Program-made: the position numbers and the translations under genes
In this document: positions 1 through 64,000 of the stretch, one piece after another
How the letters are laid out: every line of letters starts with the position of its first letter
How positions within the stretch are numbered: the stretch's first letter is position 1
NCBI GenBank assembly: GCA_000091205.1
Contig: AP006495.2
DNA from: Cyanidioschyzon merolae
Lineage: Eukaryota
Length of the DNA stretch: 64,000 nucleotides
Direction: 5' to 3' (one strand)
Notes under the pieces: generated by a model
Database searches by the model: none
What the model was told of the DNA's origin: nothing
What the model saw: only the letters and a program-made list of their open reading frames with translations

Positions 1-1418
1 CCGGAGAGCGAATCAAGTGACGCGCAAGGGAAATGGGGGGAAACCCACTCTGTCCGCGGGAGTAGACACTCAGCGGTACCGTTGCACCGTACTGTGTGAT
101 CTTCCAGCGGACGCCCACAGAGACGTCACAAGTGTCGGCTCCGTGTGCGTCGCTGGCCCAAGACAGAGTGTTCAAAAGCAGAAGCGTCTCGACGACCTGA
201 ACTCGTCGACAGCCTCCTAGCGTGGTGTCCAGCGCACCAAGAACACCTAAGCGTTTACCGCCAGTTGGCGCCAAATGGAAGGCGCCAGCCGCGTGACGCC
301 CGCTCTCCGAGCGCGTGGTCGACGTGACGCGTCCAGCGCCTTGAGCTGGTACTTTTGGTTAGACGGAACCCACGAAATCGTTCACTTCACTCCGTATCAT
401 TTTAGGGAACCTGGTATTCGAGCACACGAAAAGTGCGAGAGCATCGATAGGGGTTAGCAGAGGGAATACGCCCGCGGCAGGTGGTTCTGCTCAAACCAAG
501 ATATCGATGCATGCCCCTGGGTCGACATTTCACGATGAGCATCTACCCTGATAGCCGGAGCACCGACGTGGCATTCGAGTATCGTCCGGTCGATGCACGG
601 TGTCACCAGGAGTGCTGGTATATCACCAAAATCCGGACAAGCGATGCATGCAAGCTGGGAGCCTCGTCTGGGTTTCTTTCTTGTGGAAACTCAATGCTTC
701 TCGCCGAAATTCTCTGGATGCGTGATAGCTGGAGGTAACCAGGCAAGGTGCTGCCTTTCGCCTCCAACTCTTGCATGCTCGACCGGTTCAAGACCGGCGT
801 TCGCCCAGCAATTCAGGGTACGTGGTTAAGCGGGAATCGTTTGCGGGATCATTTACACTTCAGTTTCATGCACAGAGAGGCACTGCGGGGCGGCCTGGGC
901 CTTGTCTGGCGACCGCGGCGACGCATCGTGCATCGCTGCTGCAGAACTCTCGTTCGACGGTGAACATGTTTCTGAGTCCATGGAGCCGCAATCCCTCCTA
1001 GAAGAATGGAGGACTCATCCTCGTTGAAAAGCAGCGCTCGCGCACCCCCGCGGCCTCCAAGCACGATTTCCAGCTCCGATTCCAGGCAAGCGTCCAGTAT
1101 TGCAGCAGGGATCCTCTACAGGCTGGGCATGAGGCGTGCCTACGAGTTCCCGATTCATTCTCTTGTTGGAGACGTTCTTGAAAGGGATCGAGCGACGGGC
1201 ACCTGCAGAGGAACTGCGTTCTATCCCGTGATTATCCCGAGCACTCGTCCGTTCAAACGAGTCGGGTAGGATGCATCGATCTCCATCGATAGAAAACATC
1301 GCTTCGGTTGCGAAGCGATCGACGAGCGCGTCGCTTGCGGACCTCGACTGCCATCTTGACTCCTGAGCAGCAACTCTATCCGAGACGACTTCGACGACGA
1401 GCGCTCGTTCGAGTTTTT

Positions 1419-2132
1419 ATGACAGGAAAGGCAGCTTGGCCAGTTTTGCTTTACGTGCCGAACTTGATTGGGTATGCGCGCATAGGGCTAGCTTTGGTCG
1501 CCTTCTGGAACGTACCGCACCCGGCAACGTTCCTGACGTTCTATACCACCGGGTTTCTGCTTGACGCTGCTGACGGCTACGCAGCACGCCTGCTCGGGCA
1601 GTCGTCGGCGTTTGGTGCTGTGCTTGACATGCTGACGGATCGATTCTCTACCGCTGGGTTGCTTCTTCTGATTGCTCTACAGGATCTAGCGAACGCTGGT
1701 TTGACATGCAACACGGTGACGTGCGCTCTGACAACGTGTTTTCGGGTTACTGTATGCGTTGCCCTGCTTATTTTGGATGCAGTGAGCCACTTTTGGCAAG
1801 TGTGTGCCGCAACCCTAGCCCGTGCGACCAGTCACAAAGCCGCAGGTCCCGGACGCCTGGTGAAGCTATATTATCGCCGAAGTGTGTTGACAACGGTATG
1901 CCTTTTTAGTGAGGTGTTTTTGTTGCTGCATTTCACGCGTGTTGCTGGTTGGTCCGCCAGGGTCGAAACTGCCAGTCATATGGAGCTGCTATGGATTGCC
2001 GCATACTACGGTTGCGCTATAGTATATGTGCTCAAACAGTTTATATCTTTGGCCCAGATCTGGAACGCCGCGGCGCTTCTCGAGCTCTCATGTTCTGGAT
2101 GCGGACACGTATCCGACGCAAAACGCCCTTAG
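1419..2132 (+). CDS. CDP-diacylglycerol--inositol 3-phosphatidyltransferase (phosphatidylinositol synthase), CDP-alcohol phosphatidyltransferase family
   Basis: The ORF 1308..2132 contains the CDP-alcohol phosphatidyltransferase signature D-G-x2-A-R-x8-G-x3-D-x3-D (DAADGYAARLLGQSSAFGAVLDMLTDR). The N-terminal stretch VLLYVPNLIGYARI resembles the start of plant/yeast PIS. The start was set to the internal Met (MTGKAAW...) at 1419 to give the typical ~235 aa length; the upstream in-frame 37 aa are Arg-rich and probably not coding. Confidence 0.72.
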   Translation: MTGKAAWPVLLYVPNLIGYARIGLALVAFWNVPHPATFLTFYTTGFLLDAADGYAARLLGQSSAFGAVLDMLTDRFSTAGLLLLIALQDLANAGLTCNTVTCALTTCFRVTVCVALLILDAVSHFWQVCAATLARATSHKAAGPGRLVKLYYRRSVLTTVCLFSEVFLLLHFTRVAGWSARVETASHMELLWIAAYYGCAIVYVLKQFISLAQIWNAAALLELSCSGCGHVSDAKRP

Positions 2133-2243
2133 CCATGAACTGCTCATCTGCGTACGAGTTTTGCTGACCGCGCAGTGCTGCTAGCGCGGGGCAGTGTATC
2201 CGGAGAACGTCACCGCTGAGCACTGAAACGACGACCTGGATAT

Positions 2244-2263
2244 TGTGTGTGTGTGTGTGTGTG
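2244..2263. repeat. (TG)10 microsatellite
   Basis: Direct reading: tgtgtgtgtgtgtgtgtgtg. Confidence 0.95.
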
Positions 2264-3645
2264 GATCCAATGCTCTGTGGACGGGCGTTCAACGAACATG
2301 CGAGTGCATCTCGTTGCGTGGAACGACGACCCTGGACCCAGAGAGGGATGGCAAGAATCACCTCTGCCGACTCGTGCATCCATTGAGACGTTATCCGGGG
2401 CCATGCGGTTTGCGTGAACGATTTGCTGGCGCCTTGCGATGTTCCGTAGTTTTTCATATAGAATAGGATCGTCTTTCCACAAGCATGCGCTTGCCGACCC
2501 CACTGCGTGACTCCAGATCATGCTGCTTGGATGAGCGCTTTACTTGCGCCTTTGCAACATTCCACAGTCCTTCGTACAGAACAGTATAACCCTGCCACAT
2601 GTATACATTGCGTATCCCAATACCCGCTCTGTTGCCTAACGTCGCTGGTGCGCCTACATGACGCGTCGTGTATGTATGTGTGTGTATGATTCCATGGCGA
2701 AATGCCTAGCGCGGACGCTCGGTGCCATTCGCATCGCTGCATTGGGAACTGGTTTACCGCGAAACACATTCTGTTTCAGACACAGGTTACCAGAGCGCGT
2801 GCCATAGCGCAGCCTCGAACAGTTCATAAATTTCGCTCTCTGAGGTCCCTCTTGCATACGATTCTACCCCGAACATCCAAGAGGTGTTTCATGCACGCAC
2901 AGGCCGAGTGAAGCCGCTGTGCGATGCTTGCCACATGCAGCGACCATCGAATATGGAAAGAAAGGTATCATCCGCTGTGTAAGGTAGATTGTCCAGTAGA
3001 ATCCGGTCGATGCGATGATGTTTGCGATGGATCCAAAGGCAATAAGGTCGAGAAGAGGCCGACACCGCTCAACTACTCTCCACAATGAAAGCGATGCTAT
3101 GCAGAGTGGCATCATCGCCTAGATGATCCACGATGCGCTTTTCAGAGCACCTGGCACTCCCGTATCCGCGTCATCGAAAGCGGAGCATTGCGCACAGGAC
3201 GCAAGGTGTCTGTCTCGGTACGTCATGATATTCACACATACCCAGGGGAATACGATTGGACTCCTCTGTCTTTGGTCACTGAAAATTTTACGCAGCGACT
3301 CCGTCCAGGGGCCCTCGTTCCATGCGCAAACGAGGCCTCATCGAGCACATCATCTGTGACCGAGTCGCGAAATAACAGCGAGTCCGATGCTCGCAACGCG
3401 GTACACAGGCGACGAGCCGTCCAGGGCTGAGCGCTCCCCTGCTCGGAGACCTCGGCGCTGGACCCCGACTGTCGCCACTGACTCTCTTCGTCCGCGTCTT
3501 TGTGACTTTCGTGCAGCCCGCGAAGCCCCTGACTGTGGTGCAGCAACGCGCTCACGTCGCCAGCAGTGATTGCATCACACGGATGCACATTGTCCACAGG
3601 GAATCACTGGAGCTTCAAGGAACTGCGCAATGAAAACATTAGGCT

Positions 3646-4515
3646 TTAGTCTTTTGCTTTTGATACCGGCCAGTAGGTTCGGCGATAGAAGCGCAGGAAA
3701 AGCAGCAGGTACGATGCATTGCAGAACGTGCTGATCGCCAAGGCAGGCATACCCATGCAACGTTGCGGATTTCTCCAGTACAAGTAGAGATATGGGATCG
3801 TCAACGCGAAACTAGTGATGAATTGCACGATTTGCAGAAGCGTTATCCATCGCTTCCATGGAAACCGCCATTGCATGGACGCATACGCAAAGTACATGTA
3901 CATGATTGTATGGATGGCGGTATTAAACAGCATTCCATAGATTGAAAAATTGAGGCCGTAACGCAACCAGCTCCAAGTTTCGAATACCACCGATGCATGA
4001 TGCCAAACATGTAGCACCGTCAACGGTTTCCCGCGTGCCGCAAGCAGAAACGTATCGAAAAACTCCACCGGTTTCGACAAGTAAAACATGTACAGCCAGT
4101 AGTAGATGTTTCTGGGAAAATTATCGAACGACGAAGAACAGAAGGTGCGCTCTATGCTACCGTCGCTGCGCGTAACCGCAACGACGGCGCTGGCGGCGCC
4201 GAGGAACATCACCCCCGACCAGGCCGAGAGCACCAGGTTGTGCAGAAACGCCAGCAGCCTCAGAGCCTGGTCTAGTGGACGCGACACATGAATGCGCCAA
4301 GCTAACCACAGTATAAACGTGGAAAGAAAATAGAAAAACCAGAAAATCAGCAGCCAGATCGGCGCAGAAAACGCGTGGCTCGTTGCGCTTGGTGATAGTG
4401 TCGACCAGTGCGTCCAGTGTATAGGTACCTTCATACTCCCCGGTCCAGTACGAAGCGTTTCCACTGCAAACTTAAACTGCTGGATAGAAGCCTCCAGGAT
4501 CATATTCAGGTTCAT
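3646..4515 (-). CDS. ELO-family fatty acid elongase (3-ketoacyl-CoA synthase, ELOVL-like)
   Basis: The ELO histidine box LHVWHHAS (HxxHH) sits in a multi-pass hydrophobic protein, followed by the conserved MYxYY-like stretch (NTAIHTIMYMYFAYAS). The start was set at Met77 of the ORF (MNLNMILEAS...) to give 289 aa, typical for ELO. The full ORF 3646..4743 has an Arg/Cys-rich unlikely N-terminal extension. Confidence 0.8.
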   Translation of the reverse strand: MNLNMILEASIQQFKFAVETLRTGPGSMKVPIHWTHWSTLSPSATSHAFSAPIWLLIFWFFYFLSTFILWLAWRIHVSRPLDQALRLLAFLHNLVLSAWSGVMFLGAASAVVAVTRSDGSIERTFCSSSFDNFPRNIYYWLYMFYLSKPVEFFDTFLLAARGKPLTVLHVWHHASVVFETWSWLRYGLNFSIYGMLFNTAIHTIMYMYFAYASMQWRFPWKRWITLLQIVQFITSFALTIPYLYLYWRNPQRCMGMPALAISTFCNASYLLLFLRFYRRTYWPVSKAKD

Positions 4516-4698
4516 GATTGACAGTCTAACGAGCGAGCGAGCGAGCGAGCGAGGAAGCCACACCTGCGCACATAGCCGCCGCCTGCTCCTGAACTGCAAC
4601 GAGGCGCCTGCGCTTTCGAACGAGCGAACGATGCGCTTGTCACTGGCAAACCGGTACGTTTCTGTCATTCTGCAAGCGCTGCACCTGCGACTTGGCCT
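4516..4698. promoter_or_regulatory. Putative bidirectional promoter between the divergent ELO-elongase (-) and TFIIF-alpha-like (+) genes; contains a (GAGC)n microsatellite
   Basis: Two confidently called genes start 183 bp apart on opposite strands. A (GAGC)~6 repeat lies at 4530-4553. No motif-level promoter evidence. Confidence 0.3.
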
Positions 4699-6855
4699 AT
4701 GAAACCAGATCCTCAAAAAGCCTCCATAAAGCCAGATATACACGCTGGGCGTTATATAGGTGAAGAAGACTTGAGCGATGACGACGACTTTGAGCCAGTG
4801 CTCGAGTCCGGGAGCAGGACGCAGGACGGGACGCCTTACCGAGAGTATACCCTGCGCGTGCTGCCCTGGGTAGACTGGGATAAGCTGTTCACGGATACGC
4901 AGTCTGAACCCAGCGACAGTCTAGAGCTCTCGGACTCTTCACAATCTGGAGATGAAGACGAGCTCGGCAACGATAGCGGCGAAACGGCCGCTAGGAATAC
5001 AAAGGAAGCAGCGGAAGCAGAGTTTGTACGTCGTGAGTATATTCTCGCGCGCTTTCCAAACACGGACGGTTGCACAACCGACAAGCGCGAACAAACAACC
5101 GGTCTTCGCTTTGACCCGAGCACAAAGCTCCCAGTACCGAAACGCGGAGCAGTGCCGCGCTATCAGCCCGGTGGCTTTGCGCGACTTTGCCGCGAGGGCG
5201 AGGAGACCTTGCGTGAACGACTAGAGGCGTTGGAAGAGGCTCAGCGCGTGGATGCACAGCTCAAGGTTGGCAAAGCGCCCTGGTACAAACAACGGCGGGA
5301 TCTGGAGGGTATCGCTCGAATTCCGGAGCGTTATCGGAAACGACTCATCTTGGAGGTCGAGGAAACCTCTGAGCCTGCTCAGGGTGCCTCCGCGTCGGAG
5401 CCGAGCGCTGCCCACATGAGTGACGCGAAGAACGCTGGACGCCCCGAGGCGACTCGTACAGTTCGCGATGATCCCAAGGCGCCCAGTACAAAAAGACGGA
5501 AGGTCTTCTATGGTACCATGGATAGTGCGCTTGGGTCTGATTACTGTCTGATGATTGTTCGAGATGATCGTACCATCGATCTGGTGCCTGTTGGACGCTA
5601 CGCTTGGCATAATTTCAAGTTTGCGCCTAAGTTATCCGATATGGCGAATGAGCGCATGCATCGACGTGACGCTCGGCAGGCAGTGGACGCAACACGTCCA
5701 TCAGAGATGACCGTGGATCGCAGGGGATCGTCGCCTGTAATTGCGGATACGGGGGAGCAGGCAATCACCGTGAGTACTGAGGATGATCCGCTCGTCCACG
5801 TGGAACAGAAACTGAGAGCGCGCGCAGCCTTGGCGGATACCATTCTGGAACGCCGTCGGCATCTCGTGAATAGTTCGTCGCACGCGGCTAGTCTCTGGTC
5901 TGGCACCCAGTGGCAGCGCCCGTTCGTGCGTCGGACCGATGAGGGTGTGCATCCTCCACATGATTCGGAACCCGCTGTCAGTCAAGGGCAGTTAGACCCA
6001 TCTCTGCTGCTGTCGCGAAGAGAGATTGATTCGAGTGATGAATCAAACGCTGAGGATCGTTCTGGAGAAGATGACGTTGATGTCGTACGCGAAAACGGTC
6101 GACACACACCTGAGCGCTATCCAAATGCATCCGCTGATGATGCGTCGGTACTCGCGGCAGCGTTTCGGTATCGGGGGGGCCAGACGCCGTCGTGCTCGCA
6201 CTCGAATGCATCCGGTAGTGGCACCGAGTCGCAAAGTTCGCTTGAGCGTCTCGAGCGCTATCAGGCTGAGGATCCTCTGCGGCAGGGCAGCTTCTCTGAC
6301 GCTGGCGACGATACGGACATGCAGTGGAGGCATCGCTCGGGTCTGTCTGAAAACGGCCGGATGCTGAAACGCCTGCTCGAGAGGGAGAAAACTGCGCAGC
6401 CGCCAGCTGGAGTCGGATTCCGCTCAGAGATACCGCTAACGCGACCGTCTTCGCAGGCACCGTCAGATGCCGGAGCTACGGGCACCAGCGGATACGATTC
6501 TGCGCCCCGCTTCCAGGAACACGAGTCTATCGCGGGATCGGCTGGAGCCAAGTATCCCGGGAAGCCAGTCTCTGCAGGTGAACAGCACGCTGTGCCTTCG
6601 CATTTACTGCCGGCGCCGGATGGAGTTATCGAAGAAATGCATATCAAAGCCGTGTTGCGGTATCTCGCGAGGCAAGGTTCCTACGTTACTGTGAAGGAGC
6701 TCCTTTCTTATTTTCAACCATGGTTTCCAGCGCAAAAGGAGCGTGTTGCTGCTCTGGTTCGAAAAATGTGCACCGCACGCGAGATCCCACCTGGATCAGG
6801 TCGCATCTGTGTGTTGCTCAAGGAGCAGGTGCTGCAGCATGCCCCGGCGTCATGA
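4699..6855 (+). CDS. Transcription initiation factor IIF alpha subunit-like (RAP74/Tfg1-like): N-terminal domain, acidic/Ser-rich centre, C-terminal winged helix
   Basis: The C-terminus MHIKAVLRYLARQGSYVTVKELLSYFQ...VAALVRKM matches the RAP74 winged-helix consensus (VRRYLTRKPMTTKDLLKKFQ...). The N-terminal YAWHNFKFAPKL resembles the RAP74 VHNWYNFTPLA motif. The long acidic/Ser-rich middle is typical. Assignment is by eye; similarity is moderate. Confidence 0.5.
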   Translation: MKPDPQKASIKPDIHAGRYIGEEDLSDDDDFEPVLESGSRTQDGTPYREYTLRVLPWVDWDKLFTDTQSEPSDSLELSDSSQSGDEDELGNDSGETAARNTKEAAEAEFVRREYILARFPNTDGCTTDKREQTTGLRFDPSTKLPVPKRGAVPRYQPGGFARLCREGEETLRERLEALEEAQRVDAQLKVGKAPWYKQRRDLEGIARIPERYRKRLILEVEETSEPAQGASASEPSAAHMSDAKNAGRPEATRTVRDDPKAPSTKRRKVFYGTMDSALGSDYCLMIVRDDRTIDLVPVGRYAWHNFKFAPKLSDMANERMHRRDARQAVDATRPSEMTVDRRGSSPVIADTGEQAITVSTEDDPLVHVEQKLRARAALADTILERRRHLVNSSSHAASLWSGTQWQRPFVRRTDEGVHPPHDSEPAVSQGQLDPSLLLSRREIDSSDESNAEDRSGEDDVDVVRENGRHTPERYPNASADDASVLAAAFRYRGGQTPSCSHSNASGSGTESQSSLERLERYQAEDPLRQGSFSDAGDDTDMQWRHRSGLSENGRMLKRLLEREKTAQPPAGVGFRSEIPLTRPSSQAPSDAGATGTSGYDSAPRFQEHESIAGSAGAKYPGKPVSAGEQHAVPSHLLPAPDGVIEEMHIKAVLRYLARQGSYVTVKELLSYFQPWFPAQKERVAALVRKMCTAREIPPGSGRICVLLKEQVLQHAPAS

Positions 6856-8284
6856 GCGCATAAGCGGTAGGTCGATGCCGGGCACATCCGGCACGCTGCA
6901 TCGCGGGTTGCATGCCCTTCGCATACCGCTCCAGGCTTGATCAGGGGCGATAACAGACGCTCCAGCGATGTATCCTTTGCGTGCTGCCTGATACGGAAAA
7001 CGACATCTTCAAGCAGCGCATGACGCTCAGACATGTTCTTGATTGAAGCTTTGACGAGAAGCGAAAACCTTTGGAACGATCCGCTTTCAATCCAAGGCCG
7101 TAAGGATATCCGATCTCGTACGATCCATACAGGCAAGGATCTGAATGGAGCGCATTTTCCGTTCGTTTATTTTCAACGGATCGCTCGAGGCGCTCCCGGG
7201 TCACGCAATGCGATGGTGTGTGCTGGCGCTGCTGCTGGGCGTTCGGCGTTGCTGTGCGTTTACGAGTTATCTGCGCCCCCACGGTGTGCATGTGATGAAC
7301 GCCCGAGACGAATGAGGCCGCCCACGCTGCTGCCGGGCTGCGTCAGCAAGCATCCCCAGTTTGGTACGATCAAGTGCCGGGACATCCATGCAGTCCTGCA
7401 TGTTACGCGTGCGGCCGTCTTATCGCCTGAGCTGGCGCACGTAAGCGCACTCGCAACGCAAGTAGCTCTGGGTAGCGTTCTGAGGCCTAGACGCAGCGTG
7501 CTCGAGATGTTGCACATCCGAATGCCGTTCGGGAGATGCGATACCGGCGCTGTGGACGGAACCCCGGTCCGCTATGGAGCATGCGGCAGCGACGGACATC
7601 GATACCTGCACTGGATAAAATATCCAGTATGTTCTCTGCATGCTTACCTGACGTGCATTGACTTCATCTCAGATACTTGTCTGCGCTGTGCATTGTCTGC
7701 TGTAAGCTACGACCTGGGTTTGTTCAACGCAGCGCAGGCATGCACGAACATACATGATGGTATTTGCATGTCGATTTTGCAAGGTTGCTTGACCTGCCAG
7801 CTCTGAACTCAACCGTAGCGCACTCCACGCTGCGAGATGCGTTTATGACCGCACCCTGTCCTTTGATCTGCCAAACGTTCCCAGACACGAAAAGCAACCC
7901 AGGCATGCTTCATCTCTCATGACTGTACGTCGATAGATGATGCACATACAATACTCGTATACACGGTGTCCGCTCAGGTGGAAGACGCTGCGGGTCTCTG
8001 CTCGTGGCGTTGCCGCAGCGGTCGGAGAGTGTCGATCGCGCGTTCCTGCATCCCCGCCGGCGCTACTTGATACACGATGTACACTGACAGAATGCGCTGA
8101 TATCAAGAGCGCAATCGGGGGTGCCTGTTCAGTGTGTAAAGGTTGTATAAAAAACGCGATGTGCGCTGTCGACTGGAGAGAACGTTGCGTGCGATTGTAA
8201 CTACAGCGCAGCATTCTCGACATTCACTACGTTCAAAAAAAGACAGAAAAAAAGCACTTGCTTTTTGCAACGGTCCCGAAAGAA

Positions 8285-8925
8285 CACAAACGAACCAGCA
8301 ACCAGCGACTCGATACCAATTTCGTTCCAGCTTCACGGTGAACATTGAACGGGGGCAAACGTCTCCGTATTTTCGAACGTTGATCCGCATGATGGAAGGT
8401 CGCACGACCCCGACGTGTCCGGCGGGCTCGTGCCTCACGCCTCCCTCAGTTACCGGGTGATGTGGCGACACCCGAGCGACTCATCTGCAACGATGTTTTT
8501 GTTTTTAGATGAGAAAGCGGTAGGCTGCATGCTAGGCGTTGCCCTGGTTGCAGTACGCTCCTGGCAGATCGCTTCGCGCTACCGCAAGCAGTGCGTCTCT
8601 CTCCGCAGCTTGCTGGCTCCCAGTATCATAAAGAGTCCCGATTCCGTATTGAATAAAAGACACTTCGAGCCAACGTCCTCAGTCGTATGCCAATCCCGTT
8701 CTATGCTCGTGCTGCACCCGCACCAGCTGTATAGGGGTTATTCAGGGGACAGCAAGGCAGGTACTCGCTGCGCGATAGAACGCACGAAACGACCAGTACA
8801 ACCTATATCACATATAGGTTATGGAACTTGAGCGTATGGCACAGCATGATGGACAATTCCATGAACCCTACTATCCATCCCGTGTCTGGGTTCCGTGGTC
8901 AATGGAAACATTTCGTCAAACATGA
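8285..8925. repeat. Dispersed ~640-bp repeat family B, copy 1
   Basis: Near-identical (>95%) to 49717..50360 and shows diverged similarity to 17990..18130. Conserved spurious ORFs (MSPHHPVTEGGVRHE...) appear in both copies. No recognisable coding domain, terminal inverted repeats or target-site duplication. Confidence 0.8.
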
Positions 8926-9131
8926 GAGAAAAAGCCGGTAGGCCTCAGCGTGCCACCAAGTCCCGTTTTTGAAATCCCTCATCGGGCGATCGCGCCAAAT
9001 CGATCGTACGTTGCGCGTTGGTGCGCTCTTGCGCTGTGCTGCGGCACGCTGCAGTACGCACGCTCTGGTGAACTGCTCTGTCGTGCTCGATATCGCAACG
9101 ATTGTGTTGACGGCACAACAAAGGTCTCTGA

Positions 9132-10139
9132 ATGGTGCATACAGGAGTATGCGCTTCAGGTGAACATATTCTGCAGAAGCAGGTAGCTTGTTTGGAAGCT
9201 ACCTGTGAGACGCTACGAGAGCATAGTCAACGGGAGTATGCAGCGCTCGAGAAGAGCGTGGCACAGGCGTTCACGGCGCTACAACGCGAGAATGCTGAGC
9301 TGGAGCTGATAGCGTCCCAATGGCGACGATGTTGTGCGGAGCAGCAGTGGGCTGGTATTGTTGCCCACCAGGAGTTGGTGAAAGAGCGTGCGCGGGTGCG
9401 CGAACTGGAGGAAAAAATTGAGTTGATGGACTTGCTGTACGCGGAGGAACAGCGTCGCTGGCAGCAGGCGCTTGCATCCATGGAGGCGGAACTGGTGCTT
9501 TTACGCAGTGTCAGCGTCCCCGGGCCGCTGGACACGAATCCGGACTTGCAACCGGCGCTGATGGAAGTACCCGCGATGAAGAGCATGACGTGTCCGCAAA
9601 TCGTGGAACCGAGCGTGGTGCCAGCCACCGAGAATGACGCAGACGATGCAATAGAGTCGCGTGAAAATACGGCCGAAGTACCGGAACGGCGAAGCAGTGC
9701 AAAATCCAACAAGTCTCGTACGGCGAAACGAAATCAAAGCCGAGGCAAGCGTTTGGTGCCATCACATCGTACCGAGCCTCGTCGCAAATCCGAAACTGCA
9801 CCCAAGCCGAGCAAACGGGAATCAGAACAGAGGGACGCGCAAACCCCAGTCGTGTGCTCGACGACTGCAAAGCGCCGCCGCCGCGTCTCTTTTTCAAGCC
9901 CAGCTGACCCCGTCTCTGTGCTGGAGGGTTCCAGCCTCTATGAAGGCCCCGGTCGAGATTGCGTTCATCCGCAGGAACCTGGACCAGCCGAACGCATCGT
10001 ACCTGATCGGCGTCAAAAAGCAGTGGACCTCCATTTCCAGAAAGCCCAACAAGGCAGGCGCAAGCTCTTCAGTTTTATCACGCAGCAGCGCCTTGTCATC
10101 GCCAAGCCGCGACCTGTACCAACGCTCACCCAGCTCTGA
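9132..10139 (+). CDS. Hypothetical coiled-coil protein with a basic (Lys/Arg/Ser-rich) C-terminus
   Basis: A 335-aa ORF carries a heptad-like Leu/Glu-rich segment (…LQRENAELELIASQ…VRELEEKIELMDLL…) followed by an RK-rich tail. No family was recognised. Overlapping antisense ORFs are probably GC-driven artefacts. Confidence 0.3.
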   Translation: MVHTGVCASGEHILQKQVACLEATCETLREHSQREYAALEKSVAQAFTALQRENAELELIASQWRRCCAEQQWAGIVAHQELVKERARVRELEEKIELMDLLYAEEQRRWQQALASMEAELVLLRSVSVPGPLDTNPDLQPALMEVPAMKSMTCPQIVEPSVVPATENDADDAIESRENTAEVPERRSSAKSNKSRTAKRNQSRGKRLVPSHRTEPRRKSETAPKPSKRESEQRDAQTPVVCSTTAKRRRRVSFSSPADPVSVLEGSSLYEGPGRDCVHPQEPGPAERIVPDRRQKAVDLHFQKAQQGRRKLFSFITQQRLVIAKPRPVPTLTQL

Positions 10140-10559
10140 GCGTGGTCGGGTGCCAGAGGCAGCAGCCTACGTGCGCTATCCGCACGAGATGCGAACGCTC
10201 GACTCAAGGCCCTTTTACAATGTCTCAGCATCAATACCCGCTGTACCTGGTGGCGCAGCGTCGCTGGTAGCCGCCCATCAACGCGTAAAGCATAGAACGG
10301 TGAACGAGCCTGCCGTGCCGCGCTCCATTCAACCCGATAACATATCCAATAATGACTACCGCGAAGCTTCCGCAAGCATGCACGATCCCTGTTTTGCATA
10401 GATGCTAGCGCGTTGGTCCAATTGCGAGGAACTGTGACGTGCAGCTGCCTTGCAGACGCACATGCCCGAACACCCCACTCCGGTAGCATCCATTTCGCTT
10501 CCATGTACCGCTCGCAGGGTGATTCGTCTGCGCGAAAGCATGCCATGCCGTTCGAGCGC

Positions 10560-12065
10560 TTATGCATCCTCCTCGTCACTGGTCACTAGCATTCGACGTC
10601 TGCTGCTCGACGCAGTCGCAGATACTCCGGATGCGGCGGGTGCTTGCGGTTCAGCGGATACGGCGGTCTCTGAGGACGGGCTCGCTGCCACATTGTCACC
10701 GGCACCAGCACGACTGCGCTGCTGGAGGTGGACTGCTGCGCCCGGGGCAGCGGCATCCAGCGGCGATGTGCCGGGGTGCTCGGAGGTCGACTCTGGCGTC
10801 TCGTGCTCGACCAGTGCCTCATCGGATGCGCTCTCCGCGGAGTTCATACTGTGGTCATCCTCGTGGTCATCGTCCAACATAGCCTCCAGCCGCTCCAGCT
10901 CAGCGTCTTCGTCACGAATCGTGCGTTGGCGAACCCCGAATCGACGATCATCCAACAACTCCATGGCAGAGTCGGCATCGGAAGCCTCTTCTCCGGAGTC
11001 ATCGTCCCGGGCGAGAGTCCCTGTCGAGCCCGTATGCCCTGCGTCGCGACGCTGTTCGCCAGCGAGCGGGTCCACGCCTAACTGTTGCGGTGCGAGCAAC
11101 TCATTCTGAGCGAGTCTCTGTCCTCGCCGACGACGTCGCGCTTCGATTCGTTGCTCGGCTTTTCGACGCTGATTCTCGAAATCAAGCAGCGTCTTCTCTT
11201 CGCTTTCTGGGGCCCGGTCGAGCGCTGCCACCTGCACGCGGCGGCTACGCCCCGTCTCTGCGAAAGATCTCGAGGCAAGGTCGCCCGCTCGAAGCTCCTT
11301 TTCGAGACCCGCTCCTAACTTTGCGGTCGACGGCACCCGAGCGCCTGCTAGTAGTTGTTGTACCACCGCCGGGTCAACGTTGGTTTTGAAATGGCCTTTG
11401 ATTTCGCCATTGTAGTTGACCATACGCTGCGGATCGCCGCAGATAACATGCTCGCGGCCTGGTATCCCCTGTTCTACAATCAGCTCGAGAGCTACCCGGT
11501 CGCCTATGTGCAGCGTACGGGACCCGTCGCTCCATTCGATGATGCGAGCGTTCGATTCCCACTCACCGGTAGTGGGATTCCGTCGCCAGCGGATCAAGGC
11601 GGGTTTCTTGGACCGGTTTCGCCACGGGCCAGCGGGTGCATCAGTACGAGAGTCTGTACGAGCATGGCTCTGGCTTTCCCTATTCTCCAGCGCTTCGATT
11701 CCAATAAACTTAAAAGGCAGCCGCAGCAGGTAATAGTCGGGGGTGTGGCGCCGGAGTCCACCTGCACCTGCCCCGCCTTGAACGGGAGCAGCTCCGCCGG
11801 GGCTCCCGGCCACGCAATGTTCAGCCCTGCTTTCAGCGGCCTCGTAGTCGGCGTCTTTAATCAAGTGAGCTTTTGGTTCAAGCGGTGTCCTGTTCGGAGC
11901 TCCGAAACCTCGCCCCGGTTCCCGGGCAGCCGTCTCGACCGCGAAGCGCGACTGGGCGCCCACGTCAACCGCATCCTCTACGGACTCGTCGCTGCTTGAG
12001 TCCCCGAAAATCTCCTGAAGATCACGGGACCACTTGGACTCGGTCATCGGTACACGAGTTCCCAA
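10560..12065 (-). CDS. LEO1: RNA polymerase II-associated factor Leo1 (Paf1 complex subunit)
   Basis: The conserved Leo1 core (…IRWRRNPTTGEWESNARIIEWSDGSRTLHIGDRVALELI…) matches human LEO1 (…[40 protein letters not shown]…). The acidic Ser/Asp/Glu-rich N- and C-termini are typical of Leo1. Confidence 0.75.
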   Translation of the reverse strand: MGTRVPMTESKWSRDLQEIFGDSSSDESVEDAVDVGAQSRFAVETAAREPGRGFGAPNRTPLEPKAHLIKDADYEAAESRAEHCVAGSPGGAAPVQGGAGAGGLRRHTPDYYLLRLPFKFIGIEALENRESQSHARTDSRTDAPAGPWRNRSKKPALIRWRRNPTTGEWESNARIIEWSDGSRTLHIGDRVALELIVEQGIPGREHVICGDPQRMVNYNGEIKGHFKTNVDPAVVQQLLAGARVPSTAKLGAGLEKELRAGDLASRSFAETGRSRRVQVAALDRAPESEEKTLLDFENQRRKAEQRIEARRRRRGQRLAQNELLAPQQLGVDPLAGEQRRDAGHTGSTGTLARDDDSGEEASDADSAMELLDDRRFGVRQRTIRDEDAELERLEAMLDDDHEDDHSMNSAESASDEALVEHETPESTSEHPGTSPLDAAAPGAAVHLQQRSRAGAGDNVAASPSSETAVSAEPQAPAASGVSATASSSRRRMLVTSDEEDA

Positions 12066-12664
12066 GTGACCAGGGTTGCCTTGTGAAGAAGGATAGCCGC
12101 TCGTAGAGCGCTCTCCGAACAGCGTTCGTTTACCAGCGTCTGTTCAATAGGGCTACAGCGGCGGCAGCGCGACAAGCTTCGCGCTCGACGGGCGTGAGCG
12201 GCAACACGCCTGTTCGCTCGCTCGATCACACCAGTGAGTTGTACTCTGCCGAAGCCTATATTCCAAGTCAGAGTCTTTATGATCTTCGTTTCTGGTTAAC
12301 GCGGACGACGCTCTGATTGCTCGTGTGTCTCCCGGGCGGTGCGTCCGGGTACGGCAGACACACCGCACCCCCGGTTCATACACTGAACCGAGAACGGGGC
12401 TGCTTCCCTGTGAAACGTCCTACTCCACCGTTTTCGATACGGAAACTCCGTATGGAACTAGAATGAGAATGTGCAGACGTCACGAAAAAAAATAGCGTCG
12501 AAAGGATTGCCCCTGAGGGTGCATCTCGGCAGCGAGGGTTCTGGTTGCAGCGCGTTTACGCGGAGCACGTCACGCATGTGTTGCTGAATACGCGCTACGA
12601 CCTGCTGCACAGCAGGTCGCTATACCAAGACTTTTCACTGGCGAATATGCTATAACCGCACGGG

Positions 12665-12666
<2 letters not shown>

Positions 12667-12710
<44 letters not shown>
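12667..12710. repeat. (CAG)n microsatellite, ~15 units, intergenic between PCCB and LEO1
   Basis: Direct reading: gcagcagcag… x~15. It translates to poly-Leu in the spurious minus ORF 12650..13069. Confidence 0.95.
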
Positions 12711-12711
<1 letters not shown>

Positions 12712-13049
12712 GGCAATGCACATCACCGTTTCCGATGCTGTCAGACAAGCATCGGCTGCTCAGGAGCCTGTGTACGCACAGACGTGGAACTCTAGATGCA
12801 AAGCAACAATGCAACACCTGAGACGAACCGACAAGTCGCTTTGACACGAAAGGTCCAAGGAGAGCACCCAGACGCAAAGTTTCAGCTGCATCTGTGCTTC
12901 GCCGCGTGAGGCGAATGGGCGCCTCCCGCTCAGCAACCGATTCAATGATACTGATTGTACTCGTTTCGCGGAAGCAGTCCAGAAATGCAACAAGTAAGAA
13001 GTTGCATGCATTATGGCTGTACACGCGGCGTGCAAAGTGCACGATTCCT

Positions 13050-14864
13050 TTACAGGGGAATATTTCCATGTTTTTTCGGGGGCCATGGCTCCCGTAACGC
13101 CGCTGTCTCTTTGCTCGCTAGGAGGCTTAGCCCGTGTATGAGCCATCGACGCGTCAGTCTTGGTCGCACGACAGCATCGACGTAGCCACGCTGGAGTGCA
13201 ACCGAAACCGAGGATTCCTCGCTCGCTTCAGTGTCACCCGAAGTTTCGAGCGCATCCGTCGACGCAACTCGCCTGCGAAGGATCTGACTCGCTGCAGCCC
13301 TACCCATGACAGCGATATGGGCACAGGGCCAAGTTGCGTTCAGGTCGCCACGCAGGTGCTTGCTTGCCATGACACAGTACGCGCCACCGTATGCCTTACG
13401 CAAAATAATGGTCAGTTTCGGCACGGTTGCCTCCGTGTACGCATACAGCAACTTGGAGCCGTGTCGGATGATGCCGCCATGCTCTTGCTGCGTTCCGGGA
13501 AGGAAGCCTGGTACGTCAACCAGCGTCACGATCGGTATGCCGAATGCATCTGCAAAGCGCACAAACCGTGCTGCTTTGACGGCAGCGTCGGAATCGATTG
13601 CACCTGCTATGCACAGCGGTTGGTTGGCAATCAATGCCACACTGCGACCGTTCAGTCGAGCAAATGCAGTTAGCATGTTTGGAGCGAAATCGGTTTGAAT
13701 TTCTAGAAATTCTTCATCATCGACGAGGCGCATCAGAACATCCCGCATGTCGTATGGCGTATGCGCATCCGAGGGTACCAGTCGATCGAGCACGGGTTCT
13801 TCGCGGTCGCTGGGATCCTCGGTGACAACAACTTGGGGAGCGGGAACACGCGCATTCTGCGGCAGGTACGACAGCAGCTCACGGGCGAGTTGTATCACGG
13901 CAATATCGTCGTCGGCGTCTAAATGGGCAACGCCCGAGATACGACAGTGAACTGCGGCACCGCCAAGCGCCTCATCAGTTGTTTGTTCGCCTAGGGCAGC
14001 GTTCGTTACGCTGGGCCCCGTCACGAACATTCGTGCATGTCGTCTGCTCATGAGCACAAAGTCCGTGAGTGCTGGTGAGTACACTGCACCACCTGCACAC
14101 GGCCCGAGAATCAGGGAAAGCTGCGGGATGTATCCCGAAGCCAACACATTGCGTTTGAAGACCTCTGCGTAGCCTGCGAGCGAGCGCACCCCTTCCTGGA
14201 TGCGCGCTCCTCCGGAATCACAGAGAGCAACAACTGGCGCGCCGACCTCGATGGCCTTGTCGATGACCTTGCAGATCTTTGCGGCGTTGGCTTCGGAAAG
14301 AGAGCCACCAGCAACGGTGAAGTCCTGGCTGTAAACGAACACAGGTCGACCGTGAATCCGTCCAAAGCCCGACACAACGCCGTCGCCAGGAGTGCGATGT
14401 TTTCCAAGCGGATCCGAAGACGATGCATGGAGGGACTCTCTTGAACTGACCAGTCGATCAAGCTCTTGAAAAGAGCCACGATCCAGTAAAAGGTACAACC
14501 GCTCCCGAGCGGTTAGCTTTCCCTGGGCGTGCTGGCGGCGCACTCGAGCCCGGCCGCCTCCGCAAAGAGCGAACACTTCTTCCTGGTACGTCCGCTCGCC
14601 AACACCCAAGACAGACGCAAGTCCGCTCGCTACTATCTGGTCCGTGGCACCGGCTTCCGTCGAGGCAGAGTCCAGGTCCCTGTTCGTGGTTACGGAGCCG
14701 TTTACTGAACCACCCGTTCCAACGTCGTGCGGGTGTTCAGCGAAAGCGCCCCCGCCACCTGTACTGGACCTGGAGCACGCAGTGGACAGCCAAACGCGGA
14801 ACCGCTGTCGTACGGTTCTCCATGTGACGCTCTGCAGTCGCTGTGGCCAGGAGGTGTCTCGCAT
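13050..14864 (-). CDS. PCCB: Propionyl-CoA carboxylase beta chain (acyl-CoA carboxylase carboxyltransferase subunit), probably mitochondrial
   Basis: Near end-to-end similarity to PCCB. Matching stretches include QHAQGKLTARERLYLLLDRGSF, SQDFTVAGGSLSEANAAKICKV, SGGARIQEG, LGPCAGGAVYSPALTDF, FVRFADAFGIPIVTLVDVPGFLPGTQQEHGGIIRHGSKLLYAY, RKAYGGAY and the C-terminal KKHGNIPL. The start was placed at the first Met upstream of the conserved core (MRDTSWPQRL…, Arg/Ser-rich, consistent with a presequence). There is no stop codon between this Met and the upstream Fanzor-like ORF in the same frame. Confidence 0.85.
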   Translation of the reverse strand: MRDTSWPQRLQSVTWRTVRQRFRVWLSTACSRSSTGGGGAFAEHPHDVGTGGSVNGSVTTNRDLDSASTEAGATDQIVASGLASVLGVGERTYQEEVFALCGGGRARVRRQHAQGKLTARERLYLLLDRGSFQELDRLVSSRESLHASSSDPLGKHRTPGDGVVSGFGRIHGRPVFVYSQDFTVAGGSLSEANAAKICKVIDKAIEVGAPVVALCDSGGARIQEGVRSLAGYAEVFKRNVLASGYIPQLSLILGPCAGGAVYSPALTDFVLMSRRHARMFVTGPSVTNAALGEQTTDEALGGAAVHCRISGVAHLDADDDIAVIQLARELLSYLPQNARVPAPQVVVTEDPSDREEPVLDRLVPSDAHTPYDMRDVLMRLVDDEEFLEIQTDFAPNMLTAFARLNGRSVALIANQPLCIAGAIDSDAAVKAARFVRFADAFGIPIVTLVDVPGFLPGTQQEHGGIIRHGSKLLYAYTEATVPKLTIILRKAYGGAYCVMASKHLRGDLNATWPCAHIAVMGRAAASQILRRRVASTDALETSGDTEASEESSVSVALQRGYVDAVVRPRLTRRWLIHGLSLLASKETAALREPWPPKKHGNIPL

Positions 14865-16913
14865 GGCGCACACCGCTGAACGCCGTTCTAAAGTAGAACG
14901 TCGTCGGCGGTGTACAGTAGTAGCGACCGGTGCGCCTTGGACAACAAGTCGCCTACTGACGTGCAGACGCTTCCTAGGCTTTTTCGACCGGCCGCCTACT
15001 ACTGCTTCCAATTGTGTCTCATATAGTAAAACCTTAAGAGGTTGTCCAACAAAATTCTCTCGTGTCATCTCTGGAGGTCTGTTCTCCAACACCGCACATC
15101 TCCTTATATTGATGGCGGTAATAAAATCTCGGTTCACAAAATCCATCCGTTTCGTGCCGTTGGGAGTTGTACTTACTAATGCAAGCAGTCCACGAACTTT
15201 CGCTCTCCTTTCCATTTGCTCTTCCGTCAGCTGTCTATACTTTGCTATATCCTCAGGGCTCCTCTGGCACTTTTCCATCTCGACTCTCTGAAGTGTTAAC
15301 CCCTGTTCATGGTGTGTATACGATGTTCGAAACTCATCTACAGGTATCGTAACGAAACGCCTTGCACACTCCTTGTACATTCTTGTCGTTGGAGCTGGTG
15401 TAGTGCCTTTCTTGGGCACCCATCGTCCTGCTCCGTCCGCTACGACGAGCCTCTGACTTTCCTCCTCCTTCAGGGCGCTCAACTCATTCAAAAAATTCGC
15501 GAACGCCCGCTGCCTCCCACCGTATAGATTCATTCGCAGACGAGCCCACCGGGGCTTGGTATACTCCTCCCATAGCGCATCCCAGTGCGCCATGCGAACT
15601 TCCATGAATTTCCGGACAGCTTCAAAGTCCGCTCCTCGGCTCGTCACCTTACTCAAAGCTTCCAGGTGCTCTTTCATTCCTGGATTCCAAGTCTCGATTT
15701 TCTTCCTCGCATTCATGATTCCCGATTCTCGATAGTATATTGCTCTCGAGAACTTCAAAAGACGCATGTCTTTCTGACGCATGCCGCCGTCAGTGCCATC
15801 TTCCAAACGCTTGGGTACTGCGATGGTGATGATATTTGTGTTTCCGAGGTCCGCGCCAACGACAAAGTCGTTATCATGCACTTTCTGCGCGGCAGGATCC
15901 CCCTCCTTCTCATCTTTATGCATCGCCGCGCCAACGACAAAGTCGTTAGCTTGCACCTCCTGCACCACAGGATCCGCTTCCTTCCCATCTTCATCCTTCA
16001 TCACGTCAACGACAAGGTCGTTATCCTGCACCTCCTGCATCACAGCATCCGCCTCCTTCTTTTCTTCATGCTTCGTCACGGGCGCAGCCGAGGGCGGAAC
16101 TGGACGATCTTTCTTCAACCGCCGACAGAGTACACACGTGGCTACTCCATCGGTTTCGATCAACCCAGTGAATACCTTCTTCGTGCTCACTTTGAGACGT
16201 TTGAAATCGAAGCTGCTCATCCAGTACGTCTCCCGGTTTCCGCCGGTGAAGTCCTCCCTGCTTACATCGAACTCCGGACAGATATCCCTCATGATGCCGT
16301 AAAGGACGCCGGAGTCGATAGTCACAAAATGTGACTTGATCTTGCACATTGGAACCACGTTGAATCGCTTCCGCATTAGGACAGCCTTCCGTCTCTCCCA
16401 CTCTTCCTTTGTCTCTTCACTCAGCTTCATCTCCGCTTTGCGTTCGAGCTCTCGGTCCAGAAACACAAAATAGCGCAGGACGAGGCGATCGTATCTTTCC
16501 CTATCTTTTTTCAGCTCTGATATCTTGTCTGTTGGATTCGCCAGGCCCAGTATCGCACGATGCTCTTTAATAACCGCACGGATTACGGAATCCTCATTCA
16601 TGCTCTCGTTTGAAACCTTCTTCTCGACAAATTTGATCTCATCTTCATGCTTGCGATCTTTCATGATGCCATTGATAATCGCCCATTTTCCATTACGAGA
16701 GATGCCCGGGTATAGCGCAAACACTGCGCATATCATGAAACGTTCCAGGTTCATTGTAAAATGGTTCTTCACATTCGTGAGGTACTTCTTCGCCCCGAAG
16801 GTGTAAATATCCCAGTCAACCTTGTTTAGAGTACCCTCGAATCTGTAAAAGGGATGTTTTTCGTGGAGGGCGTGCACTCGCTCATCACTCGTCGAACATT
16901 TTTCCTGTGCCAT
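14865..16913 (-). CDS. TnpB/Fanzor-like RuvC-fold nuclease (eukaryotic homolog of the IS200/IS605 OrfB/TnpB RNA-guided nuclease), in frame with downstream PCCB
   Basis: The N-terminal ~660 aa of ORF 13050..16913 carry the three split-RuvC motifs in canonical order and spacing: Ruv[18 protein letters not shown]; Ruv[16 protein letters not shown]; Ruv[20 protein letters not shown] (the TnpB/Cas12 hallmark NxDxNAAxNI). The upstream region (…[29 protein letters not shown]…) resembles the TnpB WED/REC region. The CxxC…CxxC zinc finger normally found between RuvC-II and RuvC-III is absent. The segment is visibly AT-richer than flanking genes. Confidence 0.6.
15840..16080. repeat. Tandem repeat, ~76-bp unit x3, inside the Fanzor-like ORF (encodes three ~25-aa acidic repeats just before RuvC-I)
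   Basis: The DNA unit cgccgcgccaacgacaaagtcgtta… recurs at ~15851, ~15927 and ~16005. Protein repeats are [25 protein letters not shown] / [28 protein letters not shown] / [19 protein letters not shown]. Confidence 0.8.
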
Positions 16914-17989
16914 GCATGAAGTGGCGGTTGAATGTCTTGTTGAAAAATTCTCCCGGAACCTCGACTGTTTTGATGCCCATCACGTTGTCGTACATCTCCC
17001 ACGCCAAATGCATTATTCCTGAAGAAGCCTTTGTTATACTCATGGAGTAGCACGCGCCACGTTTTCTGATGGCCTCCCATGACTTTTGCTTGGAGGGATC
17101 CTTGAATTGGCGTAGAACAAATGCTTTCGCCACCATTTCTTCGTACTGTTGTCTTTCAAGTTGCATTTAGCGTCTGATTTCCAGTCTAAGGTCCCCCGTC
17201 TTTTCATGATTCTCTTGGCTTGGCGCTGTTTTTCTGGAAGCCGGCGACACTGGGCCTCCAGCATCGTCGACTTGCTTTGACATAACTTTTTTATTTTGTT
17301 CTGAAAAAGAACGCACTTTGAACGCCTCTCTTATAAAGTGCGAAAAAACACTCGAATACACTCACTTGAGCGTTGAAACCCCATTGAAATGAAAGACTGT
17401 CATATTGTGCGACTTCAGCACAGATCCAACCAGCACGTGAGACCCACACGTCAACGTATGGTCAGCATAGCGTTTCCATTCAACGCCGTGATACGCATTG
17501 TGTCGTGCATGCCAGATACGGAGCTGCGCGTATCGACCGCGCCATATAGAACAAACAACAGAAACTCACGACTACATACCAGTAAGATAACGATTTTTAC
17601 CCCCCCTCTGCAATGGACGTTAAAAGGGGGAGATGTTTCTATCATGTCGAATGTTTACCTCCTCGGCGGAAGGCCCCGCGAGCCCGACGAGTTTACCAGG
17701 CTCGTGCTTCATGCTCCCCCAGTGGCAGTTGCTATAATGAGACCCGAGCAACTCGTCCGCAATGTAATTTGTTCTTGGACTTGGATCGAGTAGCCTGCGT
17801 CTGGGCGTCGCGTTTGTCGTACTGGATTCCTCATATATCGCTTCACGCTTTTTGCAGGCAATTCCTTTGTCTCCACAAATTGCAGTCTCCCAGCATGATA
17901 ATGAATCCCGAACTCATGTCATTCGTAGCGTTCCTCGATCCGTCGCCCCCCCGTCGTATGGGAAATCCGTTCTTTCTCCATGATGCATC

Positions 17990-18130
17990 TGCACCAACGG
18001 TATAGCTGTTATTGCTGGTGCTCACGGCAGATAGTCGGCACACGATACAACGCACGAAACGACCAGTATATCCGAGAGGATATATAAGTAATGGAACTTG
18101 AAAGTAGGTTGCAGCAGCATTATGGACGCT
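17990..18130. repeat. Degenerate partial copy of repeat family B
   Basis: About 75% identity to the segment cagctgtataggggttattcagg…cgcacgaaacgaccagta…atggaacttga…atggac of copies at 8700-8860 and 50140-50300. Confidence 0.5.
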
Positions 18131-18146
18131 TTCCCGAAAACTAATC

Positions 18147-18277
18147 CCCATCCATCCATGCATCTATCTATCTACCTATCTATCTGTCTATCCATGCATG
18201 CATCTACCTATCTATCTGTCTATCCATGCATGCATCTATCTATCTATCTATCTATCTATCTGTCTATCTGTCCATCT
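18147..18277. repeat. (ATCT/ATCC/ATGC)n compound microsatellite
   Basis: Direct reading: ccatccatccatgcatctatctatctacctatctatctgtctatccatgcatgc… for ~130 bp. Confidence 0.9.
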
Positions 18278-18397
18278 GGAATCCATGGTCAATGTAAACG
18301 TCTTGGAATTGAAAAAAACAACACCAGCGGCGTCGTCGCTGCACGAATTCGCTGCCGTGACGCCGTCCAGCTGGCGACCTTTGTTTGCCGATCTTCT

Positions 18398-18437
18398 GCG
18401 GCCGCCGCCACCGCCGCCTCCGCCGCCGGCGACGACG
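18398..18437. repeat. (GCC/GCG)n trinucleotide repeat
   Basis: Direct reading: gcggccgccgccaccgccgcctccgccgccggcgacgacg. Confidence 0.85.
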
Positions 18438-18539
18438 AAGTGACGCGCCGCGGACCCGCAGCCGCCCGCGAGCCTCGTCGCCCGCACATTGCCGTGTCGT
18501 TTCGGCAAGTAGTGCGATATTCTTATTGTGCAGTAACGG

Positions 18540-19991
18540 ATGCCGCCGCGTGAAACGAACGATCATCAAGCAGCACTGGAGTCAGCGAACGCTCATTATC
18601 CTGTCCAAGCGCATTGCGTCCAAGATATGGAAGAAGAAGAACACGATCCTAGTTTGACTTACAAAGAGGGCGTTCCGGGCCCGACCTTGTCGTTTATCTG
18701 GGGCTTGAAAGTACCGCCGGGGCGCGCTGTCGAGCACAGAGTCGAGGACGGCGAGTACGTCGTGATCTCGTCGGCCTCGCTCGGTATCAAGAAACCCAAG
18801 GGGAAACGATCTGTTTTAGTGATGGAAGACCTAGACGTGCCGAAGCGCGGTTTTTCGGACGATGAGGACTCTAGCGCGGATAGCGACGAAGTGGCTTCGG
18901 AATCTGAATCAAGTAGCGGATCGGATTCTGGATCTGGTAGTTCTGAAGCAGATGAAGCCATGGTGAACGGTATCGATGAAGACGCATCAGATTCAGAGGA
19001 TGATGAGGGCGATTCGCAGGAGTCTAGCCCCGAGAGCTCGGCCACTGGTACCGGTTCCGAAGAGTCTGCCGACGAAGCGCTCGTCTCCTCCGAGGACGAG
19101 AGCGCCTCGGAAGTATCCGATGATGAAGATGATTCTTTTCCCGACACACCAGTGATACGTAGCATCCCGGTGTGCGTGCTCCTTCCAGGAAAAGTGGAGA
19201 GCCAGTCGCTCAACCTAGAGATTGTTGGACCACGTGTACTTCATTTTCGCACGTATGGCAAGGATACCATCTACATCTCTGGACACACCGAAATCGAGAT
19301 AGACGAATATGACTCGGAAACCGATGCTGAATACGATGACGATGTGGAAATGAGCTACGAAGGTTCCGAGAGCGATGACGGGATTGCAGAGTATTCGGCA
19401 TCCGGGTCGAGCTCGGCATCGGACGATGAGCCTCTGCCGTCACCGCCGCTCTCTGGGCACAGGAGAAGCGTCCGAATTACTGAAATTATGGAGAGTGAGC
19501 AAGCTGATCGAGTGAAACATGCGGACGCGGATCGCACAGCACATCGTACCAGAGCACGATCAGGAGCGACTGCCGCAGCAACTGATGCTGGGGCGTTGAC
19601 AAGCGGTGGCGCTCAAACGTCAACACGCAAAGCCGAACAGAAGAATCGCAAAGAAGGCGCATCATCGGCTGGCGACGCGAAAACAGGGCTGTCTTCGTCT
19701 GCAGCGGACGGGACGAGCAAACGGGGCACAACTCCTCGCAGCGAATCCTCTACAGACCAGAGCCATGCAGGCACCAAGCACGTGCGTTTTCCAGAAACTT
19801 TGGAGCCAGAGGAGCGCGGGAAGAAGCGGAGCGCATCGGAGCGGAGTAGCAACCCAGCAGCAGCTGCGGCTGCTTCGAGCGTTGCCGCTGCAAATGCCCT
19901 GTCTGGTAGCGTCTCCTGTTCCACGTGCGGCAAATCGTTCAAAATGGCAAGTGCTCTTGAGCAACATATGAAAGCGAAACATGCTGCGTAG
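18540..19991 (+). CDS. HD2/HDT-type (nucleoplasmin-like) histone deacetylase homolog with C-terminal C2H2 zinc finger
   Basis: The N-terminal nucleoplasmin-like segment FIWGLKVPPGRAVEHRVEDGEYVVISSASLG parallels the plant HD2 start MEFWGIEVKSGKPV…IHVSQASLG. A long Asp/Glu/Ser-rich acidic centre follows. The C-terminal CSTCGKSFKMASALEQHMKAKHAA matches the HD2 C2H2 finger (SCGSCKKTFNSGNALESHNKAKHAA). The true start is uncertain (Met at 18540 or 18627; a short 5' exon is possible). Confidence 0.6.
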   Translation: MPPRETNDHQAALESANAHYPVQAHCVQDMEEEEHDPSLTYKEGVPGPTLSFIWGLKVPPGRAVEHRVEDGEYVVISSASLGIKKPKGKRSVLVMEDLDVPKRGFSDDEDSSADSDEVASESESSSGSDSGSGSSEADEAMVNGIDEDASDSEDDEGDSQESSPESSATGTGSEESADEALVSSEDESASEVSDDEDDSFPDTPVIRSIPVCVLLPGKVESQSLNLEIVGPRVLHFRTYGKDTIYISGHTEIEIDEYDSETDAEYDDDVEMSYEGSESDDGIAEYSASGSSSASDDEPLPSPPLSGHRRSVRITEIMESEQADRVKHADADRTAHRTRARSGATAAATDAGALTSGGAQTSTRKAEQKNRKEGASSAGDAKTGLSSSAADGTSKRGTTPRSESSTDQSHAGTKHVRFPETLEPEERGKKRSASERSSNPAAAAAASSVAAANALSGSVSCSTCGKSFKMASALEQHMKAKHAA

Positions 19992-22576
19992 AGCACCGGG
20001 TGGCCCAATGAGTACGTTTCGTTTTCTTCTCGCTGGTGTGAGCACGAACTCGGGTATGGAAGGTCACAGACGCAACCACGATCAGCGGAATCAGAAGTAG
20101 ATGTCGATTCTGTTGTACTGAATTCACAAAAGGTCTTTCGGGATCTCTGGTAAAGCATATTGTGTTCTATATCCCTTTTTAAAGCTTGAATTCCTGGTTG
20201 ACATGCACGCCCCGCTGGTGAGTGAGTCTAGAACGCACCCATTCGGAGCCAAGAACCGTTCGTGCGCGTACGCGCACCCTTAACGTCCATGTCAGCATAA
20301 AACGGGACGGGTTCTCTGAATACAACGCACACCAGAGGTTCGGGTCCGTTTCCAATGCGATCGACGCTAGCGTTTACCGGCTTTCTCGGCGGCTGCTTCC
20401 TCTGATGCGCTGTTATCTCCGACTTTACCCATGCCGGTCTCAGCTTTTGCTCCAGCTCCGATATAACCAGTCGATGGATCATGAGACCAGCGTTCAAGTT
20501 CTGGTTTCGCAGTTTCCGGGTGTTGTCGACGCATTGCACGCACAGGAGGTCGTTTCGATCTGCGCTTCACTTGCCTTGTTCATCTTCTTGATATACACAA
20601 CACCGCTGCCGCCGTTGGCAGCGTTCACACTTGGTCGGAGTCACGTGTTCTCGTATGTCTAAAACACATTCTCTTCCGAACGCTGCGCTACGACGCGTGA
20701 GGACCTCTTTCATCGCTCGGTACACAGCCATGGCGGTGGCGGAAAGCTCCCAACCGTGGCCTCCGCGGTTTCCGTGGCCAGTGCCCTATCATATGATCAG
20801 GGGCTTCTCAAGAGCGATCTGCTCTGTGGGTACTGTACCAGCGGCATACACAAAGGCACGCTGTTCCATTCGATAGAGGATTTGTGGAACACGACGTTGT
20901 TCATGATGAAACAAGTAGCGGAAGAAAATCTACGCTGGCGATACACCCAAAAAAACTTCCATTAGTCTATGCTCCCGTAACGTAAACCGCTTCCGCACGC
21001 TCCACTGATTGTGGTTGCTGTGATGACTCCATTCCGAGTCCAAGCGCTTTTTCCTTAATAAACAGGATAGGCAGGAGCGTCCTGGAGAATCTCCCGTGAG
21101 AGGCATCTTGCTGCTTTGGAATCCATCATCGTCAGTGGCAAGAAACGCCGTGATCTTTTGACATCCGAACAGAGTCGATTACTGGATTTCACAATTTCAT
21201 TCGATTTTTCGGGGCGAACTTGTGAGCAAGTCGCCAAAAGACGTCGTGGAGCGTTGTTCCCCGTCCATCCAGCGAAGCGAGTCGGTACGCCGCGAGTCGC
21301 GTTGAAACGCACAGATCGATGACTTGAAGCACATGTGATTCGCGCATGCTGTACGGAAGGAAAAGCGATGAACGGAAGCGTGCACATATGCACTGGATAA
21401 TGACATCAGTTATGTTACGAACCCATCTTCGATCATGTCGCAAATCGTCTTGAATCCGATGACACAACGAACTCCGGTAGCAAAACGTCAGATAAACCAA
21501 TCCGAAACGACGACGACCGAGAATCCTAGATCTACGGATGAAACCGTACGCCCAGATTGCCGCACGTGGAATATTGAGCCTGTGTATCGATAAACGTTCG
21601 ATAAGAAAACCTCGAAGCGGTAACAGAACGAACATTTCAATGTTCTATTCCAATCTGACAAGCGTGCAGCCGCGCCAGAGTCTCCGACCCCTGGACTCAA
21701 CACGCACAGACGCGTGTCTCCGCGGTACAACGGTCGCAGTTGCGTTCGGGCCCGCGCATACCACCCGCAAAGCTGCGCAATCATGAGCAACACCGCTGTC
21801 CCTGTGCGAGCGTCGCTGCAGAACCCAGAGCACGCCTGCTGAACGCACCGATGCGTGTCTGTCGGCGTGCTGCAGACCCCGCGATCCAGCGCATGCCGTA
21901 CGCACCCAGCTGATCCCAGCATACATGGATTCGAGACGCTACGGCTGCAAGCGTTCGCGCTTCTATACGTCGGCAACGCGCCCGCGCCTGGTACGCACTG
22001 CATCGTCGGAGATGCGTACTGGGCAACCCTACATCCGGCTTCCATGCTCGATGCCGCTGCCACCGCCGCCGCCACCATCGCGCTCCTGCACGTACCTGGA
22101 TGAGGGCGTCGCGTGGCGGGGCGCATTGCGAGCCTCGTAGGCACCAGCACGGGCGCTGATGCGGCGCTCCGTGCGTGCTCGTATGGGCGTGCGCGGCACG
22201 CATGCCATGCCATGCGTGCAACGGGACACGTGTCCGCTTCTACTGCGTTCCATGTGCGCTACACGCATCCCTTGCGTGTAGACGCCACCGACTCGCTGAA
22301 ACTTTCGCGGATACGCTTCATCGAGTCGTATTTTGAGGCAATTTCTTTCGCAGGAACTAGAGTTGTTTGACAGGTACGAGACTAGTTCAAGCGCAGACAC
22401 GCACAGCGCTCATGCCGTTTCTGACGCCTTGCTGAACACGGCTGCTATCCAGTGCCTGGTCTGCTGCTAAACGCGACGTCGAGTCGAGCACGTTCAGCGA
22501 GCGCGCACCAAACAGACACGCAACGCCTCAGCAAGAAGCGACGGAAAGCGCATCTATTTGGGTCAAGCAGCAGCCT

Positions 22577-24271
22577 TTAAACACGCGGCAATCGCGCTCG
22601 CTTCTCGCTGCGCCTGCCTTGCAAGTCGTTGCGCTGTCGCTCTAGGTCGGGAGCAGAGGCTGCGCGCTGCCCCAAGGCCTCGGCGTGCACACACTGCACG
22701 TGATGCGTTCGCTTCTGCGGAGGCACCGATGCTCCGCACACGATACAGGAACAACGACGCCGATCATCCTCGCGATAGAACAGCAGCGCGGGCGGCAGTT
22801 GGATGCGTTCGCTTTGCACCCACTCGGATGCAAGCAAACGAACAACGTACGCCCGGTAAGCGACCACATTGAACTCAAGCCAACCGGCACGCGGTATCGA
22901 CAAGAAATACCAGACATTCGGTACGACCAGTGGCGGTTGAGACGTGCCGCGCGGGGCTAGCGGAAATCCCAACCGTATCGAAACCGCCGCTGCTGTGCAA
23001 AACGGGGGCTCTGCACAGCTTCGCTGACCAAAGCCGGCCACAGTCAACGATAGATGACCGCTGGCATCCAGTTCCAGCGCCTCCAGCGCCGGTACTTGAT
23101 TCGCGTCAGCTATCATTCGACCATGCAACGGAATCCAATAGAGCGGCGTATCCGCGCAGCTGCTGTTGTGCTTGCTGGGCTCGCGCTTGCACGCACCATG
23201 CAAGGTGTGATCGAGCGTCAATCCAGGCGCATTGCCGTTTCCGTTCCAAACACAGACATCCACGCTCGGGCGCGACTGCCTCGGGCGCTGCCGCCACCGC
23301 ACGCCAAGCGTCAGCTGCGGCCGCCAGAGGCGCACCCGCGCGTCCCCTGGCGGTAGCAATGCGAGCTCATCCAGTAGGAGCAGCATCACCATATCGGTTG
23401 GGGCGCGAATGACCAAATGCGCCGCATCATCCCGCGCCGTCCACGACGCGTTGACAATGACAAGCCGCGCGCCATCCTTCCGCAGACAGAGCGCTGGCAG
23501 CGTCGCCGCCGGTACCATCTGCAGACTCGAGCCCATGACCAGACACAAGCGCGCGTTTCGCGAGTCCTCGGTCGCGCCCATGAGATCCGCTTGCGGCAGC
23601 GGATCCTCCCAGTCGAGCAGCATATCGCGCGTCGATGCTCGCTGACCCCGCCATGCACAGTACACGCACTGGTGACCGGTTCGGCGACCGCCAACCGTGG
23701 GCACAACCACATCATTCAGGAAAATTTGACCACAGCGTTCACACTGTTCTGCGAAAATGTTCCCGTGCAGCTCAGAGAGACGATGACGAGCGAGTCCACT
23801 GCGCAGGTGCAAGCCGTCGATGTTTTGCGTGACAATGCGTCGCACCAAGCCGCGACGCACGAGTTCGGTGAGCGCCCAGTGGCTCCAGGTCGGCGCTGCA
23901 AGCTCTAGGCTGCAGTCTGGCGGCGGCGGCTGCGTCCGCGGGTCGATGACGTCCGCGCAACGCGCCCCGTCTCGAGTCAGAGGCTCGTGCTGCTGGGCCG
24001 CACCCGGAGCAACCCCAGGTCTCGAGCGTCCGTTTTTCGAGCGCGTCGCTTCGGACCAGACGCCGTGTGGTCCACGAAAGTCGCGCACCCCAGCTGCCGT
24101 GGATACACCCGCGCCCGTGTGGACAACAACGTCGCCGCACGCTGCGCGCAACCACTGGGCCAGCACTTGTACCTTTCGTTGCACGTCGAGCAGGCGATCC
24201 CAGTCGGGCGCGAGCCCGAGGCGTCCCTTGTTTTCATACGGGCGCAAACGTCCGGCGTAGTCGTGGGCCAT
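22577..24271 (-). CDS. Class IV sirtuin (SIRT6/SIRT7-like NAD-dependent protein deacylase) with a long C-terminal extension
   Basis: Matches to SIRT6 include [22 protein letters not shown] vs [54 protein letters not shown], the Zn-binding CERCG…CVYC, LHGN and VMGSSL. The start was set at Met22 of ORF 22577..24334 (MAHDYAG…). About 250 aa beyond the catalytic core lack recognised domains. Confidence 0.8.
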   Translation of the reverse strand: [564 protein letters not shown]

Positions 24272-24358
24272 GAAAACGCCGCCGCCTGTTTCAAGTACCA
24301 GGTTCTGGCCCCAGCTGAAACGATCCAGACGCACGCAAGCACGACTTGCACCGGGGTT

Positions 24359-27300
24359 TTACTCTATCACGCGAACGTCCGACGAGAGGACTAGGGTCAG
24401 GGGGTTGCTTGCCCTGTCCAGCTCCGTGTCGCGCGCCCTATTCCAGCCTTGTCGAAAGTGAGCGAGCAACCCACAGAGAAACCGCTCGGCATCTCCTGGT
24501 GTAACAGGTTGTAACGCGTTCCCGCTCGTCAAGAGCGCATCCGGTGTGCCGGCCGCAGACGCAACCCGACTAGGAAACGTGCCAACGAGAAACAAGCGGT
24601 CCAGCGACGCGAGGCAAGGCACCAGCCGGTAGAGATCGCGGTCGCCAATGGCGGTGAAGTTCAGGACCAGGCACTGCAGCTGCGGCAACGGTAGGTGTCG
24701 ACGCGCACACGCTCGACCTTGCTGGAGGAGCTGCCGCGTGTCTTCCGGGAAGAGGCTCAAAAACGGCCGTCGAACTGCTGTAGATGAAAGGTCCAAGCTG
24801 TGCAGGCCGTGCAGGTGGTGAGCGATCACGTCTGCTGCGCGATCAGTGAGCTCCCACGCCATCATGAGGTTCAGTTCCCGCAGGCGACCGGGGACCGGCA
24901 GTGCTTGACAGAGCTGGGTAACGCTGCGATCCGTGAGCATAGGCCAGTGCGCGAGACGCAAGGTCTCTAAGGACGGTGCCCGTCGGGCAAGATGAAGTAC
25001 CAGGGCGACGCTTGGAGGGTTCTGCTCGGGCAGCCCAGATGCAGGTGCTGTATCGCGGGGCACGGACTCGTCGAGAAACGACACGAATGACCAGTCCAAG
25101 TGGCGCAGTCGGAGCGTTGGCAGGCGCTCCACCAGGGGGCCGTCCAGCGCCAGCGAACAACCGTGCGCAACAAAGACCTCGAGCCCCGGAAAACCGACAC
25201 CGTGCGAGTTGCACGCTTCTTGCAACACCGTCGTCGAGATGCGCAAACCGGGGTGCTCGGCAACGTTCAAAACTCGCAGAGGCAACCGCAGCAGATGTGC
25301 GAAGATTTCGGGGTGATGGAGACAACCGCTTCCGGGTGTCGCGCGAATATCGAGCTCTTCTAGCATCGGCGGGAGCGCACTGAGCATCAACTCGTTTGTC
25401 AGTGCCTGTGGGTTGAGTTCCGCGAGTCGCAGGACTCGCAAATGTGAGAGTGCCGGCGAGTGCAACGCATTCCCCAAGCCCGCAGCGGTAAGGCGCCAGC
25501 AGCCGCTGAGATCCAAGATGCGAACGGGGCTTCGTTGCAAATGCAGGCGACAGATGAGCTGCTCCACACGTTGCACCAGGTTCAGGAGGACGTCGTCGCT
25601 TATCAGGTCGCAGCTGCCGCTAAGATCCAGCACTCGCCAAAGTGCTGGGGTGTCCTCAACGACCGCACGCCAGGTGCGGCTCACTTGACGGAGGCGGAGC
25701 AGCTCGGGAAACGACAAGTACGTGAACAAGTGCCGCAGGATATCGCGAGCGCTCGCCGCATCACCGAGCGCGTTGACCGGGTGCACACGAGCGCCCGGAC
25801 GAGCGCGCGGTACAACGAAGCTTGCCTCGTTGGACGACACCCCGTCGGTATGGGACGCTTTCCCAAGCAATTCCGGGAATGCCGAGGATGTTGTCTCGAG
25901 CGACATGCGGAAAGCAACCGGTTTGGCAACGTCCGCGCCAGCGATTCGCTGACGTTTGGGCGTTGGAGAGCAGGAGTCATCAGGGATCTTGTTCCATCTT
26001 TCGGCGGGTGTTAGCGGCGAAAGAGACGTCCGATGCTGTGCCGCCTCGGTCCAGGATAGCGCACGAGCTTGAAGATTCATAACAATCGAACTCAGCTCCT
26101 CGATGCATTCGTGAAAAGTCACCTCCGGATAGGCCGGCTGAATGAGTTCCCTCAAAAGTGGTTGATTCTCTGCCCAGTAGAGCGCCTGCAGAATCTGGGC
26201 AATGTGTTTGGCGTCCGATGCGGAAAGCACGCTGGCTTGGCAAAGCGATTGGGCAAGGACAGCGCCGAGCGAGAGACTGTCTCCGACGTGTGCCGCTGTG
26301 GGCGAACCGCATTCCTGGACTGTGCGATAGAGATTACAGAGTTCCAGCAGATACGCTCCGGTGCGCTGGATGTGAGCGTGATCGTGCGAACTCGTTTGGT
26401 GCTGGGCAGCGCGCCAGGCGAGCAAGAAGCCGTCCCATTCGGTTGGCCATGCGAACGAAAATCCCAGCACGTCGGCACACCAGAGTTCCACGTAGAAGAG
26501 GTCTCGCCACTCAAACTGTAGCGCAAAGAAGCGAGCGAGCTCCTCAGTGCCGGGGTTTGTCACCTCATTGTACTTAATGGCGAGCATGGTAGCACCTACA
26601 GCAAGCCAGTCGGTGCGTTGCAAGCGGTGTCGTCGAGATGTGGGGAAGCGAACAAAAGGTTCCCGCTGACTGGAGCAGATGATGTCGAAATAGCTCCACG
26701 CGAGGTGCAGCGTCCGGGGCGAGAGCGCATGTTCGTGGATGAATGCAGCCATGAGACATTTGCAACGCAGCAGGTCTGGCACACACGGCGCTGAGCTGAG
26801 ACGCGAATGCCCGCGAGGCACATGTCCATAAAAGGGCTGCACGGCGGTTTTGATGGAAGCAGAGAGCGCCGCAGCGTTCGGACGCTCCGACTGAGGCAAA
26901 CTCAGATGTTTCAGAAGGTTGAACGCGCGCTCCCAATGCTGCCAGGGTATCTTAGGATGACGCGTTACACCATCGCTCTTGGATGGCGTTGTCATTGCAG
27001 AGAGATTTTCTTTGGATTCGGCTGCGTACTCACATAGACGCTGAATCCGCTGCTGTTGTATGCGAAGGTGCGCCAGCGCTTCGCCACGACAGCATCCTGC
27101 ACTGAGACGATCACCAACAACTGCAAGATAGGGATGCTCCAGCGCCTCCATGGCGCTCAGACGCTTGGTCGGATTTGGATGCAGGAGGCGCCGCATCAAG
27201 TCGAGCCCATCAGAGCCGAAACACTTTTCAAAACGAGCCCGCAACGGACTGTTGGTGCTCAGGGCGGCTTCGATGCGCGGGACCTGCAGTCCATTGCCGA

Positions 27301-28735
27301 AATGCGGCAGCCTGCTGGCTTCTGGCTGGCTATGCCAGCCGTCATCTAGCGGGCCACCAACGGCCTCCGCGATAAGACGCAGCTGGTCCACTTCGCTTTG
27401 CCCACGAAATAGGGCCCGCTCATCCTCGTTGGCATCGTGCACATTGGCAACTTCCGCAATGACGCAGGCCGCAGCCCATAGATCAGCAGCCGCGCTGTAT
27501 CGACGGGATCCCAGGAGCAGTTCGGGTGCACGGTACCACAAAGTGGCTACGACCGGCGTTAGGGCTTCAAATGTGCTTCTGCTGCTGTTTCGATGAAGCG
27601 AATCGCCATCGCTGGCGTCTCCTGTCGGCTCATATACTTGAAGGGGCGCCTCGCGGCCGAGAGAGAAGTTGATGAGCGCAAATGTCTCGTGCACCGCGCA
27701 CGAGCAGGACTCGTGTTTCCCTGTCTGCATCGCGACAATATTCTGTGGGCGCACATCACGATGTACAAATCCCTGCGTATGACAAAACGCGAAAGCCAAT
27801 ACGAGATCAAAAGCGAAGAACCGTGTTCGCTCAAGGTCAAAGGACTGCTTGTACCAATCATAGCGAGCGTTAGCGTAGAAAAGCGTGAGCTTCACGCTTC
27901 CATTGGCTCGATCGAGTGATCGATGCTGCCTCGGCTCAAGAAGGAGGTATCCGCTTTTCTGTTGCAGGTGATAAGAAGGCACATCGAGTCGTACTTCGAT
28001 CAATGGGCACACAAAATGGTGAAACAGCGGAGTCTGAGCAGCCAACCAGAGCGCGATACCGGCTTCGCGAACTTGCTTGTAGCTTAGTCCGTACTCGTCA
28101 TCGTACGCGACCTGATACACATCATCGGTGCTCTCACCATCTGTGTTGTTCGGTGAAGGAGGCAGCGGAATATACACTTGACGAGTCATGAGTGTCGCAT
28201 CGGTTCGCGAACCCGAGGCGTATACATTTTGGACGTAAACCGGAAACGAGAAGCACCGTTGACGTTGTGAGACGCGCAAGAGCTCACCAAACCACACCCG
28301 TTGGATCATGTCCGCGTCTGAAGTCTGCGGTGCAGAGCGCGACGGGGAGCTGGGCGCTCGCTCACCTGGACCCCGTCGCCCAGTGAGCAGCCTTGCCCTT
28401 GTTCTCTCTTCTTCGTCGAAGGGGATTCCCGTTTCATGTTGTCCGTGGCTCAGGAGTGCATGGAAATTGGACGCACCGCTTTCCGCTGAGCTGTTCAAGC
28501 ACTCGAGCTCAGCGACTGTGCAGCACATTTCGCCGCGGCACTTGGGCACCATCCCGACGAACAACGAAAGCCCATGACACGACTGGTGACAGCGAGAATG
28601 CTCTTCGAAGCCGAGTTCAGAGAGAGCACGACACTGCGAGCTGCGACGCATCACTTGCAACAGACCAGGCGCCGCAACAGCACCACAGAGAAAGTGCGCT
28701 TCCGTAAGCGTCAAAAAAAAACAGAAGAACCGCAA
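24359..28735 (-). CDS. Giant multidomain ORF: CDK-like Ser/Thr kinase-like domain (aa ~143-535), cyclin-box-like region (aa ~655-860), F-box (aa ~995-1040) and C-terminal leucine-rich repeats
   Basis: Kinase: FVHRDVRPQNIV (HRD) and TLWYRAPELLLGSRRYS (APE/CMGC-like), but no GxGxxG and DFG replaced by NFS. Cyclin-like: LAVGATMLAIKYNEV…ELWCADVLGFSFAWPTEWDGFL. F-box: ILRHLFTYLSFPELLRLRQVSRTWRAV. LRR: repeated LxxLxLxxC/N motifs (…LRVLRLAELN…LEELDIR…LRHLDWS…LETLRLAHW…LRELNLMMAW…LHSLDLSST…). A single 1458-codon open frame; whether it is one polypeptide is unresolved. Confidence 0.5.
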   Translation of the reverse strand: MRFFCFFLTLTEAHFLCGAVAAPGLLQVMRRSSQCRALSELGFEEHSRCHQSCHGLSLFVGMVPKCRGEMCCTVAELECLNSSAESGASNFHALLSHGQHETGIPFDEEERTRARLLTGRRGPGERAPSSPSRSAPQTSDADMIQRVWFGELLRVSQRQRCFSFPVYVQNVYASGSRTDATLMTRQVYIPLPPSPNNTDGESTDDVYQVAYDDEYGLSYKQVREAGIALWLAAQTPLFHHFVCPLIEVRLDVPSYHLQQKSGYLLLEPRQHRSLDRANGSVKLTLFYANARYDWYKQSFDLERTRFFAFDLVLAFAFCHTQGFVHRDVRPQNIVAMQTGKHESCSCAVHETFALINFSLGREAPLQVYEPTGDASDGDSLHRNSSRSTFEALTPVVATLWYRAPELLLGSRRYSAAADLWAAACVIAEVANVHDANEDERALFRGQSEVDQLRLIAEAVGGPLDDGWHSQPEASRLPHFGNGLQVPRIEAALSTNSPLRARFEKCFGSDGLDLMRRLLHPNPTKRLSAMEALEHPYLAVVGDRLSAGCCRGEALAHLRIQQQRIQRLCEYAAESKENLSAMTTPSKSDGVTRHPKIPWQHWERAFNLLKHLSLPQSERPNAAALSASIKTAVQPFYGHVPRGHSRLSSAPCVPDLLRCKCLMAAFIHEHALSPRTLHLAWSYFDIICSSQREPFVRFPTSRRHRLQRTDWLAVGATMLAIKYNEVTNPGTEELARFFALQFEWRDLFYVELWCADVLGFSFAWPTEWDGFLLAWRAAQHQTSSHDHAHIQRTGAYLLELCNLYRTVQECGSPTAAHVGDSLSLGAVLAQSLCQASVLSASDAKHIAQILQALYWAENQPLLRELIQPAYPEVTFHECIEELSSIVMNLQARALSWTEAAQHRTSLSPLTPAERWNKIPDDSCSPTPKRQRIAGADVAKPVAFRMSLETTSSAFPELLGKASHTDGVSSNEASFVVPRARPGARVHPVNALGDAASARDILRHLFTYLSFPELLRLRQVSRTWRAVVEDTPALWRVLDLSGSCDLISDDVLLNLVQRVEQLICRLHLQRSPVRILDLSGCWRLTAAGLGNALHSPALSHLRVLRLAELNPQALTNELMLSALPPMLEELDIRATPGSGCLHHPEIFAHLLRLPLRVLNVAEHPGLRISTTVLQEACNSHGVGFPGLEVFVAHGCSLALDGPLVERLPTLRLRHLDWSFVSFLDESVPRDTAPASGLPEQNPPSVALVLHLARRAPSLETLRLAHWPMLTDRSVTQLCQALPVPGRLRELNLMMAWELTDRAADVIAHHLHGLHSLDLSSTAVRRPFLSLFPEDTRQLLQQGRACARRHLPLPQLQCLVLNFTAIGDRDLYRLVPCLASLDRLFLVGTFPSRVASAAGTPDALLTSGNALQPVTPGDAERFLCGLLAHFRQGWNRARDTELDRASNPLTLVLSSDVRVIE

Positions 28736-29699
28736 ACCAAACCGGTACTAGCGACTCTAAGCGTTGCAGCGGGTCGCAGGCCGGGTGCCGTCGTTCACTC
28801 AAAAAACGAAACAACCCGAGTTGCCTCGCCTGCAGAAAGCGTCCAACGCAGTCCGTGGCGAGTTTCTGCTCCCCGTTAGCGCGAGAAGACTGCGCGGAGC
28901 ACGCCCTGCGGCATACAGCGCCTCGTGGCGTCGTCGATGCCGCGCCAAACACACACGCATGCGCCGGCGCGTCTGTGATGATCCTGCAGCGCCAGTTTCG
29001 ATTCTCGTGTGCTGGCATCCGATTCTTGCTGTTTTTCTGGAATGAAACAGCGTCGACGTTGCGCATGGATGCCAGATGGCTGAATGCGTATTGAAATAAA
29101 TGAAACCGCTCATTATTATTCACGTTACTTCCGAGTTCCATGACCAGTTCTCGGATGTAACTGTCGTTATATACTTTTTATCGTGTGCCGAGTTCGTGCT
29201 TGGAACACCTGCCGTAGCGCCTAAACCGCTGGTGCCGATGCATCATAACGTGTGACCTGTTTTGGCACGCAAATGAGAGCGTCAGCTCGAGATGTCCTTC
29301 ATCCGACACATGGGAACAGCGACAGCATGCTGGGGAACGAAGCAGCGAGCTCATTGGGGTATTGTGAGATCGATGGATCGAGTCCGAGAGCTGCGCACGT
29401 CTCGCTGCTGCTGTTGGTAACCGTGAGAGAGGTCACGAGTGCGCTGGTGCGGGAACCCTGGGTGTGTATGTTTCGCTCTTTACACGGATACCTCTGTGCA
29501 TGAAACCGGAACAAGGCCCAAGGGTGCGTTAGAGCTATCGATCATCACTGGGAAGTTCGCTACAATGCGCTCTCGATGCACATATCGGAATGAAATGGAA
29601 CTGGTTGACCAAACTAGGTCAGGTATGCACACGAAGGTCTGGGCGTGTGCCCGTGATGATCAAGACCAGGTTTAGCGTGCTTTTCGGCTCTCTTGACTC

Positions 29700-30912
29700 C
29701 GGATTTCAATATACTGGTCTCTGTCTTCTCTCCAGCTCCGTTGGCTGTAGTCGAAGGATGTTGATTGCAGCGTCAAGATCCCTAGGTCGCAGTATTCTGC
29801 AGCTGTCGAAGAATTCCATAGACAGACGGTCGGCGCGATCGACGCTTCGCTGCACTTTTTTCATCTTCTTTGTACGTCCCTGAGGGGTGCATCCACCGCA
29901 GCCGTGACAATTGACCATCGCCAGGTGTTTCCGTAAGCCTGCGAAACCGAACGCGCTGGGCGCTGCCCTGTGTCGCGTCGAGATTTGCTTCATCGCTCCA
30001 TCCATGCCCTTGGCGGATCCGGAAGGCTCGCCTCAATACCCTCCTTTGCTTCCGCTTCCGATGCCGTAACCTTAAACCACGGGCTTTATCTGGGCGATCC
30101 CTCGGAGAAGAAGCCGTGCTCGGCGCATGCAAGCGAGCGCTATCCCACTCGGTGGTGACTCCATGGCGCGCAACGCCATCCATGATGGAATGAGCATCTG
30201 CAGGAATATCCAGGCTGGAAAAGCCGCCGGCAAGTCTCAGGTCGCCTACACTCCTTTGCGGCAAACCGGTGACGGTCGCTCCGCTGAAAGCGAGCCGGCG
30301 TGATGGCTGAGGCCCAAGCCGCTTCCCCGCAGAAGCAGACGATGCACGAGCCTCTGGAAGCATACCCCGTGTGCGGGATCATGCTGATGCCCATGCGGAT
30401 TCGTCGATGGCCCGAAAGCGAGGAGGAATTGTGTTTCGGGCAGAATCGTTTATTTGACGTCAGCTGCTCAGTGGATATGCGGGATGAGCTCGCGATCCAT
30501 TCGTCAAGAGACGACGTGGCGTTATTGGCTCGTAAATCCGGACGCGCCCACGAGTTTGCTTGCAACTGGATGATCGAAGCATCGGAGCGTGCTCCATTGG
30601 AGGAAAACGAGGGGATTGGAGGCTTCTCCATATGTACTGATGAATTAGCATCGGTTACGCTACGAGCCGTTGTTCGAGGCCGTCGCGAATGCTCTCCATT
30701 CCGCAAACGTAGCGAATTCTCGCGGCAAAGCGTCGCCCGAGCTACCCCCAGACGCACAACTGAGCACCCGAAAAGGACGGATGAAATCAAAAGTGCACAT
30801 TGCTGCACTTCGAATCTCGATGCTGGCATCTAAAAATCGCTCCGAAAAATCGAAAAGCAGGAATAGAGCAGGTACTGCAACGTTGCATTTTCATCTGGTA
30901 CTCGTGTAGAAA
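29700..30912. repeat. Dispersed/segmental repeat family A, copy 1 (~1.2 kb)
   Basis: About 98% identical, in direct orientation, to 43957..45169 (offset 14257 bp). Pairs of near-identical spurious ORFs (e.g. 29782..30363 vs 44039..44620) mark it. No recognisable protein domain. Boundaries were read from where flanks diverge. Confidence 0.85.
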
Positions 30913-31251
30913 CGGCAAATTTCCACTATGCACGCTTGGAACACTGCGCGCTGAAGTCATACGTACGTACGCGCGCCGCCCTATACGTCGGCTTTGGCAT
31001 ACAACTCGCGCTGACTACCTAGGCAGCCAGGTGGACGGTCTCGTGTGTGAAAGAGACCTCGCACCGGTTCCCAACGGCGTGCTTTTTTGTGCCCTCTGCA
31101 CGAGTGCAACAGCGTTGTCCGCTTCAACTCCCTGTGGGTACTTTGTCGCTCCCGACATAACGCTTGCAGGTACGAGCCACCGCAAGGGACCTGGAACGTG
31201 GACCGAGGTTCAGGCCCTACATTCAACAATCAACGAGGAAACCAATCAAAA

Positions 31252-32598
31252 ATGAATAGTTACTGGAAGGACAACGCTTACAGCACGCTCGCTACGAGTC
31301 TAGACGGGCAGCGAACGCATTCGCCCCGAGACTCACCACTGGTAACCACCAGGGCGCCAATGGAGGCAGGCCAAGAACACGAGGACGACTTGGCTCAAAT
31401 AGCGATCGTGTCTTCACCAGGCTTACCGAAAATGATGGGCTCCTTGCACCCAGCAGGTTCCCTGTATGAAAAACCAGTTAACTTGCGGCTGGCTGTCGAA
31501 CAGCACCACGCGTTGCGAAGACTGCTCTCATCGCATGGTATCAAGGTCTACGACGTGCACGATATTCTGCTCAAGGACACGGAGCGCTCTGTCTCTGCTC
31601 GCGTTGCTCTGGAAAAGCTTGCTGCGCGCTGCCTCACGTACCAGTTTAGTACTGACGTTGATCGCGCACGCCTCGACGACTCGGAACGCAGCTTCATCGC
31701 CGACTCGTACAAGGAGAAGGTTCTGGAGGTCATGGCACCTGAACAGCTTGCCGATATTGTCAAGACCAATCCGGTAGTCACCATAGAGCCGAGCGGGCGC
31801 GATACCGGCTTCACCGCAAGTTATGCTTTCAAGCCGCTCACCAACTTGATGTTTACGCGCGACCAGCAGGTGACCACACGTCGCGGTATTGTCATGGCTC
31901 GACTCCGTTCCGAACAACGCCGCCGGGAAGTCGATGTCATGCAGTTCTGTTTTGAAAAACTGAAACTCAAAATCATCGGCCGCATACCGGAAAATGCGTT
32001 TCTAGAAGGTGGAGATTTCTTTCCCGCAGGGGATGATCTGTGTTTCATTGGGATCGGTCTTCGAAGCAACCTGGAGGCCGTGCACTACATGCTGGAACAT
32101 GACCTTTTCGGAACGCGTCGCGTCGCTGTGGTGAAGGATATGCTCGATCAGAGCCAAGATCGCATGCATCTGGATTGTGTGTTCAATATCATAGGAAGGA
32201 AGACCGTCCTTATGTTGGCCGACATCATCGGGTCGCAGTCACCGATCCGGCGAATGGTGGATGAGTACGCTCGTGAATCCGAACAGGATGCGTATCGCCT
32301 CGTACGCAGGGATGTGGAATTCGGAGCATACGTGGAGGATCAAGGATTTGAAATTATTCCGCTGAGTTTGGCGGATCAGATGGCCTACGGCTGCAATGTG
32401 CTGAACCTTGGCGCCAGTCACATTGTCTCGGTATGTTCAAGTGCAGCACGCAAAATCGTTGCGGATGATCGCTTTACAGGCAATGTAGAGTACCTGGATT
32501 TTTCGCAGTGCACGGCGATGTACGGTGCAGCACACTGCGCAACGCAGATTGTTTATCGCAGTCGAGTACCACCGATCTCCTTGGATCACGAACACTGA
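31252..32598 (+). CDS. Arginine deiminase (amidinotransferase/guanidino-group-modifying superfamily)
   Basis: ADI hallmarks are present: TNLMFTRDQ (PNLxFTRD), LEGGDFF (EGGD), MHLDCVFN (MHLDTxF) and the C-terminal catalytic Cys context YGAAHCATQ (GGxHCMT). The start was set at the Met (AAAATGAATAGT) at 31252, giving ~448 aa. The upstream part of ORF 31087.. is Cys/Arg-rich and unlikely to be coding. Confidence 0.75.
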   Translation: MNSYWKDNAYSTLATSLDGQRTHSPRDSPLVTTRAPMEAGQEHEDDLAQIAIVSSPGLPKMMGSLHPAGSLYEKPVNLRLAVEQHHALRRLLSSHGIKVYDVHDILLKDTERSVSARVALEKLAARCLTYQFSTDVDRARLDDSERSFIADSYKEKVLEVMAPEQLADIVKTNPVVTIEPSGRDTGFTASYAFKPLTNLMFTRDQQVTTRRGIVMARLRSEQRRREVDVMQFCFEKLKLKIIGRIPENAFLEGGDFFPAGDDLCFIGIGLRSNLEAVHYMLEHDLFGTRRVAVVKDMLDQSQDRMHLDCVFNIIGRKTVLMLADIIGSQSPIRRMVDEYARESEQDAYRLVRRDVEFGAYVEDQGFEIIPLSLADQMAYGCNVLNLGASHIVSVCSSAARKIVADDRFTGNVEYLDFSQCTAMYGAAHCATQIVYRSRVPPISLDHEH

Positions 32599-34717
32599 AA
32601 TGCGAGCGCTATTCGGTGCTTTCCCGAAGACCGGAGAAGCATGGGTTGCGCTGATAGTTTGGTACGTGGTATTCCGTGAAGATGGCGGGAATTCAGAGCT
32701 CATGGTTACAAACGTCCGACTTGTACCAACTACCGCAGTCAGGAGCCGCGTCGCCAGGTCCAAGACATAAACGCGATCGGACACGCACCAGGATTCGCGT
32801 GTTCTTCGATCATCTTTTGCATTGTGTTGCAGTAGCGTGAGTTTGCAACATGCGTCCTGTTTCGGGTCTAAGTAACGAGACGGTTCGCTTCCACGGAAAC
32901 GCGGGTGACGCAAGCCGTGCGTTTTTCTGTGCGCACGTAGAGATCACACCTCAGCCAGATGAGCATTGCCGGGAAAGTCTGGCAGAAAAATTCACCCGAT
33001 CCCTGAAACTGAGCCTGGTGGCGCTTTGCAAGCGTGCATGCGAAGCACCCGCCTTGTGTTGCTGTACATCGAGCAAGGTCGCCATGTGCCGTGGCAATGC
33101 ACAGGCCTATTTCGGCCGCACTGGTGGTTGCTGGATCCGCATGTCGTATCTCTGGACCCATGAATGTGTGGATGCAGCGAATGCACCTCGATGAGCGAGG
33201 AATCCATGGCAAGAGCCATGAGGCAGTGTCGCGCCCCCTGCCCAGATGACGAGGAGCGCAGGGCACTAGCGCCAGCTGGGCACGCTCTATCCCTCTGGGA
33301 CGCGCTTCTGCGCAGCTTTGAACCAAGCTGTACGGATACTATTCATGAAGAATCATCGCGCGTTTCGTTTTCTGGTGAAACGGTCGGCGGCAGGGCGCCA
33401 ACGTGGCCGTACGGCACCGGTGGCCAACGCGGCGGATCGTAGCCAGAGCCTCCAAGCGGGTTACAGCGTAGGATGCGCCACATCGCCAGCAAAATACCCC
33501 GCACAACACCAAACTCTTCTAATGACTGTACAGCGTAGTCACTACAGCTTGGTACGAAACGGCAAGCAGGTCCTAGGACAGGTGAAATACAGCGCTTGTA
33601 CAGCCGCAGACCGCCTACGAGTGTTTTGCGAACGGGCGCCAAGGCATCACGTTGCCGACTCGAGAGATTCACTCGTTGCTGAAAAGGTTGTTTTGCCCTT
33701 CGGAGAGCTGCAAACCGGTTATGACGCTCTATTTGCGTCGTAGCCCCAGGTGACAAAAACATGCTTCTCGAGAACAGCATGTCCAGACTAGATTCTAGAG
33801 GGTTACGGCTTCGCGTCCTCAAGGCGCAGTGCATCACACCACCATGAACCTCTTTATATTCTGAAATTGGCGCCTCTAGGCTACTCAACGGCGGCATGGG
33901 CTATGGCGTTATTGGCGCTCGCTCCGGTGGTATGCTGTGGACTTTGGGTGTCTGCGACTCGGGTTCGATTCCCGATGCTGCCCTTTTGATCTACCCTTAC
34001 TTGGACCACGCATCCGTCCTTGAGCACCCCACACCCCATATGTTTTTGGTGCAAGTTTTCTCGGTTTTATTCGAATACCCCCGGGAACGCGAGCAGTTCG
34101 CGGCGTGCAAGCACACCGGGGCTTCGCGGACGCCCTACCGTTGAACCGCAAGCCTGTCGCCAGTTCCGCAGTCGCAACCCGGCGCTCTGCAGCAAGTCGG
34201 GCGCGCTTCCGCTGCCTACGCGTCACGCAAGTCGGTGTAGTCTCTCCAGGTTCAGCGACGCGAGGCCTCCGGTCAAGGATGGATGCACGTACGTACGCAC
34301 GCTCGCACGTGCGCACGAAGCGAGAGAAAGGAAACGCGTACCAGCCGCGTTCGCTCGAAAGACTGCTCCAGTGCAAGTCCCTCGTAGACCTATAACCTGA
34401 AACTGGTGCGGCAACGAACTGCGAGCGCTCTCATAAAAGGCACGTGCAAAGCATTTACCAGATACATGGAGCGGCTCAGTGTGAGCCCAGGCGTGCCAAG
34501 GAAACCCCAAACCCACTAGAATCACGATGACTTGCGCAGTTGCCGAGCAAGATTTGTGCACTCGAACTTCATCCAGACGCTCGAGTAGTGCGCTCCAGAC
34601 ACCACTGCAAGAGTGCCAATAGGCACCGATGTTTGCGTCAGCACCGCTGTGTGCTCGCCTTCGAGGCTCAGTAGCAAGCATTCGCTGGGCGCGTTGCCAG
34701 TACCGCCCTGCTTGAGT

Positions 34718-37700
34718 CTATGAAAGCGCAGCGTTCGTGCTAGGCAACAAGCGCCCTACCTGCAACACCTCCGTGTTGTACGAACCGCACTGAGGGCATT
34801 TGTTATAAAGGAAATGGAACTCGACGAGACTGCGTGCGCTGCAATCATTACAGAAAATACGCGCTGGGATGCCGCGATACTCGGGTGGCATCGGCTCGTC
34901 ACGCAAGCGCGCCGCAAAGTACGCAGACATGTCTGCAAGCGACTTTTTGCAGAGCGGACATCGATAGTCCGCAGCAGCGTAGCGGCGATAGCAGCTTGCG
35001 TGCATCAGGTGCCCACAACGCAAAAACTTAATCGGATTCGTAGATGTAAAGAGGTACTCGCCGCACACGGGGCAGTCCGATTCGAGACTGTGCTCCATAC
35101 AGCGATGACTCTTCGCACTGGCCGTGGACATGCACGCATTGCACTTCATACAATGGAAATAGTCAATACCAAGACCTTTGCCGACGCGGCAGACATTACA
35201 GTAGCCACAATGATAGATATCCCGATTGGGCGCATCGTCGTAGAGCTTGCAAATGAGACAAACGTAGTGCGCGAAACGTTCCCCACAGGAACTGCATACC
35301 TCCGCAGGCGCCTGCTCCGTCAGGCACCGCATACAGAGAATTCGTTCCACTGCGTAGCGGTCCATGACGTGGTCATTCACTTCATCGTGACAAAGTCGAC
35401 ACGTGTAGTAGACCTGGCAGCAGGGCGCAAGCAGTCGACATGCCCGCGCATAGTGTCGACAACCGAGCTGGCCCGGCGAGGAGTCCGTCTTGCTACCCGG
35501 CCGGTACATGCGGCAGATGCCGCGGCCCTGTGGATCCGTTGACGCACGGGGACTGCTGTTGTTGTTGTTGTTGGTGGTGTTGGTGTTCTTGATCAGCGCT
35601 TCCGCATCACCCCAGGTGCAGCTACGTGCACTGGACGATGAGGATGCGGCATGTTCCGCAGGCGGCTGCAGCTTTCGACGACGCCACTGCGAGATCATGA
35701 CGTTCTGCATCAACATGGTGCGTTCTCGCTCGGACAGCGTCTCATCCCGGGCAATAGATCGAATCGCTCGCTCGACATCTCCCATGGCGCGGCGAATGTA
35801 GCCTTCAGCGGCAGCCTCGTATTTTGCGGAATCCATGTCGCGTCCATGCGCTGGGGTTGCAACAATACTCGCGTTCCCTCCCGGCCCCGTTGCATCAGCT
35901 TGCCGCGTCCCGCCGACAAGTTCATCGAAACCTTTGAACCACGTCCGCAACCACTGTGCGAACATGGTCGAGCGCGTAATTGTCAGAATATGCTGCATCA
36001 TGTTGGCGCTCTCGTGTCGACTGAGAACGCGCACCAGCCAGGGCAACAGCTCCTGCATCCGCGATGCCGGTATCTGGCCAAAAACCTGGCCAACAATCTG
36101 CGTCTGCTCATCTGCTGAGAACTTTTCCGCCAGAATTGGCCAAAGAACGACCTCCTCTCGTTCGAGATGATGCATGAGGTCAACCCGCAGCGCACGAACA
36201 ATGCCGCGCAGTTTCCGTATGAGCGAGCGTGTCTCCGCAGCAGTTCCGGCGCACTGAATATCCAACAGCGTTTGCAACAAGCGCCGAAAGAGCTCCTGTT
36301 CACAATGGTGGTCCGTTTCGTACTCCTCAACGATGCCGTGCACGCGCTCCGCGAGAGCGGGTAACACCACCCGATCCTCCGCATTGGAGTGATCTCTGAC
36401 CATGCGCTCGAGAAAGGCAAAACGCTCCCGCAGCGTCGTTAAATGTCGCGGATTCAGGGATTCTGGGTCTAGTTTGAGCGCCGCGTCCGCAAGTGCCTGC
36501 AGATCAACTCGAATCGCTTTGTGAACCCGCATGATCTCGGCAAGTGGTCCGGAATAGAGTCCACTCTCGGACTCTATTCCGGAGTGATTGCGTATCTCTG
36601 GAACACGGCGTGCAAGCTCGTACCAGTTTCTACCATCCAAAACACCCATGTGCACGGATTTCGCCACGGACTCGATGAGTCGTGCAAACTCCTGCCGAGA
36701 CATCGAGCGGAGAAGATTTCTAACCAAGGTCTCCTGTTCGGCGATCGAGAGTGACCCCAGGAGCCACGGCATCATGACGCGAAGGGCGTCTTCCGGGATT
36801 TTCCGTCGAACCTCGCGCACGAGACGATCCTGCTCGAGAACCGGGTAGTGTCCTTCCAGACGCGGCAGCAGGCGTGATTCCTCACTCGCCATATGTCGAA
36901 GTAGATGCCCACAGAGACTGCGAACGCGGGAGCGCAGTTTCGACATAAGCGGCGGACGCTGCTCCGCCGACGCAGCGCAGAGCTTCTCCACATCGCAGAG
37001 AAGCTCGTAGAATATGGAATCTTCTGTATGATGATCTCCGTGAATAAATTCAGCGAATTCTCGGTCTCCTTTGCGTAACTCTGGTAAAAAAACTGCGTCC
37101 TCACTCTGGGAATGTGCTGCATGCATCAGACGGAGAAAGCGCACCTGTTTGGCGAACGAACGAAGTTGCAACTCATCTGACGGGTCGACGTCGTCGATGG
37201 CCTGCTGCAAGTCTTCCAGCGCATGCCGAAACGCCATATGAATATGACGAATTTCCATCAGTGGTCGTAGTTGCGATTCCGCAGCCTCGGTGAGACCAGG
37301 AACGTGTTCGCTCAGCTCTTGAAACTCCTCCGGCGACATATCCTGGGCAACGTGGCCCGCTACGCTTGCAAACTGCTCAACAGATGCATACTGCTTCAGC
37401 AGCACGAGAAAGTAACTGCGCTCTGCCGTGGATGTAAGCTCCCGCAGTGATTTGAGCACCAATCGCGTCTGCGTCTCTTCAGGCATGGCAAAGATGATCT
37501 TGACCAGCAGCTGGCCCTGCTCGTCGGGCGTCAGGCATGAACTATCCCAGATATAGGGTGTCATTGCCTCTTCCTCTGCGTCGAGGTGGAGAAACACAGC
37601 GTCCCGAAGTTGTTCCCACTCGGCTCGCGACGGCCAAGTATCCGCGGCTTTCAAGTGTCGCTCGAGAGCCTCCATTTTTTCGTGTAACTCCATAAAAACT

Positions 37701-38074
37701 GCTGAATTGTGGCACGCTGCACCCTCGTTTTGCTCCAGGATGCGGCAACCCTTTCGAACGAGCACTGGAAGAAGTACGTCGTCTTCGGACGAGCAGTGGT
37801 GTCTCAGAATGTGACGCAGCGACTCGAGTTGCGCAGCAAGTTCCTCGCGTTCGTGCTCAATCACCGAACCGCCCGGTGGAACACTCTCGAGGAGTTCCAA
37901 AAGCTGCTCCAGGTCGTGCCGGATCGCTCGGTGAAAGTGAAACAAGTGCAGCAGTGGAGGCGCCTTGAATTGGGCACTACCGTTTTGACGGCTGCGTTTC
38001 GGTGGCAAGCCGTCACCCGAAGACCCGCCAGCTGCAACTTTTGCGTCTGAATGTGGCCTCCGTTTCGAGGGCAT
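34718..38074 (-). CDS. BRUTUS/HRZ-like E3 ubiquitin ligase: N-terminal hemerythrin (HHE) cation-binding repeats + CHY zinc finger + CTCHY + RING-H2 + zinc ribbon
   Basis: The C-terminal 280 aa hold a dense Cys/His pattern typical of CHY-RING proteins (…CRHYARACRLLAPCCQVYYTCRLCHDE…CMRCLTEQ…CSSCGERFAHYVCLICKLYDD…YHCGYCNVCRVGKG…CPVCGEYLFTS…LRCGHLMHASCY…YRCPLCKKS…CNDCSARS…KCPQCGSYNT). Multiple upstream HxxxE / H…SEDxVxLP motifs resemble the hemerythrin domains of plant BTS/HRZ iron-sensing ligases (HRAIRHDLEQL; HHCSSEDDVLLPVL; HSQSEDAVFLPEL; HSNAEDRVVLPAL; HLEREEVVLWPIL). Confidence 0.75.
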   Translation of the reverse strand: MPSKRRPHSDAKVAAGGSSGDGLPPKRSRQNGSAQFKAPPLLHLFHFHRAIRHDLEQLLELLESVPPGGSVIEHEREELAAQLESLRHILRHHCSSEDDVLLPVLVRKGCRILEQNEGAACHNSAVFMELHEKMEALERHLKAADTWPSRAEWEQLRDAVFLHLDAEEEAMTPYIWDSSCLTPDEQGQLLVKIIFAMPEETQTRLVLKSLRELTSTAERSYFLVLLKQYASVEQFASVAGHVAQDMSPEEFQELSEHVPGLTEAAESQLRPLMEIRHIHMAFRHALEDLQQAIDDVDPSDELQLRSFAKQVRFLRLMHAAHSQSEDAVFLPELRKGDREFAEFIHGDHHTEDSIFYELLCDVEKLCAASAEQRPPLMSKLRSRVRSLCGHLLRHMASEESRLLPRLEGHYPVLEQDRLVREVRRKIPEDALRVMMPWLLGSLSIAEQETLVRNLLRSMSRQEFARLIESVAKSVHMGVLDGRNWYELARRVPEIRNHSGIESESGLYSGPLAEIMRVHKAIRVDLQALADAALKLDPESLNPRHLTTLRERFAFLERMVRDHSNAEDRVVLPALAERVHGIVEEYETDHHCEQELFRRLLQTLLDIQCAGTAAETRSLIRKLRGIVRALRVDLMHHLEREEVVLWPILAEKFSADEQTQIVGQVFGQIPASRMQELLPWLVRVLSRHESANMMQHILTITRSTMFAQWLRTWFKGFDELVGGTRQADATGPGGNASIVATPAHGRDMDSAKYEAAAEGYIRRAMGDVERAIRSIARDETLSERERTMLMQNVMISQWRRRKLQPPAEHAASSSSSARSCTWGDAEALIKNTNTTNNNNNSSPRASTDPQGRGICRMYRPGSKTDSSPGQLGCRHYARACRLLAPCCQVYYTCRLCHDEVNDHVMDRYAVERILCMRCLTEQAPAEVCSSCGERFAHYVCLICKLYDDAPNRDIYHCGYCNVCRVGKGLGIDYFHCMKCNACMSTASAKSHRCMEHSLESDCPVCGEYLFTSTNPIKFLRCGHLMHASCYRRYAAADYRCPLCKKSLADMSAYFAARLRDEPMPPEYRGIPARIFCNDCSARSLVEFHFLYNKCPQCGSYNTEVLQVGRLLPSTNAALS

Positions 38075-41000
38075 CGCTCAGCTTGCCTTGGTGGAGCCCG
38101 GTTCCACTCCAGTCAGTTCGGCAGTGCTGGGCAGGGCTCAAAGCGCGTCTTGTGTTAGTGCTGCACTCGCCTCTGGTGACGCACGTCGCGAATACGTGGG
38201 AGCTACGTTCCCGACACTGCGGCCTGGAAGACCCAGAAATGAACGGATTCGCACGGCTGCGAGACACGATCTCGCTGTCGCCTGTTGTTAGGTTCCGGTT
38301 GGACGCTGAGCAGTGAATACTGGAACACACAGGTGCCAGCACGCCTTTTTTGCTTTCTTTCGTTTTCCTGGTAGGTATTCAACGAAAGGATGCGTCCTGG
38401 AGCATGGAGAAATGTTGTGCACAGACGGAATACTGCCACTGCTGGTATAGGGAACGGCGAGCTTTGTTGTGTGCAAGTCATTCTTTCTGGTGTCAGCAGG
38501 TGGATGAAGCACCCTTCTCGTAGTCTTTACTCGGAACCTTGTGTAACTAGAGAGAAATTCTCAGACTCTATCTACAAGACTGGCTCCTTTTCAAGCCGTT
38601 CCACTCTGTACGCTCTGTGGGATAGACGATCGAAGAATCCAGAGGGCAAGAAGTTTCTCTGCCGTTGCGAGCTGCGGTAATGAATGGACGAGGATAGACA
38701 CAGAAGGAAGCGCTCCGCTATGCGAGGACTTGTTCCGCTAAATACAACACACTCTCGATTTCGTAGTGAAACGCCTACGCTTTGTGCTGGAGCGATAGGT
38801 GTCCGTCTCACTTTATGAGACGTTATAGGGGAAAAATAGCAGACTTCTATAAGAGTACCCTGATAGGGGTAGATGGCTGTTTGTGGGGAACAAACAGGCG
38901 AGCGTAACGGCAACATCAGCCCTGTCGGCAACTCAATGACATGGTCGCCTGCGAACCGCCAAAAGGTCACGATCATTCAGCACCTCATGCTGCGGTGAAG
39001 ACCGTTGCAACCTCTTCCCATATTCTTCTATTCTCTTCTGAGGCAACATCGCATTCCATTCCTCAAAAGCGGTCAAGAAGCATGCAGTTGAGACTGGGGT
39101 TGCGCTGTTTATCGTGCAAGCGCGCGCTCTCTCTGGATGAATCCAGTCGATGGCGTCTCTTCCGTTGTCAATGTCTTTTTGAACGCGCACTTGTCTAGGA
39201 ACGAATCGCCCGCATCCGTGAAGCCGAGGCTCTACGAAAAGTCGCCCTCTACCGTTACCAGCCTTGAACTGCAGCGATTTTTCTCTGCTCGAGCGCAGGT
39301 TGGGGCGGAAATTCGCGCGTCCTTCCGTGGCGTGCTCGCTAAGGAGAAGGTGACGAAGACATCCCCGATAAATCGTAGGTCCCGGAATCGCATACGCACG
39401 ATTCAGTGCCATCGTCTACCCCGTGCGTCTCAGTCCTAGAGCGAAAACGGATATACAGTACAATGACTACACCAACGTCGCCCTGTCAAGTGAAGGAGCA
39501 ACGCGAGGAAACCACCAGACAAGAAATAGGGTGAGCTCCCCGAGGAGAGGGCGAGAAGCGGCAGAAAGGAGCAACTACCGAAGCAGAAGGATCCGTCAGC
39601 AACGGTTTTCAAGGTCTCCCTACGAAAACTTGTTCACGGGGATGAGCTTCCAAAAAGTGGGATGCAGGACGTCATGAACGGTCGCCTAGATTCCCTCGCC
39701 TCGACGCACCTTGGCAGGTAACTTTGCGTAAGATGTTTCAAGTCAGTTTGTCAGCTGTTAACATTGCTCCAGAATTTTCCGACCAAATATTTCTGATGCA
39801 GCATAAATGATACTCGAGACAGACTATGTATTGCGCCCTGAGCGTCGGATCAGAGACTTGTGTGCAAATGCTTCCCAGAATATCTCGACGAGTTGCCGCG
39901 TTACTCCGCGATCAGAGCATCCACAGCGTACGTACCGAAAACTATCAAACCAATCTCCTCGGAAACCGTACACGGGTCCGTGTCGAGCGCTCCATGAGGA
40001 GCACCCTTTGGATATTGTACCTTCACTGTTCTGGTCCAGAAAAGTAGAGCCTGATGAATGTTATGCTTCGTAGGTCGTGAGAGGTACATGACCAGCTCGC
40101 GGCCAGTTTGTAAGAAATGACGCAACGAGATCGACGCTCGCTGCTCATCCTCCCAAGGCCATGGTGTTTTCCTCGATTATGGACCAACAGACATCGCGTC
40201 CAAGTGATATCTGAAACGTGATGCATGCCTTGCTTGCAGTTTACACTTCGAACTCTTCGTGAACAGGGCCGTCCAGCGCAAATCACACTGGCTCCCGGAA
40301 TCTGGTCAAAGTCGCCGCCTAAAGCATCTGTTCGATGTAGTCCCCGTATCGTCAGATCCAGGTTCATGATATGACGATAGGCTGAATGGTTTACTGTTCG
40401 ACGTGGTCCCCCTAGTGAGCTGCGGCTGATCTCTGCGGACAGTAACGAGGCAGTCGAAAATTTTCACGAAAAGCATTCGCGATGCTCGTTCAAGGACTCT
40501 CGTTTACTGGGAGGATACGAAAAGGTTTACCGGTACAGCAGACATCGACGGTTCAGCAGTCTATGCGTACTTCGTGAAACGAGAACCTGGGCGGAGAAAC
40601 GAGACTTCGTCTCTAGCTTTCAAGGTAGAAGAAGGGAAAGACTTGTTAGTGAGCGTGGGTTTCGGGTTGAAGAACATCATAGCCGCCGCTGTCCCTGTAA
40701 CCACAGGGGATATAGCCAAGGACCTCAAAAGGAAAACACAGGCAACTGGTCATCTATTCGGGGGATCGGTATTATCGAGACTCGGGCATGGCAGACGCCA
40801 GGGCCCATCTCGGCGATCTGAGAACTGTATCCAGCAGATGCGAATGTTTTGTACGCTTCATCCAGAGAGCGTACACAGACGCCGAAATAGCTCATGCGGA
40901 CGGTCTTTGGCAAGCGTATATGAGACTGCACTCGGGTAGCTAACGATCTGCGTTCGACGGAGGCAAGAAGCGTGCATTTGCCAATCTGCTGGATGCATTG

Positions 41001-42765
41001 GAAAATTGGAACGAGCGCAAAGTCGTGTCGTTTGCCACTGATGGTAACCTATCCCAGTGGACGTGCTGAGGTGCGCGAATGCTGCACGCCGCTTCCTTCG
41101 ACGAGGGCGTACATGGAATGCAGGCATCGATCCTGCACGAATACCGTCGATTAGGTCAGGTCGAAATGAACGAATCACGAGCATGTGCGCATGCTGAAAC
41201 CAGCAGAGAAGAGGAGCGTGAAACACAGACCAGAGCATGAGATGGTATACGGCACCCAGACGGAACGTAAGATGATGAAGTAATCGAATGGAAGAGGCTT
41301 GCAGTAGTATGATCCCAATGGCTCATATGCCAGCAGGCGCTGTCGGCTTCGACATTTGAACGCCTCGATCAACATCCGGATATGTGTACTGGTTCTGGCC
41401 CGTCCACTGACTCTGTGTCAAATGAAGTGTCGATGTGATACTTTCGTATCCTGAATGGGCATTGTGCTGAAACGCATAAGACGTGCGATGAAATCAAGAC
41501 TAGGAGAGAGGGGCATCGGATTCTCGCCCCAACCAAAGCCGCTGGAATGGTGCAGTTCTGGAATCCAACGAGCCTGAAGCGTCGCATATGTGCACCGGCA
41601 ACTGTTGTCTTCGGTTCTGGTGAACAATAATGGTGTTGGGGTATTTGCTATCATTGAGTACACTGCCGAAATTGGTGTACAATGGTTGCAAACCAAGTTC
41701 ATGAACACTTGTAGATGCGTTTTAGTCGGTTGGCGGGCGTCAAATCATCGAGCTCAAGTCGATTTGCCAGTGACCGGAATAGACCGCGCCCGTACCCCGA
41801 CCCGGTGCAGAGCGTATGAACTTAGGTAGCCGCAACCGCAGCTGCACCTACCCCAGTCGCGGAGCGCTGTCGGAGACGTTTAGAGCACAGACGCTATCAA
41901 GCTTGCAGCCACATTCAGTACAAGAAGCGCGCCGCTTGTCGACACCGGGCCCACGTTCGACTGCGGCATATGCAATACAAGTTGTACTTCACGCTGATCG
42001 CACGCCCAACCGGGGGGAACTGTGGCGCCTCACGACCAGTGACGCACACCAGGATATCGAGAGGTGTACGTGTGTAGCCTCTTCTCTGGTCTATGCGGTA
42101 ACGCGGGACTATATATGGATATTGCGCCAGCGGCTTTGAGTTGCATTGCGGCATGGAATGCAGTGCGCGTTGGTGTCACCCCATGCTCACGGTAAGCCTG
42201 GAGCAGAGAGCACTCGGCTTGTAACCTCTGCAACACGAAACACTGTTTCTTCGATGGTCCTACGCGAATCCGAGCAACGCCCTGGTTCGCTTTCTGAACG
42301 CCAGCTGTGGCTCGCTGTCGCGGTTGTACCGCGGTCGGAGCGTATCCGTTTACGCATGAGCGCATGAGCCTGCGCATGCAGCGTTCTGCTCGGCCAGCAG
42401 TTCCATATGCAATTCCAAAGCGCATCCTTTTTGTATTTGCCGGGCGCATGGCATGCCTTTCGGCCGGTGTGGCACGGACGTGGTGAGCTCCCGGGTAGGA
42501 CGCATCAAACCTGCGAAATGACAACGTATTTGCATCTTTCTATGCAAGCGCACCTCATCCGGCACGACCGCCGCAGCACCTGCCACGGATCATGGCAACT
42601 TGTCCGGTGTACTGCAATCTCTATTCAACTGGCATTCGGCGGCTTCAACGGTAACGCATGTGAAGCATGCCCAACTATCTGCCGCATCACACCTTTGAGG
42701 CAAGACCGTTGTCGCGTTTTATCACCGATACCACGCATGCAAAGCGTATAAGGTCCGGTGTGTGC

Positions 42766-43551
42766 TCAGGAGGCTGGCGCTTCGCCCAGAGTCCCTTTCC
42801 CGTAGCCCCGGACGCGGTTCGTCTTCCGTGTCGAGCCAGGTACGAGCTCAGCGCAGGCTCCCCGATACTCGTAGAACTCCCTCAGAATAACGCAGGCAGA
42901 TTCCGCATCAATTTGTCGTTCGATGCGTCTGCGAGAGCGGATAGCGTTCGCCTCGAGAACGGCTCGCGCCTCTTGTGTGGAGAAGCACTCGTCCCACAAG
43001 TACACAGGGAGCACAGTTGCCTTTGCCAGTTTCTCCGCAAAAACCCTTGTCTCTCGACTCTGATCACTTTCGAGGCCATCACTATGAAGAGGTAGTCCAA
43101 CGACAATCTGATCGACGGCTTCTTGCAGCGCCAGGTCCAGCACGTCTTCAATGAGTCGGTCAGGCACCGTGGATTTCCTACCTTGACCACGATTTCTATT
43201 GCCCTCTATTTTCACCTTATTTTGAGGTCCAGTGGCTACTCGGTGCGCATTCGGTAAACATCCGAGTGGCCGTGGCGCAAAGCCCACCGAAACCGCTACT
43301 CCGACCCGCCGGAAGCCATAGTCGATGCCTAACGAGCGACGGCCTATTTGGGCAATGTTCTCAGCAGAGAGAAGTATGGCCCCTGGAATAAAACAAAAGC
43401 AATAGGACATCCGACGTGGCATAGACTGAAGCATACTGGAGCAGCAGCTGCAGCTGCTCCTGTCCGTGTGAACAAGCACTGCCTGTAAGCGAATCTGGGA
43501 ACACTGCTTAGACCACTTGGGGACGCAAGTTGCGGTACCTGGCCCGGGCAA
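42766..43551 (-). CDS. YqgF/RuvC-like Holliday-junction resolvase-like nuclease (pre-16S rRNA nuclease family), probably organelle-targeted
   Basis: SLGIDYGFRRVGVAVS (YqgF motif LGxDxGxKRIGVAxSD) is followed by IVVGLPLHSDGLESDQSRETRVFAEKLA and LWDECFSTQEARAVL…QIDAESACVILREFYE (the DERLTT…AA.ILQ region). An ~80-aa Cys/Ser-rich N-terminal extension could be a transit peptide, or non-coding if a later start is used. Confidence 0.65.
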   Translation of the reverse strand: MPGPGTATCVPKWSKQCSQIRLQAVLVHTDRSSCSCCSSMLQSMPRRMSYCFCFIPGAILLSAENIAQIGRRSLGIDYGFRRVGVAVSVGFAPRPLGCLPNAHRVATGPQNKVKIEGNRNRGQGRKSTVPDRLIEDVLDLALQEAVDQIVVGLPLHSDGLESDQSRETRVFAEKLAKATVLPVYLWDECFSTQEARAVLEANAIRSRRRIERQIDAESACVILREFYEYRGACAELVPGSTRKTNRVRGYGKGTLGEAPAS

Positions 43552-43956
43552 GGCACCAGGCGTGCGCGATGTCCCATTTGTTAGTTATATACTATGAAGT
43601 GCAGATATTGAATTGTTATACGTCAATCATACTAAACTATCCATAAAAGACTCGAATTACGAAGCCGGTTGGCTGATCCTCAGTTCGTCGAGAACAGGAC
43701 GTGTGCGTCACGTCCGCAACGACTCTATACAAAACACTGTTAGCTTTGGTTTAGCGGATACGATCTGTTGTCGTCCAGTGATCGGGATGTGGGCAAGTAC
43801 CAGTGTATGACCTATATCCAAGTTCAATGAAAACCGATCGGGTCCAATTATCGATTTCGGGCGTGCAGCCGAAAGTTTTGGACTCTTCCCACGATCATCA
43901 ACACTACCATTTGTACGCTTTCTCGGCAGAAGATTCCGTTTTCTGTCGCTTTTGTT

Positions 43957-45169
43957 CGGATTTTAAGGTACTGGTCTCTGTCTTCTCTCCAGCTCCCTTG
44001 GCTGTAGTCGAAGGATGTTGATTGCAGCGTCAAGATCCCTAGGTCGCAGCATTCTGCAGCTGTCGAAGAAATCCATAGACAGACGGTCGGCGCGATCGAC
44101 GCTTCGCTGCACTTTTTTCATCTTCTTTGTACGTCCCTGAGGGGTGCATCCACCGCAGCCGTGACAATTGACCATCGCCAGGTGTTTCCATAAGCCTACG
44201 AAACCGAACGCGCTGGGCGCTGCCCTGTGTCGCGTCGAGATTTGCTTCATCGCTCCATCCACGCCCTTGGCGGATCCGGAAGGCTCGCCTCAATATCCTC
44301 CTTTGCTTCCGCTTCCGATGCCGTAACCTTAAACCACGGGCTTTATCTGGGCGATCCCTCGGAGAAGAAGCCGTGCTCGGCGCATGCAAGCGAGCGCTAT
44401 CCCACTCGGTGGTGACTCCATGGCGCGCAACGCCATCCATGATGGAATGAGCATCTGCAGGAAAATCCAGGCTGGAAAAGCCGCCGACAAGTCTCAGGTC
44501 GCCTACACTCCTTTGCGGCAAACCGGTGACGGTCGCTCCGCTGAAAGCGAGCCGGCGTGATGCCTGAGGCCCCAGCCGCCTCCCTGCAGAAGCAGACGAT
44601 ACACGAGCCTCTGGAAGCATACCCCGTGTGCGGGATCATGCTGATGTCCATGCGGATTCGTCGATGGCCCGAAAGCGAGGAGGAATTGTGTTTCGGGCAG
44701 AATCGTTTATTTGACGTCAGCTGCTCAGTGGATATGCGGGATGAGCTCGCGATCCATTCGTCAAGAGACGACGTGGCGTTATTGGCTCGTAAATCCGGAC
44801 GCGCCCACGAGTTTGCTTGCAACTGGATGATCGAAGCATCGGAGCGCGCTCCATTGGAGGAAAACGAGGGGATTGGAGGCTTCTCCACATGCACTGATGA
44901 ATTAGCATCGGTTACGCTACGAGCCGTTGTTCGAGGCCGTCGCGAATGCTCTCCGTTCCGCAAGCGTAGCGAATTCTCGCGGCAAAGCGTCGCCCGAGCT
45001 ACCCCCAGACATACAACTGAGCACCCGAAAAGGACGGATGAAATCAAAAGTGCACATTGCTGCACTTCGAATCTCGATGCTGGCATCTAAAAATCGCTCC
45101 GAAAAATCGAAAAGCAGGAATAGAGCAGGTACTGAAACGTTGCATTTTCATCTGGTACTCGTGCAGTCG
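43957..45169. repeat. Dispersed/segmental repeat family A, copy 2 (~1.2 kb)
   Basis: See copy 1 at 29700..30912. It lies in the intergenic space between the YqgF-like and asparagine synthetase genes. Confidence 0.85.
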
Positions 45170-46052
45170 ATACACACGCGATATTCACGATGCGCTCCAC
45201 GCCAGGATTCGACGCCACATCAGCGAGCGCGTCTTCGGCTTGTGGAACACGCACACAATGAACATTCAACGAAGGTCTCGTCCACGGTTTCCGACACCAG
45301 TCGCGCATTCCAATGAAATCTGCCCCGACTCGTCGACCTCAGTCCAGAGCCGGACCGCTGCATCCGGTGCAAAACCAAATGCCCGCAATAGGCTCGCTGC
45401 CCCCGCAGCGTCACGACACCAGACGACTCTCGCTCAAGCAACACGCTCCTGAGGCACGGGTCGTCCACTTTTCCACAGAAAACGTGAGCAGGCACCTGCG
45501 TGATCGCCAGCGTTCGCGCATCCGCAGAAATCCACCTGAATCCATCGATCACCTACTGAACGAAAGTATCGTAGCGCTTCTCTTCAAGTTCAACATGATC
45601 CTACGACGCCTGCAAAGCCAAACTGCTTATCCCGACACGCACCAGCAATCGAGCTGCAGAGGCACCCCATGAGACGCCCCAGGTCTTGATCGTGGCAGGC
45701 TACACCAAAACCTTGCGCCTGCATCGAGGTGTGTTTCTGTACTGCGTCGCGCCGTCGCTGCGTCGCCAACGGTCGACGCCGCCGGCGATGCTGCCGCTGC
45801 TGCGCCTGCGGCTGCTGATAAAGCTACTACTGCTTACCATCTCTTTCTGTTGTTGCTCGTGCCAAGCATACTACTTCGGGTGTGTCGTCAACGACAACGG
45901 CTGCATTCTAGGCCAGTTTCGAGTTTCCGAGCGTCAGGTTCCGTATAGCGCTTGGATTCTGCCTCGGCGTCGACGCGGGGCGTTGCCGCGAATCTCTCCC
46001 CAACGCGGCGTCAGTGCTTCCAGGCGGGTGTGCAGACGAACAGTGCGAAATC

Positions 46053-47828
46053 ATGTGCGGTATTTTCGCTATTATCGGGAATACGACGCGTTCGGAACAG
46101 GAGCTTGCTCAATTGACCTGCAAATGTACTGAGAAACTCCGACACCGAGGTCCCGACGAGTTCACCACAGAGGTCTACGGTGGCGGTTGGGCTGCCTTTG
46201 GCTTTGCGCGGCTGGCCATAAACGATCCAGCGCACGGACACCAACCGATGCGCAATGACCTCTCCACAGTTTTTGCGATAACAAATGGTGAAATCTACAA
46301 TCACGAAGAAATTCGACGTGACGCTTTGGGAAACCGCCCACTACACTCACACTCTGACTGTGAAGTCATTATCCCGCTGTACGAGAAGTTGCTGGGGGAG
46401 AACGCCGAACAAGCGACCTCGCGAACTGGTCCGGCGCTGGTTGAGCGGCTCTTGCTTCCTGCCAAGACCCTCTATGATATGCTTCGTGGCGTCTTCGCCA
46501 GTGTCTTGGTGGACCTCGAACGTGGCGTTTACGTTGCGGCACGCGACCCGGTTGGGGTTCGCGGAATGTTCGTAGGCGCCTCTGCAGATGGCGCGGTATG
46601 GATTGCCTCCGAGGCAAAGGCTCTCGTTGAGCACTGCGATCGTGTGGAAGCATTCAAGCCGGGAACGCTGATTGTTGGCGTTCGAGGTCAGGAGCGTGCC
46701 ACCGCTTTCACGTTTGAGCCGTGGTATGTGCCGCGCTTCCTCGCGGATGACTCGTGGACGCCAACTGCGCCAGCGAATCTGCAGCTACTCCATGATGCTT
46801 TTGTGGTGGCTGTTCGACGTCGCTTAATGGCGGACGTTCCTGTTGGGGTCTTCATCAGCGGCGGCCTGGATTCGAGTCTCGTTGCTGCGGTTGCGAAGCG
46901 CTATTTGGCTCCGGACTATGTTTTCCACTCTTTTGCATGCGGTCTGGCGGGCTCACCTGATTTGGCGGCTGCTCGCCGGGTTGCAGAGTTCTTGAAGACA
47001 GAGCACCATGAGCTCATCTTCACGGTGGAAGAGGGAATCGCCGCTCTGGATCGGGTCATATATCACTTGGAAACGTACGATGTGACGACAGTGCGAGCAT
47101 CAACGCCGATGTACCTGCTCTCCAAGCTCGTCAAGCAGTACGTGAAAGTGATTCTGAGTGGTGAGGGTGCCGATGAAGTGCTCGGTGGATACCTGTACTT
47201 CCATAACGCGCCCTCTGCGGCCGAATTCCAACGCGAGACTGTGCGCAGACTGCGTCTGCTTTACACCGCCGACGTACTTCGAGGCGACCGCAGTACAGCG
47301 GCGCATTGTCTAGAGCTTCGAGTTCCATTCCTGGATCGCGATTATCTCGATGTGGCAATGACAATCGATCCGCAAGAGAAAATGTGCGTTCCAGGAAAGA
47401 GAATGGAAAAATGGATCATGAGAGCCGCCTTCGATGAACATCTTGGTCCGGCACGAACGCGCTACCTTCCGGACGATATTCTTTGGCGACAGAAGGAGCA
47501 ATTCAGTGATGGTGTCGGTTACAATTGGATAGACGGCCTTAAGGCGTTCTGCGAGAGCCACGTTTCCGATGACGAGCTCCACAATGCAGCAGCGCGCTTC
47601 ACATACGATCCACCGACAACAAAAGAAGCGTACTACTATCGAATGATTTTCGAGAAACATTACGGTTCGTATCCATCAGCGCAAAGCCTGCGCTCATGCG
47701 TCCACAAATGGATTCCGCTTTGGTCGGAATCGACGGATCCAAGCGGCCGTGCTCAACGAGTACATCTCGCGAACGCTCGCCAGGAAAACCACTTGAAAGC
47801 GCCACAGAAACAGGAGCGAGCGAACTGA
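46053..47828 (+). CDS. ASNS: Asparagine synthetase (glutamine-hydrolysing), class II amidotransferase
   Basis: Begins MCGIFAI (catalytic N-terminal Cys after Met), then GPDEF…GFARLAINDP…GEIYNHEEIR (Ntn glutaminase domain). The synthetase domain has the PP-loop VGVFISGGLDSSLVAA, plus YHLETYDVTTVRASTPMYLL and SGEGADEVLGGYLYFH. The start was set at the Met directly preceding CGIF (ORF 46014.. carries 13 extra upstream codons). Confidence 0.9.
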   Translation: MCGIFAIIGNTTRSEQELAQLTCKCTEKLRHRGPDEFTTEVYGGGWAAFGFARLAINDPAHGHQPMRNDLSTVFAITNGEIYNHEEIRRDALGNRPLHSHSDCEVIIPLYEKLLGENAEQATSRTGPALVERLLLPAKTLYDMLRGVFASVLVDLERGVYVAARDPVGVRGMFVGASADGAVWIASEAKALVEHCDRVEAFKPGTLIVGVRGQERATAFTFEPWYVPRFLADDSWTPTAPANLQLLHDAFVVAVRRRLMADVPVGVFISGGLDSSLVAAVAKRYLAPDYVFHSFACGLAGSPDLAAARRVAEFLKTEHHELIFTVEEGIAALDRVIYHLETYDVTTVRASTPMYLLSKLVKQYVKVILSGEGADEVLGGYLYFHNAPSAAEFQRETVRRLRLLYTADVLRGDRSTAAHCLELRVPFLDRDYLDVAMTIDPQEKMCVPGKRMEKWIMRAAFDEHLGPARTRYLPDDILWRQKEQFSDGVGYNWIDGLKAFCESHVSDDELHNAAARFTYDPPTTKEAYYYRMIFEKHYGSYPSAQSLRSCVHKWIPLWSESTDPSGRAQRVHLANARQENHLKAPQKQERAN

Positions 47829-48491
47829 GCGAGAACGATGGAGTGCTGCCTGCTGCCACCGTTCACAGCAGTTGGCGCTCGATCGGTGAAACCGCAGGAC
47901 AACGAGCTGCCTACGTTGTGGACGCTCAGCGATCTCGAACTCGTCGTGAGATGCTGCGGGAAGGCGCTCCTTGACGAGAGGCATCTGGCATGATGTCCTA
48001 ATATCTGTCGTTGATACATGGGGCATCAACTTTACGAAAAAGAATCGGTTCTAAACAAGATCTGGGATACATGCAGCGCCGGGCGCGGAGCAACAATCTC
48101 TCTAGGCAAGGTTTGGCTACTGGTCTACATCGCGCCAGCACCGATACATGCGCTCGTCATTGCGTACAGTGCATACTATCGCGGAAAAGAGATACGACCA
48201 GGCCTGATAGCTGGCGTTCTCAACGATTCCGAGGCGTGTCGAGCGGTCCACGTATTGAAGAGGAGAGGATGCGGGTTCAGGAAGGCAGCGGCCGCGTGGG
48301 CTTACCGCTATCAGCGTCTTCAAGGGTGAAACGCAGAAACCCGAACCCGCAAGCGGTCCCCGCGGAACTATTTCAGAGCGCACCATATATTCCCCCACGA
48401 TAATCTCTCATCGAATACTTGGAATGCATCAGGGATGCGGTGCTGTTCCGGGGGGCGGAAAGCGCATCCTCCGCGAGGCCTCGCGACCAAC

Positions 48492-49088
48492 CTATCGCGT
48501 GGTGTAATGGTTGCGCAGAAACTCTGCTAGCCTCGAAGCAGCTCGGAAACGATGCGAAATCGCATTCTTCTCGCCTTCACTCATTTCAGCATACGTTTTC
48601 TCGTGTCCATCGGGTTGAAATATGGGATCCCAACCAAAGTTACGTTTCCCGCGAGGCACCACAATTCGCCCCAGCGTCTGGCCGGTGAACAGGTGCGGCT
48701 CCGCGTCGGCGTCTACGGCGAGCGCAAAGATACACTGCGCTGTTGCACGTTTATCGTCCCAGGCAGCGAGCAACTTTTCCATGCCTTCCGGCCCCAGGTT
48801 ACGCAAAAAGTACTTGACGTACGGACCAGGGAGTCCACCGAACGCGTGGTAACACAACTGCGTGTCTTCGACGAGGGCGGGTCCCTGGATCGCACGTGCA
48901 GCGTATCGACACTTTTCGCGCGCAATATCCTCGGCTTCACCTTGAATCTCAGGAAGGTCGATGTGTCGCGCCTCGATCGTCACTTCCATACCGACGAGGT
49001 CACGCAGAATCGCCCGCAGTTCAGCGAGTTTCTTCTCGTTACTGGTAACGAACGTCAGCGGCTTGTGTTGCGATAACCCCGTCAACAT
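48492..49088 (-). CDS. ITPA: Inosine triphosphate pyrophosphatase (ITPase/Ham1 family non-canonical NTP pyrophosphatase)
   Basis: [28 protein letters not shown], and [33 protein letters not shown] match the ITPA/Ham1 consensus (TGNxxKLxE…GPYIKWF…[19 protein letters not shown]…KNxISHR). The start was set at Met79 of ORF 48492..49322 to give ~198 aa. Confidence 0.8.
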
Positions 49089-49716
49089 AGCGGTCCGCGT
49101 AGACACTGCTCTAAAGCGACCTCGACTATGGCAACAGCAGTACCGTCCAGCGGAAACGTGTCGATGTCTACACCCGAGTACCGATAGCCCGACGGAAAAG
49201 CACACCAGGTGTCGCTGTCGCTGCATGGTAGCGTTCGGAGAGGCGACGCGTAGGCGCGCTTCCCGCTCGCCGCAGCGTCCGATGCATCGACAATGCGTCG
49301 AGGCATACCTGATCCGTTTCAACGATTACGTACTGTAGCATCATCAACTGGGACGTTGCTTGATGTTTTCTGACATTCCGTCCACGTTTGTGGTCGTGCA
49401 TGTCATGGTGCGGGTGCTAAGGTCACGAATTGACTCCCTCGAATAGAGATCGCGTAATCTTTTGGAGTATGGAAGGCGAGGTGTGGCGACGCTGCGGACG
49501 CGAAATCCTGATTCTCTTTATCATTGTTATCATCTAGAGAGGCTCTCGGTGCGTCCAGAAATCCCTAGTGAGATCGATGGATCTCGTATCGTATGATTCG
49601 ATGGTGACACCTCGACAGGATCCTGAGTCGTTTCACAAGACTTGCCCGAAAAGGTTATCGGCGCGTCCGAAAAATGCCCATCAGACTGAGCTTGTACGAG
49701 CCAGTCAAGTGCCGAG

Positions 49717-50360
49717 CAAACAGAAACGAACCGGCAGCCAGCGACTCGATACCAATTTCGTTCCAGCTTCACGGTGAACATTGAACGGGGGCAAACGTCT
49801 CCGTATTTTCGAACGTTGATCCGCATGATGGAAGGTCGCACGACCCGGACGTGTCCGGCGCGCTCGTGCCTCACGCCTCCCTCAGTTACCGGGTGATGTG
49901 GCGACACCTGAGCGACTCATCTGCAACGATGTTTTTGTTTTTAGATGAGAAAGCGGTAGGCTGCATGCTAGGCGTTGCCCTGGTTGCAGTACGCTCCTAG
50001 CAGATCGCTTCGCGCTACCGCAAGCAGTGCGTCTCTCTCCGCAGCTTGCTGGCTCCCAGTATCATAAAGAGTCCCGATTCCGTATTGAATAAAAGACACT
50101 TCGAGCCAACGTCTTCTCAGTCGTATGCCAATCCCGTTCTATGCTCGTGCTGCACCCGCACCAGCTGTACAGGGTTTATTCAGGGGACAGCAAGGCAGGT
50201 ACTCGCTGCGCGATAGAACGCACGAAACGACCAGTACAACCTATATCACATATAGGTTATGGAACTTGAGCGTATGGCACAGCATGATGGACAATTCCAT
50301 GAACCCTACTATCCATTCCGTGTCTGGGTTCCGTGGTCAATGGAAACATTTCGTCAAACA
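49717..50360. repeat. Dispersed ~640-bp repeat family B, copy 2
   Basis: See copy 1 at 8285..8925. It sits immediately upstream of, and contributes the spurious 5' part of ORF 50125.. to, the SRP receptor beta gene. Confidence 0.8.
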
Positions 50361-50625
50361 AGAAAATCAGACTGATATCTCGTACAATGAAGTACCTCAG
50401 TGGCGCGCGCTGCTTCGTTTCAGACTTGGCAGGCAGGTTCTGCACACGGACGCTCATTGGCTCGATTTCGCGCCCACTGCGGACAGAAAGACTGGTGTGG
50501 ACCTTGCGGAGCGTGGAGGCGTCTTCCGGTCAACTGTCGTCTCTTGGTTGGTCTCTGTGAGCCGCTGTGCACTTAGGAGGCTCTGGTCCGACGCAACAAT
50601 CTTCAAGGGTAAAGGCCAACTACGG

Positions 50626-51459
50626 ATGCAACCGCGGCTTCCAAGGCCTGCTCGGGCCGTTTTAGACACTTTTGCCAAGTGCGACTTCGCAGACTGGCTC
50701 TGCTTGCAACAACACTGGTCTGAACAGAGCACCACCGACAGAGGGCTTGTAGTGCGCTGGCTGGTCGCCGTGGGCGTACTGCTCGCCAGCGTCTTGGTAG
50801 TGCTCTACAATAGTCGCCGGCGGCGGCGTCGACTTCCACTGGTCGTACTCTTGTCGTGTCCAAGCGCTGAAACCGTCGCGAGCGGTGCTGGGAAAACGAC
50901 ACTCTTTTGGCGGCTTTGGAAAGGGCAACTGCCACGTTACGCGCCAGTGCCGTCGCAGCAGCCGAACGAGGCAGTGGTAACGCTGGACGACGGTGTGCGC
51001 TTTCTTCTGGTCGACCTGCCGAGTGATGCACGGGCGCGGGGAACCTGGGGACGGTTCACTTCGTTGGACAAGTTGAACGCTGCCGCCGTCGTCGTCGTTT
51101 ACGTCGTGGACGCGAAAACTGACTCTTTGACCCGAGAAGCGGAATATCTCTTTAGAGATATCGACGTGCGGGCGCTCCTCCAACGTGGCACCACCTGCGT
51201 CGTTCTTGCGAACAAAGCGGACCTCCGCACAGCCATGCCAGCCAAGGTGTTTCTAGCACGATGGATGCGGGAAGTAGAACGACTGGGGCATTCGAGGACG
51301 AATTCGCTGACCCCAGTGCTGGTCGATGAGTCGACCATCGCGCAGATTCCATCGCTCCGACGAGAGCAGCGCCTTATGCTGGTTCATGGAAGTGCCAAAA
51401 CTGGCGACTGTTTACCGAAACTGTACACTGTTATCCGAAGCGCCGTGCGTCACCGCTAG
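50626..51459 (+). CDS. Signal recognition particle receptor beta subunit (SR-beta, Arf-like small GTPase with N-terminal TM anchor)
   Basis: A TM helix (WLVAVGVLLASVLVVLY) is followed by a GTPase with the P-loop SGAGKTTLFWRL, LVDLPSD (DxPG-like), VVVYVVDAKT, VVLANKADL (NKxD) and HGSAKTGD (SAK). Order and spacing match SR-beta. The start was set at the internal Met (MQPRLPR…) because the upstream part of ORF 50125.. lies in repeat B. Confidence 0.65.
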   Translation: MQPRLPRPARAVLDTFAKCDFADWLCLQQHWSEQSTTDRGLVVRWLVAVGVLLASVLVVLYNSRRRRRRLPLVVLLSCPSAETVASGAGKTTLFWRLWKGQLPRYAPVPSQQPNEAVVTLDDGVRFLLVDLPSDARARGTWGRFTSLDKLNAAAVVVVYVVDAKTDSLTREAEYLFRDIDVRALLQRGTTCVVLANKADLRTAMPAKVFLARWMREVERLGHSRTNSLTPVLVDESTIAQIPSLRREQRLMLVHGSAKTGDCLPKLYTVIRSAVRHR

Positions 51460-54400
51460 CGGCACTCGATAACGACACCTGCGGCAAATGCACCCGAGAC
51501 CTCTAGCATGCGCCTGGGAGGCGTATTTGGCCACTTGTTTCGTAGAAGATGGAGACTGAAAATCTAATTGGAGATTCATCGAACAGGGATGGAAGCAAGT
51601 GTAGGCGTTTCGAGGACGCTAGCCTGTTGCGCACATCGATAGCGGTGGCACGAATGAGCGCTGCTCGGAAAGATGCTGCACGAGGCCTGCGTACTCCATG
51701 AGAATATGCATGTAGTAGTTTACATCGGAACCGTTTGGTTTGCTCCATGCCAGAGCTGCTTCTTGAAACAAACTGCATAGTCTAAGGCATGTATAACCGC
51801 TCCAAATGAAACTAGTGCATGATGTCTGGTATGCAAACGCCATTTTCTGCACATCTAACGGAAGCAACGGTGGAGGAATTGTTGGCAAGTTTCGCGCCTG
51901 TGAAGCTAAGCACGACGTGGCGGTCGGATACCTGTGAAAGTTGCGGGTTGCGCATCGTGACAATCGGCAATGCCAGCCGTTTCTACGGGCCAGTCGCATG
52001 TTCTCACTGGCTTCAGCGCTGCTGCAGTCAATGGGCGAACACGAGTCGACGACAACCATATCTGAGCAACGTGGACGCCGCCGCACAAGCTGAGTGCCAT
52101 GTCTTCTCGATTCTGGGCTCAACGGAGCGAACACGTTCCGCGACCATTACGTAAATGAATACCGACGTACAGACGCCTCCTGGCCTGTTTTGACCGGCTG
52201 ACTGCTATCGGTTTCAGTTTATACAGGCACACTTCGAGTCGGAGAGGCAACGCCGCAAAGTCGGCTTGCGTCAGCTCCGCGAGTTCCGTCTTCAGCACCA
52301 CATATCGTCTGCTATAGATGGCGGCGTTAAAGTCTCGGTTCACGAACTCCGTGCGTCAATTGTCGCTAGTTGAACTCACCAATGAAAGGATTCCTCGAAT
52401 TTGTGCCTCCTGTGCAACTACAGTTTCGTCGCGGTCCCGTAGGGCAAACGCTTTTTCTGGCCTGCCTCCCCTCGTCTTCTTCGTCACTCGCTCTTCATCG
52501 CTCCATGATTGGCGAAAAGGATATGTTTTTGATTTTTCTCCGGCAGCCGGCGGCACCGGCCCTCGAGGATCCCCGGATTCCGTGTCCATACCTTTTCCTT
52601 GGATTTTTTAAAATTGAAAATGAACGCACTTGTTTATGCCGTTAGTTAAGAACCCCCCAGCGTGGACAAGAACTTGCAGATGAAAGCGGTCATGTGCCCC
52701 GGTGTATCATCGTGTGCCGAACGCTTCAGCGATTCGCCCAGAGCAGTGATCATTCGTTTCAGGATAGAAAGCGCTCGTTCCATGGTGATGAATCCTGATG
52801 GCTATGGAGATACGATAAAAAGATCTATCCCGATAGGATCCGCAAAAGCTCGAATGCAAGGGGAATGGTGAAATACCGCGTTATCCAGTAGAGGGACGTC
52901 GCCAAGCGTCATGGAAAAGTCTTCAATGATTCGGCAGAGTGGTTGGTACTGTTGAATGAACCTCATGTAGGTGCAAAACTGAGGCCCCCAAATCAATCCA
53001 CTCCATCTAGAACAGATGATCTAGTCGTCCTCTTCGAGTTTGATCGTACATGCAACGGGCGCCCTGCACCGAGAATATCCACATACGCTCGGACCGTATC
53101 ATCCGAAGCACGTCTCATCGACTGAAAAAACAAACCAAAGTCCTTGTGCTTCGTGTTGATCGCTGAGTCCCAGGAACGCTGTCGTTCCGATTTCCGTGGA
53201 AGATGGCGTGCGCGAACTAGAACTTTAGCGACTGTATCGCAGCGGCTTCAGGATTCCACGAAAAAGCTGTTGAGAAACAGAGACGCCCATGCAGACTACC
53301 ATCTTCACCTTTGCCTCCCGTACAGTGTGATCAACGGGTCATTTTCTACCATTGAACGCAAACTGTCATTGAGAATACCGTGTTTTTGGTACAAAGCGCG
53401 CATACTTGTCTCTTTTAGGGCTCCTCAACCATTAGAGAACTCTGATATGACTGACATGCAAGAGGAATGCGGTCCTCCTTGCACCGTTCAGTAAAGAATT
53501 GATCCCACAGGCAATTCCTCTACGATCTATAAAATACATTGCATCGTGATCTCGATCTCATGCTTTATAATGCGAAAAAGCAATCGATTCCACGCTGCGG
53601 GAGTGGAACGGAATTGAGTTGAACGACTGCAATACATGCCATGCGATGTAAACCTGAAAGAGAAAACATCGCCTGTCTATGGTATATATAGAAGAACACA
53701 TATCCCAAGATATTTACAGGGAGCATGAAGCTTGGCAAGTCAAACACGAGCGCGCAGTCGCTACAGGCAGAGCGGACACGCGCACACATGCACCCGTCCG
53801 CCAGACGTGAGCTGTAGTTGCCGTCCCAGACGCTCTCTGGCCGCCTCTTACACGCACCTACAGTCTTGTTCGCTGCAAGGGAACTAGACGCGCTGCCAGC
53901 ACTACCGTAGAAGGCAGGATTCACCACCGCTTCACTTGGATGATGCGACGAAACGTCTCCACCGCGCGCCGTCACGCTTACGCAAGCTCCTGCTCAGCTG
54001 ACCCGGTTTCCTTGGTTCCGCCGGACGACCTCTTTCAGGCCTTCACGAAAGTCCTGCATCCACCTTGACCAGTGTACCGTTCTTTCTCGAACGCGCTCTA
54101 GGAGCTCCGTCGAAGTCTCCGCCCGGAGCGGCAGTGAGCGCGAACGTTCCGCCAGCTCTCGAAACGTGGTATGCGTCCGCAGCGCAAACCGCTGGAACAG
54201 CGCGCTATTTGCAAGGCCTTTGACCACGACTTCGTTCGCTAGCCAGTGGGCAATCCGTGCAATGATATCACCGCGCATCTGGCCCAGTGCTTTCCCTTCT
54301 GGTCAGTACGAGTCGTTTTTCGAACGGGACGCAGCACAGTACTGCACAACGCCAAGCATGCCACGCGTGTCGATTCGCTTCGGTGCGCGCACCATCGCAC

Positions 54401-57400
54401 ACGCAGCTGTCGCCGGAGCTGTCCGTCGCGTGGCGCGCTACAATGAGCGCAGTGTGGCGGTAACGACTGCGTCGCAGGGAGCACCCTCCTCAAGGGGCCA
54501 CGGCACTGCTGCGTTCGCTGACTCTGCCCATGATTGCCAGCGGGATGACTCGTTTCGGGGTCAGCAGAGGCTGCAGGTATCCGGAGTTGACTGGTGGTCG
54601 CTTTTCTGGTCTTTGGGGAGCGATTGCGTATCCCGAGGGGATTTTGTTTGGAGATGTCGATCTGACGTTGGAAAAAGTAAAGTTTTCATTTTAGACTCGG
54701 TATCACGACTATCACTGGACTAATGAAGCGCCATTTGGAAGAAAAGCATCATCTTGGGAATCGTACGACGTGATAGCGGCTCCTGGGCGCGTTGCGATGT
54801 GTTTTCTGGTCACTGGTGGCGCTGGCGCTTTCGATTCGTTTTGGGAAGGTTTTCTGAAACTGGACAAAAAGGACAGAATACTTGCTAGAACGAATACGTG
54901 TCTACGCGCGACTGGAAGACTGATCCGGAGCTTTTCGAACCTTGTTGTGTCTACACGGGTGCACGAGTCGCTTTCCTGGTTGCCGGCAATATTTCGTACC
55001 CAGGTCAGTCTGGGTCGATCCACCAGCGATGCACTTGTGCGATTGCGAGCGCTGTTGCCGGCGATAGGGGATCCGACTCGCGGCACAGGGCGCTCGGTCG
55101 GATATCCTAGATTCCTGAAAAAAAATCGTCAAAGTAAGAAAGGATGCATCCGGCAGGCGTTGCGCGCCACGTGGCATACATGCGGATCGACGAGTTCCGG
55201 ATACTACACGAGACGTACAGCGCCAAGTACGGCGTTCTGAATGGCAAACACGACATCGGGCAGGTGTAGTGATGGTGATCCTGTTGTGGTTGTTGTTGTC
55301 GGCGAAAATGGAGGTGTTACGAATGGTACATGTAATGATAGCGGAACCCTGAAACCGTTACCAGCGGGGTAGCGTCCTTTGCGTCTCGCGGGCCGATAAC
55401 GACATCGAGCTGGTGTGGTGCTGATGATTGCCCATGTTGGTGATGATGTTCATCATGGTTAGGCCCGTAAGCTTCTACCAGCGGTTGGACGTCGTGTGTA
55501 ATTGTCACAGGCAGCGTTCACCATTCCTTGTGGAAAGCGAGCAAGCTCTTTTTAGACTCACCGACGCTGTACCAGGATACGAAACAGCGTGCGGTGCAGG
55601 TGCAGCATAAATCGCGGAAGACGCATCCCGCACGTGACTGGACGCATGCGTGACGGCGGCTGAAAAGGTACAGGAGCTCGGGTTGGAGGAACGCCTCCCT
55701 CGCACACTCATAGAACATCGTGCAACTGGCCGTGTTCATTATAAGAATTGCGTGCACTGCAGTGCAAATGCGAGCGACGTTGTTTGCAGTGTCAAGTGCA
55801 GATGCCGACGCTGCCGTCTTTTAGGGCACAAGCTCGATGAGTCGTACGAGGTGTCAGGAGCTGTGCCATTACTGCCTTCAACAAGGTTGACCCTGGGATG
55901 CGCCCAATTGGAGGACGCTGCTGTCGACCTGGATTCCACACGCGTGTCGGAAGAGAATGGAACGCGTGCACTTTGCTCATTCAGATGTAGCAACCAGAAT
56001 CTGGCTGGCGTCCGACCGTCATCGAAACCAGCCATCATGCGTCCTTCCCGCAGCTTCTTCTTTTTCCTTTCGTTGATCACCGGCATTAAATATACCGGTC
56101 ACGCTTGTCCTTCCATCACCGCTGTCGACAGTTTACGAATTTGATAGCAACATCAAAGTTCTGGTTTAGCCGCTTACGGCTGTTTTCTATGCGTTTGATC
56201 GGCAGGCGGCACTCGCAATCGACACTTCGCATGCCAGTGTCATCTGCTTTGCACAAGGCCAAGGAATACCCTTTTTTAGCCGAGACACTTGTTTGTGACC
56301 AGATGTTACCACGTATCCACCAGATTCCTCCTATGAGATCAGAACCGTGGATTCATGGCCGGCTGCATGCCCTGGACGGGTGCAGAGGACTCCCCTCGAT
56401 GACCTTTTCTGTCCCCACATTCATCGCCATACCCGAAGATCACCGGCTCCTTCAGAGCGGTGCCCTCGACGAGTATTCTGTCTGCTGCGTACGCAAGCGT
56501 ATGCGGTTCCTTTCGACAGAGGGTCTGTGGAACGCGATCTTTTGCATGATGAAGCAGGTACCAGGAGCGGAATCGAGGCTGGATGACAAGTCGAGAAATT
56601 TTGGATCCGTCAACGCTCGCTTCGGGCACAACGGTGAAGCGCGCCTCACCAGAAAATTGATCCCTGCAATGGCTCGAGTCCGAGTCTGGGACCTGTTTCT
56701 GTGAAAGCAGAAGAGACGGTAGCCTATGCGAGCATATCCTGAGAGTGCTCGCTCACTGCCGCTGTTGAACGTCGGATCTTCGATTCTCACAGAGAAAGGA
56801 TTATTTGACTTGCGAAAGGATTCTGTTGTATGAGATGGAGCGTGCAGTGAACTTTGGACATGAGCCTGTGATCAAGTGATCAAGGAACGACGTCGTTTTA
56901 TTGTCCTCGTTCATCCAATCCTGCGAATGGCTGCGCGTGTACGAGTTGCCTCGAAACAACAGTATCGAAAACACAAAGCGTGTGTGATTTGTGCACGCCA
57001 CACGTTGGAAAAACCGCTTGGGGCTCTGACGTTTCAGTAAGATCATGATATCGTTTATTTTCCAAACCCTGATTCCAATGCCGTAACGCATTCCAGATGC
57101 AACGCGTCGTAGAAACCACCCAGAAAAGGCAAGCGAACACCATAAACGACGTGTGAATCCGTACACCCATTTGCTGCACTAGGAATACCGAAGCTGTTCG
57201 TCTACAACGAGTTCGAGGAAAATTCGAAAAACGCGAACAGAGCGAGGAGTCTAGTGTTGTGTTTTATCTGTCAGGCGTAGAGCATTAGTGTCTCCAGCGA
57301 GCCGCAGCGATCCAGAGCGCAGACTAGGCTATAGCGGGTCGCCTCAAAGGTTTTTGATGACAACGAGGACAATGCTTTGTGTGCCCGAGCGCCCAACATG

Positions 57401-57747
57401 ACTCGCCATTCCGAACCGGGATCCCATTCTACCCCAGCCAAAAACATCGTGTCGTCGGGCGCGGTCCCGTAGTGTCGCATTGGCGAGAGCGGGTGACTCG
57501 ACTTACGAGTCCGCCAGTTTGCCATTGTGCAGCAAGTGCATACTGAGGTTCAGCGACGCAACTTTTCCGGTGACGCTTGCCTCCACTGATGTCATTGCCG
57601 CAGTGACCGCTGCCTTCAGGGTTCTCGACGCAGTCGCGATGTCGACGGTCCGCTGTGCACCCAGTGCACCCTGACTCTCACCGTCCTGTCTGCGAGTTCG
57701 GGCTCCAATACCCATCGACGGGTTTGTAGCAGCAGCAGCAGCATAGG

Positions 57748-60700
57748 TCAATAAGTAGATATACCGTTCGGTGTGGAAGGCGACAGCGGCCGCTCCGGTA
57801 CCACACCCAGCGTACGTTTCCAGTTGGCAATGGTCTCGTCCAGTTCTTTCACCGCGCGCTGAAGCGCTGTCACCAAACGATATTCCCCACAGATTAGGAG
57901 GCACTCTGCGATTTCCTGGACAGTCTCCCGGAGAGCTGGTGTTGGCTCCAGCCGCCGCAGATATTCGACCAAGAACAATTCTTCGTGGGGATCACCCGGT
58001 TTGATTTTCCGTTTGGTTTTCTTGCGGGTCTTGGCGGTTGCTTTGCCTGCGGCAGACCGCTCAGAGGCCGCCATACCCGAATGTATGTTGCTGCTATTGC
58101 TGCTGCTGCTGCTGCTGCTTTTGCTCCGAGCTGAATGCGTGCCAAAAGTGAATGTCGACATGCTCGCAATCTCCGAAGCGATCGCATCGACTTCGCTGTC
58201 CGTATCAGCACCCGTTACCACGTTCGGATTCTTGAAATCGCCTGTGGAACGCAACTGTAGCTGTTGACGGTGTTCGCGGACTAGCTGCAAACGCACAGCT
58301 CGCTCGTGGTATTTCGCAGCACTCGTGCGTATTTCGGTCGTACGCTCTTCCGCAGCGCTTATCACCGCCGGACGGAGTCGTTCTCGCAGCCAGTCGCCCC
58401 GGCCTTGGGTTGTGAGTAGGCGCAACGCAGCCTGGAAGCGATGAGCATCTAAAAGAAGCTGCAGCGCTTCTTCGGGTTGCGCGAGCGGCGATCCGGCGAG
58501 AATTTGAGCAGCGACCTCCCACTGACACTGATTGCACAATGTCTCCACGAGGCGCCGCAAAAACGATACAAAATCATGCTCATTCCCTATGAGGTGATCC
58601 TTCTGAAGGTATGCGGCGATAGCCAACGGGGCCTGCCCGCCTGCGAGGTAGGCTTCAGCCGCCTGCTCCAGAGCGCCATGCATAGCGTAGAGGTGTGCGG
58701 CTTGGAGATGCGCGCCCTTGTTCTCGAGTCGAGTGGCCCAGCGCAAAGCCAGCTCATGCCACAAGCCTTGCGTCAGAGACTCGTGTTCGATTTTCTCCAC
58801 CTCAATATATGCCTCGTGATGCAGGTCGAACTGTTCCACCAAACGACAAATTTTTTCATCAACCTGCGGACCCAACACCTTTCGAGCTTCCAGCAAGTGA
58901 CCCAGTGCCGCTCGTGGTCGCGTCAGAAACATGTCGATCTCGTAGCGTCGGAGCGCCTCGGGTGTCACTTGCCGCAGCGATTCCAAGAACGGCTCGTGCA
59001 GATTGCGGTCCATGCGCCCTGCGACAGCTATCTTTGCTGCCAAGTCCAAATCGTAGATACCGAGTGCTGCTCGGTATAACTCCTGAATTGGCTTGCGCGC
59101 AATCGTGCTTATGTATCGCAAGGATTCCGCCGAGAATCGCTTGCTTACAAGTTTCAGGGCAGCGTCGATATCCGCCTGTGGCCGCTGCGTAATATATGCC
59201 GTCAAAATAGCCTGGAAAAATCGTTCGGGATCCACGGCATGCATCTGGGCAACGAAGCCGGCAACCAGGTGCCGATAGACGTCCTCCTTTTCATTCAGAG
59301 ACACAATGAGCTGCGTCAGGATCTCCGCAACATGTGCCTCGCTCCATGCATTCAGGATCTGTTGCAGAAACCAGTCCGTATCATCTGCCAATCGCTTCGG
59401 GCCGTAAGCCTCTACAACGAATCGCGGCTCTATGCAGTGTTTGCGAGCGAGCTGCAGCAGAGCGATCATGTCCGGCTTCTGGTTTGCGTCCAGCGCGCTA
59501 CGCAGCACCCGACGGATCTTCCGCTCCACACATATCTTCGGGGTGATCGTCTCCAGATTGCCGCGTGGTGCTTCGATCACGAGCCGCAAGGCGTCTCCGA
59601 GTGCCGCAACCAGGATCGCTCCTCGATCCACAACACGCTCGGACTCGGTGCGGTATCGCCGTTCGGCAGCAGCGTCAAGTTCGATACCCAGCTCGTGATA
59701 GCGAAGCGAGCCGGACGGTGTCGTCCAGAATATCAGATTCTCTGAAGACACCACCGCAACAGACAAACAATCAGTGCTGATCGTCCGTGCTGGCTCAGTG
59801 GAAGACTCGTTGCTCGGTTGCCACTGGAGCAGCCGCGACCGCCTCCGGTACAGCAGCCGGCCTCCAGCAAGCGAAATCGATCGAATCGGATGAATCATGA
59901 ACATACCGAGTTCAGGATTCCACACGAGCTCGTCCCTCGCGGGTACCTGCTTCGCGGCGGCATCCGCAACGGCGGGTATCGGAGCCTGCACCGCGACCAA
60001 TGCGCCATCCCTGCGGAGCCAGTACCACCGGCCCAAACTGCTGATGGCGAAAAGACTGTCCTTTTCCCAGAGTACGTATTGAATCGTGTCGTCCGCCTCG
60101 TTCGCAGGGATGCATGCATCGAACGCATAAAGAGGTGGCGGTAGCACACAGCGCCGTAGAGGCGTCAGTAGCACACGATGACCATCGATGACTGCGAGGG
60201 TGTCGTCGCGCTCAGCGTTCAACGAAATGGTCCACTGCAGCCTGTACAAGCGAAGCATTCGTTCATGCGGGGATGCCCATGTGCCACTGTACACGTAGAG
60301 TAGCAGTGGATCCGTAAAATCAAACGCCATCCATACATGGTCGTTGTCGGCGAAATCCGAGGACCCCAGCTCCAACCTATATTTGAGGTACCAATGATAG
60401 TTCCGGAAGCTGTACAGATCAATGCGTTTCCGGGAGCACGAGTCTGGTGCGTCGGTAGCCAAGTTCGTATATCCAATGGCGAGCAGCATGTCGTTGGCAT
60501 TCCAGCTGAGGCCCCAGATGCGGCGCTTGCTCGTCAGCTTACGGTGCATGTCCATACGGGTATGGCGCAAACCGTTCCTTTCGAAGAAGACCACGTCGCC
60601 ATCTCGCGTTGCGACTGTGAGCATGCCACCCGGCCTTTGCTCCCAACAGAGCACCAAGTCGAGTGCCGGCGGCGTCCGTTGTGCATCGGTAGGTTTCGCA

Positions 60701-61347
60701 ACCAGGGGCTCGGTATGTGCTGTGGCCTCTCGTCGGAGTGATGGGGAGCGAAAGATATCCACATGAACTCTCTGATCTTGTCCAGGATAACTAACTGCGA
60801 ACAAGTTGCCATCAGATCGCCATGCAACTCGGATGATGTGCGAATCCTCCGCCGTCGGCCACGACAAACCAGGCGATAGAGGTTCAGACAGCGTGCCCCG
60901 CTCTATGACATTCAATTCTGCGTCCATAAGAAGCAGCTCTCCTCGCGTGGAGACCAGCACAACGACGTCCTGGGAAGGTGACGCCTCAACGGCGAGGAGG
61001 CCTTCGGGTACGAGCCCGACCGGCTCGTTCTCGGCGATCAGGTGCCCTGAAGTCAGCGCCGCGACGAACTGGGCCAGAGCGGTGCTCCAGAAAATACCCA
61101 ATAATGACGCGTTCTGCACATCAGTACTCAGAGGGAGATCTCGTGAAGATCTCGTGCCCGACAGTACGTGGAGCTCGCAGAGCGCAACACGCAGTCGCTC
61201 AGCGTCAAGTACCGCAGCAGTCACGCAGGGCTCGGAGGCTCGTCGCAACAGTCGCCAACACTGGTTCTGGTGCTTACCTCGTGCAGAGCATTGAATCGAG
61301 TCTCGCAACTCTATGAGATCGACCTCCTCCACGCCAAGGTTCTCCAT
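57748..61347 (-). CDS. ELP1: Elongator complex protein 1 (ELP1/IKI3/IKAP)
   Basis: WD40-like N-terminal half with ELP1-specific stretches: IIRVAWRSDGNLFAVSY (cf. VTWRGDGQFFAVSV), VVFFERNGLRH (cf. IVFFEKNGLLHG) and SFRNYHWYLKYRL (cf. TVGNYHWYLKQSL). The C-terminal half is alpha-solenoid. A basic patch and EELFLVEYLRRL near the C-terminus mirror the yeast YEEEYLVQSVGRLIERL. It contains a poly-Ser tract from a (GCT)n repeat. Confidence 0.85.
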   Translation of the reverse strand: MENLGVEEVDLIELRDSIQCSARGKHQNQCWRLLRRASEPCVTAAVLDAERLRVALCELHVLSGTRSSRDLPLSTDVQNASLLGIFWSTALAQFVAALTSGHLIAENEPVGLVPEGLLAVEASPSQDVVVLVSTRGELLLMDAELNVIERGTLSEPLSPGLSWPTAEDSHIIRVAWRSDGNLFAVSYPGQDQRVHVDIFRSPSLRREATAHTEPLVAKPTDAQRTPPALDLVLCWEQRPGGMLTVATRDGDVVFFERNGLRHTRMDMHRKLTSKRRIWGLSWNANDMLLAIGYTNLATDAPDSCSRKRIDLYSFRNYHWYLKYRLELGSSDFADNDHVWMAFDFTDPLLLYVYSGTWASPHERMLRLYRLQWTISLNAERDDTLAVIDGHRVLLTPLRRCVLPPPLYAFDACIPANEADDTIQYVLWEKDSLFAISSLGRWYWLRRDGALVAVQAPIPAVADAAAKQVPARDELVWNPELGMFMIHPIRSISLAGGRLLYRRRSRLLQWQPSNESSTEPARTISTDCLSVAVVSSENLIFWTTPSGSLRYHELGIELDAAAERRYRTESERVVDRGAILVAALGDALRLVIEAPRGNLETITPKICVERKIRRVLRSALDANQKPDMIALLQLARKHCIEPRFVVEAYGPKRLADDTDWFLQQILNAWSEAHVAEILTQLIVSLNEKEDVYRHLVAGFVAQMHAVDPERFFQAILTAYITQRPQADIDAALKLVSKRFSAESLRYISTIARKPIQELYRAALGIYDLDLAAKIAVAGRMDRNLHEPFLESLRQVTPEALRRYEIDMFLTRPRAALGHLLEARKVLGPQVDEKICRLVEQFDLHHEAYIEVEKIEHESLTQGLWHELALRWATRLENKGAHLQAAHLYAMHGALEQAAEAYLAGGQAPLAIAAYLQKDHLIGNEHDFVSFLRRLVETLCNQCQWEVAAQILAGSPLAQPEEALQLLLDAHRFQAALRLLTTQGRGDWLRERLRPAVISAAEERTTEIRTSAAKYHERAVRLQLVREHRQQLQLRSTGDFKNPNVVTGADTDSEVDAIASEIASMSTFTFGTHSARSKSSSSSSSNSSNIHSGMAASERSAAGKATAKTRKKTKRKIKPGDPHEELFLVEYLRRLEPTPALRETVQEIAECLLICGEYRLVTALQRAVKELDETIANWKRTLGVVPERPLSPSTPNGISTY

Positions 61348-61616
61348 TGCCTCGGATGCATTTCAGAACAGCGCAAAAGGGAGCAGAGCGAAGCGTCTGT
61401 GCTTCGACACATGGCCATCATGAAAATGAGACATAAATAATTTTTTTGGTAAAATATTATCCTAGAGGGCCAATCGGCTCGCGTCTTTCCTGGCACGTTG
61501 TCCTCGCTGGCGTTCCGCAGTGCGCTGGCCCGTTTCCATGTGCGGGTGTTTCGTTCGTCGACACCAAACCGGGGGCACTAGCGGACACGGGCGCCCGCTC
61601 AAAAGCTTGCTTCAAT
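61348..61616. promoter_or_regulatory. Putative bidirectional promoter between divergent ELP1 (-) and GCN5 (+)
   Basis: Two confidently called genes start ~270 bp apart, head to head. An A/T tract (aaataatttttttggtaaaatatta) lies at 61436-61460. No motif-level evidence. Confidence 0.3.
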
Positions 61617-62984
61617 ATGCCGAGCAAACGAAAGCAACCGACAGCGAAGCAAACGGTGAAAACCGAACCAGCAGGTAGCTCGCAGGTCTCTGCAAGCTTT
61701 AAGGCTGAGCCCGAGTCGAAGACCCCTCCGCCCGAAGAAGAAGAAGAGGATTTTCGAGTGGAGCCCTCGTGTGAGGTTCCACGTGCGCGGAACCCCATCC
61801 AACCCGACTATCCCGGTGCGTACACCATGTCGTCAGAGGACATCATCGGAACCGACTCCCATCTTGCGTACGTTTCACGCTGGCATCGCATGCGCGAGGA
61901 AGAGCGCCGTGGCTCAGTTTGCTTTCGAGTCGTGACAAACGACGGCTCCCGACCGGCGCTTGTACAGTTACTAGGTCTTAAGAATGTGTTCGTTCGGCAG
62001 CTGCCGAATATGCCGCGACCCTACGTCGTGCGCCTTGTTTTCGATCGGAAGCACGAGTCGCTGATCATGATCAAAAAACTGCCCTCCGGCGAGGAGGTGG
62101 TCATGGGTGGCTGTTGCTACCGTCCGTTCTCCGAGCAGCGTTTTGCTGAGATCGCATTTCTTGCCATCTCCCACAGCGAGCAGGTCCGCGGTTACGGCAC
62201 ACGGCTCATGGCACATACAAAGGAACGCGCAAAGGCGCTCCAACTCACGCATTTGCTCACCTGTGCAGATAACAACGCCGTGGCTTATTTTAAGAAGCAG
62301 GGCTTTAGTAAGATCATAACGCTACCGCCTGAACGTTGGCAAGGCTATATCAAGGACTACGAAGGCATCGTGCTGATGGAGTGCGCTCTGAACTACAAGG
62401 TCGATTACTTGAACATTCCGCCCTTGTTGAAAGCACAAAAACTATGCCTCTTGGAGAAGCTGCGCGAGGTATCCCGCTCGCATATCGTCTACCCAGGGAT
62501 TGATGTGAAAAAGATGAAAGGCATTCGAATCGAGGATATACCCGGGCTGCAGCACGTCGACCTGGATCGAGTACCACCGCCAACCGCAGCCCACGGGACC
62601 CGCTCTGGCGTTAGCAGCGCGAAACCGCTCACGGCTGCTGCAGCAATCGCTCGGGAACGCGACCCAGTGCAGTTAGCGGCACTGCAGAAGGAATTGCAAC
62701 AGGTTTTGAACCAGATCAAATCGCACTCGAGTGCGTGGCCGTTTCTGGAGCCGGTGGATCCCCAGGAAACCGGTGCGTACAACTACTACGAAATCATTAA
62801 GAACCCAATGGATTTGCGTACGATTCAAGAGCGCCTGGACTCTGGCTGGTATTATGTGAATCGCGATATTTTTCTCGCTGACCTGAATCGAATGGTGAAA
62901 AACGCTATTGACTACAATGGGCCTGGTCATTATATCAGCGAATTGGCTCTTTCGCTCAAGCGCTTCTATTCGAGCAAACTTTAA
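61617..62984 (+). CDS. GCN5: Histone acetyltransferase GCN5 (GNAT catalytic domain + C-terminal bromodomain)
   Basis: The HAT core FAEIAFLAISHSEQVRGYGTRLMAHTKE…LLTCADNNAVAYFKKQGF matches the GCN5/PCAF acetyl-CoA-binding motif A (Q/RxxGxG/A). The bromodomain WPFLEPVDPQETGAYNYYEIIKNPMDLRTIQERLDSGWY…NAIDYN matches WPFxxPVD…PDYYxxIKxPMDLxT…Y…N. The start was set at Met58 of ORF 61446.. (MPSKRKQ…). The upstream Cys/Pro-rich part is probably non-coding; alternatively the start is 61446. Confidence 0.85.
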   Translation: MPSKRKQPTAKQTVKTEPAGSSQVSASFKAEPESKTPPPEEEEEDFRVEPSCEVPRARNPIQPDYPGAYTMSSEDIIGTDSHLAYVSRWHRMREEERRGSVCFRVVTNDGSRPALVQLLGLKNVFVRQLPNMPRPYVVRLVFDRKHESLIMIKKLPSGEEVVMGGCCYRPFSEQRFAEIAFLAISHSEQVRGYGTRLMAHTKERAKALQLTHLLTCADNNAVAYFKKQGFSKIITLPPERWQGYIKDYEGIVLMECALNYKVDYLNIPPLLKAQKLCLLEKLREVSRSHIVYPGIDVKKMKGIRIEDIPGLQHVDLDRVPPPTAAHGTRSGVSSAKPLTAAAAIARERDPVQLAALQKELQQVLNQIKSHSSAWPFLEPVDPQETGAYNYYEIIKNPMDLRTIQERLDSGWYYVNRDIFLADLNRMVKNAIDYNGPGHYISELALSLKRFYSSKL

Positions 62985-63401
62985 ACAGTCTGTTCTGCAT
63001 GGCGGTGCGCTGGCGTTCGCTATGGTATGGTTCAGGTCGGAAACGCTGCACAGTTCAGCGCAGAACGTTGATAACGGGTGCTGCACTGGCGGAGGCGCAT
63101 GCCCGATGACATTGGCATGAGCCTTGGTAGCGTGATGCCGCAGGTGCGGTGCAACAGGTTATCAATGTGCAGGTAGGAAACGTGGGAAAACGCGCACCTC
63201 TTTCGAAACGATTGAAACATCGGCAAGTGGACTCCAGTGCATGATACGCGCTCGCAACTGCGTTGGCGACTTTCGATACCCAGCGCAGAATTTCCTCTTT
63301 GATCTGAACGCATCTCTACTGCACCGTAAACGCCTTTCCTTTTGCTGCGCTATCGGTTGCGAGAAACTGGCTACACAAGCGTTCGGCTAGGATCCGTCAT
63401 T

Positions 63402-63422
63402 CACACACACACACACACACAC
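63402..63422. repeat. (CA)10 microsatellite
   Basis: Direct reading: cacacacacacacacacacac. Confidence 0.95.
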
Positions 63423-64000
63423 CGTATGGTCTTCAGGCGGTCTTCTTAGTGTTGTCGCTGCGCCTCACTGGGCGGTCTCGCGACAGGCGATCGCGTTTAT
63501 CCCGGGTGGAAACGTATCACAACAGACTTCGGCTCGAAGCCTGATCCTGAAGAGCGCCGGTCGACTCAGTGTTTCCACGATGTCGCGGCTCTGTCAGGCG
63601 CTACCCAAGACTCTTTGGGGCCATTCACGGCGCTGGGGGATTTTGCCGCCAGGAATGCTCACCGGGGCCCCAGTAGCGGCAGTTGCATGACTTGCATTCA
63701 AAAACAGTAGTAGTAGCAGCGGCATCATCGGCTTGCGCTCCGCCATCGGCACAATGGCTGAAAGCGGCTGAACACGATCACCGTACCCAAAGAGCTATCA
63801 TAGAACCACCCGAATACTCACGGACAACTTTGCGCGCGTGAGACTCGAGTGCAGACCTGACGCTGAGCTTTAAGCTTTACAAAACAGACCTAGCAGTAGG
63901 CATGCGCGAACCTGGCCGCGGATGATCCCATCGGACGCTTGACCAGCAGAAACGGCGCCTCAGAGGAGCAATAGGAGTTGTTGATGCAGTGCAAGCACAC

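Follow-up and report, generated by a model that had tools for sequence, protein, structure and literature searches.

A degenerate copy of the Fanzor1 transposon CMe-1A lies directly upstream of the propionyl-CoA carboxylase beta gene in Cyanidioschyzon merolae

Does a reading frame that runs without interruption from a TnpB/Fanzor-like nuclease into a propionyl-CoA carboxylase encode a chimeric enzyme, or is its continuity accidental? The question is raised by a single unbroken open reading frame (ORF) of 1287 aa on the minus strand (13050..16913) of a stretch of Cyanidioschyzon merolae 10D DNA of 64,000 nucleotides, hereafter the window. The ORF listing of the window agrees with an earlier note on this DNA, which described one 1287-codon minus-strand frame joining two unrelated modules, and the three RuvC motifs quoted there were all located (aa 353-357, 526-531 and 594-603). 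The 1287-aa product is absent from all protein collections searched. Almost certainly, an old and dead copy of the red-algal transposon CMe-1A abuts the gene for the propionyl-CoA carboxylase beta subunit (PCCB) here, and the long ORF is accidental and not a new chimeric enzyme. Coordinates of the features discussed below are compiled in Table 1.

Table 1 Features of the CMe-1A copy and its surroundings in the window
Feature	Coordinates	Strand	Remarks
PCCB, mitochondrial propionyl-CoA carboxylase beta subunit precursor	13050..14864	-	604 aa + stop
Host spacer CAGCGGTGTGCGCC, element end to PCCB ATG	14865..14878	-	14 nt
Full-length decayed CMe-1A (Fanzor1 transposon) copy	14879..18311	-	5' end ~18311/18310; 3' end ...GAACGGCGTT at 14879
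Structured 3' terminus: long stem enclosing hairpins, and terminal hairpin	14879..15005	-	Candidate omega-RNA scaffold or transposon end
CAA at family stop position (TAG to CAA)	14937..14939	-	Alignment of copies
CTATATGAG, TATA-like stretch	15018..15026	-	Promoter role hypothetical; ~15-25 nt upstream of structured segment
RuvC-III, aa 594-603	15105..15134	-	Family motif NRDFNAAINI; window has NRDF
RuvC-II DEFRTS, aa 526-531	15321..15338	-	Glutamate at Fanzor-type position; E656 nearly invariant
RuvC-I GADLG, aa 353-357	15843..15857	-	Family motif GADPG
Three tandem 75-nt (25-aa) repeats, disordered linker before RuvC-I	15854..16080	-	TRF; consensus has one
+1 nucleotide insertion (frameshift) relative to consensus	16895 (within few nt)	-	Window, L017 and L013 aligned to consensus
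Fortuitous ATG of the 1287-codon ORF	16911..16913	-	First 6 codons outside Fanzor frame
Premature stop TAA; consensus CAA (codon 42)	17167..17169	-	Consensus-frame translation and alignment
Family start codon of Fanzor1 ORF (MSKQVDD...)	17281..17283	-	Matches consensus position 906
5' module, separate repeat TE-N2_CMe (consensus 1-635)	17560..18311	-	Inner boundary approximate
(ATCT/GATA)n microsatellite within 5' module	18162..18277	.	TRF period 4, 29 copies
Neighbour gene, NPL-domain ortholog, divergent	18540..19991	+	ATG 229 nt from element 5' end

The PCCB gene

The carboxyltransferase part opens with an in-frame methionine at aa 684 (ATG 14864-14862). Residues 684-1287 match exactly the C. 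merolae PCCB precursor (BAM80995.1 / XP_005537031.1), and the full Pfam Carboxyl_trans domain (PF01039) covers aa 793-1270 (E=2.8e-164, model positions 1-483 of 493). Collinear loci of Cyanidiococcus and Cyanidium hold orthologs of 577-590 aa, with 74% and 64% identity respectively. Alignment with the Cyanidiococcus protein begins at Met1 and shows W6 and W15 conserved, and the host spacer CAGCGGTGTGCGCC is homologous to CAGCCACGTCTCA, which directly precedes the Cyanidiococcus PCCB ATG. The start codon at 14864 is ancestral and common to the element-free sister species. PCCB would be made from this ATG of its own as a 604-aa mitochondrial precursor, and the fusion is presumably not translated.

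Identity of the upstream element

The published 3169-bp CMe-1A consensus aligns end to end with the DNA upstream of PCCB at 81-86% identity in blastn, with consensus positions 7-38 corresponding to 18305-18274, 43-2193 to 18153-16004 (81%) and 2117-3169 to 15930-14881 (86%). CMe-1A was described in the C. merolae genome by Bao & Jurka (2013, Mob DNA 4:12; PMC3627910) as a family of ~150 copies of ~80% identity and ~3 kb, lacking TIRs, whose 5' 635 bp equal TE-N2_CMe and whose TSDs could not be determined. The host is the same, as the adjoining 604-aa PCCB is identical to the C. merolae protein. The family (CMe-1A / Fanzor1 CMe-1) has been known since 2013, and the novelty of a nuclease family in this genome, implied by the earlier note, is therefore not tenable. 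The window copy resembles CMe-1A in its genome, its TE-N2_CMe module, its ORF (734-aa consensus) and its lack of TIRs, but departs from the consensus in having a premature stop, a +1 frameshift, no family stop codon, two additional units of the 75-nt repeat and an inserted microsatellite.

The limits of the element are well marked: homology stops sharply at 14878-14880 in most of ~80 copies, and the 5' terminus is common to class-A copies. In metagenome contigs, 193 related stretches differ in their flanks and end sharply at a shared 3' limit, a pattern which points to mobility. The TE-N2_CMe-like 5' module also occurs alone and in both orientations at other loci, and the homology common to all Fanzor units begins near 17545. 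The microsatellite, a gap in the alignment, is missing from the consensus and other copies. Likewise, the tandem repeats make the copy 150 nt longer than the consensus at this point; they lie in a linker predicted to be disordered (pLDDT <50 at the equivalent model residues 380-469). The family start codon at 17283 is conserved in 42 aligned copies. On the far side of the element, the divergent neighbour is collinear with a gene bearing PF17800 NPL (locus L084).

Assignment of CMe-1 to Fanzor1

Placement of the N-terminal module in the TnpB/Fanzor family was upheld, and specifically as Fanzor1, by a profile search and by AlphaFold/Foldseek. A 100-sequence family profile run against PDB sequences with hmmsearch retrieved PpFz1 (2.3e-25), SpuFz1 (3.3e-20) and GtFz1 (6.2e-14); a single sequence and a 14-sequence profile gave no match to solved Fanzor1 chains, and Pfam TnpB models did not match the CMe-1 protein. 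An AlphaFold (AF2) model was built on the family member P0001, which is 72% identical to the window copy (pLDDT 83.6, pTM 0.82). Foldseek with this model ranked SpuFz, PpFz and GtFz at the top (E 1.5e-16 to 4.6e-14), followed by Cas12 proteins, with a target-normalised TM of 0.72-0.74 against SpuFz.

Active-site residues agree with this assignment. D484-P485-G486 is nearly invariant in 100 family members, and a DPG in RuvC-I is a signature of Fanzor, whereas TnpB has D-hydrophobic-G (Yoon et al. 2023, PMC10711439). E656 and D725, nearly invariant as well, complete the D-E-D triad, and DEFRTS aligns to DEFRTS of PpFz1 and DEYKTS of SpuFz1. Neither CMe-1 nor its distant relatives have a CxxC...CxxC zinc finger between RuvC-II and RuvC-III, where the consensus reads DEFRTS....VRGLLWC.ST....KFVNRD. 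This finger is not strictly defining, since only 'many' TnpB/Fanzor members are stated to have it (Yoon et al., PMC10711439). By homology, intact CMe-1 proteins would be omega-RNA-guided RuvC endonucleases of a zinc-finger-less clade.

Insertion site and decay of the copy

The corresponding locus of Cyanidiococcus is collinear (SIR2-NPL-PCCB-Leo1) and shows no CMe-1 homology; its NPL-PCCB spacer is 993 nt long and element-free. When the two C. merolae flanks are joined (...TTTTC+CAGCGG...), they agree with the uninterrupted Cyanidiococcus sequence ...GATTTCCAGCC..., and because TTTC|CAGC is uninterrupted in this empty site of the sister species, the alignment demonstrates a precise CMe-1A insertion without target-site duplication. 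CMe-1A inserted between TTTC and CAGC after the split from Cyanidiococcus, in the orientation of PCCB and 14 nt before its start, within the promoter region that lies between the divergent NPL and PCCB genes. Of the two readings offered by the earlier note, the first is correct: a TnpB-family element did insert directly ahead of PCCB, sharing its orientation and frame. The locus provides a clean natural example of a Fanzor1 element with a precise, TSD-free insertion 3' of a T-rich motif, read from the empty site of a sister species. This geometry is that of bacterial TnpB elements and was left unresolved by the original description of CMe-1A.

An intact nuclease, as the note had implied, is not what the copy encodes. 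The nonsense codon, the +1 frameshift and the change of DPG to DLG leave it unable to make a full Fanzor1 protein, and the family stop is lost. The claim of an intact D/E/D triad held for the residues themselves, which are kept in the window ORF, but not for their surroundings, as the neighbouring DPG is mutated to DLG, a P-to-L change in RuvC-I that is derived in the window copy. Polarised against the consensus, the window lineage carries 13 nonsynonymous and 7 synonymous derived changes, while its 98.5% identical relative L017 has 1 nonsynonymous and 5 synonymous. The unpolarised dN/dS between the two (0.30) is below neutral, and polarisation puts the constraint mostly on the L017 lineage, in small counts with 9 ambiguous sites. 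Judged by its lesions, the window copy has become a pseudogene. Among the 80 loci fetched, none carried a fully intact CMe-1 ORF.

Origin of the unbroken frame

The ATG at 16913 is not the start of the nuclease gene, for which the family start codon is 17283, and the +1 insertion near 16895 puts the initial 6 codons of the long ORF outside the nuclease frame. At the other end, the consensus and 16 of the 26 non-redundant copies have TAG or TAA at the family stop position; the stop codon is lost in the remaining 10 (about a third). Nine of these 10 stop-less copies read beyond the element end. The 60-nt element tail past the family stop position contains no in-frame stop, and host ATGs nearby are in frame with the element in 5 of 13 cases, one frame in three being expected. 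The continuity of the ORF is statistically unremarkable: after stop loss the tail is stop-less, and the downstream ATG needs one frame of three. The PCCB ATG is in frame with the element by chance. The 1287-codon ORF would have arisen when the element stop mutated, with the 60-nt tail and the 14-nt spacer free of stops and the PCCB ATG in frame. A second in-frame 'fusion' (locus L021) has glycerol-3-phosphate dehydrogenase as its partner.

That a 1287-aa polypeptide is nevertheless made, a bifunctional chimera of truncated Fanzor nuclease and PCCB carboxyltransferase, we consider exceedingly improbable. The ORF is unbroken, the D/E/D residues are retained, and every environmental haplotype recovered, with proteins called at 680-875 aa, has the junction frame open, although these haplotypes are nearly identical and partly resemble assembly mosaics, which makes them weak evidence. 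Against these points, some 130 N-terminal residues of the family protein are missing from the ORF, which begins at a chance ATG outside the nuclease frame; its DPG motif is mutated, its junction came about when a stop codon still present in most copies was lost, and family-wide the frames of element and adjacent host gene agree no more often than by chance. Moreover, PCCB shares its ancestral start and presequence-like N-terminus with an element-free species, the annotated protein is the 604-aa form, and a 683-aa extension would, from general knowledge of presequence import, bury the annotated mitochondrial presequence. In a fusion protein both modules should be intact and the junction should be selected and conserved in relatives; since the nuclease is truncated and mutated, the junction is a lost stop and the sister species has PCCB alone, the window ORF does not qualify. 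The genuine nuclease-carboxyltransferase chimera, the second reading of the earlier note, thereby gives way to a decayed copy beside a gene with an ancestral start. As a pseudogenised member of a transposon family described in 2013, the flagged fusion is not worth pursuing as a new enzyme.

The structured 3' end and the start codons of host genes

The earlier note had the element's 3' end overlap the PCCB 5' region; the structured 3' terminus stops 14 nt before the PCCB ATG. Folding of the 3' 146 nt gave an MFE of -60.6 kcal/mol (z=-3.98), and the consensus fold of copies -47 kcal/mol; 86% of cells were paired versus 33-59% in slid controls, with weak covariation. Conservation of the 3' tail does not exceed that of third codon positions, and an Rfam search returned no match. 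In characterised Fanzors the omega-RNA derives from the element 3' end and flanking sequence serves as guide (PMC10432273). By analogy, the structured 3' end of intact CMe-1 copies would hold the guide-RNA scaffold, whose sequence would continue into the adjoining DNA.

It follows from the 14 nt left between element and ATG that the PCCB mRNA must start within or upstream of the element, which is accordingly not inert for PCCB expression. How the 3' end acts may be viewed in two ways. The window copy could still be an RNA gene, giving an omega-RNA with a guide from the PCCB start (CAGCGGTGTGCGCCATGCGA...) that is used in trans by Fanzor1 of an intact copy. The strong fold common to copies, the 3' origin of omega-RNA and guide in characterised Fanzors, and the insertion 3' of a T-rich TTTC, comparable to the TAM logic of IS200/IS605, would fit; with weak covariation, no excess conservation, no Rfam match and no fully intact CMe-1 ORF among the loci fetched, we hold it improbable. 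Alternatively, the last ~150 nt (TATA-like box and structured segment) may have been exapted as promoter and/or 5' leader of PCCB and of many other host genes just downstream of CMe-1A copies, which we consider quite possible without favouring it. The short distance to the PCCB ATG, where the sister species has a 993-nt spacer without the element, speaks for exaptation, as does CTATATGAG, a unique match in the window that is nearly invariant among copies, third codon positions included. At a second locus, that of glycerol-3-phosphate (G3P) dehydrogenase, the element lies at most 19 nt from a conserved start and is absent in a related lineage; two further genes have distances of 16-18 nt. Across the family, same-strand host ORF starts lie 1-131 nt past the element end in 12 of 22 unique copies (4.9% expected, p ~1e-10), where a host start is the first ATG of ORFs >=150 aa, a rule also used for the null model, and where metagenome contigs, rather than the reference genome, supplied most of the copies. 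Genes directly downstream include ATP synthase beta, phosphoglucomutase-like and protoporphyrinogen-oxidase-like genes. Both the start definition and the metagenomic origin of the copies weaken the argument, as does a tail conserved no more than third codon positions, and an insertion preference for nucleosome-free 5' regions could give the same pattern, with transcripts starting further upstream.

Exaptation of the 3' end is compatible with our explanation of the locus as a dead CMe-1A copy beside PCCB. The wider proposition, that CMe-1A 3' ends are placed non-randomly and in sense upstream of host starts and that host genes are transcribed from inside the transposon, with omega-RNA-like leaders on their mRNAs, is doubtful as a whole; the host-gene promoter would then possibly be the internal one from which the Fanzor guide RNA is also made. 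If true, a eukaryotic RNA-guided nuclease element would be tied to the workings of promoters and 5'-UTRs in core metabolic genes. The placement, if confirmed, would bear on how Fanzor elements choose insertion sites, or survive at them, in a very compact genome, and on their possible use by the host as promoters.

Comparison with known systems

The CMe-1 protein resembles SpuFz1 (8GKH), PpFz1 (9CF0) and GtFz1 (9CER) in its fold and in the DPG, DE(F/Y)xTS and NRD motifs, which align, and its gene lies, as in the solved Fanzor1 systems, towards the 3' side of a transposon whose 3' end is structured. It differs from them in sequence (12-15% identity), in lacking a zinc finger and in its variable linker of 25-aa tandem repeats. 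From TnpB of bacterial IS200/IS605 elements it is set apart by its eukaryote host, its much larger size (734 aa), and the Fanzor-type DPG and shifted glutamate (PMC10711439); no TnpA transposase was found in the CMe-1A element. Nevertheless, CMe-1A shares with IS200/IS605 elements such as ISDra2 a RuvC D-E-D nuclease beside the transposon right end, the lack of TIRs and of a TSD, insertion 3' of a short T-rich motif (TTTC) and a structured end, the expected source of the guide RNA in CMe-1A (PMC10432273; PMC10711439).

An open reading frame spanning two modules

The minus strand carries an ORF of 1287 codons without interruption (13050..16913), as claimed in the earlier note, and the three RuvC-like motifs reported there (GADLG, DEFRTS and a RuvC-III motif) were all found in its translation. 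Its carboxy-terminal part matches Pfam Carboxyl_trans (aa 793-1270, E=2.8e-164). Translation from ATG 14864 gives a 604-aa product, a perfect match to BAM80995.1/XP_005537031.1, annotated in Cyanidioschyzon merolae as ‘mitochondrial propionyl-CoA carboxylase, beta subunit, precursor’ (PCCB); the 1287-aa product was absent from every protein collection compared. The closest PCCB orthologues, from Cyanidiococcus yangmingshanensis (590 aa, 74% identical) and Cyanidium caldarium (577 aa), have N-terminal extensions resembling that of C. merolae. In Cyanidiococcus, locus L084 has the gene order of the window (SIR2, NPL-domain gene, PCCB, Leo1), and its PCCB protein and that of C. merolae share their first Met in the alignment as well as W6 and W15; ATG 14864 is therefore the ancestral start codon.

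The upstream module as a copy of CMe-1A

The first sign of foreign DNA, reaching well past the 5′ end of the ORF, was a drop in G+C between 15001 and 18000 (from about 0.57-0.60 to ~0.49) together with a strong skew. A protein search with aa 1-683 of the ORF gave 54 relatives, most of them 52-90% identical and from a handful of JGI metagenomes, with a weak DUF8286 as the sole precomputed Pfam label. On the contigs of two relatives the flanking genes were unrelated and DNA homology to the window stopped abruptly. Scanning metagenomes for the element produced 193 related stretches; 80 of the loci were taken for comparison, and in most of them homology ends at window position 14878-14880. From about 17545 inward all copies share their sequence, with its TATA-like stretch and conserved ATG (window 17283); upstream of this point they split into several classes, that of the window running to about 18311-18322.

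The element has been described as CMe-1A, a Fanzor1 family of C. merolae with a consensus of about 3 kb, to which each of the about 150 copies is about 80% identical; it has no TIRs, and its TSDs were left undetermined (Bao & Jurka 2013, PMC3627910). The supplementary consensus is 3169 bp long and encodes a 734-aa protein, and the 5′ 635 bp of CMe-1A are equal to TE-N2_CMe, a repeat in its own right that has about 70 copies (PMC3627910). Three blocks of this consensus align with the window (table below), and the extra 5′ module that we had mapped independently is TE-N2_CMe. The earlier note was right in its reading of an inserted TnpB-family element: the upstream module is a copy of CMe-1A. 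An (ATCT)n microsatellite is inserted at 18162-18277 in this copy; this GATA/ATCT tract, expanded within the 5′ module, is longer and differently arranged in a near-identical environmental contig (L054).

Coordinates of features in the window
Feature	Window position	Strand	Basis or remark
GADLG motif	15857-15843	minus	ORF translation
DEFRTS motif	15338-15321	minus	ORF translation
Third RuvC-like motif	15134-15105	minus	ORF translation
Internal Met, codon 684 of 1287-codon ORF	ATG 14864-14862	minus	complete carboxyltransferase then follows
CMe-1A consensus 7-38	18305-18274	minus	alignment
CMe-1A consensus 43-2193	18153-16004	minus	alignment, 81%
CMe-1A consensus 2117-3169	15930-14881	minus	alignment, 86%
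TE-N2_CMe, solo	8921-8279	minus	repeat forming CMe-1A 5′ module
TE-N2_CMe, solo	50359-49719	minus	repeat forming CMe-1A 5′ module
TE-N2_CMe, solo and partial	29042-29309	plus	repeat forming CMe-1A 5′ module
CMe-1A remnant, internally deleted	52631-52161	minus	consensus 869-971 joined to 2838-3092
Divergent Fanzor1-like gene remnant, frameshifted	about 40187-41451	plus	homology

Upstream of ~17545 (window 17545-17730 equivalents), Fanzor units show at least four different, internally conserved sequence classes, and TE-N2-like modules are seen in both orientations in the 5′ regions of the loci; the element family is therefore modular. Divergent ORFs start 211 and 267 nt from the 5′ ends of the two minus-strand solo TE-N2_CMe repeats, resembling the 229 nt at the PCCB-locus copy. 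The divergent Fanzor1-like remnant shares 25-35% amino acid identity with CMe-1 and distant family members; one Fanzor family alone is listed for the C. merolae genome (PMC3627910).

Affiliation with Fanzor1

Neither the N-terminal module nor its homologues matched TnpB, OrfB or Cas12f in Pfam or NCBIfam, the sole hints being a sub-threshold Cas12f1-like_TNB (E=0.23) and the precomputed DUF8286 label, and a single-sequence phmmer search against PDB returned nothing relevant. As the curated HMM scans were empty, the family assignment needed a deeper profile. One built from 14 sequences had only marginal matches in PDB, to the IscB RuvC-I motif (E 0.04-0.09); a specific relationship with IscB was dropped after a 100-sequence profile matched solved Fanzor1 chains, namely Parasitella PpFz1 (E=2.3e-25), Spizellomyces SpuFz1 (3.3e-20) and Guillardia GtFz1 (6.2e-14). 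The DPG, DE(F/Y)xTS and NRD motifs align between the CMe-1 profile and these chains, and D484-P485-G486, E656 and R724-D725 are nearly invariant in the 100-protein family alignment. For P0001, a close relative within the family (72% identity to the window copy), AlphaFold gave a confident model (mean pLDDT 83.6, pTM 0.82), with disorder limited to a 25-aa repeat linker. Foldseek against PDB placed SpuFz, PpFz and GtFz first (E 1.5e-16 to 4.6e-14; TM 0.72-0.74 normalised to SpuFz), followed by Cas12 proteins. Profile and predicted fold together assign the CMe-1 clade firmly to Fanzor1, which confirms the TnpB/Fanzor placement proposed earlier for the N-terminal module. The clade is very large: an exhaustive profile search found 3851 cluster representatives at E<=1e-3 (528 at E<=1e-30); it carries only the Pfam label DUF8286 and is missed by curated TnpB models.

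Decay of the window copy and origin of the fused frame

Compared with the consensus ORF, the window copy has a 9-nt in-frame deletion, a TAA in place of CAA at codon 42 (17169-17167), a +1 insertion near 16895, two extra 75-nt repeats, and CAA at 14939-14937, where the family has its stop codon. ATG 16913, which opens the 1287-codon ORF, is fortuitous, the first six codons of that ORF lying in the wrong frame. Conserved residues are altered as well (GADPG to GADLG, AYGAG to ADGAG, NAAINI to ITAINI). The copy is a pseudogene; no fully intact Fanzor ORF was found among the 80 loci. The 75-nt tandem repeat (25 aa, KHE[ED]KKEA..Q.V.DND..V) precedes RuvC-I at 15854-16080 and is predicted to be disordered; the consensus has 1 unit, the window copy 3 and other copies 4-6 (P0001, P0007).

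L017 is a copy 98.5% identical to that of the window with a different 3′ flank. Polarised by the consensus, derived changes number 13 nonsynonymous and 7 synonymous in the window lineage, and 1 and 5 in L017 (unpolarised dN/dS 0.30); as the changes are few, the differences clustered and L017 possibly an assembly mosaic, we treat these figures only as consistent with relaxed constraint. L017:1-3108 and window 17979-14879 diverge exactly at the 3′ end of the element, beside a Nudix-like gene in L017. Either L017 arose very recently by duplication of a copy that already had the frameshift, or it is a chimera of metagenome assembly.

Stop loss is common in the family. The TAG or TAA at the canonical position is kept in 16 of 26 non-redundant copies and lost in the other 10; as the 60-nt tail offers no stop in that frame, nine of these ten read on beyond the element. 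Among 13 ORFs starting shortly past an element end, the host ATG was in the Fanzor frame in five, which is chance level. At L021:4143-6548 the last 92 Fanzor1 residues are joined in frame to glycerol-3-phosphate dehydrogenase in an 801-codon ORF, and the JGI gene caller also predicted this fused form (P0336, 801 aa); environmental contigs with the PCCB locus have gene calls of 680-875 aa reaching into the element. With stops lost, a tail free of stops and ATG frames at chance level, the PCCB ‘fusion’ is one expected outcome of decay and not a designed junction. The alternative of an unprecedented nuclease-carboxyltransferase chimera is unsupported, the copy being a pseudogene and the junction a lost stop. 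Metagenome haplotypes were set aside as evidence of selection on the junction, since upstream they resemble mosaics of several copies.

Insertion site

The element terminus ...GAACGGCGTT at 14879 is followed by CAGCGGTGTGCGCC and then by the ATG of PCCB; on the element's opposite side, 229 nt separate it from the ATG (18540) of the divergent NPL-domain gene. The NPL-PCCB spacer of Cyanidiococcus, 993 nt long, showed no resemblance to CMe-1 at either the nucleotide or the protein level. When joined, the C. merolae flanks ...GTTGTTTTTTTC (5′) and CAGCGGTGTGCGCCATG (3′) align with the sister sequence ...GCTGATTTCCAGCCACGT-CTCAATG, and eight consecutive identities (TTTCCAGC) span the junction. Alignment to an uninterrupted sister sequence shows a precise insertion without TSD, 3′ of a T-rich motif. 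T-rich 5′ flanks occur in other copies as well, and a comparison of the flanks of nine full-length copies found no TSD. An environmental empty site at PCCB was not found; P0213/L083 keeps the element end and has a low-quality contig end.

L024, L046, L067 and other loci have 12-14 nt in common past the nominal 3′ end (TGTTTCCAGGGG), and many 3′ flanks start with TG(T/C)TG. The 3′ flank of one copy (TTTGCTGTTGC) reappears within the 5′ flank of another. Either the terminus of some subfamilies extends slightly further, or the element may prefer certain target sequences.

Placement against host genes

In 12 of the 22 unique copies with enough flank, the first ATG of a same-strand host ORF (>=150 aa) lies 1-131 nt past the element end, compared with 4.9% of random pairs of intergenic position and strand in the same loci (binomial p about 1e-10). 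Names of the downstream genes, save PCCB and G3P dehydrogenase, are putative and come from reading the sequences.

Host ORFs downstream of element copies
Locus	Downstream gene	Element end to first ATG (nt)
L021	G3P dehydrogenase	1
window	PCCB	14
L058	protoporphyrinogen-oxidase-like (putative)	16
L049		18
L075	UFD1-like (putative)	52
L016	RNase P subunit-like (putative)	64
L026	NOP2/Sun-like (putative)	67
L069	signal-peptide-peptidase-like (putative)	68
L019	putative ATP synthase beta	93
L005	phosphoglucomutase-like (putative)	112
L053		127
L067	COQ6-like (putative)	130

For the L021 ORF, orthologues of 678-680 aa cover 98-99%. The related lineage L085 has no element upstream of the same gene, and homology there begins at the third Met, so that the element lies <=19 nt from the conserved start. 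With such short spacings, host mRNAs must start inside or upstream of the element. One explanation would be an outward promoter within the element 3′ end, and a nearly invariant CTATATGAG is found at 15026-15018; alternatively, the element may insert preferentially into 5′ regions, with selection then acting on its orientation.

A candidate omega-RNA at the 3′ end

In the window copy, the terminal 146 nt have a predicted fold of -60.6 kcal/mol (z=-3.98 vs shuffles). Over all 405 columns of the 3′ alignment, RNAalifold predicted a weak fold with mostly long-range pairs (-14 kcal/mol), and the last 148 columns were used instead; over 26 copies their consensus is a long closing stem with internal hairpins and a terminal hairpin. 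On this structure 86% of cells pair, vs 33-59% with partners slid. Double changes occur in just seven pairs, the covariation score is 0.130 (0.115 for shuffles) and conservation of the post-stop tail is 0.74, vs 0.73 at third codon positions; with values so close, covariation was judged insufficient as proof of an omega-RNA. Scanning the window with Rfam at gathering thresholds, and for tRNAs, gave no match, and a bacterial promoter and terminator scan was set aside, the host being a eukaryote. The structure is real in the sequence; by analogy with the Fanzor family, it is a candidate guide-RNA scaffold.

Comparison with known systems

The element family and its presence in the C. merolae genome were already known, and the fused frame as originally posed is of low interest; the geometry of the insertion site and the gene-proximal placement are modest leads which may be new. 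The CMe-1 clade shares with Fanzor the DPG motif and the position of the RuvC-II glutamate, both Fanzor signatures (Yoon et al. 2023, PMC10711439). Unlike many TnpB/Fanzor members, the whole clade is missing the CxxC...CxxC zinc finger between RuvC-II and RuvC-III, which is present in many but not all of them (Yoon et al., PMC10711439). In IS200/IS605 TnpB elements the TAM adjoins the left end and the guide follows the right end (PMC10432273, PMC10711439), and the insertion geometry of CMe-1A at PCCB, as reconstructed here, is that of these elements.

Follow-up and report, generated by a model that had tools for sequence, protein, structure and literature searches.

The stretch of DNA analysed here (the window) comprises 64,000 nucleotides of chromosome 13 of Cyanidioschyzon merolae 10D. 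Four open reading frames (ORFs) in it, neighbours of the gene described below, are identical to C. merolae 10D proteins. The minus strand holds an ORF of 1287 aa (13050..16913), which contains a Fanzor1 part and the gene for the mitochondrial propionyl-CoA carboxylase beta subunit (PCCB). Characterised Fanzor1s are eukaryotic homologues of TnpB that work as omega-RNA-guided DNA endonucleases, and their RuvC domain is split by a small zinc-ribbon domain (TNB/NUC), which helps to keep stem-loop 1 of the omega-RNA and the DNA strand in place at the active site.

The Fanzor1 part belongs to a copy of CMe-1A, an element without terminal inverted repeats, at positions 14885..18160 of the minus strand. 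Coverage by 71 related metagenome loci, which define a repeat unit of about 3.3 kb, drops sharply at both ends (at about 14885 and about 18160), in agreement with blastn. About 20 bp separate the 3' end of the copy from the start codon of PCCB downstream, and the 5' end adjoins an (ATCT)n microsatellite. CMe-1/CMe-1A is one of the original Fanzor1 families, with about 150 copies in C. merolae (Bao & Jurka 2013, Mobile DNA 4:12; PMC3627910), and the size of our copy is compatible with the published consensus of 3169 bp. A 5' module of 635 bp is shared with TE-N2_CMe. Published element and window copy come from the same organism and share the linker …FVNRDFNAAINIRRC, the length of about 3.2 kb and a high copy number, and neither has terminal inverted repeats. 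Besides the 71 metagenome loci, three copies or relics are present inside the window. The second (40716..41421, plus strand; tblastn) is heavily decayed by stops and frameshifts and keeps the layout of the linker. The third (52164..52517, minus strand; tblastn) is likewise decayed and consists of the C-terminal part only (…IRGILSLVSSTSDN*RTEFVNRDFNAAI…). The element itself is ordinary: its family was published in 2013, and the copy is dead.

Reading frames and decay of the window copy

The main Fanzor1 frame (14943..16895, minus strand), found by tblastn and in the list of ORFs, corresponds to aa 133-734 of the published CMe-1 consensus with 74% identity (tblastn); the ORF begins at an ATG at 16913. 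The N-terminal 131 aa (16900..17283, minus strand) are encoded in another frame, with 60% identity to aa 1-131 of the consensus (tblastn). The translation of this fragment is broken by an in-frame stop (17167-17169), and the list of indels shows 8 bp deleted near 17234. A single extra base at 16895 of the minus strand, absent from the family consensus, parts the fragment from the main frame; in an alignment of 33 non-redundant copies it constitutes a +1 frameshift. Right before RuvC-I, a tandem repeat of three 75-bp units (15854..16080, minus strand; tandem repeat finder) is translated into 25-aa acidic repeats. Their number differs among copies, as alignment gaps reveal, and the loop that they form (residues 271-338) is predicted to be disordered, with pLDDT below 50 in the structural model.

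All three catalytic residues of the RuvC domain are present in the main frame. RuvC-I (GADLGN, 15840..15857, minus strand) contains D355, encoded by codon 15849-15851. D, P and G of the DPG motif are near-invariant in our alignment of 118 sequences; the CMe-1 consensus and the intact sequence P0001 also read DPG, so that DLG is a private substitution of P356 in the window copy. [quoted passage not shown] It is followed by [TS][TS] and is aligned by the 118-sequence profile with lidEFRTS / DEYKTS of PpFz1 and SpuFz1. RuvC-III (15105..15137, minus strand), recognised by alignment to the family consensus NRDFNAAINI, contains D596 (codon 15126-15128); this aspartate is present in 115 of the 118 sequences. 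Two further private substitutions, N598I and A599T, turn NAAINI into ITAINI. The original prediction that all three catalytic motifs are intact is therefore right as to the catalytic residues D355, E527 and D596, but not as to their surroundings (DLG and ITAINI) or the gene, which is disrupted upstream.

The early stop, the 8-bp deletion, the +1 frameshift, the substitutions in DPG and NAAxNI (DPG→DLG, NAA→ITA), C539L and a lost stop codon all distinguish the window copy from the CMe-1 consensus. The copy is dead, a pseudogene, and the reference annotation of C. merolae has no Fanzor gene at this place. Most sampled copies of CMe-1 share this fate, as 37/64 have a stop within the examined segment of 128 aa. 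Of the two states that had been considered for the locus, domestication or inactivation, the latter was borne out by these lesions; nothing points to the former in this multi-copy, transposon-borne and unannotated sequence.

PCCB (13050..14864, minus strand; BAM80995.1, 604 aa, start codon 14862-14864) was identified by an exact match to the annotated protein and by the Pfam domain Carboxyl_trans (E 2.8e-164). It is a host gene and lies outside the Fanzor gene. The relic reads into it because the TAG stop of the family has become CAA in the window copy (14940..14942, minus strand; consensus compared with the window sequence), a change that fuses the two in frame by accident. The uninterrupted frame from 16913 to 13050 could also be taken for a genuine Fanzor-carboxyltransferase fusion, which we consider very improbable. 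The frame is open solely through the TAG to CAA change, its Fanzor part is N-terminally truncated by the frameshift, and annotated PCCB (604 aa) begins at its own methionine, after a leader resembling a transit peptide. Moreover, the exact 1287-aa sequence is absent from protein collections, and at the orthologous locus from the environment, L009, the Fanzor part is cut by an additional stop (EFRT*). The lost stop codon yields chimeric "PCCB" gene calls in metagenomes.

Homology and fold

Fanzor1 homology was demonstrated with the 118-sequence profile searched against PDB sequences: PpFz1 was matched with 1e-25, SpuFz1 with 1e-21 (profile positions 36-610 of 649) and GtFz1 with 5e-16. Searches of the same PDB sequences by phmmer with the single protein and with a 9-sequence profile gave zero matches, and Pfam scans of the ORF and its homologues detected no TnpB/Fanzor domain, only weak traces of PF07282. 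The AlphaFold (AF2) model reached pLDDT 83.3 and pTM 0.81; a model based on the 9-sequence alignment (pLDDT 52) was set aside as too poor. Foldseek placed Fanzor1 structures in its first seven ranks, with E from 2.5e-12 to 2e-8 and TM reaching about 0.6; SpuFz1, PpFz1 and GtFz1 matched the model with TM of about 0.6, and structures of Fanzor2 and Cas12 matched far more weakly. The "Fanzor-like" label originally given to the protein is thus confirmed by profile and by fold, besides its identity to the CMe-1 consensus.

The solved Fanzor1s SpuFz1 (8GKH), PpFz1 (9CF0) and GtFz1 (9CER) are homologous to the window family along most of their length at a sequence identity of 14-16%. Shared traits are the order of REC, WED, RuvC and TNB domains, the DPG motif, the shifted RuvC-II glutamate with [TS][TS], the RGLL… strand and the RuvC-III helix. 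However, all three possess a CxxC…Cx4C zinc ribbon, whereas the CMe-1 family has none of its four ligands. Activity and omega-RNA are known for these three, whereas the CMe-1 family was compared with them by sequence and model.

Loss of the zinc finger in CMe-1 and its relatives

The region between E527 and D596 (aa 528-595; 15129..15332, minus strand), a remnant of the TNB/NUC domain, contains one cysteine (C549), a histidine pair (H534, H535) and no CxxC, as direct reading and a table of ligand columns both demonstrate. This is what had been predicted for positions 15080-15340, within which the linker lies. At the former ligand positions the window copy has H/Q/L/G, and other CMe-1 copies have H/L/L/G-or-S. 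The window copy has in addition a private leucine in place of C539 of the CMe-1 family. An insertion of about 25 aa within the linker (15201..15275, minus strand), modelled as short helices with pLDDT 63-70, is specific for the CMe-1 lineage and absent from sequences P0066-P0070 and most relatives.

Since the window copy has decayed to a pseudogene and carries several substitutions of its own, C539L among them, one could take its missing finger for a private lesion, or suppose that its CxxC pairs are shifted or lie in another frame. This idea has next to no chance: the linker is the same, and free of CxxC, in the published consensus, in intact P0001 and in each of the 64 other copies, CxxC is also lacking in relatives at about 30% identity, and the alignment of copies contains zero frameshifts within the linker.

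Beyond the CMe-1 consensus and these 64 environmental copies, the finger is missing in about 106 of the 118 aligned relatives, so that the finger-less linker is shared by many members of the family, which had been named in advance as an outcome that would make it unremarkable. Counted over the four ligand columns (n=118), 11 sequences have four cysteines, 2 have three, 8 have two, 69 have one and 28 have none. The single ligand cysteine kept by most members of the clade is the third, and CMe-1 keeps zero. A neighbour-joining tree, built quickly from the 118 best of 4173 profile matches, unites the four-Cys sequences in one clade of 12 tips that keeps CxxC…Cx4C and nests CMe-1 among finger-less tips. 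In length the linker differs little between the four-Cys group (43-70 aa) and the remainder (median 46), and its hydrophobic pattern (…LLxxV…VRGLLW.ST…KFVNRD) is conserved. The alignment thus indicates that finger loss is an old trait of the family and clade, far older than the decay of the window copy and unrelated to it. In our scenario, the four zinc-binding cysteines (CxxC…Cx4C) would have been lost long ago in CMe-1 and a large related clade of Fanzor1s.

Clustered at 50% identity, this putative finger-less clade amounts to at least about 100 clusters; CMe-1 is among its members, as are VCa-1 and VCa-2 of the green alga Volvox carteri, which belong to the set of 2013. In both Volvox proteins, CxxC pairs are likewise missing after the E-[FY]-R motif, and VCa-2 (partial) shares the clade signature AYS.VKFA..GPGE..VPT…VDEFR; neither of them is among the tips of the tree. 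A second search for homologous proteins returned almost exclusively copies of CMe-1. No relatives turned up when 185,579 prokaryotic genomes were scanned for a pattern, which is a limited test of restriction to eukaryotes and viruses. As for the divergent and possibly unrecognised subfamily that had been suspected, the missing finger is indeed a trait of family and clade, but the family itself has long been recognised, being among the Fanzor1 families of the original description (PMC3627910).

In the paper of 2013, the Fanzor motif is given as D-X-[TS][TS]-X-X-[C4 ZF]-X-RD with the C4 zinc finger strictly conserved; the missing finger of CMe-1 is not remarked on, and its two cysteines are aligned, widely gapped, across the zinc-finger region (PMC3627910). 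Since its authors list CMe-1, which has no C4 finger, as a Fanzor1, the published motif is over-strict as a definition. The window copy has no C4 zinc finger between RuvC-II and RuvC-III, and its membership in Fanzor1 rests on descent (homology and identity), not on this feature. The loss across the clade seems to be undiscussed in the literature. Branches of TnpB without the C4 zinc finger have been described in prokaryotes, for example clade RIIIr-4, and the same is implied for many Cas12s (Altae-Tran et al. 2023, PMC10691335). Such TnpBs and finger-less Cas12s present a precedent for the loss of the finger from whole lineages of seemingly catalytically competent proteins. The Nuc domain of Cas12a is not known to contain zinc. 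The finger-less TnpB lineages are found in bacteria, archaea and phages and often have rearranged catalytic sites, whereas CMe-1 is a eukaryotic Fanzor1 with an ordinary triad of the Fanzor type.

A putative metal-free ribbon and probable retention of nuclease function

In the solved Fanzor1s, the zinc-ribbon (TNB) domain helps to position the substrate DNA and stem-loop 1 of the omega-RNA (PMC11423790). One may therefore suppose that the finger was lost as part of losing DNA cleavage and that finger-less proteins are nuclease-dead or domesticated, similarly to TldR. We also detected no signal of omega-RNA at the 3' end of the element by four approaches, all applied to decayed copies and insensitive: there was no excess of synonymous-site conservation, no consensus structure or covariation in an alifold scan, no Rfam match and no unusual folding energy by MFE z-scores. 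Nevertheless, the catalytic D/E/D residues are near-invariant throughout the clade, and the proteins are encoded by transposons in many copies, unlike host genes that are present once; neither the lost catalytic residues nor the single-copy host-gene context of TldR-like proteins is found. The RuvC half is under purifying selection, with a median dN/dS of 0.25 as against 0.53 in the N half, calculated against the family consensus on the assumption of a star-like history, so that the values can be biased. The consensus was preferred over pairs of intact genes, as there are just two uninterrupted ORFs of at least 450 aa among 72 loci. Large prokaryotic branches of TnpB are also documented to have lost the finger while their active site was kept or rearranged (PMC10691335). 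Loss of nuclease function is for these reasons unlikely, though it is the alternative that survives best. Near-invariant catalytic residues together with dN/dS of about 0.25 place the finger-less protein under selection, and active members of the family would remain working RuvC nucleases, presumably guided by RNA.

In the model, the linker is built of three strands (542-546, 571-582 and 588-594; pLDDT 80-96), which suggests that a metal-free beta-sheet replaces the finger. The ribbon would survive as a three-stranded sheet held by hydrophobic and aromatic packing, not by substitute His/Cys ligands.

Binding of metal by such ligands, with histidine at position 1, aspartate at position 2 and cysteine at position 3, or with H534, H535, C539 and C549 in CMe-1, is slightly less probable still than the loss of nuclease function. 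It would agree with the composition of the ligand columns, where histidine occupies C1 in 42/118 sequences, aspartate C2 in 49/118 and cysteine C3 in 85/118, and with the motifs HHELGC and EKC, which contain the four CMe-1 residues and occur in at least 80% of its close copies. But the candidates are not conserved together. H-D-C at the old ligand positions is found in just 8/118 sequences, and three or more of C, H, D or E at the four positions in 36/118, the 11 four-Cys sequences included; Y, F or S often stands at C1 and T at C2. P0072 and P0066, the nearest relatives of CMe-1, are without its extra cysteines, and the window copy has lost C539. Conservation among CMe-1 copies is explicable by their recent common ancestry. 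The suggestion that nearby histidines and cysteines stand in for the missing ligands is thus improbable, and of the different structural brace that had been proposed, a conserved His/Cys site is absent and a metal-free beta-sheet takes its place in the model.

We are confident that the locus is a pseudogenised copy of CMe-1A, a Fanzor1-carrying element from a clade whose finger was lost anciently, and we infer for its active relatives a metal-free ribbon and nuclease activity. That a large Fanzor1 clade, apparently associated with eukaryotes and giant viruses, has exchanged the C4 ribbon for a metal-free beta-sheet and still consists of functional RNA-guided nucleases is a tentative proposal, to which we give a little less than an even chance.

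The locus itself is of little weight; the wider point is the existence of a diverse clade of finger-less Fanzor1s under selection. Fanzor/TnpB proteins were originally defined with the C4 zinc finger as one of their features, and all Fanzors with a solved structure possess it; a whole clade nevertheless lacks it. Such proteins escape motif-based or Pfam-based screens that look for the zinc ribbon (PF07282). The role of the zinc finger of TnpB has been called unclear (PMC10691335), and a finger-less clade standing beside a finger-bearing sister clade makes it accessible to experiment. [quoted passage not shown]

The open reading frame and its parent element

A 1287-aa open reading frame (ORF) on the minus strand (13050..16913) includes the exact protein string behind the original prediction of a Fanzor-like nuclease without a zinc finger. 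On this strand, the RuvC-I aspartate is D355 in GADLGN, the RuvC-II glutamate is E527 in VDEFRTS (codon 15333-15335) and the RuvC-III aspartate is D596 in [11 protein letters not shown] (codon 15126-15128). Direct reading of the 68-residue linker between E527 and D596 (15129-15332) bears out its predicted composition: one cysteine (C549), an H534-H535 pair and no CxxC. The sole Pfam domain of the ORF is a C-terminal Carboxyl_trans (residues 793-1270, E 2.8e-164), and the sequence from Met 14864 onward is identical to the 604-aa mitochondrial propionyl-CoA carboxylase beta subunit (PCCB) annotated in C. merolae 10D (BAM80995.1). Four other ORFs of the window match C. merolae 10D proteins exactly, CMM127C and CMM134C among them, which identifies the window as chromosomal DNA of this alga. 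The first ~640 residues had no match in Pfam or in a single-sequence PDB search. They have 70 homologues, all of them finger-less: 65 come from JGI metagenomes (52-90% identity, fragments or full-length) and five show ~30% identity, for most over full length.

The window element is CMe-1A, an already published Fanzor1 whose family in C. merolae comprises ~150 copies, with a 3169-bp consensus, a 734-aa protein and no terminal inverted repeats (Bao & Jurka 2013, PMC3627910). The published CMe-1 consensus protein, which includes [86 protein letters not shown], aligns by its residues 133-734 with window 16895-14943 (74% identity) and by residues 1-131 with 17283-16900 in a different frame (60% identity). 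Coverage by 71 related loci places the copy at ~14885-18160; an (ATCT)n / 32-bp-period microsatellite (18162-18277) lies directly at its 5' boundary. A 75-bp tandem repeat in three units (15854-16080, minus strand) encodes 25-aa acidic repeats, which lie in a disordered loop that separates the WED strands from RuvC-I. Copies differ in their number of units, and the homologous protein P0001 has more of them.

Related repeats are found elsewhere in the window. Two more CMe-1-type Fanzor relics (40716-41421, plus strand; 52164-52517, minus strand) are heavily decayed by stops and frameshifts, and the linker layout is finger-less in both. The 5' module of the element (17668-18153) resembles 8394-8880 and 49830-50292 (66-67% identity), both of which probably represent TE-N2_CMe, a 635-bp element that has its 5' end in common with CMe-1A (Bao & Jurka, PMC3627910). 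Segments 30401-30735 and 44658-44992 match the flank of the related locus L001 (12636-12996) at 73-75% identity and represent another dispersed repeat, separate from the Fanzor gene.

Decay of the copy and read-through into PCCB

Relative to the family consensus, the window copy carries seven kinds of lesions. It lacks 8 bp near 17234, codon 17167-17169 is an in-frame stop, and one extra base at 16895 causes a frameshift. The others are the changes DPG→DLG and AYG→ADG, C539L together with NAAINI→ITAINI, and replacement of the TAG stop by CAA at 14940-14942. The copy is a pseudogene. Due to the loss of its stop codon, the relic reads in frame into PCCB, whose ATG lies in the same orientation ~20 bp past the element's 3' end (about 14865-14885). 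The 1287-aa ORF is thus a chimera of relic and PCCB with its junction at 14865-14945; its product was absent from all sequence collections searched, and the reference annotation has no gene at the relic. JGI metagenome gene calls for PCCB measure 680-875 aa, compared with 604 aa, and apparently represent the same read-through artefact.

Since the element ends ~20 bp from the PCCB start, the transposon fills the expected promoter and 5' UTR of this gene. The same arrangement, running up to the PCCB start, is present in a 91% identical environmental contig (L009). It has the private substitutions of the window copy plus an extra stop (EFRT*); hence the insertion is old and decays neutrally.

Fanzor1 ancestry and the missing finger

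An exhaustive profile search among 1.84 billion representatives matched 4173 proteins at E ≤ 1e-3, of which 538 reached E ≤ 1e-30. An alignment of 118 sequences (A2) combined the window protein with three CMe-1 copies and 114 full-length representatives. The A2 profile matched PpFz1 (9CF0, E 1.1e-25), SpuFz1 (8GKH, E 1.1e-21, profile positions 36-610 of 649) and GtFz1 (9CER, E 5.2e-16). An AlphaFold2 model built on A2 (pLDDT 83.3, pTM 0.81) had the same three proteins as its best seven Foldseek matches in PDB (E 2.5e-12 to 2.2e-8; TM up to ~0.6 over ~650 columns), with Fanzor2 and Cas12 structures far weaker. The family also has both Fanzor hallmarks of Yoon et al., the RuvC-I DPG motif and the shifted RuvC-II glutamate, normally six residues before the finger. 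Its Fanzor1 ancestry is secure.

HMM alignments locate the CxxC…Cx4C ligands of the solved Fanzor1s in FCPKC…RCKNMSC (PpFz1), VCPRC…GCTNPNC (SpuFz1) and ECPSC…RCTNDSC (GtFz1); a CCCC finger is common to SpuFz1 and ISDra2 TnpB (PMC10432273) and occurs also in ApmFz2 (PMC11832414). When the four positions were mapped onto A2, all four cysteines were present in 11/118 sequences, three in 2, two in 8, one in 69 and none in 28. The single cysteine is nearly always the third ligand, in RGLLWC. In a neighbour-joining tree the four-cysteine sequences form one 12-tip clade, and CMe-1 is nested within finger-less sequences, adjoining the homologues P0072 and P0066. The original prediction had considered a domesticated or inactivated copy; the absent finger is instead an old trait of the whole clade and no sign of either fate.

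The search for conserved substitute ligands in A2 yielded H-D-C in 8/118 sequences and at least three potential ligands in only 36/118. Position 1 is replaced by His, Tyr, Phe or Ser, position 2 by Asp or Thr and position 4 by anything; the window has H/Q/L/G, other CMe-1 copies H/L/L/G or S. The linkers have not changed in length (43-70 aa in the four-cysteine clade, median 46 elsewhere in A2). The modelled linker has three strands (542-546, 571-582 and 588-594; pLDDT 80-96) followed by the RuvC-III helix, and a CMe-1-specific helical insert of ~25 aa with lower confidence. On the simplest reading, the ribbon fold would be retained without metal, braced by conserved LLxxV, VRGLLW and KFV residues.

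Function, distribution and significance

The RuvC-II glutamate is invariant in A2 (118/118), the RuvC-III aspartate is present in 115/118, and D, P and G of RuvC-I are near-invariant. More than 100 clusters at 50% identity have ORFs of 560-720 aa. For 33 non-redundant CMe-1 copies compared with their consensus, median dN/dS is 0.25 across the RuvC half and 0.53 across the N half; much of CMe-1 divergence thus arose under purifying selection. Most present copies are dead: 37/64 have a stop within a 128-aa segment, and an uninterrupted ORF of at least 450 aa was found at two loci only. No omega-RNA signal was found for CMe-1A. By homology, finger-less proteins would be RNA-guided nucleases. About 20/64 copies (L005-L008, L026-L028, L034, L035, L041, L043, L044, L046, L050, L057, L064, L067, L068) carry a stop at the same site, RPPE*TR (consensus RPPELTR; W in some copies), which suggests that a subfamily with a shorter C-terminus expanded once this mutation had arisen.

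A "strictly conserved" C4 finger was part of the original Fanzor definition (PMC3627910), yet in the data of that very paper CMe-1 lacks it, as do VCa-1 and VCa-2 of Volvox; its alignment has the two CMe-1 cysteines widely gapped over the zinc-finger region. Some large prokaryotic TnpB branches lost the finger, whose function is unclear (Altae-Tran et al., PMC10691335), and Yoon et al. ascribe it to "many" TnpBs and Fanzors. No finger-less relative turned up when 185,579 prokaryotic genomes were scanned by pattern. Such relatives are present on two IMG/VR contigs classed as viral, L073 (about 1700-2045) and L076 (about 5075-5375), with linker motif …EFRTT…VRGLLWCDST…FVNRD…. They belong to five matches from viral collections, among which are also two giant-virus MAG contigs whose matches lie outside the linker; giant-virus proteins are good fold matches. 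The searchable Fanzor literature makes no mention of a finger-less clade; the clade-wide loss of the finger appears unremarked in print. The loss is of modest interest, for specialists, and the clade that bears it may travel with giant viruses.

Follow-up and report, generated by a model that had tools for sequence, protein, structure and literature searches.

What is the AT-richer stretch, marked by a series of interrupted minus-strand reading frames, that lies within a 64,000-nucleotide piece of the Cyanidioschyzon merolae genome (assembly GCA_000091205.1, contig AP006495.2; this whole piece is referred to as the window)? The original prediction, made from the letters alone, placed here a partly degraded transposon remnant spanning 14,865–17,400, with its boundary near 17.4 kb. 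Our analysis leaves little doubt that it is a decayed full-length copy of CMe-1A, a Fanzor1 element, in the nuclear genome of C. merolae 10D:

14,879–18,311, minus strand: full-length decayed copy of CMe-1A, 3,433 bp against a 3,169-bp consensus

The copy is an ordinary repeat of a family described in the same genome in 2013, and not a new system. Open reading frames of the window match C. merolae 10D proteins exactly (BAM80992.1, BAM80993.1, BAM80995.1 and BAM80996.1), the named genes among these matches being CMM127C, CMM129C, CMM134C and PCCB. The CMe-1A family was reported with about 150 copies, some 80% identical to the 3,169-bp consensus, without terminal inverted repeats (TIRs) and with the target-site duplication (TSD) undetermined (Bao & Jurka 2013, Mob DNA 4:12, PMC3627910).

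The extent of the copy was established against the CMe-1A consensus (supplementary file 2 of Bao & Jurka 2013, PMC3627910). Consensus positions 43–3169 align co-linearly with 18,153–14,881 of the window at 77.1% nucleotide identity, and positions 7–49 align with 18,305–18,263 at 83.7%. The order of parts is that of the family consensus: a head similar to the short repeat TE-N2, a leader, a 734-codon Fanzor1 reading frame and a 3' non-coding end. The 3' end of the copy, at 14,879, is sharp in an alignment of approximately 35–50 paralogous copies; the 5' end, at about 18,311, was extrapolated. The exact insertion junctions are inferred, the 5' one to within a few nucleotides. No TIR joining the two ends of the copy was found, and no direct repeat (TSD) between its flanks, GTGTTGTTTTTTT and CAGCGGTGTGCG. 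Upstream of the coding region the parts are as follows:

18,312–18,318, minus strand: T7 run directly upstream of the element, in the 5' flank
17,553–18,311, minus strand: 5' head (consensus positions 1–636), a homologue of the separate short repeat TE-N2_CMe
18,162–18,277, no strand: (GATA/GATG)n microsatellite found by TRF, with a 32-nt higher-order unit
17,284–17,552, minus strand: non-coding leader (consensus 637–905), possessed by nearly all paralogues
17,543–17,526, minus strand: palindrome GGCGCGGTCGATACGCGC at the start of the leader

The 5' 635 bp of CMe-1A were previously equated with TE-N2_CMe (Bao & Jurka, PMC3627910). Two solo TE-N2-like repeats are present in the window itself, at 8,273–8,925 and 49,709–50,363; they are 97.4% identical to each other, about 73% identical to positions 4–636 of the CMe-1A consensus, and only 65% identical to the head of the present copy, of which 17,553–18,153 aligns with 8,279–8,880 and 49,775–50,316. 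The microsatellite is an expansion inside the 5' end of the element, between consensus positions ~43 and ~49, where the alignment is split, and it is at this microsatellite that metagenome contigs end or differ in length.

A truncated remnant bounded near 17.4 kb, with ordinary intergenic DNA at 17.4–18.4 kb, would be suggested by the divergence of most paralogues from the window at approximately 17.40–17.54 kb and by the end of recognisable coding sequence at 17,283. However, the consensus continues to align as far as 18,153 and again at 18,263–18,305, the head-plus-core arrangement, over some 750 nt upstream of 17,400, recurs at no fewer than six (at least six) independent loci, and low G+C extends to about 18.3 kb. 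The break at ~17.5 kb is where most paralogues change to another 5' head (at ~17.4–17.54 kb), and not the end of the copy; the core common to all copies begins about 140 nt upstream of 17,400 regardless of the type of head. We therefore regard a boundary at 17.4 kb as very unlikely. The predicted span gives way to 14,879–18,311; that the locus is a pseudogenised transposon larger than its intact-looking reading frame was correctly recognised, whereas the copy is full-length and decayed, not a truncated remnant.

The AT-richer island itself is real and appears as a discontinuity in the G+C plot. At 48.8% G+C the copy lies below the window mean of 55.5% (SD of same-length stretches 2.2–2.4%) and is the minimum across 1,212 sliding windows, so that the window has no 3.4 kb poorer in G+C; non-overlapping stretches of the same length all have at least 51.0%, and in sliding windows the low-GC tract reaches ~18.31 kb. 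Such a distinct composition, together with the frequent occurrence of Fanzors in giant viruses (PMC3627910, PMC10530073), might suggest that the DNA came recently from outside, from a virus or by horizontal transfer. Against this, the family numbers some 150 copies at about 20% divergence from their consensus, which indicates an old resident amplification; all population contigs recovered carry the insertion, which is fixed among them, and no other viral genes flank it. A recent foreign origin can hence be given next to no credence: the low G+C is the composition of the family's coding and leader sequence plus the microsatellite.

The coding region of CMe-1A is a single-exon Fanzor1 reading frame of ~734 amino acids, the whole length of which is present here, broken in three places:

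17,281–17,283, minus strand: ancestral ATG of the Fanzor1 reading frame, at the start of the tblastn alignment (MSKQVDDAGGPVSPA against MEKEVEDPGGPVSPA)
17,167–17,169, minus strand: in-frame TAA that interrupts the basic, NLS-like N-terminal segment, also found in metagenome contig L046
16,888–16,897, minus strand: 1-nt insertion shifting the frame (+1, at ~16,892), GTTCGACGAG against GTCG-AGGAG in the consensus
15,854–16,080, minus strand: 75-bp tandem repeat (TRF), three copies against one in the consensus
14,937–14,939, minus strand: lost ancestral stop codon, CAA here against TAG in the consensus and most copies

Two minus-strand open reading frames, 17,167–17,361 (64 amino acids, GTG start) and 16,885–17,166 (93 amino acids), lie head to tail and are parted by the single TAA, as had been described, the second beginning with an ATG (17,166–17,164) directly after it. 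The 93-residue frame stops at a TGA (16,887–16,885) and overlaps, in another frame, the long nuclease frame that begins with ATG 16,913–16,911; the frameshift claimed here exists, and the overlap measures 29 nt and not 28. In tblastn searches with the 734-residue CMe-1 consensus protein, residues 1–131 match 17,283–16,900 at 59.5% identity with one internal stop, and residues 133–734 match the next frame, 16,895–14,943, at 73.9%. The proposal that the upstream frames encode the N-terminal part of this Fanzor-type protein, cut off from the rest by one nonsense and one frameshift mutation, is thus borne out by tblastn and by alignment, and the repaired upstream translation, when compared with Fanzor1 N-termini, matches. 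The inserted base was placed in a MAFFT alignment of the window, the consensus and contigs L046 and L010. Because L046, an independent contig from another sample (96.7% identical), has the same TAA and the same insertion, both lesions are real and not sequencing errors. It should also be noted that the third lesion, the lost stop codon, was absent from the original prediction, and that the true start is the ATG at 17,283–17,281 and not the GTG at 17,361. The 75-bp unit codes for 25-residue repeats just upstream of RuvC-I, which appear as a 50-residue insertion in the tblastn alignment; its copy number differs among paralogues (P0001, P0005 and P0007).

Small introns could in principle contain the stop and the frameshift and leave the gene intact once spliced, and Fanzor genes of other eukaryotes have indeed gained introns (Jiang et al. 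2023). The consensus reading frame is, however, one uninterrupted exon, listed as '734 (1)', and the sequences on both sides of each lesion are co-linear with it codon for codon, so that splicing would remove conserved residues; moreover, the frameshift is a single base, the stop codon is lost as well, and identity to the consensus falls to 59.5% in the N-terminal part. Intronic lesions are highly improbable on these grounds, and the copy is no longer able to make a Fanzor1 protein. Decay is common in the family: a near-full open frame persists in only 1 of ~45 CMe-1A copies, the remaining ~44 being pseudogenes. Identity to the consensus is nevertheless unevenly spread over the three codon positions (0.868, 0.893 and 0.806), a pattern that speaks for selection at the protein level during the history of the family.

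The consensus frame terminates at nt 3108–3110; in the window copy, compared codon by codon, the change from TAG to CAA has left the frame open, by accident, across the end of the element and into the neighbouring host gene, and therefore a spurious frame of 1,287 amino acids has arisen.

13,050–14,864, minus strand: host gene PCCB, precursor of the mitochondrial propionyl-CoA carboxylase beta subunit (604 amino acids), outside the element

PCCB is an exact match to BAM80995.1 / XP_005537031.1 (PF01039, E = 2.8e-164). A domesticated Fanzor–carboxyltransferase fusion would agree with the lack of any stop codon from 16,913 to 13,050, and metagenome gene callers have given N-terminally extended PCCB products of 680–875 amino acids. 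Yet the joint is the 3' non-coding hairpin region of the element, open only via TAG to CAA, and sister populations (contigs L082 and L083) have an upstream stop (AGG to TAG); the Fanzor part of the 1,287-residue frame is without its first 131 residues, PCCB is annotated from the ATG at 14,864 with a mitochondrial presequence of its own, and long accidental open frames are common in DNA of 55–60% G+C. A real fusion is accordingly improbable in the extreme, and the recognition of the apparent 'nuclease–carboxylase' as a lost-stop artefact is useful for annotation.

The copy sits in what was formerly a divergent intergenic region of ~240 bp between CMM134C and PCCB, and the PCCB ATG begins 14 nt past the end of the element. 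Whatever effect the copy retains is likely to be passive, namely that the stretch directly preceding the PCCB start codon now comes from the element. A search of public assemblies through the neighbouring gene CMM134C and through PCCB variants revealed no pre-insertion allele; each contig either has the insertion or breaks in the microsatellite. One contig (L075), in which the microsatellite is joined to a PolA-like gene, is probably a chimeric assembly.

The assignment of the protein to Fanzor1 draws on a profile match and on fold matches to SpuFz, GtFz and PpFz. A profile of 14 homologues (A2) run against the PDB with hmmsearch matched SpuFz1 (8gkh) at E = 2.7e-6 over 348 positions, with the RuvC motifs covered. 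In a Foldseek search with an AlphaFold model of paralogue P0001 the seven best matches were all Fanzor1 (SpuFz, PpFz and GtFz; E from 4e-8 to 5e-6), the next match having E = 0.35; this model, built from 14 sequences, has a mean pLDDT of 55 and less than 50 in the RuvC half, and served the fold search only, not active-site geometry. Single-sequence phmmer against the PDB gave nothing, and Pfam and NCBIfam scans of the long reading frame and paralogues gave no nuclease family, only a non-significant Cas12f1-like TNB match (E = 0.23); the precomputed Pfam label is DUF8286 and weak. Taken together, profile and predicted fold identify the protein as a Fanzor1. The positions aligned with the catalytic residues are:

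15,849–15,851, minus strand: RuvC-I aspartate codon (GADLG), aligned with VIDPNKRDI of SpuFz1 and GADPGNTNI of the consensus
15,333–15,335, minus strand: alternative RuvC-II glutamate codon (PVDEFRTS), aligned with LDEYKTS of SpuFz1
15,126–15,128, minus strand: RuvC-III aspartate codon (NRDFNAAINI in the consensus), from the SpuFz1 alignment

Fanzors have been defined by a RuvC triad (PMC10530073, PMC3627910), a C4 zinc finger between [TS][TS] and RD (Bao & Jurka) and, as a further feature, a rearranged glutamate (PMC10530073). The triad with a relocated glutamate is present, with D in RuvC-I, the glutamate of [DE]E[FY]xTS and RD in RuvC-III; the canonical RuvC-II position reads VVADGAG and has no glutamate. 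From EFRTS to NRD, HH-x3-C-x9-C is all that the consensus offers, and the copy in the window has just one cysteine; neither contains CxxC pairs, and distant homologues (P0055–P0057) are likewise without such pairs.

Beyond the reading frame the element ends in a short non-coding segment:

14,879–14,936, minus strand: 3' non-coding end, candidate omega/fRNA scaffold and transposon right end (35 independent copies aligned)
14,936–14,922, minus strand: GC stem within the 3' end
14,922–14,910, minus strand: near-invariant TACTACTGTACAC within the 3' end
14,903–14,881, minus strand: 10-bp terminal hairpin, followed by TT
14,859–14,878, minus strand: first 20 nt of the 3' flank (CAGCGGTGTGCGCCATGCGA), a putative guide if the RNA of this copy were used, by comparison with Fanzor/TnpB architecture (PMC10530073)

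Most copies are predicted to form the terminal hairpin, of which there are three sequence variants, shifted in register relative to one another rather than related by compensatory pairs. In a hand-drawn three-helix structure 89% of the cells pair, with covariation not above that of shuffles; RNAalifold on the 35 right ends gave four uninformative pairs and hardly any consensus, and an Rfam scan of 14.6–18.5 kb gave no match. Because the 3' end is conserved no better than third codon positions (0.783 against 0.806), a role as RNA scaffold is argued from analogy only. Conservation runs two bases (TT) past the published 3' end of CMe-1A, and for the GT-rich bases after GGCGTT it is, position by position, too weak to assign them to the element. 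By analogy with characterised Fanzor1 and TnpB systems, the protein of intact family members would be an RNA-guided RuvC endonuclease in complex with a guide RNA made from the element's own 3' end, where the final, hairpin-rich 60–200 nt would form the scaffold and the flank just past GGCGTT the guide; cleavage of matching DNA beside a short motif might serve the persistence or homing of the element. In the present copy the 20-nt flank includes the PCCB start codon.

More than 70 paralogous loci were found at 70–85% identity, and the Fanzor core has hairpins near both ends. In 16 independent 5' flanks the last 10 nt are 66% T against 20% further out, with TTTT in 13 of them, and this T-rich motif lies just before the published 5' end of CMe-1A. 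Of 31 independent copies, 24 have a long open reading frame in the same orientation ahead of their right end. How far the right end lies from the 'first ATG' of that frame was dropped as a measure, as the common flank motif GATGGTG contains an ATG and frames run long. Since the element codes for no transposase and shows neither TIR nor TSD, its transposition would have to be catalysed in trans. As a rather doubtful proposal, CMe-1A and TE-N2 might move by a single-strand route (Helitron2-like or IS200/605-like), with insertion 3' of a T-rich, TAM-like motif and the right end towards gene starts. Insertion would then occur just 3' of ~GAT-T4-9-C, a sequence that would also serve the Fanzor as its target-adjacent motif. 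New copies would preferentially arise, or be retained, in the orientation that directs the right end, and with it the guide, into the 5' part of a host gene; and the different 5' heads would stem from read-through (one-ended) events in which various short elements captured the Fanzor core. If so, the family would be a mobile source of upstream and 5'-UTR sequence in a very compact genome, with guides aimed at gene starts.

The decayed copy itself matters little, and what it offers more widely is modest and indirect. Genetic work is feasible in C. merolae, which is capable of homologous recombination; with ~150 copies of one Fanzor1 family shaped by protein-level selection, it is a reasonable organism in which to study the role of Fanzors for their transposons in a eukaryote, and the sharply defined 3' end, the T-rich sequence at the 5' junction and the gene-start bias are testable leads on the target motif and the transposition mechanism.

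Among known systems, the nearest is the CMe-1A consensus, from the same genome, with the same architecture and order of parts, 77% nucleotide and 60–74% protein identity and likewise no TIR; the window copy differs from it in the TAA, the +1 frameshift, the lost stop, two extra 75-bp repeats and a microsatellite expansion of ~110 bp. TE-N2_CMe, a short non-autonomous C. merolae repeat of ~70 copies, is homologous to the first ~640 bp of the element, but stops where the Fanzor leader starts, and its 3' end (…GGTTCGTTTCTGTT) is unlike that of the Fanzor element. The CMe-1 protein shares profile and fold similarity with SpuFz1 (8GKH/9CEU-9CEZ), GtFz1 (9CER) and PpFz1 (9CF0/9CF1), which also have the RuvC-I D, the relocated RuvC-II E (DE[FY][RK]TS) and the RuvC-III RD; as in characterised Fanzor1 systems, the reading frame is followed by a non-coding 3' end, here putatively structured, that abuts the transposon end. 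In contrast to these, CMe-1 has only ~14% sequence identity to them, no clear CxxC zinc finger and no associated transposase or TIR. The Fanzor1 elements CRe-1/2/3 of Chlamydomonas reinhardtii, which are Helitron2-associated (Bao & Jurka 2013), are likewise high-copy algal elements without TIR, whose 5' part is variable or alternative, whose 3' end is sharp and bears a hairpin, and which insert beside T-rich sequence (TTTT). They differ in that CMe-1A is not known to have a Helitron Rep/helicase partner or to share ends with Helitrons, and a Helitron-like mechanism is here put forward only as a hypothesis. Finally, CMe-1A likely shares its working principle with the TnpB–omegaRNA systems of bacterial IS200/IS605 elements (e.g. 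ISDra2), with a RuvC nuclease, a right-end RNA and a target motif that is the left junction sequence, and these elements likewise have sub-terminal hairpins and neither TIR nor TSD; CMe-1A, which has no TnpA, is distinguished from them as a eukaryotic nuclear element with a rearranged glutamate and a much larger protein that bears a basic N-terminal extension.

The AT-richer island and its broken reading frames are a copy of CMe-1A, an already known repeat family, lying in its type genome. CMe-1A was described from Cyanidioschyzon merolae as about 150 copies, each ~80% identical to a ~3-kb consensus, without TIRs and with no TSD or class assigned; its 5' 635 bp correspond to TE-N2_CMe, a separate repeat of about 70 copies (Bao & Jurka 2013, PMC3627910). 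The consensus (their supplementary file 2) has 3,169 bp and encodes a 734-aa protein in one exon (their supplementary table). Four ORFs of the window exactly match proteins of C. merolae 10D, namely CMM127C, CMM129C, CMM134C and the mitochondrial precursor of propionyl-CoA carboxylase beta (PCCB; BAM80995.1, 604 aa, start ATG at 14,864); the genome is therefore the one in which the family was described, and the copy was presumably among those counted in 2013.

Consensus positions 43–3169 align to 18,153–14,881 at 77.1%, and positions 7–49 to 18,305–18,263. As the copy is aligned over consensus 7–3169, it is not a truncated remnant, and an element boundary at 17.4 kb, as the original prediction placed it, is rejected since the alignment continues upstream to 18,305. 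The apparent boundary at 17.4–17.5 kb arises because the heads (the variable 5' parts) of paralogues differ upstream of a common core of leader, ORF and 3' end.

Features of the CMe-1A copy and of related repeats in the window
18,318–18,312, minus strand: end of the 5' flank, T7
18,311 to ~17,553, minus strand: TE-N2-like head with a microsatellite inside
18,162–18,277: (GATA/GATG)n microsatellite, filling the gap between the two consensus alignments
17,552–17,284, minus strand: leader, opening with the palindrome GGCGCGGTCGATACGCGC
17,283, minus strand: ancestral ATG
17,283–16,900, minus strand: consensus aa 1–131, 59.5% identity, with a TAA within the basic segment
within 16,897–16,888, minus strand: frame-shifting 1-nt insertion
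16,895–14,943, minus strand: consensus aa 133–734, 73.9% identity
15,854–16,080, minus strand: two extra copies of a 75-bp unit beyond the consensus number, directly before RuvC-I
15,849–51, 15,333–35 and 15,126–28, minus strand: catalytic D, E and D codons, still present
14,939–14,937, minus strand: consensus stop TAG, here CAA
to 14,879, minus strand: non-coding 3' end of 58 nt, terminating …GAACGGCGTT
8273–8925, minus strand: solo TE-N2_CMe-like repeat, 655 bp, intergenic
49709–50363, minus strand: solo TE-N2_CMe-like repeat, 655 bp, intergenic
29042–29309, plus strand: isolated 5' head fragment (consensus 3–273, 69%)
52161–52437 and 52524–52631, minus strand: heavily deleted CMe-1A relic (consensus 2811–3092 at 70%, 869–971 at 79%)

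A scan of metagenome contigs for paralogues returned 71 loci. On the 3' side, similarity to the window stops at a single base, after GGCGTT, in about 35–50 independent copies. On the 5' side, copies share the core from about 17,540 downstream and differ in heads of ~600–800 nt: the window copy and at least 5 other loci have a TE-N2-like head in direct orientation, and among loci L003–L073 are found a second type ('GGACACGTGTCCTTCATCGATCGG'), TE-N2 heads that are partly inverted, and several copies with unique upstream sequence instead of a recurrent head. One core behind at least three heads suggests modular capture or read-through mobilisation. The two solo repeats are 97.4% identical to one another and ~73% to CMe-1A consensus 4–636, and their near-identity suggests that they were active much more recently than the Fanzor copy. 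Both are preceded by a T-rich stretch and end in …TTCGTTT(G/C)TGTT. The microsatellite, judging from the alignment gap it fills, is an expansion within the element's own 5' end; it has a 32-nt higher-order unit, differs in length among population contigs (L074–L079) and is the end point of many metagenome contigs, one of which (L075) joins it to the end of a PolA-like gene and is probably an assembly chimera.

Sliding-window G+C confirmed the island as real, with 45–53% at 15.0–18.4 kb against 55–62% on either side. The element (14,879–18,311) has 48.8% G+C against 55.5% for the window, the lowest value among 1,212 sliding windows of equal length, the non-overlapping stretches all being at or above 51.0%. 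Recent arrival of foreign DNA would also give such an island, but is rejected, as CMe-1A is an old family with many copies and all the contigs recovered show the insertion as fixed.

The ORF listing and the sequence show the two upstream minus-strand ORFs as predicted, present and abutting: 17167..17361 ends in a TAA (17169–17167), and 16885..17166 runs from an ATG (17166–17164) to a TGA (16887–16885). The latter overlaps the long ORF (13050..16913, 1,287 codons) in a different frame, as had been noted, by 29 nt rather than the 28 given. The proposal that one longer ancestral ORF had been broken is upheld by P0001, the longest homologue (752 aa), whose N-terminal extension matches both upstream ORFs residue for residue, so that the 'decayed ORF series' is a single gene in pieces. 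Introns in place of lesions are rejected: the consensus ORF is one exon, coding sequence continues co-linearly on either side of each lesion, and a single base accounts for the frameshift. Both the TAA and the inserted base are present in an independent metagenome contig (L046) of 96.7% identity, so that they are genuine mutations and not new ones. With a TAA, a frameshift and a lost stop, the locus is indeed a pseudogenised transposon copy, which can no longer produce its protein. Another metagenome contig (L010, 2,398 nt), compared with window positions 14861–17157, has the identical insertion site and is 98.8% identical over its last ~320 nt, flank included; its N-terminal coding part is far nearer the family consensus than that of the window copy, and its disabling lesions differ, which may reflect gene conversion among copies, or else one insertion with divergent alleles.

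The C-terminal 604 residues of the long ORF are a carboxyltransferase (PF01039, E=2.8e-164). The N-terminal ~670 residues gave no match in Pfam, in NCBIfam or in a single-sequence search of PDB; public assemblies contain 59 homologues of them, most of which are 65–90% identical. A profile of 14 homologues matched the Spizellomyces Fanzor1 structure 8gkh (E=2.7e-6), the alignment spanning the RuvC-I, DE[FY]xTS and RD motifs. P0001 as modelled by AlphaFold (mean pLDDT 55, C-terminal half poor) retrieved only Fanzor1 structures in a fold search (SpuFz, PpFz and GtFz, E 4e-8 to 5e-6), the next match having E=0.35. The 75-bp (25-aa) unit is present once in the consensus, three times in the window and 4–6 times in other paralogues (proteins P0001, P0005 and P0007); it lies immediately N-terminal to RuvC-I and duplicates 'QEVQDNDxVVxA', which leads into the catalytic aspartate. 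A near-full open frame was found in one of about 45 non-redundant copies (L001 only, among the fetched loci). Identity to the consensus at codon positions 1, 2 and 3 is 0.868, 0.893 and 0.806, a pattern that marks selection on the protein during the spread of the family and agrees with the case made by Bao & Jurka that the protein is of importance to the element (PMC3627910).

The PCCB ATG lies 14 nt beyond the element end and, with the stop lost in GC-rich DNA, the 1,287-codon frame is an accident. A genuine Fanzor–PCCB fusion protein, which the open frame would encode, is rejected: the joint is a hairpin-rich non-coding end, sister populations carry a stop codon there, just upstream of PCCB, and the PCCB annotation has a start and a presequence of its own. 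Because the element fills 3,433 of the 3,675 nt that separate the start codon of CMM134C from that of PCCB, we infer that PCCB transcription now starts within it or passes through it.

Fanzor1 of other species is a RuvC endonuclease whose RuvC-II glutamate has been relocated; it is guided by an RNA that derives from non-coding sequence at the 3' end, next to the transposon right end, and its targets have a target-adjacent motif on their 5' side (PMC10530073; PMC10432273). By analogy, intact CMe-1A members would work in this way, with guide RNA from their own non-coding 3' ends. After the stop, the right end is non-coding and terminates sharply. It carries a GC stem, the sequence TACTACTGTACAC, which is nearly invariant, and a terminal hairpin of 10 bp in three sequence variants; it has the look expected of a Fanzor1 guide-RNA region, for which it is a candidate. 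Statistics lend weak support to an RNA structure: pairing is possible in 89% of cells, yet covariation is no higher than in shuffles, RNAalifold on right ends and Rfam gave nothing, and conservation does not exceed that of third codon positions. The hairpins could equally be DNA signals for transposition. Positions 14859–14871 and 15585–15597 match perfectly in inverted orientation over 13 nt (GTGCGCCATGCGA). The match joins the PCCB start-codon region, the would-be guide segment, to the Fanzor ORF interior and is probably a coincidence (~0.1 such matches expected by chance in 3.6 kb).

No TIRs were found between the element termini, and no TSD; the 2013 description could not define target sites (PMC3627910). 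T makes up 66% of the 10 nt upstream of the head 5' end, compared with 20% further out, in 16 independent copies (window 18312–18320, 8926–8935 and 50364–50372; L023, L033, L041, L032, L055, L052, L049 and others), and TTTT occurs in 13 of these junctions, often as GAT-Tn-C. This motif is either the true element terminus or an insertion or target-adjacent motif. On the 3' side, the first ~10–25 nt after GGCGTT are often GT-rich (GATGGTGC, GTTGGTGCG, TGTTGT…; L045, L061, L013, L039, L056, L014, L023, L017, L028, L050/L052, L069, L018), with GGTG/TGTTGT recurrent, and some continue directly as arrays of (GGT)n, (GCT)n or (GGCGGT)n. A target preference could account for this, as could a terminus that is slightly longer but little conserved, or repeats for which the element end was the seed. 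For orientation, the 3' flanks of 31–36 independent copies were used, the window flank from 14864 downstream included. Past the right end, the nearest long ORF has the orientation of the element in 24 of 31 copies (binomial p=0.003) and, when only ORFs of 300 aa or longer are counted, in 19 of 24; distances to the 'first ATG' cannot be relied on at other loci, since GATGGTG, a common flank motif, includes one. Both the junction motif and the bias in orientation are to be taken as leads rather than results. To our knowledge, CMe-1A has no transposase partner. In its junctions, orientation and alternative heads it resembles the Helitron2-associated Fanzor1 families of Chlamydomonas (PMC3627910) and also the logic of IS200/IS605.
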